From: Promethearchaeota archaeon
Lineage (GTDB): Archaea; Asgardarchaeota; Lokiarchaeia; Sigyniarchaeales; Promethearchaeaceae
Direction of reading: 5' to 3'
Assembly: GCA_016933055.1 (NCBI GenBank)
Contig: JAFGBS010000032.1
Location: 1 to 32,000, forward strand
Length of the DNA: 32,000 nt
Both the position numbers and the translations under genes were made by a program. Of the stretch, positions 1 through 32,000 are shown in pieces. The notes beneath the pieces are model-generated. The model was not told the DNA's origin and made no database searches. It worked only from the letters and a program-made list of their open reading frames with translations. How positions within the stretch are numbered: position 1 is the stretch's first letter; the number at the start of each line of letters is the position of its first letter.

Positions 1-173
1 AAGGGGTAACTATACTGTACGCGGTGTGTTTGGTTAGCAGTTCTAATGGTTGCATGGAAAAATCGTATTGTGGATGGATTCTTGGGGAGATGGGAGAAGA
101 CCGCACAGTACTACGGAAAAAAAGGGGAAATTTTACCGATTAGCTTCGGTAAAAAAAGATTAATTTGTAATTT

Positions 174-1802
174 TTAGGTTATATGCAATTTCTTACGAAT
201 GACTAATACAACACTTATTACTGCCGCAGCACTGATGAGGATCAGTGGAATTAAGTGATATCCGGGAATTGTACTAGATGGAGGGCATTCAGGACATGCA
301 GGACATTCACTGGTCAGACAATTAAGTACGTACTCTAATTCTTCAATAAGTGCTACTCCTGGAACTGTTGCATTTACTCGTATGTTAAATGCTTCGGTAT
401 TTTCCAAGTCAAAGATAATTTTTTGGTACTGGCCTCCTCCAATTTCGTTCATCGAATAGGTAGTACCTTTTACTGTAACATCTACGTCTGCTCCCAAAAT
501 TGGTTGTCCATAGAGATCCGTGAGAATATAATCTAATTGTAGTGTTTTGTTGTCTACATCGTATATTTCGCAATAAACGTCAATATCAACAATTGGTGGA
601 ATATATAGTATAGGTACATATAATATAACAACAGGTAAAGACCAGTATATATAATATACATTGAACCACCAGAACCAAGTTAGGTTGATAATGTGCCATG
701 TTATTTGCCAATGAAATATCCAAAATAAGTAAATGAACTTAAATTCCCACACGATTGCAAACTCGTACCACCAAATAAATACGGTCAATGATGACCAAGT
801 CACCACGAAATAGATTAGTTCAATCTCCAAATAATACACTTCAATTTTATATCCATAGATCTCCCATACTAACACATAAATTAACTCATAATACCACCAG
901 TGCAAGTAGAATTCAATCCAAATCCATCCGTATATGGGACTAAACCAGCCATATATTAAATACCCAGTCAAGAACCAGTTCCAAATATCCACGATTTGGA
1001 TATGATGATTACCAAAGAATATTTCACCAATTCCAACCCATAACACTCCGTTAAAATAATTATGTAATACAAATTTCATATTGAAATATTGTATAATAGT
1101 TGTATCATGGAAACGAGTTACGTTTATTCCTCCTATGACCGGGTAAACAGTTTTATCGCCCTCTTCTCCAGGTGTAAAGACAATAGTAACCCCCTCATCG
1201 ATTGTAATAGTCCCATCTATAAAGATTTCAATTAAATAACCGGGATTGTCTGTAAAAAATAGTAATATTTCTACACCGGGGATAATGACGACTCTAAGAG
1301 TGGTATCTTCATTAGAAGTGTCATTAAAAAGGAAATCCCCGTTTTCCATATTCAGTTCCGCGTTGTAATTTCCGGCGATATCTTCAATTGTGTGCACATT
1401 AGTTGTTAAATCGGTGTAAATTGAACCAAATTCAGCTAATGCCATATGGGTAGTGTTGGATACTGGATCAGCATAGGCTCCCGTCGTCCATCCCATCCCA
1501 TCTCCTAAAAATAACCCTCCTGTATTTAGTGCAAATAAAAGGTATTGATTGCCTTGATCGGTTAAAATGTCCATCTGAGCCTCCATTTCCATAGGATTCA
1601 TGACTATATTGACTTCGTCGGACCCAACTGTGTTAGTGGTCCCGTCTATATTTAAATCATGTCCATCCACATCTAGATTTGCACTGTCTCCTTGAGCTGA
1701 TTTGGGAGAGGATGCATTTACAAAACTAATGTTAGATATTACTCCTATCAAAATAATAGAGATTATCAAATAGCTAGCTACTTTTATCTTGTTAGATTCC
1801 AT
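174..1802 (-). CDS. Secreted/surface protein with Loki-CTERM-type C-terminal sorting signal and a Trp/Tyr/Phe-rich core
   Basis: 542 aa. N-terminal signal peptide (MESNKIKVASYLIISIILIGV). Acidic beta-rich N-domain, aromatic segment at aa 271-400, Ig-like stretch at ~405-495, CPACPECPP linker, then IPGY + hydrophobic helix + RKK at the C-terminus. Confidence 0.75.
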   Translation of the reverse strand: MESNKIKVASYLIISIILIGVISNISFVNASSPKSAQGDSANLDVDGHDLNIDGTTNTVGSDEVNIVMNPMEMEAQMDILTDQGNQYLLFALNTGGLFLGDGMGWTTGAYADPVSNTTHMALAEFGSIYTDLTTNVHTIEDIAGNYNAELNMENGDFLFNDTSNEDTTLRVVIIPGVEILLFFTDNPGYLIEIFIDGTITIDEGVTIVFTPGEEGDKTVYPVIGGINVTRFHDTTIIQYFNMKFVLHNYFNGVLWVGIGEIFFGNHHIQIVDIWNWFLTGYLIYGWFSPIYGWIWIEFYLHWWYYELIYVLVWEIYGYKIEVYYLEIELIYFVVTWSSLTVFIWWYEFAIVWEFKFIYLFWIFHWQITWHIINLTWFWWFNVYYIYWSLPVVILYVPILYIPPIVDIDVYCEIYDVDNKTLQLDYILTDLYGQPILGADVDVTVKGTTYSMNEIGGGQYQKIIFDLENTEAFNIRVNATVPGVALIEELEYVLNCLTSECPACPECPPSSTIPGYHLIPLILISAAAVISVVLVIRKKLHIT

Positions 1803-2000
1803 AATGAATCATCTCGTTTGTTTTATTTAGAATAAAGAAACCTATCAAAAGGTTAATGATAAAGAAAAATATTCATCCTTATAAATATACGGCATAGATA
1901 GCGATGAATTTTGAACCTCATATCCTATTTAGATTGTATAACATAACAAGGATGCCGATAAAAATCATATTACGCAGATAAAAAATATTTACTAACCAAA

Positions 2001-2792
2001 TTATCTGGCTTTGCTTTCACATATACTTCCGAGTATTTTTCGTTCCCTGAAAAAGTTGCACAATCCTATTATAAGATAACATGTTAATATAACCAATATC
2101 GCCACACACAAGCCATAGATATACGGACCGGTTGCAGTATGGTCAAAAAATGTTAAAATAGAAGCAATTAAACCAATTGTCATCGCTAGAATAAGGAGGA
2201 GTGCAAATTTCCTATTTTCTCTACTCTTTACTCCTTTTCCATATATCAAAAATCGAGTTATATTGAGATAGGCTAAAAATATCATAGAAATGGGGATAAC
2301 ATAATTCAATATTTTTCCCAACAAGGGTCCCATATCAGGAAAATAACCATAAAACAAATCGATGAAAAATAAGGACAACAAGATAGATGCAGTAACTGGG
2401 GTAGTTACTCCTTCATAACCTTCCTGCTGGCTTATATTAAACCAAGTTAAGCGAAGAATAGCCCCAAACACATAAATAACACACAATATCGCCAGGACAA
2501 TAGGAGCAAATGAATTCAGCTCAGAATAATAGCGATAGATCAATACCGCAGGTGCTACTCCAAAACATATGCTATCACTCAAAGAATCAAGCTGTTTTCC
2601 AAGTTCGTTTGCTTGCTTCATAATTTTTGCCACAAGGCCGTCCAATAAATCAAATATCATTGAAAAGTAGATAAAAGCTCCTGATACCCAAAGAAAACGT
2701 CCATCTAGTGAAATAATGATAGAAATCATTCCGCAGGTAGTCCCCAATAATGTTACCAGATCTTTTACTTTCAACTGCCTTAATATTCCCAT
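2001..2792 (-). CDS. pssA: CDP-alcohol phosphatidyltransferase (archaetidylserine/phosphatidylserine synthase-like)
   Basis: Signature FDLLDGLVAK...GKQLDSLSD (DxxDGxxAR...GxxLDxxxD), followed by FGVAPA and GAILRL as in PssA; multi-TM. Confidence 0.8.
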   Translation of the reverse strand: MGILRQLKVKDLVTLLGTTCGMISIIISLDGRFLWVSGAFIYFSMIFDLLDGLVAKIMKQANELGKQLDSLSDSICFGVAPAVLIYRYYSELNSFAPIVLAILCVIYVFGAILRLTWFNISQQEGYEGVTTPVTASILLSLFFIDLFYGYFPDMGPLLGKILNYVIPISMIFLAYLNITRFLIYGKGVKSRENRKFALLLILAMTIGLIASILTFFDHTATGPYIYGLCVAILVILTCYLIIGLCNFFRERKILGSICESKAR

Positions 2793-2877
2793 TTTATCAT
2801 CACAATACTAATAAAAGTACAAGTACTTACAATATATATAATACATATTGTTTTCCTTCAACACCAAATTTTGATTA

Positions 2878-3927
2878 GTGGGTATTATGTACTACAGAAA
2901 ACTTCAGAGAGTGGGTAAAAAAACTTTTTCGATTAATTTACCTCGTGAATGGGTCATTAATGCTGGTATTCATAAAGGTGAGAATATTGAAATTCGAGAA
3001 TTAGATTCCGGAGATCTTGTAATTTCTTTACCTCAAACACATGTGGAAAAAAAACCCACTATACAAGAGATCATTACTTCTGACACACTTTCCCGAGATA
3101 TTACTCGTGCATATCTTCTCGGGTATGAAAAAATTGTAATCAAAACTGATAACGCCACTGGTTTTACCGCAGAAGAAATGAAAGAAATCGAGTTAGCGAG
3201 TCGTAAATATCCCGGAGCGGAAATAATGCAAGAGGGAAAAAATAAAATCACATTCGAAATCATCGCTTCGTTTGAAAAAATGGGGCCATTCAAACTCATT
3301 CATTATATCTTTAGCACAACCCAACAGATGCTCGACGATATTGCGTTAATATTAGATCCCACAACACCTAAGAATGGATCTAGTGTAGAGGAATTACTCC
3401 GAATTCAAGGTCTAGATTTAAAAGTCAATCGCACGTATTTACTTATTGTACGGCAATTGCGTGCTCTTATTCAAGCCCCTTCATTGCGTAATCAACAAGA
3501 TTTAAACTCATTGCGTATTATGGATTATCGGTTGTTCGTTCACTTGCTAGAACATATTGGGGATAATTGTGTTCTAATCTGCGAACATCTCATCGAGTTC
3601 CAGAATTTAGTTAACGAATTGTTGGATAAAACCTATCTAGAAAATGAAGAAAAAGATCCAATAATGGAATATCTTATCACGGTATCCCAAAATGTAAGAG
3701 ATGCCCATAAAAGAACTTTTGATGTTTTTGTAAAAACTGATTATAAACGCGCCCCAAAGTTAATCCAAGAGTTCCCTCGGGACCTACAGAAGTATATTCA
3801 AGAATTTAAAGTCCATCCCCGAAAGGCTCCTTTATCGATCATAATGTATCGATTCTATGACATTTTGGATATGTTAGTAGACATTTTGGATTTAATTCAA
3901 CCTGAGGAGGGTTTACTAGAAACCTAA
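2878..3927 (+). CDS. Archaeal phosphate uptake regulator-like protein (AbrB/SpoVT N-domain + PhoU-like helical domains)
   Basis: N-terminal YRKLQRVGKKTFSINLPREWV (AbrB-like), RDITRAYLLGYEKI, and LEHIGDNC resembling the PhoU LERIGD motif. GTG start. Confidence 0.8.
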   Translation: MGIMYYRKLQRVGKKTFSINLPREWVINAGIHKGENIEIRELDSGDLVISLPQTHVEKKPTIQEIITSDTLSRDITRAYLLGYEKIVIKTDNATGFTAEEMKEIELASRKYPGAEIMQEGKNKITFEIIASFEKMGPFKLIHYIFSTTQQMLDDIALILDPTTPKNGSSVEELLRIQGLDLKVNRTYLLIVRQLRALIQAPSLRNQQDLNSLRIMDYRLFVHLLEHIGDNCVLICEHLIEFQNLVNELLDKTYLENEEKDPIMEYLITVSQNVRDAHKRTFDVFVKTDYKRAPKLIQEFPRDLQKYIQEFKVHPRKAPLSIIMYRFYDILDMLVDILDLIQPEEGLLET

Positions 3928-3973
3928 AGGGTTATTACACAGAATTTAAATGTTGAAACACGGAATAAAATCT

Positions 3974-4846
3974 ATGATAGAGATTATCAATGTCTATAGT
4001 AACATGGCAATGCCGGATTCTGATTTAATTGGTAGACACGGACAAAGCTTTTTTATAAAAGTGGGCAATGATCGGATTTTAATGGATACGGGAGCCGATG
4101 GACCCACGCTATTACATAATATGACTCTTCTGGGTATTGATCCTAATAACATCACCCATCTTGTTCTATCACATGGGCATTATGATCATACATGGGGTCT
4201 TCCAGATTTATTGAATGCTCGCACTTCAGCAAATCCATTACCTGTTATAGCCCACCCCCTGGTACGAGAAGAAAAACGCCTGAAAATACTGTTTATCAAT
4301 AAATCTAAAGGATTCCCCAAATTAACGGAAGCTCAAGAAAAATCTATAAAGTTAATTTATTCAAAAGAACCGTATGCCATCAGTCCTAGGGTTAAAACTA
4401 CCGGAGAAATAGCTGAACGAATTGACAGAGATGGAATAGAACCTGTAATGAAACATTTAGTAAATGGAAAATATGAAGTGGATCCTGTCTTGGATGATAT
4501 TAGTGTATTAATTGATACATCCAAAGGACAAATTGTGTTAACAGGATGCGCTCATGCTGGAATAATTAATATCCTTAGGAAAGCGAAAAAACTCTCTGAT
4601 AAACCCATACTTGCGATACTGGGTGGTACTCATATGGTAAGGTACTCCAAGGAAGAGGTAATTCGAACGGGAGAAAAGTTTCGAGATGATTTTGATGACC
4701 CTGACTTATATTTAAACCATTGTACAGATAAACTCCCCTCAAAATTGCTGAAAATGACTAAAACCATTGATATTCTGAAGGAAAATTTTGGTGAAGAAAG
4801 AATAAAGACTTGTTATGTGGGAACTAAAGTGACATTCGAGGAATAA
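3974..4846 (+). CDS. MBL-fold metallohydrolase (COG1237 family)
   Basis: HGQSFFI, ILMDTG, LSHGHYDHTWGL (HxHxDH), DD-ISV, TGCAHAGIINI, GGTHM, HCT. ATG at 3974 is preferred over 3950 because it gives the family-typical MIEIINVYSN start. Confidence 0.85.
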   Translation: MIEIINVYSNMAMPDSDLIGRHGQSFFIKVGNDRILMDTGADGPTLLHNMTLLGIDPNNITHLVLSHGHYDHTWGLPDLLNARTSANPLPVIAHPLVREEKRLKILFINKSKGFPKLTEAQEKSIKLIYSKEPYAISPRVKTTGEIAERIDRDGIEPVMKHLVNGKYEVDPVLDDISVLIDTSKGQIVLTGCAHAGIINILRKAKKLSDKPILAILGGTHMVRYSKEEVIRTGEKFRDDFDDPDLYLNHCTDKLPSKLLKMTKTIDILKENFGEERIKTCYVGTKVTFEE

Positions 4847-4904
4847 AAACAAGGAAACTTCTTAGAAATGTATCTTGCATAAAAATGTTTGATTATGTCA
4901 AAAT

Positions 4905-5183
4905 TTAAAATGCTAATAGAATCTTCTGATAGATATCCAGTAATTTTTCTCTTGTTTCTTTGGGAATTACCTTTTTCAAATTGTTTCCTAACTTAACTAC
5001 ACCTATTATGGCAGAAGTGGCAGAATCCAGCAACTTTCCCGGAATAAAATTAGACTGTTGATCTTGGAAATATTTAATGCGTGTTTCCAAAGCCATTATT
5101 TGTTTCTTAGTAGTATCTTGTCGCAGTTCAGCGATCTCGACGTTTTCTTTCTTATCTGAGCTTACAGATGCCTCTTCATTCAT
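4905..5183 (-). CDS. Small helical/coiled-coil hypothetical protein translationally coupled to tes
   Basis: 92-aa ORF. Its ATG (5183) overlaps the last codons of the radical SAM gene and is preceded by GGAG. Helical, charged composition. Confidence 0.6.
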   Translation of the reverse strand: MNEEASVSSDKKENVEIAELRQDTTKKQIMALETRIKYFQDQQSNFIPGKLLDSATSAIIGVVKLGNNLKKVIPKETREKLLDIYQKILLAF

Positions 5184-6825
5184 CAATAATTATCTCCTTT
5201 TCCATTATTTTTTTATAGGGAACTGCAATTTGCTTCTCAATTTCATTTCTTCGAAATATGTTCATTACACAAAAAGGTATTTCCAGCACCGAGCCATCGG
5301 GCATTGCTACACCAAAGTGAACTATGCATCGTTTCGCTCGTTCCATATCAAAATTGTACGCGTCTTGAAAATGCATTGATCCTATGAGTAATGATCCGTA
5401 CGCAAAGGAAGAGACATTATCCCAATTGCCGGTGAGAATCATCTTTGTGAAGATCTCCATTAATTTTCCAGGTTTTTTTATGAATGGCAATAAACCTAAC
5501 GCAAAACGTGCTTTTAATTGCTGCTTGTCCAGCCATTCAAGTCCATTATCCAACATATTAGCCAATCCCTTCCAGGAATCGTGTGCTAATTTGGAGAAAA
5601 ATTCTGAATGTTTTCTAGATTTGAGTTTCCCCCAGAATCGGTTTGCATAATTGATGATAGCCATGGGATCCATGTATTCTAGTATTGAAATCATTTTTTT
5701 CTCATCTGGATCTAAGACTAAATAAGTGGCAAATCCACAATCAGGGTGGCATGTAAACTCAATAGGTTCTTGATTACCTAACCAAGCAATAGTGCGTCCA
5801 AATTCCACTATAGTAGATAGAGGATACCAATCCTGGTTTAATTTTAATGCTCCATTCGTTTGTTTTTCGATGGCATTGATCACATCCGCATTGTTGATGC
5901 GTAAATTCTGTACATCTTCATGGGATACTCTTCCACATAATGAAATAGGTTGAAATACTATCCCCCGAACAAGATCGATATTATCAATAGCATATTGAAG
6001 AATATTTCCTATCTCAATCTCGTTTACGGTTTTGGCTATGGTAACTACTAATACTACGGAATCTAGGCCTCCTTGTCTGCAGTTTTTCATTACACGTTCT
6101 TTATACTCTTTTAGAGGAATCCCTCTAGTCGTTATCCATGTTTCATCGTTTACTCCATCAAACGATAAATATAATGTATCAAGTCCGTGTTCTCGGCATT
6201 CTCGTGCAAATTCCGCACCATTTGGTTTCTGAAACGCGTAGCCATTGGTTGCCAGTAGGATCTCCTTAAAACCTTTTTCTTTGGACATTTTTATAACATC
6301 AAGCAAATCAGAACGTATTGAAGGTTCTCCCCCACTAAACATAATGGAAGTTGCCGGTATGGGTTTTTCACGAAAATGATCAAGGACTCTTTCGATTTCT
6401 TCCAATGAAGGCTCAATAAGCATTCCAGTTTTTTCCACGTTAGCAAAACAGAAATTACATGAGAGATTACATCTGTTTGTGATCTCTATAATTGCTAATG
6501 AACACGTGCTTAAATGCTCCTCACATAATCCACAATTCCACGGACATCCTCGTGGATCTTTACCTTTCAGATCTGGAGGATTAGCTTCACCATTCTTTTC
6601 CCAGCCCCATGTCTCTCCCTTCCAATGAGTCCATCTGTAATAATCTGCATTGCTGGATAAGATGTCTTGATACTCTCCATGTTCGGGACATGATTTTCGG
6701 ATGAAGATTTTTCCATCCTCTTCGATAATTTCCGCTTCAATCGAACTTAAACATTCGGGGCAAACAGATTGGGTCTTTTTGTAGTATTTTTTCTTAAAAT
6801 TTGGATCATCTTTCACGTGAAACAT
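5176..6825 (-). CDS. tes: Radical SAM tetraether lipid synthase homolog (Tes / GDGT-MAS, MJ0619 family)
   Basis: Rubredoxin-like CPEC...CPEH, N-auxiliary GCPWNCGLCEEH, radical SAM CNLSCNFC, GGEP, C-terminal TCHPDC, MHFQDAYNFD, RCIVH and PFC: the full family domain order. Confidence 0.85.
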   Translation of the reverse strand: MFHVKDDPNFKKKYYKKTQSVCPECLSSIEAEIIEEDGKIFIRKSCPEHGEYQDILSSNADYYRWTHWKGETWGWEKNGEANPPDLKGKDPRGCPWNCGLCEEHLSTCSLAIIEITNRCNLSCNFCFANVEKTGMLIEPSLEEIERVLDHFREKPIPATSIMFSGGEPSIRSDLLDVIKMSKEKGFKEILLATNGYAFQKPNGAEFARECREHGLDTLYLSFDGVNDETWITTRGIPLKEYKERVMKNCRQGGLDSVVLVVTIAKTVNEIEIGNILQYAIDNIDLVRGIVFQPISLCGRVSHEDVQNLRINNADVINAIEKQTNGALKLNQDWYPLSTIVEFGRTIAWLGNQEPIEFTCHPDCGFATYLVLDPDEKKMISILEYMDPMAIINYANRFWGKLKSRKHSEFFSKLAHDSWKGLANMLDNGLEWLDKQQLKARFALGLLPFIKKPGKLMEIFTKMILTGNWDNVSSFAYGSLLIGSMHFQDAYNFDMERAKRCIVHFGVAMPDGSVLEIPFCVMNIFRRNEIEKQIAVPYKKIMEKEIIIDE

Positions 6826-6934
6826 TTAGAGTGCTTCCACAAATTCGTGTAAAGAAAAAAGAAGGTTAGACAATAAAAAATTTTGGTAGTAATACTATCA
6901 AGTAAACTAAAAATAAAGGAAAAGAAGAAAAAAT

Positions 6935-8284
6935 TTATATATCGATTTTCTGTTTATCGAGTACGGTTTCAAGTGTTCTATCAATTTTTTCTGCTTCTGA
7001 TGGCAGTGATTCTTTTATTTCCTCTGCAAAATCGATCATCACTGATTTTACTTCAGGGATAGTCATCAAATTACGCTTCATATAATTTTTTCTTTGAAGC
7101 GAGAACTGTGAATACCAAATATAATATCCAATACTTGACACTAAAAGTACCGAGTTATTGAATAAATTTACCTGATTTTGGGTAGAAGATGCACCTACAG
7201 AACCTAGGATCATTACAACTTGTCCCGCAATGTACATAAGAGTGAGTGCAAATACTAAAAATGGCACTGCATTCTCGTTGATTTTTTGGGCTTTTTTCAC
7301 ACGCTTAGCAAGCGCTTTTAACACAAAAATTGCAGTTAGAATAACCAAGAAGATATTACCTAATGTAAGAAATACATCGGACCCCGTACTGGATAATGTG
7401 TTCAATAATGAGGTAATGAATCCAAATGAGCGAAACCAAATTACAAGAGAAATAAGCAAATAAACGAAACTTCCAAAAACATTGATGGCATCATAGCGTT
7501 TACTTTTAATGAATAAGATAACTTGCCATACATCTAATGCTAGTATTACCAATCCAATTAAAACTACCCAGGCGATAAATCGAGCTGGATCAGGGTCGCT
7601 TAATGATTGAGCTCTTGTCCAAAATGCCCAAACGGTCAGAATGTGAGTAATAATTGGAACGATTAAACTTACTATTAAAATACTATACGATGCAAAATTC
7701 TTCTTTTTAATATCCATTTGGTCCACAATTAATCGATTATCGACTTTTTCCGAAATCGATTCAATCCCATCTTTAATAAAGTGGATTTGTAATATATTCC
7801 ATCCAATAAAGACGATAATGAATAAGTAGGGTACTAACTGGGAGAATTTCAGATACGTTAATGCAATATCATCACTGTCACCTAATGTACCCCAAGTTAT
7901 TGAAATAGCGAGAGCTAGCATAAAACTTAATACAGTGATAATTGTTTTTGTCAACCAGTCTTCTTCACGGAACATATATTTGGATATAGGACGAATAAAT
8001 GCCCCTATCATTAAAAACATAAACGCTAACACGAAAGTTAAAGTGATAATATTAGTTGCAGCCTTGACAGTATCACTGGTTTTGTTTCCTAAAGAGAAAA
8101 ACGCAATAATGATAGCACCTACGAAAAATAAAAGCGTATAGAATATTTTTCCTTTCTCAAAAATTCCAGCAAATTGCTCGTTTAAAAAATTCTGAAATTT
8201 TTTCCATAGATCCACAAACCATTGTCCAACTTTCGACCTTACCTTAGGTTTTTCAGTTTTAGAATAATTGTCAACTTCAGACAT
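6935..8284 (-). CDS. Multi-pass membrane hypothetical protein
   Basis: 449-aa ORF with about 11 hydrophobic segments; co-oriented upstream of tes. Confidence 0.75.
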   Translation of the reverse strand: MSEVDNYSKTEKPKVRSKVGQWFVDLWKKFQNFLNEQFAGIFEKGKIFYTLLFFVGAIIIAFFSLGNKTSDTVKAATNIITLTFVLAFMFLMIGAFIRPISKYMFREEDWLTKTIITVLSFMLALAISITWGTLGDSDDIALTYLKFSQLVPYLFIIVFIGWNILQIHFIKDGIESISEKVDNRLIVDQMDIKKKNFASYSILIVSLIVPIITHILTVWAFWTRAQSLSDPDPARFIAWVVLIGLVILALDVWQVILFIKSKRYDAINVFGSFVYLLISLVIWFRSFGFITSLLNTLSSTGSDVFLTLGNIFLVILTAIFVLKALAKRVKKAQKINENAVPFLVFALTLMYIAGQVVMILGSVGASSTQNQVNLFNNSVLLVSSIGYYIWYSQFSLQRKNYMKRNLMTIPEVKSVMIDFAEEIKESLPSEAEKIDRTLETVLDKQKIDI

Positions 8285-8411
8285 ATTAGAGATATTTTTC
8301 TCCTAGCATTTATGCTTGTGGATTATACTACCAAAGAAATTTAGAAGGGGATATGAATGAATAGATTCAATAAGAAAAGAATTAATCTTCACCTATATTT
8401 TTTAATATAAA

Positions 8412-8972
8412 ATGACTATTGAAACGAATTTAACCGATCAAATACGGCTTCATACGCAGTTATGGTCTCACTATAACCTTGTATACTGGTTTATATCGAT
8501 GATTTCCATTTTTGGAGTAATTTTTACTAGTTGTATGTTGTTTTTAGTTTACATATTCGGTAGCTTCTTGGTAGTAGTGGAAATAATAATCACATCCATG
8601 TATTTTCTATTGTCGGTGATATCTTACATCATGTTCAAAATAACTGCGAAATTTCATAGTTATAAGTTATACGAGAAACAGAGAATTGCAGAATTAAGCA
8701 AGGATTCAGTAAGAGAATTTCTACCTTCCATTTTGAACATGGATATTTCCCAGTTCGGGAAAATTCAAGGTTTCATAACATCTAGCATTTTGTTTTATTT
8801 TCTAATTATGATGAACCTTCTTACTTCCATAACTGTGTTTATGACTATGATTTTTTCGCCTTTTCCATGGGTACCATATCTTGTATTTTTTATCTTGCTA
8901 GGATTTGCCATCATCTTATTCTTCCCTTGGATCCAAATGGTAAAAAACTGGAGATTAAGAAAGGAAGATTAG
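8412..8972 (+). CDS. Membrane hypothetical protein (about 4 TM)
   Basis: 186-aa ORF with hydrophobic helices. Its stop overlaps the stop of the convergent EamA gene (TTAG at 8969-8972). Confidence 0.65.
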   Translation: MTIETNLTDQIRLHTQLWSHYNLVYWFISMISIFGVIFTSCMLFLVYIFGSFLVVVEIIITSMYFLLSVISYIMFKITAKFHSYKLYEKQRIAELSKDSVREFLPSILNMDISQFGKIQGFITSSILFYFLIMMNLLTSITVFMTMIFSPFPWVPYLVFFILLGFAIILFFPWIQMVKNWRLRKED

Positions 8973-9979
8973 TCAGTGGTTGCCAGTTTTTTGTTGTTAA
9001 TCTTTCTCTCCAATCGATTTTTATCATAAAGAATGATCAGAATCGAGGTGAAAATTACTGCAAGACCAATGTAATGATAGAATTTAATTGGTTCATTTAA
9101 AATCCACCACGCAAAAAAACTGGTTAATATTGGTTGAGGAGCTTGAATCGCCGAAGAAAGTGCTAGATCAATATGTTTAATTGAAGAGTACCATCCGTAA
9201 TGTCCTATGACATAACTAAGACCGATTAAAAACATATATAATAGGTTACTCCAATCCAGAAACAATACCAAATCACTTATTGAGTAAGTACACAGCCAAA
9301 CGGAAAATAGAAGTACCATACCAATTAAGGTCCGGATAAAAATAACTTGGGATGGCTTCACTAACCCTTGTTGTAAAATCGGTTTCGTCACACTATGTCC
9401 TACCGTCCATAATAACGGCATAAGAAAGAGTACTAACGTACCAATATTCATTTCCTCAACACGAAAGGAGCCAAGAGTTAATGTGTATACGAGTGCGACT
9501 AAGATTACCGCTGTAAAGATTATCTGTATGATTGACGCTTTTTCCTTGAGAAATATCCACCCAATAATTATTGTGAATATTATGGATGACTTCATTGCTA
9601 TGGACCCTGAGATTGCTGCCGATTCACCCGATGAATCAAATCCATAAAAAAACATGATTTGAGATAATGCAAAAACGATTCCAACCGTGAGAAACCTCCA
9701 CCAATGCTTTTTTATGGTGAATTTTAGTTGACCGGAAGGATTTTTTCTTTGATTAAGTGTATGTTTTAGTGCAAGGGGAAATATGAGAATATTTTCAAAT
9801 AAAACAGTTGCAATGGCATAAATCACCGGATATAATACATCTGGTCTTTTTTCGGAAATTATAGGTTGAGTAGAGATTGCTATTACCGTAATAATGGCTG
9901 TTATTACACCAATTTTAAAGTTAGGTGATTTTCGGGTCTTTATATCGCTTTGGTTGGATATTTCTGCCAATGTGGTCAA
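8969..9979 (-). CDS. EamA/DMT family transporter
   Basis: Two 5-TM repeats; IIGWIFLKEK and FFAWWILNEPI are typical EamA repeat-end motifs. Confidence 0.85.
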   Translation of the reverse strand: MTTLAEISNQSDIKTRKSPNFKIGVITAIITVIAISTQPIISEKRPDVLYPVIYAIATVLFENILIFPLALKHTLNQRKNPSGQLKFTIKKHWWRFLTVGIVFALSQIMFFYGFDSSGESAAISGSIAMKSSIIFTIIIGWIFLKEKASIIQIIFTAVILVALVYTLTLGSFRVEEMNIGTLVLFLMPLLWTVGHSVTKPILQQGLVKPSQVIFIRTLIGMVLLFSVWLCTYSISDLVLFLDWSNLLYMFLIGLSYVIGHYGWYSSIKHIDLALSSAIQAPQPILTSFFAWWILNEPIKFYHYIGLAVIFTSILIILYDKNRLERKINNKKLATTD

Positions 9980-10001
9980 TGTAAGTAAATATCATGCAGA
10001 G

Positions 10002-10988
10002 TTAAGGTTTAGGAAATTCGGAATCGTGAACTTGGATACCATTTTCAGACAGCTTGGATTTCTGTTTTGGGTGTAAAAATTGAGCTAAAATCAGTCCAAT
10101 TATGATTAATATAGTTCCAATTACCATTTTCCAATTGAGAATTTCTCCTAATATCAAAAATCCAAATAGGTAGGAAAATATAGGCATTAAGTACATCAGT
10201 ATAATGACGTCTTGGGATTTTGAATCAGCAAGAGCACTGTACCAAAACTGATATCCTATTCCTATACAGACTATACCAAGCCATGCTAATATAATCCAAT
10301 CAATTTCAGTCAAAATAGTTAAATTATTAGTGAAGTTAGGAAATTTAATAAATGCAAAGGGAACAATAACCACGGATGCAATAGTTTCAACAATTGTTAA
10401 AACGGTAAGACGATCGAATTTCGTCACGATCTCAGCTGAAATAGCTGAGAAACTCCCCCATAACAAAGCAGTTAATAGTGACATCAAATCTCCATATATA
10501 GTGGTTTTATCAATTTTAAATGATCCTGCTGTTGTTAAAATAAAGTATAATCCCGCAAAAGCCACCACTGCACCAAGAAAGATAAAGGGATTAATTTTGT
10601 TCTTATAAATAACTCCCGAGATGAAAAAAACGAAAAAGGTTTGCATTTGGAGGATAATGGATTGATTAATGGAGGTCGTTCCTAATATACCAAAATATTG
10701 CACTATATAAGATGCTCCAAAAGATATCACTCCCAGAAAAATCAATTGCTTCCAATTGGATTTGAATACTGCCGGAATCATTTTTAATTTTTTTTGAACT
10801 ACTAACGAACCCCATAGATATGGAAGACCAAACATTAAGCGTAAAGCGAGGTATGTGAATACATTGAATATTGGGTCTTTATTAACCTCGAGCACAAACT
10901 TGGAGAGAGAGAACGTAGTACTCCAAATTATGATTGCCCCCATTCCAAACCAGAAGGATTTTTTACTCATCATCGATGTATTCTTCAC
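10002..10988 (-). CDS. EamA/DMT family transporter
   Basis: IIIWSTTF start, LALRL, GDLMSLLTALLWG, YLMPIF...ILGE motifs; 10 TM. Confidence 0.9.
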   Translation of the reverse strand: MKNTSMMSKKSFWFGMGAIIIWSTTFSLSKFVLEVNKDPIFNVFTYLALRLMFGLPYLWGSLVVQKKLKMIPAVFKSNWKQLIFLGVISFGASYIVQYFGILGTTSINQSIILQMQTFFVFFISGVIYKNKINPFIFLGAVVAFAGLYFILTTAGSFKIDKTTIYGDLMSLLTALLWGSFSAISAEIVTKFDRLTVLTIVETIASVVIVPFAFIKFPNFTNNLTILTEIDWIILAWLGIVCIGIGYQFWYSALADSKSQDVIILMYLMPIFSYLFGFLILGEILNWKMVIGTILIIIGLILAQFLHPKQKSKLSENGIQVHDSEFPKP

Positions 10989-11257
10989 CCATTCAATCCG
11001 TAGTTCTGCAATTCAGTGTTATGCATAAGGAATCCAACAATTCATTTTTCCATAACAATGGATAAACCTTGAATCTGAAAAAGTTGGTGCTTTCGTCTGA
11101 AAAAAAAAAGATGTTCTAGTGAAAAACCAGAATCATGAAAAATGGTGCTATGATTCACAGGGTCTTCCATCTTTTTTGGGAAGGACTTAAATAGAATAAT
11201 AAAGGTACAGTCAGATCTCTAGTAATGAAACTAGGGGAAAAAAATATGTGATAAAAA

Positions 11258-11602
11258 ATGGCTAAATCTAGATCAATCACCCAGATTCTAGCATTAATTG
11301 GAGGTATAATCATCGTTATTGATGGTATACTTACTCTGCTAGGATTCTTTGGAATTTATATACCCGGTTTACCTGGATGGGGCTGGTTTGTATGGCTTCC
11401 CAATTGGATCAATGCAATAATTTTAATTGTAGTGGGGCTATTAGTGTTATTCTCAGTAGATCTAATACAAGGATTAAGGATTCCATATAACGGTGTCTGG
11501 CTTTTAATTTTGGGAATTGCAGGAATAATTTTTGGAGGATACTTCTTAGGTGGAGCACTAGTAATTATTGCAGCGATTCTGTGGTTTTTAGGTAAAAAAT
11601 AA
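11258..11602 (+). CDS. Small Gly-rich membrane protein
   Basis: 114-aa ORF with about 4 TM helices, ATG start and basic termini. Confidence 0.7.
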   Translation: MAKSRSITQILALIGGIIIVIDGILTLLGFFGIYIPGLPGWGWFVWLPNWINAIILIVVGLLVLFSVDLIQGLRIPYNGVWLLILGIAGIIFGGYFLGGALVIIAAILWFLGKK

Positions 11603-11719
11603 AAATCTTTTTTCTTTTTTTCTATAGTGTTTTGAATTGTTCCCTTGCATATTCTTCCTTTTTCTCTATATGGCACACGTATAGTCAAATGGATGGTATA
11701 TGGGTAGGACAATGTCTAA

Positions 11720-11990
11720 TAGTTCCCAAAACTATTAAAAAGGAAGCTGAATGTTAATGTGATGATAAGCTAAATTACGGCTTGTTTATGAATGTGGTAA
11801 TAGATGAAACACACGGCTGCAAACCTTAACTCTGGGATATGCCCAAATCCTAGAACTCTTTTTATCAATGCAGCTGTGATTATGTCCTTGTAATTCAAAG
11901 CTTATCTTTCCGCTGAATTTAGTATGTTGCAGCCGTTTAAACGAGTTCTTGGGAAAGAATAAGTCACAATTTCAATTAAAATACATTATA
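11720..11990 (-). pseudogene. Possible decayed CPBP/Abi (CAAX protease-like) gene remnant
   Basis: Manual translation with one frameshift and several stops gives QELV-(fs)-GCNILNSAER*...ITAALIKRVLGFGHI...FAAVCFIYY, resembling EELxFRG..IL....../FG..H. The match is weak. Confidence 0.3.
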
Positions 11991-12401
11991 TAATAAAATA
12001 AAAGTAGAGAATGTTGCACTGTCAATTTAGTTCAATTAAATATTGGAATGTTTTTCATTCCTTGACCCAGCGGATAATAGGTTTATCACATTATTGCTGA
12101 TTAGATAGATTTAAATAGAACTATCACCGTCTTTATTACATTAAAAAAATACGCGAATTGAACTGCACATGATAATCATCACTCAAAATTATTCTCTCAT
12201 GCCACCCACAGTGGAAGGAATCAATATTAGTGCAGTTCCATTTTTTGTATGGTATTGCTGCCTTGATTGTTAGAATTCGGATTCATATATTCAATTCATG
12301 GCCTTATCTTCTTAGTATGCGACTTTGATGCGAAAAAGATCAGATTTCAGGAGTTAAACTCTCCTCGCATGCTTAAAAAACTAAAAAAAAGTGAGCTATT
12401 C

Positions 12402-13652
12402 ATGGCGGAACCAATTATCGGAAAGGTGAAGGACCACCACCAAACAGAAGTGGTAAATTCTCAGAGCAGTCAAAAAGCTAAATTTGGTAGAAATGTGACC
12501 TTGTTTTATATCATTCAGTTTCTTTCAGGTTTACATTTCATAAGTGGCGTTCTCTTACCATTTTTCATAGAATGGGGCGGAATCAGTTTTAGTCAAGTAA
12601 TGTTTCTCCAAGCGATATTCCTCGGAGCAGCTTTTCTACTTGAAGTACCCACCGGCACAATTGCGGACTTTTTTGGTCGAAAGCACTCCATGATGTTGGG
12701 ATTTATTGTCACATTTATCGGTGCATTGATCTACTCTAGTGTCCCGAAATTTTGGATCTTCGTAATAGCGGAGAGTTTATGGGCACTTGGAGTAGCATTA
12801 CTAAGTGGTGCACAGGATGCGTTTTTATATGATACTCTAAAAGAAATAAACCGAGAACAAGATAGTAAAAAAGTGTTCGGTAGGACAAGGAGCATCTCAT
12901 TAGTAGGCATTCTTATAGCAGCTCCTATAGGATCCCTTATCGCATCCACATTGGGATTACGTTATACTATGATGCTAATGACAGTTCCTCTTGGAAGTGC
13001 AGCCTTATTATGTTTGTTTTTAAAAGAACCCGATATCCACAGAATTGAGCAGAAACAAAAATATTTCCAGATCATCAAAAATGGATTTATCCACATACAT
13101 ACATCCCGAACAATCAAGATCCTGGCAGTAGATTTACTCGTGACATCTATACTAGCATATTTTGTAATTTGGACAAACCAGCAAAGGTTGATCAACATAG
13201 GAATCGATGGATCATACTTGGGTTACATCAACATGATTTGGCTTGCGGTGGAGATATTGGTGTCAAACTCATTCGTCACCCTAGAAAAAGTACTGAAATC
13301 TAAAAAATCTGTGGTGTTTTTTACCACATTTTTTACGGGAATAGGATTTATACTGATGTCAATTACTCAAAATGTTTCCATTGTGGTCTTTGGGATTATG
13401 TTAGCCGCGGGATTTGGTTTAGGACGCTGGGTCTTAATGATTCACTATTTAAATAAACACATTCCCTCAGAACAACGAGCAATGATCATATCTACAATTG
13501 TGATGTTTAAGCAACTTGCACACGTAATGATAAATCCACTAGTTGGTTTTTTAGTTGAATGGAATTTAGTAATTGTTCTCCTCATACTAGGAGGTCTTTT
13601 GATAGTATGGAGCATTATAAGTCCAGTTAAAGAATCCCATTTGGTAGATTAA
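12402..13652 (+). CDS. MFS transporter
   Basis: EVPTGTIADFFGRK (motif A) and 12-TM pattern. ATG at 12402 (MAEPII) is preferred over TTG at 12267. Confidence 0.9.
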   Translation: MAEPIIGKVKDHHQTEVVNSQSSQKAKFGRNVTLFYIIQFLSGLHFISGVLLPFFIEWGGISFSQVMFLQAIFLGAAFLLEVPTGTIADFFGRKHSMMLGFIVTFIGALIYSSVPKFWIFVIAESLWALGVALLSGAQDAFLYDTLKEINREQDSKKVFGRTRSISLVGILIAAPIGSLIASTLGLRYTMMLMTVPLGSAALLCLFLKEPDIHRIEQKQKYFQIIKNGFIHIHTSRTIKILAVDLLVTSILAYFVIWTNQQRLINIGIDGSYLGYINMIWLAVEILVSNSFVTLEKVLKSKKSVVFFTTFFTGIGFILMSITQNVSIVVFGIMLAAGFGLGRWVLMIHYLNKHIPSEQRAMIISTIVMFKQLAHVMINPLVGFLVEWNLVIVLLILGGLLIVWSIISPVKESHLVD

Positions 13653-13711
13653 CACTTAAACATATCTTTTTTTTAATACGAGATTAAATATCCAGTTGGA
13701 AAAGGAAAGGG

Positions 13712-14950
13712 ATGGCGAATCTCACTTTAGAACTATGGCGTTCTTCCAAGCGGAATCGGAAATATGCAAGAAATATTTGGCTATTATATGGGATATCATT
13801 TTTTAACGGAATGCATTTCGTTTATGCATTGCTAATTCCCTATTTTGTGGATTGGGGTGGCATAACATTTCCCCAGATCATGAATCTGCAAAGTATCTAT
13901 ATGATCACTATTTTTCTGACAGAAATTCCTCTTGGAGTAGTATCCGATTGCGTTTCTAGAAAACTCTCACTTTCATTAGGATTTTTAATAACCATTGCAG
14001 CAATTTTATTCTATTCCGCTATTCCCCGTTTTTTCTTGTTTGTGATTGCCGAAATCCTCTGGGCTTGTGCTACTAGTTTAATTTCGGGAGCAGATCGCGC
14101 CTTAATGTATGATTCTTTGATAAAATTGACTTGGAAAAATAAAGAAAGAAATAGTTCCAATTCCGTTTCTGTCTTTGGTAAATATACTAGTTTTAATCTT
14201 ATAGGTTTTCTAATTTCAGCCCCGATCGGTACCATAATCTCAATATATATGGGATTACGGGCAACTATGATGTTTATGATAATTCCCGCGGGAATTGCAT
14301 TCATTAGTACGTTATTTCTAATTGAACCGGTCAAGTTAAAAGATAGAATGACAAAACCGTATTTGAAATTGATATTTTCAGGTTTTCAATCAATTTGGAA
14401 AAATACAGGATTCCGGACTCTTGTCTTGGATGATTTGATAGTAATTTGTCTGTGTAATCATGTGGGCTTCAGCTACCAGCAAAAGCTAAGAATTCTTGGG
14501 ATCAGTGATAGTAATTTTGGTTGGATTTTCATGATTTACATCATTTTTACTATAGTAGGTTCGAATATACACACTCCTCTGGTAAAAAAATTTCACAACA
14601 GAAGAAAAATACTGTTCTTTACGACACTCGGAGCAGGAATGGGTTTGATTATTTTGTTTCTTAGTAATACGCTCCTCTGGATGATAATTGGTATGATTTT
14701 AGTTGCAACTTTTGGAATTACCTATGCAACAGTAAGAATGGGATATTACCAATCTTACATCTCATCTGATCAGCGTTCCACGATCATTTCTACTATTAAT
14801 ATGATTCGACTACTTTGGTTAAGTGGAATTAATATATTAGTGGGATTTTTGTCCAAAATTGATTTATCTTTAGTTTTTATAATCTTTGGTGGTGTTTTAA
14901 GCATATGGGCATTTATTTCACCAATAAAGGAAGAGTATTTGAAAAATTAG
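13712..14950 (+). CDS. MFS transporter, tandem paralog of 12402-13652
   Basis: Colinear similarity with the upstream gene (FxDWGGItFxQxMxLQ, EIPxGxxxD, SGAxxAxxYDxL, QRxxIISTI, SPxKE). Confidence 0.9.
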   Translation: MANLTLELWRSSKRNRKYARNIWLLYGISFFNGMHFVYALLIPYFVDWGGITFPQIMNLQSIYMITIFLTEIPLGVVSDCVSRKLSLSLGFLITIAAILFYSAIPRFFLFVIAEILWACATSLISGADRALMYDSLIKLTWKNKERNSSNSVSVFGKYTSFNLIGFLISAPIGTIISIYMGLRATMMFMIIPAGIAFISTLFLIEPVKLKDRMTKPYLKLIFSGFQSIWKNTGFRTLVLDDLIVICLCNHVGFSYQQKLRILGISDSNFGWIFMIYIIFTIVGSNIHTPLVKKFHNRRKILFFTTLGAGMGLIILFLSNTLLWMIIGMILVATFGITYATVRMGYYQSYISSDQRSTIISTINMIRLLWLSGINILVGFLSKIDLSLVFIIFGGVLSIWAFISPIKEEYLKN

Positions 14951-14974
14951 GTAGTGTAGCATGCAAGAGTAGTT

Positions 14975-15595
14975 TCAAATTTTCCTTGCATAAATCCAAT
15001 ATTGCTGTTCTCCCCCACGAATCAGAGCACCTTCAAATAAAATTTGCAGTCCCGCATCTTGAACCAATTTTAGGGTTTTTTTAGGAGAATGGTTACTCCA
15101 AAACATTGGTGAGCCGAAAAAGTTACTAAATCCTTCGGAACCAGAGGTTCCGGAATTGATCAGTAGAGTACCACCCGATTTTAATATTCGAGTAAATTTC
15201 TTGAAGACTTCCCCGTGAAATCTTCTTGGAATATGGAATAGAGTAAATACGGAAATTATCCCATCAAAGTATTTTTCAGGAAATACTGTATCAACATCAA
15301 GAATATTCATCTTTCTCAGTTCAGCTTCAGGCACATTCTTTTTTGCTAATTTCAGCATAGTATCACTAATATCGATACCAATCACTTGCATACCTGCATC
15401 TAGGAAATATCGAGACGAAGGTACCCCACTTCCAACTCCCGCATCAAGGATTTTGCCTTTTTCCGGTAAATATTCCACAAATTTCTGTAACAAATCATTA
15501 AATTTATCCGTAATCCGCCAATCTTCATAATTCTCCGCCATCACATTATAAGAATTAGCAACTATATTCATTATTTCGTATTCGCTCATTTTCAT
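14975..15595 (-). CDS. Class I SAM-dependent methyltransferase
   Basis: ILDAGVGSG, GIDISDTML, FDGIIS-FTLFHIP, LKSGG motifs. ATG at 15595 or 15589. Confidence 0.9.
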   Translation of the reverse strand: MKMSEYEIMNIVANSYNVMAENYEDWRITDKFNDLLQKFVEYLPEKGKILDAGVGSGVPSSRYFLDAGMQVIGIDISDTMLKLAKKNVPEAELRKMNILDVDTVFPEKYFDGIISVFTLFHIPRRFHGEVFKKFTRILKSGGTLLINSGTSGSEGFSNFFGSPMFWSNHSPKKTLKLVQDAGLQILFEGALIRGGEQQYWIYARKI

Positions 15596-15736
15596 TATTA
15601 CGGACAAGGACAACAAAAACATAATAGTTCGGACTTCGAAAAATAACCATAGGTGTTAGTCCAACTTAATTTTATTAATTTACACACATCGGGAATCTAT
15701 AAAATAAAAAAAAATTTAGAATTTTGGTAATTCTAT

Positions 15737-16972
15737 TTAAGTTTCAAGTTGAATTTCTTCAAGGGTTTTGCCTTTGGGTTCATATTTGAGGATTAAAAGT
15801 GCAATCAATGGAAGTAAGGCAATAGCTGCTGCAATGAGATAATTCAACCGGTATGCCGAGAGTGCTTCGGGAGTAGCTGCTGCAGGTACAATTAATGCTG
15901 TGAGAATTGGTCCCACCACATATCCTACTCGAGATAAAGTTAAAGAGAACCCAACAGCAGTTGCTCGTATTTTAGTTTCAAACATTTCGGAGATATACAC
16001 TAATAAAAAGCCCAAGAACATACTCATAAAGAAATATACGAACACTAAGAATCCTAATCCAAAAACTGCCATAAATACATAACTAATCGCTGCTCCTGCA
16101 CTACTGAACAGGAAAGAGCCTATTCTTCCTATTTTATCCAAGACAAATCCAACCGTTAATGCACCTAGTATCGTCGAAAGCCCTGCAAAGGTGTAAATAG
16201 TATCAAATTTCTCAGGATCGAATTCTAGAACTTGTAAGTAGAAAATTTGCACTGTACCTGTGGCCATCTTAAATGCAACATTCCAACAAATGTAGATCAA
16301 ACCAGTTACTAAGACATAACCCCATTCTTTTGCTTTAAATGTCGTTAAACTACGCCAAAAATCCCCAATTGAGCGCTTATATTCATCTCGGTGAGTTCTC
16401 CAGCGATGAGTCTCTTTCATGGGGATCCATAATAATATTAGAACCAATCCAAAAATTCCCATGAATCCATAACTCCATTGCCACCCAAAACTGTCTATTA
16501 TTTTTGGACCCAATAGAGCATATAGTGGAATTAGTCCGATTAAAAATGCTAGACTCCCGTTTCTTCCTCGTCTATGCGCAGGACTTTCCTCAGCAACAGG
16601 GATTGTCCACATATTCACATTAGTTGCGAGAATTACTATAGCATAAAGCACCATGAATAACCACAAATTCAATGTACCTAGTAGACCAATAAGTACTGCA
16701 GCACCACCCATCAAAATCAGTAAAATTAAGATTCCAATCTTTCTACCCCATGCATCTGCGAAATACGAGATCACAAATACAAGGAAAGCTACTGCTCCAA
16801 AAATTCCTTGGAGGTAAAAGAAATAATTGTCTGCGATTCCAAAATGGGCTATAATCTCTGGTATCGCATTAGTTTCGATTAAACTAAGGTATTGATCAAC
16901 CAAAGCAACCAAACCCATTAGCACAACCAAATAAAAAATATACCCTCTGGATCTAACACGTTCTTCCGACAT
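15737..16972 (-). CDS. MFS transporter (sugar-porter/SV2-like motifs)
   Basis: ADAWGRK, AEESPAHRRG, DKIGR, SEMFETKIRATAVG and C-terminal EPKGKTLEEI. Confidence 0.9.
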   Translation of the reverse strand: MSEERVRSRGYIFYLVVLMGLVALVDQYLSLIETNAIPEIIAHFGIADNYFFYLQGIFGAVAFLVFVISYFADAWGRKIGILILLILMGGAAVLIGLLGTLNLWLFMVLYAIVILATNVNMWTIPVAEESPAHRRGRNGSLAFLIGLIPLYALLGPKIIDSFGWQWSYGFMGIFGLVLILLWIPMKETHRWRTHRDEYKRSIGDFWRSLTTFKAKEWGYVLVTGLIYICWNVAFKMATGTVQIFYLQVLEFDPEKFDTIYTFAGLSTILGALTVGFVLDKIGRIGSFLFSSAGAAISYVFMAVFGLGFLVFVYFFMSMFLGFLLVYISEMFETKIRATAVGFSLTLSRVGYVVGPILTALIVPAAATPEALSAYRLNYLIAAAIALLPLIALLILKYEPKGKTLEEIQLET

Positions 16973-17092
16973 GATGTATCACATCTCTTCGTATATAGAC
17001 TTTAGAGTATAAAATACTATCTCGTTCCCCCGAATGAATGCAATGGGGATGAAAAATAGGGACTTAGTTTTCACTACATATAATGAGATTTT

Positions 17093-17119
17093 CAACTTTT
17101 TGATTAGTCAACATCTATC
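17093..17119. repeat. Site L: degenerate arm + TTAG + perfect arm
   Basis: caacttttTGA-TTAG-TCAACATCTAT(C), read directly from the sequence. Confidence 0.8.
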
Positions 17120-17465
17120 CCGTGATGTCTAAAAATTTTTCATTAGGTGTACAGAGGGTATATAGTACGAACTTCTGTTAATTTGGTACTGATATAGATG
17201 CCTCATGCTACGCATTCGGCTTTTGTTTTAGATCGGCTACCCTCCCAAGAGTCCGCACCAAGGACTAACCTATTCTACATCTGATCGGGGTATTTAAATG
17301 AACCAAGATGTGTTACAAATCGTGTTACTTATCCATCGCTTCGCTTGGATAGGCTTGCCTATCCATCCTAATGTAAAATCACATTTTGATTCCGATTTAT
17401 ACGTACCACGCTATTCTATGATGGTTTTAAGTAAATGGGTTAGTATATTGCACAGAAATACCCAC

Positions 17466-17491
17466 ATAGATGTTGATTAGTCAAATTTGTT
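17466..17491. repeat. Site M: perfect arm + TTAG + degenerate arm
   Basis: ATAGATGTTGA-TTAG-TCAAatttgtt, read directly from the sequence. Confidence 0.8.
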
Positions 17492-17511
17492 ACTATGGCA
17501 TTCTATCATCA

Positions 17512-17572
17512 AACTACGCTGAAAGCCTATTCCGTTATCCTACAAATGATTTCATAGGTTTTTTGCGTAGTT
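17512..17572 (+). other. Long stem-loop (19-bp stem, 23-nt loop)
   Basis: AACTACGCTGAAAGCCTAT pairs with ATAGGTTTTTTGCGTAGTT: 16 Watson-Crick pairs, 2 G-U and 1 U-U on the + strand. Confidence 0.55.
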
Positions 17573-17717
17573 ACGTCTAAAATCCATGAAATGCGTATAT
17601 TGAGTAACTCATAGGGTGGTTTGACAGTTATCCCAATTTCATAACGTAGATGTGTGGTAAACATTTGTATAGGCAATTACTTGCACGACCCTGCCTTAAT
17701 AAGCGTTTAAATGGCTA

Positions 17718-17744
17718 GATAGATGTTGACTAAATAAAATCTGG
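17718..17744. repeat. Site R: perfect arm + CTAA (inverted core) + degenerate arm
   Basis: (G)ATAGATGTTGA-CTAA-ataaaatctgg, read directly from the sequence. Confidence 0.8.
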
Positions 17745-17826
17745 GAATTAAAAAAACCAATTCTTATATTTACCTTAATCCTGATGGAAAATTTTGTTTA
17801 CTGTGAGTGTGAAAAAGAAGAACAGA

Positions 17827-18351
17827 TTATTCTTCATCACCTGTATCAGTTTCTACGATTTCTTTGATCTTAAAACGATTCACTAATTCCTTTTTACTTT
17901 TTCCATTTGATGCTAGTATAACCAGTCCCTCGTGATCTTGTATCCTTTCTAATATCCATGCAGTATCAGCATTCTCATACCTATCATGAGCGTCTTCAAT
18001 TTCCGTTCGTTTTCCAAATAGAGCATCCGCTTCATCAAATAATAGAATCCAATCTTTTCGTTCAGCTTTTGAAAATGCTTTTTTTAAACTTTTCTCGGTT
18101 TGTCCAACATATTTACTGATAACAGTAGCTAAATCTATTCGACAAAAGGGTGAACGGAGTCGGTTCTCCAAATAGGCTATGCCCTTCTCCCGTTTTGAAG
18201 GCGTACCCACAAGAAGAATACGTTTGGGAATAGTTTCTTTTTGTAGAATCGTGTTTATTTTTGCTTTTAGACTAGAGCTAGGGGTGTGTTTTTGGTGAAG
18301 TTTGCGGTTATTCGTTGATCGTATTCTCTCTGCAAATTTTCTGGATTTCAT
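17827..18351 (-). CDS. Stand-alone AAA-domain protein with degenerate Walker A (related to the eCIS/Afp15-type AAA C-terminal domain)
   Basis: RIDLATVISKYVGQTEKSL, WILLFDEADALFGKRTEIEDAHDRY and GLVILASN are retained. The Walker A position reads GTPSKREK. ATG at 18351 (TTG at 18369 is the alternative). Confidence 0.75.
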   Translation of the reverse strand: MKSRKFAERIRSTNNRKLHQKHTPSSSLKAKINTILQKETIPKRILLVGTPSKREKGIAYLENRLRSPFCRIDLATVISKYVGQTEKSLKKAFSKAERKDWILLFDEADALFGKRTEIEDAHDRYENADTAWILERIQDHEGLVILASNGKSKKELVNRFKIKEIVETDTGDEE

Positions 18352-18413
18352 ATTATCAGATTTCCCCAAGGCAATTTAAATTTCAGCAATAATATGCTAT
18401 TAAATACTCAAAG

Positions 18414-18890
18414 ATGCCAATTTTCTTCAACAAAGGCATGAAATAGTCTCAGGACCTTTGGAAGCGCTGCTGGGAAAAACCTAGATGACCAGAACAAGAT
18501 GCTTCATCGGTTAATGCTCAAAATAGAAGTTTGTATTTATCCGAAAATGGAACAAAATTAATGAATACTCCTCAAAATATCTGGTGTATACCAACAGTAG
18601 AGGATCTTGTACTATCTCAGTGTTTATATGGAGTACAAGTTGGGGGAATAAGGGATTACGAACCCCACTCAGCGTATTACGAAAACACATCTGATATAGA
18701 AACCCCCTTATTGGATCCACATTTAAAAGTGATCTATTAATGGACCGGAACAGAGGTATCCACATCCTTAGCTTATATGATCACCTATAGCAGTAAAGTT
18801 TATGAGAGAGACAAACGAAATGCGTATCATTATTTGAGTTTTCGAGCAGTAAAAGCCTATAATTACATTTATTCCGATCTAAAAAATTAG
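18414..18890 (+). pseudogene. DUF1566/Lcl-like (CLec-fold) gene remnant with three in-frame stops
   Basis: One frame reads MPIFFNKGMK*SQDLWKRCWEKPR*PEQ...IWCIPTVEDL...VIY*WTGTEVSTSLAYMITY...YLSFRAVK, matching the family pattern LMWxRC / WRLPTxEEL / YWSST / YVRAVR. Stops are at 18444 (TAG), 18486 (TGA) and 18738 (TAA). Confidence 0.6.
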
Positions 18891-19130
18891 AAAAATGAGG
18901 GAATAAAAAAAGGATTTACCCAAGTGAATTAAAAATTCTCATATTCTTTTCCAATAAGGAGACCAAAATGAGAAACTCATTTACTTACACCGATAAATTG
19001 TATGATATAGTAACCACTACAAATCGTATGTAAACTAGTTAATTTACTTAATAAAACAGCAAGAATTATATTTTTAATTACGTAGAAATCGTGACGTATT
19101 TATCTAAAAAGTTGCATTCCTGAATGGAAT

Positions 19131-19409
19131 CTAATGATGTTTCAATCTACGCCCAGATTTAATTAGAAGTGCTCTATTGTTTTTAACTCTTTGCTGGTAG
19201 GGTGCCCGTCGATTATTGCTTGTTTTTCTTCCGTAACTAGGTCGCGATTTGGTGCTCCAGTTATAACGTCTTAATCGTGCAGATTCTCCAAAACCACAAG
19301 CCGCACATACTTTCTTCTTCTTATGATAAGAGTGTCGACCACATCTTCTACAGCGGATATGATTTCCTTCTTTATTGTGTCGACCAAAAGCTCGAGTTCC
19401 TTTTCCCAT
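19131..19409 (-). CDS. rpl37e: 50S ribosomal protein L37e (eL37) with long basic C-terminal extension
   Basis: [18 protein letters not shown]....CAACGFG, RRYNW zinc-finger signature; 92 aa; downstream of LSm. Confidence 0.95.
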
Positions 19410-19473
19410 GAATAATCACTAAGGTTCTATTGTGTGTGTTCGATATTACGCATATCATTTATTTTTTTCCATT

Positions 19474-19785
19474 TCAAAATTCGATTTCCTCATCATCATT
19501 TACCACAATTCGTGTACCAGAAGTCTCTAGGTAAATAATTGAATCCCCACGCAAAATAATTGTGGTATATTCTCGTTCACTTGTGGTACCATCCCGAAGT
19601 TTTGTAATCTCTACAGCATTTTCGATAATAAGATTCAAATGCATATCGAACATTCTCAAGATTCCCTTAATGAAATGATTGCGAATTTTAATTGCGACCA
19701 AAATAGGTTTTCCGAGAGATTTAACAAGTTGAGATGGTACCGGTCGAACTTGATTATCTTGTCGTTGTGGTTGATTACGGGACAT
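19474..19785 (-). CDS. LSm / Sm-like archaeal protein (SmAP)
   Basis: Sm1 GILRMFDMHLNLIIENAVE and Sm2 IILRGDSI; conserved adjacency to rpl37e. ATG at 19785. Confidence 0.9.
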   Translation of the reverse strand: MSRNQPQRQDNQVRPVPSQLVKSLGKPILVAIKIRNHFIKGILRMFDMHLNLIIENAVEITKLRDGTTSEREYTTIILRGDSIIYLETSGTRIVVNDDEEIEF

Positions 19786-19996
19786 TACATGGGAATAACC
19801 ACACATAGAATAAAAAAATTGTCTTCATTAAAACGCAAAAGAGGTTATAACATCCATAGGTCTAAGGAGGTTAAAAGTCAATCAAATCATTAAGGAAATA
19901 AAGAGCCATTTTTCCATAGGAATTTAGAAAATACTGGTACTTAACTTAACATCCATAAGCTTTAATTTTAATAGTTTTAAGTACCATTAAGCGAAA

Positions 19997-21422
19997 ATGG
20001 GTCTAGCGAATAAAACCGATAGAGATCGATATTCTATAGGAACTTATATTTCGATTTCGTTTAAATTTGATCACTGAATTTTTTCTCGCTGCATTCGGTA
20101 CAAGGGTATTTGATTACTACGAGAATGAAATTGGCCTGCAATCCATTTGGATTTCTGCAGCTTTCATGGTGTATGCAATCTGGAATATGTTTAATGATCC
20201 GATCATAGGGTATATTTCCGACAAACCTCGGCGATGGTGGCCTAAATGGGGTAAACGACGACCTTGGATCATGGCTTCTATAATTCCTTGGGGATTGACC
20301 TTCCTTTTATTATTCACTGTTCCCAATTTTAATCCAACTACCTCTGGCGGAGCAGTATCTTTATTTATGTGGCTCGTTGTAACCAGTATTGTATATGATA
20401 CATTTTTTTCCATATTCGGGACCAATTTTAATGGTCTGCTCCCCGAGAAATTCCGTACAGATGCGGAAAGAAGGCGACAAGCTTCTATTGGTATCGCATT
20501 CAGCACCGTAGGAATGGTTTTGGGGACTACTTTGCCAGGTTTATTTGGATCCTATCAAAATCAGTATTCATGGATACTAGGTGCGGCTGCTATTTCAGTT
20601 GTGGGAATCGCATTTGGAATGCTAATGGGACCGGGTACCAAAGAACCTCCCGACATGATAGAACGCGCAGAATTTTGCGTGGAAGAAGAAATTGAACATG
20701 AAAAATGCAAAAATGAAAAATCCCCTTTTTTTGATACATTGCGGAAAATTCTACGAGATAAAAATTACGTTGCCTATCTGATTTTAATCGTGTGCTACCA
20801 ATGTTTAGTTTTACTGATGGTTGGAACTATTCCATATTTAAATCGTTTTATTTTGAAACCTGCTCCTGTAGAACCTGAATCTCTATTATTTGTTCCACCT
20901 ATCATCGTTGGACTACTTTCTATTCCTTTTTGGCATTGGATTACGAAAAAAATCGGAAATGCTAAAATGGTTATTTTGGGTGGCACTCTAATAATTTGCT
21001 CGGGATTACCATTCCTATTCATTTCAAATACTATAACAATAATCGTTTTTATTTCAATTATGGGGTTGGGACAAATCGCTTTTGGATTACAACTTATGCC
21101 TATTCTCGCCGAAGTTGTGGATGAATTAGTTGTAAAAATCGGAAAAAGACAAGAGGGTCTTGTAATTGGAGTTCGCACATTCTTTGCACGATTTGGTTTA
21201 ATTATTCAAGCAATTACATTCGGATTAATTCATATACTTACTGGATTTGAACCAGCTAGTACGACTCAAGATCCTCTAGCTCTTATTGGATTAAGGATTC
21301 AGCTTGCTTTAGTCCCAACTATTATTATGACTATCGGTATCTTGTTATTTTGGCGAATGTACGACATCGATCCCACAAAAAAAAAAACAATTCAACGAAG
21401 ATTAGCCAAATTAAAACTATAA
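19997..21422 (+). CDS. MFS transporter, GPH/MelB-like, with an apparent frameshift near the 5' end
   Basis: The main ORF 20067-21422 has WNMFNDPIIGYISDK..WGKRRPW and AEVVDE...RQEG motifs. An upstream ATG at 19997 in another frame encodes MGLANKTDRDRYSIGTYISISF, which looks like the missing N-terminus. Confidence 0.8.
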
Positions 21423-21446
21423 ATAATTTATTTAGCATATTTCGTC

Positions 21447-22040
21447 TTGAATTACTTAGTGGTAAAATTGCTTACGGATTTAATTGACGGAGCCAGAGAG
21501 GTATTTCGTTTTCGTGAGTTACTTTCTGACGTTGTTATGGCTACAATAGATACTCCGGACTATATTCTTGATAAAGTCTTCTTAATTTATGAAGATTTTG
21601 TCGAATTAGTCGAAACTATGCGTCCCATAACTCCTGGTGATGTCACTAAATTTGTGAATGCTGAATTATTAAAATATTCTGACCAGCCCTTCTTCCCCGT
21701 TTTAGGTGGGCTGTACGTGAATGCTTTGCTTAATAAATTATTTCAATCGTATGATTCCTTAGAAATTGATTTAACAGATTTTTGTGGATCTATTTTGGAA
21801 AATGCAGAAAATGAGTCTAAAATTGCGGATGATTCGGATTATTACGAATATGTAGGTTTCTCATTAGATTTCATTGGATACCTTCTACCGGACAAAAAAA
21901 AATTAGTGATTCATGGCGCAGTAGGTGATTTTGCTGGAGCTTTAATGGGAGAAAACGCTGTTTTTGAGTTGTATGGCTTACATGGTAGGTACGCTGCGTA
22001 TGAAAAGCATCCTAGTGCACAATTTTCTGTAGAAGGGTGA
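21447..22040 (+). CDS. Hypothetical protein with C-terminal GXGXG-like beta-helix repeats
   Basis: 197 aa, acidic. LVIHGAVGDFAGALMGENAVFELYG resembles FwdC/glutamate synthase C-terminal repeats. TTG start. Confidence 0.6.
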   Translation: MNYLVVKLLTDLIDGAREVFRFRELLSDVVMATIDTPDYILDKVFLIYEDFVELVETMRPITPGDVTKFVNAELLKYSDQPFFPVLGGLYVNALLNKLFQSYDSLEIDLTDFCGSILENAENESKIADDSDYYEYVGFSLDFIGYLLPDKKKLVIHGAVGDFAGALMGENAVFELYGLHGRYAAYEKHPSAQFSVEG

Positions 22041-22047
22041 AATTTCG

Positions 22048-22090
22048 GTAGTGGAGTTAAATTATTCTATATTGCATCCTGTTCCACTAC
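22048..22090. terminator. Possible hairpin between convergent genes
   Basis: GTAGTGGA (22048-22055) / TCCACTAC (22083-22090) inverted repeat. Confidence 0.25.
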
Positions 22091-22187
22091 GGGATGATGG
22101 TTCTTAATAAAATGAGCATCTATTTTTATTAATGTTATCCATGGCACTTTGTCAAAGTAAAAGGGGGAATTAACAAAGAAAAAGAAA

Positions 22188-22952
22188 TTATTTCTGAGAT
22201 TTTGCGAATAGTTTCACATACCAAGCAGGGTTAGTGTATCCTATGTATGCTGTGATTCCTGCTATTGCAACTAAACTCCAAAGGATATAGAACGCGATCC
22301 CTTGACCTTGTCCTGTGACTTCGAATTCAATCACATCAGCAACTATAGCTACCCACACTAAGGTTGTGATAAATGAATGTATAAAAAGAGCAAACAATGT
22401 GGGTTTTATATCTGGTTCCGCTCGTTTGAAAATCCTATAGGATTGAACTGTAAAAGGAATATACAACATAAGAGAGTGAATGAGTAATACTCCCGCAGTT
22501 GCTAATTCCCAGATATCTACGCTCAAAGGATAAAATGCGACTCCGATTCCTATAGCGGCAACAATATATACTGTAATAGAGAATCCGATTCGCTCCTTAC
22601 CTGCACTGGTTTCATAAATTTCAGTATAAAATCGGTAGTAGATAATATTAGCTATAAACACAATCACTTTAAATAATTGATCTTGACGCAAAAACTGATA
22701 TATATATTCACTTGGAATTACTCCAGTCAAGGGTTCAAAAGGTAAGGCGAATACATATTTCGATAATGCTGTTGCAACGACCGCAAGGAAGTAAAGAAAA
22801 AAATATGCGGTCAATTTTTTCATTAATCCTGTTTTTTTTTGTATGGAACGGATTAAGAATAATAATGTAACAATGAGCAATAAAATTCCTATCACATCCC
22901 GAAAAATAGAACCTATTCGTGTAATAGCGGCTACACTTTCTGGTGGTAACAT
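22188..22952 (-). CDS. Membrane hypothetical protein (about 7 TM)
   Basis: About seven hydrophobic helices; ATG at 22952 is preceded by GGAG. Confidence 0.7.
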   Translation of the reverse strand: MLPPESVAAITRIGSIFRDVIGILLLIVTLLFLIRSIQKKTGLMKKLTAYFFLYFLAVVATALSKYVFALPFEPLTGVIPSEYIYQFLRQDQLFKVIVFIANIIYYRFYTEIYETSAGKERIGFSITVYIVAAIGIGVAFYPLSVDIWELATAGVLLIHSLMLYIPFTVQSYRIFKRAEPDIKPTLFALFIHSFITTLVWVAIVADVIEFEVTGQGQGIAFYILWSLVAIAGITAYIGYTNPAWYVKLFAKSQK

Positions 22953-23058
22953 TTTTATATACTCCAATTAGGTTTAGTATTCATGCCAATTTGTTAATAA
23001 AGAAGTATACTGTTTTCTTATTTAATGTTTTCACCTTTAGAACCCGTTAAATAATAGA

Positions 23059-23568
23059 TCATTTAAAAGTTTTTGAAAATTCCCAAATTTCATCGCCTAT
23101 GGCATGAATACTCTTCAGAACTTTTCCCTTCTTCATTTTTTGCATAGATTGCGCATCAAACAGAGCAATTGCAACTGCCAGTGTTCTTCCATGAAGTTCT
23201 TCTTGGACTTTTATGATGTCTCCTTTTTGTATTGAGGAATCTATCTCTCTAATACCAGGTCGCATAATATCTGCCCCATTTGCAACAAATGGTATAGCAC
23301 CTTTATCTACGGTCACAGATTTCACATGAAATGGGAGATTTGGATCGAGCAGTAAAGTTAAACAAGGAACATATCGATCTTCTGTGATCCAAAAACTCAA
23401 TACATTGTTGATTACGATAAGTTCATCTCGATCTAGTTTCAGAATTTCTACCTTGGGTTTATCGGTGAATAATTTATCGATATTTTTTTCATCATATAAT
23501 TCTGCAAGTTTTTGCTGTAATTCTTTAATATCGGTCGATTTCAACATGTGTCTTTGTCTTATTTTCAT
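23059..23568 (-). CDS. PUA-domain RNA-binding protein (DUF1947+PUA, MCT-1/Tma20-like)
   Basis: VTVDKGAIPFVANGADIMRPGI, GKVLKSIHAIGDEIW; N-terminal KIRQRHMLKS. Confidence 0.9.
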   Translation of the reverse strand: MKIRQRHMLKSTDIKELQQKLAELYDEKNIDKLFTDKPKVEILKLDRDELIVINNVLSFWITEDRYVPCLTLLLDPNLPFHVKSVTVDKGAIPFVANGADIMRPGIREIDSSIQKGDIIKVQEELHGRTLAVAIALFDAQSMQKMKKGKVLKSIHAIGDEIWEFSKTFK

Positions 23569-23732
23569 TTTCAAGCTTATATGGAATCCATGGGTTAAGT
23601 AAGTGCGGATCGTCGATGTAGACCTTCAATTCCAATCATTTTTTTTTTGAAATACGTGTTTTTAATAAGTTTAAACTATAAATATAATTCCTATAAAGGG
23701 AATAGATATGAATAGAGTGAGGATTCTGCAAA

Positions 23733-25334
23733 ATGCGTATTATGAAAATCAAAAATCAAATTCTTAGGAAAATTATCCTTGCAACACTGGTATTGTTTCC
23801 CGTAGCATTCGGAGGTTTGTATATTGGGTTCTATTTGGGAATTATGGTACCAGATTTAACAAGTTATATGGAAATTCCTCCAGATACAAGCGATTTTTAC
23901 AATTTGGAAGATATTAATATTACAAGATTGGAAGAGATCGGCACTGAGTTCGAGCATTTACAGGAACAGCATTTACCGATTAACCTATCTCAAACTATTA
24001 CGTTCAATGCAAATACTGGGGAGGTTCTTTCTTATCATGGAACAGATAATGGAGCTTTACACACGGCGGAGAATCTAGTTGCATCATGCTTACGATATGC
24101 TTCTCTTTCCCCTGGTCCTGAAAAAGACTATTCACTTTTTTTGATACGGAAAATGGTGGACGCAATGAGACTGTTGATAGAGGTTCCAAATGGTGGATTA
24201 GGTCCAGAATTTCCAGGAACCATCGTTGCACGTTTCTATGCTCCTCCTGAAAAATGGAATGATGGAAATTATACATGGATTTTTGATGATTATTTCCGCC
24301 ATTTTAACGGGACGAATGGAAAGTTAATTCATGAATCTGGCACAGATTATTCTCAGTGGAGAATGAGACTCTATACCAGTAAAGATGAATTAGCAGGATA
24401 CTTTGGGGCTTTAGCCGCATTATTAGCCTTAGTTGATGTTCCGGATGTTCAGGAAATAACTAAATTAATCATTCTTCAACTAATGGAGGGCATGCTGAGT
24501 AGTTTCTGGCAGGAAATGACAGGAGATGGTAAACCAAACGGAGTACACTTCCAACCACCCTCAAGTTCTGCATGGAAACTCCTATTAACGAGAATGGCAA
24601 TTATTGCTGATCCAGAGAATGCTCGTTATCAACAATTATTTCATTATTACTTAGCAAAAGAACGTAAAGTAGATAATGTAATGTTTGTAGGAAAGATGGA
24701 CAACATCGATAATTATTATTCCCATTACTTTAATTCATTTGTTCTTCTCGGACTGTTTCTTGTAGAAAATAACCAAGAAATACTGGATCTCTATTTTAAG
24801 AATTTCCAAGAAAAAACATATCAAAATTATCGAGGGCATCGGAATGCCGTATTAAATACGCTGTATTTAGTTGCAGCAAGTAAATCTGGGAGGAAAACCA
24901 TATTTGATGTTGAATCCATACGTTGGGATGTTTTAGATCAGCTTTGGAGATTCAATGTCCATAATTTGGTACCATTTGATACGACTTTTGGGGGAACAAA
25001 TCAGACCATCAGTCGAACCTCATTGGATGCTGAATGGATAATAGTCGATCCGAATATAGCGAAATGGAAAAATTTTGTGGATAATACATGGTTTGGTGGC
25101 TTATACAAGTGGTTAACTTATGGCATTCAAGATGCGGTTTTCGAGCAGAGATTCTTGAAGCCAGCAGTGATTGGCATGCTAAGACCAACAGAAACGGTCT
25201 GGAATAAAAATCCATATCGAGAAGATGGGGAGCATGTATACAATACATCGAGTACAATAACCCAATTCGCAGGAGCATCATTCACATTGCCATTTTATAT
25301 GTTAAAATATTGTGGATATTTGGAGGTGAGCTAA
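23733..25334 (+). CDS. Membrane-anchored extracellular hypothetical protein, probably an alpha/alpha-toroid enzyme
   Basis: N-terminal TM anchor; DNGALHT..LVASCLRY, TSKDELAGYFG, HRNAVLN, WNKNPY and FTLPFYMLKYCGYL motifs; helical composition. Confidence 0.7.
   Translation: MRIMKIKNQILRKIILATLVLFPVAFGGLYIGFYLGIMVPDLTSYMEIPPDTSDFYNLEDINITRLEEIGTEFEHLQEQHLPINLSQTITFNANTGEVLSYHGTDNGALHTAENLVASCLRYASLSPGPEKDYSLFLIRKMVDAMRLLIEVPNGGLGPEFPGTIVARFYAPPEKWNDGNYTWIFDDYFRHFNGTNGKLIHESGTDYSQWRMRLYTSKDELAGYFGALAALLALVDVPDVQEITKLIILQLMEGMLSSFWQEMTGDGKPNGVHFQPPSSSAWKLLLTRMAIIADPENARYQQLFHYYLAKERKVDNVMFVGKMDNIDNYYSHYFNSFVLLGLFLVENNQEILDLYFKNFQEKTYQNYRGHRNAVLNTLYLVAASKSGRKTIFDVESIRWDVLDQLWRFNVHNLVPFDTTFGGTNQTISRTSLDAEWIIVDPNIAKWKNFVDNTWFGGLYKWLTYGIQDAVFEQRFLKPAVIGMLRPTETVWNKNPYREDGEHVYNTSSTITQFAGASFTLPFYMLKYCGYLEVS
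25322..25329 (+). promoter_or_regulatory. Shine-Dalgarno site for the TTG start at 25335
   Basis: GGAGGTGA lies 5 nt upstream of the TTG that directly follows the upstream TAA. Confidence 0.6.
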
Positions 25335-26594
25335 TTGGCGAACACCACGATAAATTCAAAGGAAAGCGCTTTAAAATTATCCTATAGGAGATACAAGGGG
25401 GAAATTGAACACTCGATGAAATTTTTATCAATTCCATGGAGTTATCTCGTCACCGGTATCATGTTTTTCACGGTTGGATTACTCGATTTCTTTTTCCTCG
25501 GACATTTAATAGGTCACATCAATGAAGAAATTATTGGAGAATACCTGGGACAAGGAATTGCAGTCTATTTGGGTGGAGTGAGTTTCTTTTATACGATAGG
25601 ACTTTTGCCACTCATTACAGGATTTATAATAATACTATATTGCCTTTATGCTACCAAACAAGTAATTTTATCTCGAACTACTGATAATTATGTTTTTCAA
25701 GAGCGACGATTACTATTTCCAATGATTACTCACATCAATCGTAGTTCTGTACGTAAAATACACTATACAAATAAAGGACTGAGATTGCGCCATTTGTGGG
25801 TACTTATTTTTATCCCTATGGGAATTCGCATCCTACAATTTGGGATTCCTCTGTTTGGAGAACATCTCGCACACGATGAAATTCTCCCAACGATGATGGT
25901 TTTATCAGGAAGTATCGATATTTTAGGCGCATTAATCATGTTAATGATTCCGACTCGCTCGTTAACTATCCAAACGAATCAGAAACTTCATGCCATTAAT
26001 TTCCTACCAATTTCACAGGTTAGAGTTATTCCGGAGTTATACCAATTAGAAACTGGGGTAATAAAATCTCAAGTAGATCCTATCCAGTTATTTGGAGGAT
26101 TGGGATTGGTTATTATATCGCTTGTTGGTTTGTTTATGGAAGCTATTTGGGGAACGGATCTTTCCATGGTTGGAATTACCTATGGACTCTATTTGTTGAT
26201 GAAAATTTTACAATCAAATGGAAAGAATGTATATTTTTCAATGCAATGTCCCGAAGAAACGTCGAAAGACAATATACATTTAAGGGAGTTATCGTTTATT
26301 GATATTGTAGGAATTGGATTACTTGTATATCTTTCAACACTGGAATTTATTTGGGCTTGGATTTATTTTGTTGATTTTAATGGACTTATATTAATTGATT
26401 TGCTGATTACCACTGTTTTCTGGTTTGGAATGATGTTTTGGATTTTCATTTATCTATTCATCCCAAAAATTACGAAATTATCTCTGAATTTCATGAAATC
26501 ATTATGGAAATCTGATAAATCAATTCGAAATAATATAATTTTAAGAATACTGGTCATACTTGCAGCGATCATAATTGTGATCATAGTAATTTAG
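25335..26594 (+). CDS. Multi-pass membrane hypothetical protein
   Basis: 419-aa ORF with about 9-10 TM and short beta-rich soluble inserts; abuts the upstream gene with zero gap. Confidence 0.7.
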   Translation: MANTTINSKESALKLSYRRYKGEIEHSMKFLSIPWSYLVTGIMFFTVGLLDFFFLGHLIGHINEEIIGEYLGQGIAVYLGGVSFFYTIGLLPLITGFIIILYCLYATKQVILSRTTDNYVFQERRLLFPMITHINRSSVRKIHYTNKGLRLRHLWVLIFIPMGIRILQFGIPLFGEHLAHDEILPTMMVLSGSIDILGALIMLMIPTRSLTIQTNQKLHAINFLPISQVRVIPELYQLETGVIKSQVDPIQLFGGLGLVIISLVGLFMEAIWGTDLSMVGITYGLYLLMKILQSNGKNVYFSMQCPEETSKDNIHLRELSFIDIVGIGLLVYLSTLEFIWAWIYFVDFNGLILIDLLITTVFWFGMMFWIFIYLFIPKITKLSLNFMKSLWKSDKSIRNNIILRILVILAAIIIVIIVI

Positions 26595-26665
26595 GTTCTC
26601 ATTTTTTCCCTAAATCCAGATCCAATAATCTCATTTTTTTCTTAAAACTATGAAGCTTTGGAGTA

Positions 26666-27028
26666 ATGTTATTAAGAGTGAATATGATAAGAATGACTAT
26701 GAAAACGGTAACACGTGAATACATTTGTGATGCGTGTGGCCAACAGCATAAGGTTCAATTACCCGAAGACCTTGCCTCAAGGCATACGCAATTCCCGTTT
26801 GCCTATTTCTATCTCCACGGTGACGCAAAAGACGTACTTTCTACACTATATTTGGATGCAGATTTGAAAATTAGAGGTGCAGAGACTCAAAGATTGGAAA
26901 CTGACCTCGATGACATCTTCTCCAAAGGTCAAATGCTCTCAATTGTTCAGAATTTAATGAATGAGATAGAACGTTGGAGAAGGGATTATGAAGATCTAAA
27001 GAAGAAATATGACGAAGTAATTAAATAA
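26666..27028 (+). CDS. Small CxxC/His protein with C-terminal coiled coil
   Basis: YICDACGQQH...FPFAYFYLHG...LYLDADLKIRG, then heptad-like LMNEIERWRRDYEDLKKKY. Confidence 0.7.
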   Translation: MLLRVNMIRMTMKTVTREYICDACGQQHKVQLPEDLASRHTQFPFAYFYLHGDAKDVLSTLYLDADLKIRGAETQRLETDLDDIFSKGQMLSIVQNLMNEIERWRRDYEDLKKKYDEVIK

Positions 27029-27093
27029 TATCACCAAAAGGTGGATAGAAAAATCTTAATTTTAATATCGTCTTTTCTTCATGGGTAACTAAT

Positions 27094-28422
27094 TTGTTAG
27101 ATATTAAGCTCTTTCGGGAACAGGCCGACTTGGTGAGAGAATCGGAACGTAAACGATTCCGTAATGTCGAAAATGTGAATACTGTAATTTGTTTGGATAT
27201 AGAGTGGCGTGAAAGCTTACAAAGGATTCAGGAATTGCGTCAGAAACGAAATTCACTCACTAAAGAGATCTCCAAATGTTATAAACAATTACAAAAACTA
27301 GCATCTGAAGATGAAAAGAAGAAACTCGAAGAGAAAGCTGAACAGTTGAAATTGGATTCTAAAAAAATAGGAAATGCTATTACAGAGGAAGAACCTAAGA
27401 CTAAAGAACTGCTACAGCAAAGAGATGAATATCGATACCGTGTTGGAAATATTTTAGATAATAAAGTACCAATTGCAGATGACGAAACTGGAAATTTAAT
27501 TATTCGGAAATATGGCAGGAAAAAGAACTTTCCGTTTGATATACGTAATCATGTAGATCTTATGGAATTAATTGGAGGAGTAAATACCAAAAAAGCTTCA
27601 GAAATTGCGGGAAATAGATTTTACTATTTGCAGAATGAACTTGTCAAGCTTAATATAGCTCTGATCAATTTTGCCTTGGATCATTTAATCTCTGAAGGAT
27701 ATTCACCCATGTGGACCCCGTTTTTTGTACGACATGAGGTGATCAAAGAAGCTGCTGAACTTGCAGATTTTGAAGAACAACTATATAAAATCCAAGATGA
27801 GGACCTTTACTTGATAGCCACCTCGGAGCAAACCTTAGCTGCACTACATCGTAACGAAATAATAGACGAGAAACTATTACCGATTAAATATGCAGGAGTA
27901 TCTTCGTGTTTTCGTCGTGAAACGGGAAGTCATGGAAAAGATACCCTTGGCATCTTTCGCGTACATCAATTTGAGAAGGTAGAACAATACGTTTATTGCA
28001 AGCCTGAAGATTCTCCTCAATTGCACGAGGAAATGATAGGAATCACCGAAAAGATCTTTAAAGATCTCCGAATTCCTTATCGCATTGTTAACATTGCATC
28101 AGGAGAGTTAAATGACAACGCTTCAATCAAGTATGATTTAGAAGCTTGGTTCCCAGCTTCTCAAGCTTATCGAGAGCTTGTGTCCGCTACGAATTGCCGA
28201 GATTATCAAGCTCGAAAATTAAACGCGCGATTTGGAACGCTTGGAGACCCGGATACCTACGAAGTTGTGCACACTTTAAATGCTACAGCGATTGCAACCG
28301 AGCGTTTTATGTGTTGCTTGGTAGAGAATCACCAACAAGAGGATGGTTCAATTATAATCCCAAAAGCTTTAAAGCCCTACATGGGTGGAATTGATTTAAT
28401 TCCCGCTCGAAATAACGCTTAA
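27094..28422 (+). CDS. serS: Serine--tRNA ligase (canonical type)
   Basis: MLDIKLFR, N-terminal coiled coil, LIATSEQ, CFRRETGSHGKDTLGIFRVHQFEKVE, YDLEAWFP, ELVSATNCRDYQAR, HTLNAT, ENHQ. Confidence 0.97.
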   Translation: MLDIKLFREQADLVRESERKRFRNVENVNTVICLDIEWRESLQRIQELRQKRNSLTKEISKCYKQLQKLASEDEKKKLEEKAEQLKLDSKKIGNAITEEEPKTKELLQQRDEYRYRVGNILDNKVPIADDETGNLIIRKYGRKKNFPFDIRNHVDLMELIGGVNTKKASEIAGNRFYYLQNELVKLNIALINFALDHLISEGYSPMWTPFFVRHEVIKEAAELADFEEQLYKIQDEDLYLIATSEQTLAALHRNEIIDEKLLPIKYAGVSSCFRRETGSHGKDTLGIFRVHQFEKVEQYVYCKPEDSPQLHEEMIGITEKIFKDLRIPYRIVNIASGELNDNASIKYDLEAWFPASQAYRELVSATNCRDYQARKLNARFGTLGDPDTYEVVHTLNATAIATERFMCCLVENHQQEDGSIIIPKALKPYMGGIDLIPARNNA

Positions 28423-28477
28423 ATTCCTATTTGACACATATTGATACCATATTTTTATTTTTGAAGGTTTGATTGAG

Positions 28478-29164
28478 ATGGACACGGGAAATGATTACCG
28501 CATTCTTGTTATCGAAGATGCAATTAAGCGATTGAGTGAAATTTTCAGACTTAAGAAATTTAAGTTCCAATTTAAACACTATAGAGAGGCACACGATTTA
28601 TTGGAACAATCGACTCATGTACTTCAATCTGTAAAATATTGTTATTTAGAACCCGATGCAATTGTTAATCTGCCAGAATTCCAAGAATTTCTGCAAAAGA
28701 CCCAAAAGATTGAATATATGATAATGGAAGAAATGAAAGCAGCAAGTTATAAACCAGACAATCCCAAAGACTTATTGGTAATCAAGGAAGTAGAATATGT
28801 TCTTAGCATATTTCGGGATTTTACCCGAAGAATTCAATTAATACCCGAAGCGGGAAATGCTGTAGACACATTTTCGGTGGAAGTAACCAGAGTGGACAAA
28901 CATCCAGGGTTCGATAAATTATATATATGCCGCACAACGGACACAAAAAAAATTTGGAATATTGTAACAAATATCGCAGATATTAAGAAGGATGCGAAAT
29001 ATCCTGTCGTGCATTTACCCCCTACCATGTTTGAAGATGTAGTAAGTGAGGCAATGTTCGTATCAGATCAGCCTATATTAGATGAACCAGGGACCTTGTT
29101 AACGTTGACTGGACCAATATTAAACAATGTAAACAGCCAAGTTTATGTATTATTAAAAAAATAA
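28478..29164 (+). CDS. tRNA-binding protein with C-terminal EMAP/OB domain (COG2517-like)
   Basis: MDTGNDYRILV start, helical N-domain, VTRVDKHPGFDKLYIC, IVTN, LPPTMF..VSEAMF. Confidence 0.8.
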   Translation: MDTGNDYRILVIEDAIKRLSEIFRLKKFKFQFKHYREAHDLLEQSTHVLQSVKYCYLEPDAIVNLPEFQEFLQKTQKIEYMIMEEMKAASYKPDNPKDLLVIKEVEYVLSIFRDFTRRIQLIPEAGNAVDTFSVEVTRVDKHPGFDKLYICRTTDTKKIWNIVTNIADIKKDAKYPVVHLPPTMFEDVVSEAMFVSDQPILDEPGTLLTLTGPILNNVNSQVYVLLKK

Positions 29165-29250
29165 CAGATTTGGGGGTTGATTTTCTTATTCTATTACACC
29201 ATCTAGATATTTACAACAATGAAATATAATAGATGTCTTTGAGAAAAGAA

Positions 29251-29361
29251 TGGTGGACAATGAGGGATTTGAACCCTCGACCTCTACCAATTTGTATTTA
29301 GGATGATAAAATCAACCGAAAACTTGCCAAGGTAGCGATCTTCCAACTGATCTAATTGCCC
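29251..29361 (-). tRNA. tRNA-Ala(GGC) with 35-nt intron in the anticodon loop; CCA encoded
   Basis: Reverse complement folds as GGGCAAT/ATTGTCC acceptor with the G3:U70 alanine determinant, GATC D-stem, CTACC/GGTAG anticodon stem, TTCAAAT T-loop and 3' ACCA. Intron is 29290-29324 if placed at 37/38; mature length is 76 nt. Confidence 0.95.
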
Positions 29362-29508
29362 ATATTTTTGAAAGAAACAAATCAAAATATAAGCGATTTG
29401 TATTAAATTTTTTTCCTCCATTGCATCAACTTCAAAAAAATGATGGGTCTGAATTCCTCAATTCTAAATCAGAATCTATTTTAATAATTTCAAACGATAA
29501 GAATCCTT

Positions 29509-31011
29509 ATGAAATCCAAAATCCACAAAATCGGTAGTATTTTCATTTTTCTACCATTAATGATCCTTGTTGGATCGGATGCCGCTCTTGTCTTGGTAAA
29601 TCAAGTACCAATTATGGTAGAATTCGGAATTACAAATAATTTTACCCTAATTGGAGCAATTATAGCGGTCTCACTAGTGTCTCACGCCATTTGCATGCCG
29701 ATCTTTGGGTACTTAGCAGACAAATATCAACGCAAATGGATTTTGATATCAGGTGCGGGAGTATGGGCACTCGCAGAATTTGCAGTTTATTATTCCCCAC
29801 GTAACATTTACATCTTTATGATGTTCAGGATCATTGGCAGTGGAGCAGCAGCATCCCAAGCACCTGTTACAATGAGTTTACTTTCCGATATTTTTTCCTC
29901 TGAAAAACGGGGAAATTCTTTCGCATGGTGGGGTCTGGCAACAACGATCGGAAGTTTAGGAGGAGGATTAATTGGAACTGCATTTAATCCCATATTCGAT
30001 GATACAACCTATAAAACACTGGAAACACTCGCTGAGAAAATAGCATATATTGAAACTTCTTTTTCTATGAGTGATATCGTTAAATGGCGTATTCCATTCC
30101 TTATTATGGCTGCAGGTGGAATATTTTTTACTATTCTGATTTTTTTCGTCAAGGAACCTAAGAGAGGTAGCTCAGAGAAGGAATTGGAACAAGTATTAGC
30201 AGATGAAAATGTGGATTACTCAAAGAGTTACAGGATTAAATTAGAGGATTTACGCTATATTTATACTCGAAAATCGAATTTTTGGTTAATCATTAATTGG
30301 GTAGATACTGTTACAAGCGGAATTGTTACGAGTTTTCTCATTACGTGGATCACACTTGAAGTAGGATTGTCTTTTGAAGCTGAAAATCTCTTGATCGCAA
30401 TCCCGTATTTGCTGATATTAGTAGGATTTATGTTATTCGGTCAATTTTATTTCTCAAAACGTGGGGATAAGATGGTTCAAAAAGGAGATCGATCAGGTCG
30501 TGTAAAAATGGCCATCTTATGTGGTGTTGCAAACATCCCCGCATTACTCTTAGGATTTATATTTTATCCGAATTTTGTTAATAAAACTTTCTTTCGTGGA
30601 GCAGTGGATTTATCAGCCAACCCATGGTTGTTTTATACAATTTTAATCATTATGGCTATAATACTCGGAATAGGTTTTGCATTCGTTATGGGGATCGCCC
30701 CAAATTGGTATTCAAGTATGTTAGATGTTAATCTTCCCGAACACAGGGGGACTATGATAGCTACTGCCGCATTTCTTGACTCAATTGGTCGTGCAATTGG
30801 TTCATGGTTTGGTGGTTTTATGATTGATTTCTTTACTCGTCAAGGAAGTCCCCTCCCCATCTCGGATACGATTGTGTTTTCTACCTTAACGTTTGGGATC
30901 GTCAGCGCGTTACTATGGTTACCGATCTATAAACATAGTAAAAAGGATTTCAATGAAATCGCATACATATTGGAAAATAGAGCCAGGAAGCTTAAAAAAC
31001 AAAAAGAATAG
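29509..31011 (+). CDS. MFS transporter, Spinster-like
   Basis: GYLADKYQRK, SLLSDIF..EKRG, WRIPF...KEPKRGSSE, DVNLPEHRGT motifs. Confidence 0.85.
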   Translation: MKSKIHKIGSIFIFLPLMILVGSDAALVLVNQVPIMVEFGITNNFTLIGAIIAVSLVSHAICMPIFGYLADKYQRKWILISGAGVWALAEFAVYYSPRNIYIFMMFRIIGSGAAASQAPVTMSLLSDIFSSEKRGNSFAWWGLATTIGSLGGGLIGTAFNPIFDDTTYKTLETLAEKIAYIETSFSMSDIVKWRIPFLIMAAGGIFFTILIFFVKEPKRGSSEKELEQVLADENVDYSKSYRIKLEDLRYIYTRKSNFWLIINWVDTVTSGIVTSFLITWITLEVGLSFEAENLLIAIPYLLILVGFMLFGQFYFSKRGDKMVQKGDRSGRVKMAILCGVANIPALLLGFIFYPNFVNKTFFRGAVDLSANPWLFYTILIIMAIILGIGFAFVMGIAPNWYSSMLDVNLPEHRGTMIATAAFLDSIGRAIGSWFGGFMIDFFTRQGSPLPISDTIVFSTLTFGIVSALLWLPIYKHSKKDFNEIAYILENRARKLKKQKE

Positions 31012-31158
31012 AACCGACATTATTTGTATTCATGCGATTTGAACATAAAGGTACAATATCTCACCCAACTGGAATCAGTATTAAAAATTATTATTCAAAT
31101 ACCTATAAATGACTCAGAATTCTAGTTATATGATTTTTTTTTATAGAGAGTGAAAAAA

Positions 31159-31971
31159 ATGAAAGAATTTAGTAAAGAAAACTTAACAACCCTTCCCGCT
31201 AAAGATTGTAAATTAGTTGTTGAATCTGGGAAGCTTGATTTGGTTAAAAATAAACATCCGGTTCTAATTGTAGGGTTTCTTGGAAGTGGACTCGTTGGTA
31301 ACATAGTGGTAAGCGAGTTTATAAAGCAACTTGAAATGGAGCAAATAGGCTTTGTGACGACGAATGACCTCCCCCCTATAGCAATTTTCTATGATGGCAT
31401 ATTAAAGCATCCATTCCGATTATACTACTCCAGTGAAAAAAATATTGTAGTCGCACAATGTGAAGTCCCTTTTAATAAAAGTGCTACCTATCAAGATCTA
31501 GCAAGATTATTATCAGGGTGGGCATTAGAAATTGGAATTGTTGAAGTATGTGCAATTCAAGGTTTAACGGGGTCTTCCAGTTCTTTTCCTCCCGAAAATC
31601 CTCCGGTGTATGTTGCAGCGGAAAAAGAGATTTTAGAACGACTGAAAAAAGAGAGTGATGTTGAAATTTTACCTCGTGGCTTGGTATTAGGTCCCGAAGC
31701 AGCTATTTTGAACGAGGGATTAAGTAATAGGTTGAATTGTTATGCACTGCTGGTTCCTGTTACCGCACAAATTCCTAATCCCGAGGGTGCTTCAGCGGTT
31801 ATAAACGAATTGAATCAAATCTATGACCTATCCATCGATACAAGTAAACTTATGGAAGATGCGCACAGGATTCGCAAAAAACTGAAGGAATTATCAGAAA
31901 AAACGCAACAACAACATGCACAAATGTCAGAATTATCGAACCTTAACCCCTCAGAGAGAATATATATGTAA
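31159..31971 (+). CDS. PAC2 family proteasome assembly chaperone
   Basis: LIVGFLGSGLVGNI, HPFRLY, GPEAAIL, PNPEGASAVI...IDTSKLMEDA motifs. Confidence 0.85.
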   Translation: MKEFSKENLTTLPAKDCKLVVESGKLDLVKNKHPVLIVGFLGSGLVGNIVVSEFIKQLEMEQIGFVTTNDLPPIAIFYDGILKHPFRLYYSSEKNIVVAQCEVPFNKSATYQDLARLLSGWALEIGIVEVCAIQGLTGSSSSFPPENPPVYVAAEKEILERLKKESDVEILPRGLVLGPEAAILNEGLSNRLNCYALLVPVTAQIPNPEGASAVINELNQIYDLSIDTSKLMEDAHRIRKKLKELSEKTQQQHAQMSELSNLNPSERIYM

Positions 31972-32000
31972 ATTCGATTCAAAAATAGATGATGTTAAAA

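Follow-up and report, generated by a model that had tools for sequence, protein, structure and literature searches.

Upstream of a gene for an MFS transporter, three copies of an arm-TTAG-arm site lie between positions 17093 and 17744 of the window, which is the whole 32,000-nucleotide stretch of DNA, from a Loki-type Asgard archaeon, analysed here. The locus raises the question of what these sites, and the two segments that they bound, represent. The preliminary description favoured a cassette, shufflon or phase-variation module acted on by a site-specific recombinase, and named a tandem MITE with TA-flanked terminal inverted repeats and a triple transcription-factor operator as alternatives. 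The evidence below makes it highly probable that the locus is a tandem pair of orphan, TA-targeting MITEs of two families, in abutment and belonging to one genus-restricted superfamily.

Geometry and surroundings of the three sites

Site L has its core TTAG at 17104-17107, a perfect right arm, TCAACATCTAT, at 17108-17118, and a left arm at 17093-17103 that matches in 6/11 positions. Site M has a perfect left arm, ATAGATGTTGA, at 17466-17476, the core TTAG at 17477-17480, and a right arm matching 6/11. In site R the perfect left arm occupies 17719-17729, the core at 17730-17733 is inverted (CTAA), and the other arm again matches 6/11. The non-perfect arm of every site was recounted by hand, with 6/11 as the result each time. 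Over 16 bp, L (17104-17119) and R (17718-17733) are perfect inverted repeats of each other. On direct reading, the positions and arm matches of the preliminary description are correct to the base, and its parsing of the region as TA, 17107-17477, TA, 17480-17730, TA is exactly right.

The terminal 11-mer ATAGATGTTGA has exactly three exact copies in the 32-kb window, all inside 17108-17729. This count compares with a mean of 0.04, and none of 100 dinucleotide-preserving shuffles of the window reached it. The exact copies are the non-random part, because the enrichment is lost once one mismatch is permitted (three in the window against 1.14 expected).

The MFS transporter gene occupies 15737-16972 on the minus strand, with its start codon at 16972 (Pfam MFS_1, 3.6e-26). 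Its likely TATA box, as read from the sequence, is the reverse complement of TATAAA at 17009-17014 and lies outside the elements. On the other side of the sites is a gene for a small AAA-type ATPase (17827-18369, minus strand), assigned by Pfam (AAA, 1.1e-11) and a protein atlas, whose stop codon is about 95 bp from R. The element pair therefore sits between the AAA-ATPase stop codon (17827) and the MFS promoter, and it probably has no effect on the MFS gene. The earlier remark that no recombinase is present in cis is borne out, with neither a recombinase nor a transposase gene nearby. Four MFS-type genes are found within 9 kb (12267-13652, 13712-14950, 15737-16972, and 20067-21422) with a SAM methyltransferase gene between them, an arrangement suggestive of a variable region rich in transporters. 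Other products encoded in the window are ribosomal protein L37e and an LSM protein.

Three near-identical 11-mers upstream of a gene are what would be expected if one transcription factor controlled the MFS gene through three operators. However, the nearest site is about 95 bp beyond the likely MFS TATA box, and genome-wide the motif forms the last 11 bases of a repeat element, followed by YTA, beside unrelated genes. Since the motif always ends a repeat element and never stands alone upstream of related genes, the operator alternative of the preliminary description falls away, with a probability that we regard as negligible.

Two repeat families and their shared terminus

Unit 1 (17107-17477, plus strand) is a full-length, non-coding, 371-bp member of a repeat family, F1, and matches positions 2-380 of the family profile (nhmmer, E 1.7e-112). 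Its terminal inverted repeats, G-TCAACATCTAT-C on the left (17107-17119, plus) and C-ATAGATGTTGA-T on the right (17465-17477, plus), are perfect over 11 bp and agree in 12/13 positions when the flanking bases are counted. A search of its own genome with the region gave 39 matches, nearly all of them to unit 1. By BLAST and multiple alignment within this genome, F1 is a repeat of 350-420 bp with about 10 near-full copies and many partial ones. Unit 1 aligns end to end with nine other F1 copies, and the similarity stops at sites L and M; the homology of the other copies to the window starts at about 17097-17108. The copies closest to unit 1 are 82% identical, solitary, and located on contigs C6 and C22. 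The sole ORF of unit 1 (60 amino acids, 17298-17480) has no Pfam match and is not kept among the copies, whose indels have lengths not divisible by three.

Several features of F1 lie inside its ends. The left-end motif is repeated directly about 170 bp into the element, and GGATAG/CTATCC hairpins recur. In unit 1 the internal direct copy is TCTACATCTGA (17274-17284, plus), an 8/11 match within a conserved block of the F1 alignment, and other F1 copies carry internal ATAGATGTAGA matches. The internal motif and the hairpins may be extra protein-binding sites. A further hairpin, TATCCA...TGGATA (17330-17351, plus), forms an indel block that is present in only some F1 copies.

Unit 2 (17480-17730, plus strand) is a full-length, non-coding, 251-bp member of a second family, F2 (nhmmer, E 3.3e-52), a repeat of 250-290 bp. 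It is seemingly unique by BLAST, but alignment from its right end reveals a whole-length F2 member that shares its boundaries with 11 other copies. The right terminal repeat is G-ATAGATGTTGA-C (17718-17730, plus), and the left end, TCAAATTTGTT, corresponds to the one conserved in F2, TCAATTTTGTACCC. Across the family, the left end is conserved as TA-N-TCAATTTTGTACCC and the right end as ...GGGATAGATGTTGATTA. The terminal pair of unit 2 is imperfect (6/11), yet both of its ends are conserved within F2. Its closest copy, at C2:138574-138832, is 57% identical. The preliminary description was right that the interiors of the two units are unrelated: they belong to two different repeat families. Further copies of the motif and of both interiors, which it proposed to look for, are plentiful in the genome, with 78 profile matches for F1 and 41 for F2 (nhmmer).

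Conserved blocks between variable stretches, with hairpins kept in both F1 and F2, might suggest that the units are structured non-coding RNA genes or regulatory RNA modules. Yet 12 F2 copies give a weak consensus fold (-13.5 kcal/mol), with a positive covariation term (+0.66), and the main F2 hairpin is kept by conservation and not by compensatory change. The region has no match in Rfam at E<=1 or in a tRNA scan. Moreover, the copies lie in either orientation to neighbouring genes, and one sister copy interrupts a gene paralogue. An RNA function of this kind is extremely improbable.

F1, F2, and at least one further family end in ATAGATGTTGA-Y and then TA. Followed by NTA, the 11-mer has 35 exact occurrences in the genome, or 84 if one mismatch is allowed, against 0-3 exact occurrences for six shuffled 11-mers. 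When the ends are sorted by their inner sequence, at least five different interiors turn out to close with the same 11-mer, the hallmark of several non-autonomous families that depend on one enzyme. Next to the exact terminal 11-mer, YTA is found in 34/52 cases in the genome. Beyond YTA, the outward flank has the consensus R-T-M-A-A-A; at positions 7-9, A is found in 56, 55, and 45 of 68 ends, the background being 32%. The preferred target is thus a loose AT-rich palindrome, TTKAY-TA-RTMAAA, that resembles the element end.

The flanks of the pair can be read against this consensus. The left target flank, TTTTTGAT (17097-17104), fits the genome-wide TTKAY adjoining TA. The TA to the left of unit 1 (17105-17106) is probably a target duplication, as judged from the YTA that follows the 11-mers of the genome and from the empty site described below. 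A single TA (17478-17479), at the centre of site M, is common to both elements, and a further TA (17731-17732) stands to the right of unit 2. The right target flank, AATAAAATC (17733-17741), is a partial fit to R-T-M-A-A-A. Before both insertions, the site would have read TTTTTGAT-TA-AATAAAATC.

These assignments also account for the imperfect arms. Read in this way, site L joins a target flank to the F1 left end, M brings together the right end of F1 and the left end of F2, and R pairs the F2 right end with a target flank. The left arm of L (TTTTTGA) matches 6/11 because the target flank mimics the element end, and the same preferred target accounts for the arm of R. The right arm of M matches 6/11 because the F2 left end stands there. 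Elsewhere in the genome, most element ends adjoin ordinary flanks that share only about five inner positions with an arm, and the complete arm-core-arm site is found only at element abutments, in six or more other places.

How elements abut is evident from the spacing of facing end pairs. There is a spike at spacing 4, with eight pairs (six of them with NTAN) against 1-4 pairs at other spacings, and spacing 8 shows no such excess; abutting elements therefore share one TA and do not carry one each. The NTAN abutments at spacing 4 are at C2:130154, C6:401103, C9:17466, C17:540027, C27:107585, and C35:16174. The order of F1 and then F2 with one common TA recurs at C2:129920-130503. The members of that pair are not the closest kin of the window units, so the juxtaposition arose more than once.

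The same recurrence, together with the perfect 16-bp repeat of L and R, could be taken to mean that the stretch from L to R (17105-17732) is one composite mobile element of 626 bp with M as an internal relic. This is very improbable. The 16-bp identity follows from both ends being of one superfamily, and the assembly holds no second copy of the whole 626-bp unit. In addition, the two F1-F2 pairs are not mutual closest relatives, unit 1 being closest to the copies on C6 and C22 and unit 2 to the one at C2:138574-138832.

Insertion into TA is supported by a paralogous empty site. The sole long paralogous segment in the genome pairs C13:17423-18276 with C4:4175-3322 at 80-89% identity (about 85%). 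The empty C13 sequence, ..gatatcat-TA-agcaaaaaattgc.., lies inside an intact 448-amino-acid ORF (C13:17372-18718) that belongs to no Pfam family. The filled C4 sequence reads ..gatattatt-TA, then a 221-bp element ending in ATAGATGTTGAC, then TA-gcaaaaaattgc... The insert (C4:3108-3328) is a member of a sister family, F3, and its left boundary agrees with the F3 alignment. The comparison shows an insertion with a TA on each side; it is paralogous and not allelic, and concerns a sister family and not this locus. The C4 paralogue of the ORF (C4:3045-4175), which carries the 221-bp MITE, is broken into short ORFs. A search for an empty site at an allelic or orthologous position gave none: the same-genus genome lacks a counterpart of the MFS region, and syntenic DNA there is only about 72% identical. 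The one intergenic spot common to both same-genus genomes has the end motif in both and hence is not empty. One F1 copy, C17:617756-618124, has perfect 12-bp inverted repeats with no TA on either side (..ATGAC, AGGTCA..), which is unexplained under TA duplication.

Search for the mobilizing enzyme

Small size, lack of coding capacity, terminal repeats, dispersed copies with sharp boundaries, and, in the sister element, TA duplication all identify the units as MITEs, for which an autonomous partner was not found. All members of the superfamily end in R-TCAACATCTAT ... ATAGATGTTGA-Y. In the mechanism that we propose, they insert at TA, which is left on both sides. Having no gene of their own, the elements must have been moved in trans. 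A TA beside an existing element would be a good target, given that the preferred target resembles the element end. Because of this mimicry, elements would often accumulate in end-to-end stacks, in which the complete arm-TTAG-arm site arises, and the two units here would have come to lie head to tail with one common TA. The mover was most likely a TA-duplicating DDE transposase of the IS630/Tc1-mariner type. Since no such enzyme is in the assembly, the copies are probably orphan relics.

MITEs derived from IS630/Tc1-mariner elements include SM1 of Sulfolobus, mobilised by ISC1048, and Stowaway of plants. Like these, the units are small, non-coding, and multi-copy, have short terminal inverted repeats with TA on each side, and fall into several families with one terminus. 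Unlike them, they come from a genus in which no IS630-type transposase was found, and their interiors are unusually long (250-420 bp), with conserved blocks. The Correia or NEMIS elements of Neisseria are bacterial, measure about 100-155 bp, bear 26-bp repeats, and are documented to influence transcription and RNA processing. They resemble the present superfamily in being an orphan TA-duplicating MITE family abundant in one genus, intergenic and without a known host transposase, whereas the units here are archaeal and 371 and 251 bp long.

Searches for the enzyme covered both genus genomes. Neither has DDE_3 (PF13358), the NCBIfam IS630 model (NF033545), the TnpB zinc ribbon, or resolvase, for each of which positive controls matched. 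Models for mariner (PF01359) and pogo DDE_1 (PF03184) likewise have no match in either, a result of little weight, as no control genome matched them. The preliminary description had suggested seeking recombinase or IS630 genes flanked by the same ends, and neither genus genome has any. No end pair encloses a transposase gene; the end pairs that contain genes hold ordinary genes or an orphan ORF without fold or family signal. A search of the genome for multi-copy ORFs yielded no IS-like protein clusters. An autonomous element with the same ends was found neither in the two genus genomes nor in 400 genomes of the phylum nor by a 19-mer scan of 185,579 species, all within assemblies that are incomplete. 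The host genome is 3.76 Mb in 36 contigs and 91% complete, the same-genus genome is 76% complete, and several contigs break in repeats. A transposase could still lie in unassembled DNA.

The transposase-like genes that do exist comprise an IS4/IS5 pseudogene, one intact IS4/IS5 gene, and one IS110-type gene in the same-genus genome, and none is flanked by the motif. The pseudogene, on contig C8, was considered as a partner and rejected, as its surroundings lack matching ends. This 7.7-kb contig (3190-3495 and 6209-6649) carries the decayed IS4/IS5-type transposase gene and a frame for a 423-amino-acid tyrosine recombinase, and may be a fragment of an integrated element. The IS110-type (DEDD) transposase is an intact protein of 479 amino acids, encoded near a contig end (C37:8930-10369, minus strand, of the same-genus genome) with no MITE end nearby; no counterpart was found in the present genome.

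Among relatives, DDE_3 transposase genes are present in 28/154 genomes of the order, including 4/13 in the family. The IS630 elements of these relatives were rejected as partners, because the ends examined (TA + TTTATAACGAC...) differ. In a sister genus, the left end of an IS630-type element (TA-G-AACATCGTGCCCGT) matches the F1 left end in 13/18 positions, a weak lead that involves one end only. A complete genome of the sister genus holds two 99.3% identical copies of this element, each of 1349 bp (C1:3348167-3349515 and C1:1233521-1234869).

The geometry of the sites also invites a reading as conservative site-specific recombination, in which a serine-recombinase-like enzyme would act in trans at the 26-bp 12-2-12 junction and produce circles or an inversion between L and R. 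Half-sites of 12 bp around a central dinucleotide are the geometry of invertase and resolvase sites, and the 12-2-12 junction resembles the hix sites of that group. The locus is also like the pdif modules of Acinetobacter plasmids, in which unrelated modules lie between arm-spacer-arm sites and no recombinase is encoded in cis. The target imitates the donor junction (TTGAY-TA-RTCAA), as recombination of attP with attB predicts; the single TA between neighbours suits a crossover point as well as a duplication; and the termini are far better conserved than the interiors. Against this, neither genus genome has a resolvase-family gene, in a search in which 12/14 control genomes were positive. The 4-bp spacer is too short for tyrosine recombinases, and the four such genes in the genome are all away from the motifs. 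Xer recombination uses a 6-bp spacer and requires both arms in full at each site. Unlike pdif, hix, and res sites, full two-arm sites occur here only at abutments, and the roughly 70 insertion sites, with only a loose consensus, are transposase-like and not att-like. Conservative recombination is therefore quite improbable, and the recombinase-driven module favoured in the preliminary description gives way to its own later alternative of a tandem MITE with TA-flanked inverted repeats, which is supported by the dispersed families, the shared terminus, and the paralogous empty site.

Distribution and significance

The 14-mer end has 34 occurrences in this genome, six in the one other genome of the genus, and no more than three in any of 398 further genomes of the phylum, which is the level of a reversed-pattern control. 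Across 185,579 species, the 19-mer left end matches the same-genus MAG only, apart from single chance matches. By these counts, the termini are confined to this genus among 400 Asgard genomes, and together with the L37e and LSM proteins of the window they place the host among the Asgard archaea. A metagenome scan with the 14-mer end, a motif too short for such a database, gave 120 unrelated single matches, none of them with F1 or F2 homology.

Exact look-up of the MFS protein returned one Logan contig, which stops inside unit 1, and look-up of the AAA protein returned no record. The runs that carry the region comprise two of DNA and none of RNA, one of the DNA runs probably being the source sediment sample. 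Assembled contigs of four public runs, a material that drops rare forms, have no inversion or excision joints and no indels across the region. In a 2017 hot-spring metagenome from a different study, short contigs are identical to the window between 15000 and 20000, one of them across site L, and the same or a near-identical strain was therefore present in a second sample.

No two F1 copies are more than 82% identical and no two F2 copies more than 73%, and unit 2 reaches 57% at best, yet all three termini here are perfect. Perfect ends on old copies are not predicted by simple neutral decay. Either transposition required the ends to stay intact while several master lineages diverged, or they are still under selection. 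At this locus the pair is probably without function, its neutrality being a matter that we infer, as is the order of the two insertions. It is also conceivable, though unlikely, that a new transposase or recombinase of the genus, missed by the family models, still mobilizes the superfamily and chooses the junction-mimicking palindromic target TTGAY-TA-RTCAA. Such an enzyme, if real, would explain the perfect termini beside interiors of 55-80% identity, one end for several families, and the lack of a known TA-transposase.

A survey of 2026 reported insertion sequences in Asgardarchaeota at a mean of 8.5 per genome, with IS630 among the archaeal IS families (PMC13343696). In the literature library searched, no paper describes MITEs in Asgard archaea.

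For annotation, the elements matter in that they fill many intergenic gaps, break contigs, and mimic recombination cassettes and palindromes, and the terminus ATAGATGTTGA-Y-TA accounts for all these patterns at once. Contigs that end inside F1-type repeats include C2 (1-82), C18 (1-87 and 2929-3013), C19 (54341-54542), C23 (17968-18137), and C35 (46126-46204), and the elements are therefore a main cause of assembly breaks in this MAG. A genus-restricted, multi-family set of TA-targeting MITEs without a partner is a small addition to the Asgard mobilome, and its shared terminus offers a means of tracing the missing enzyme in closed genomes.
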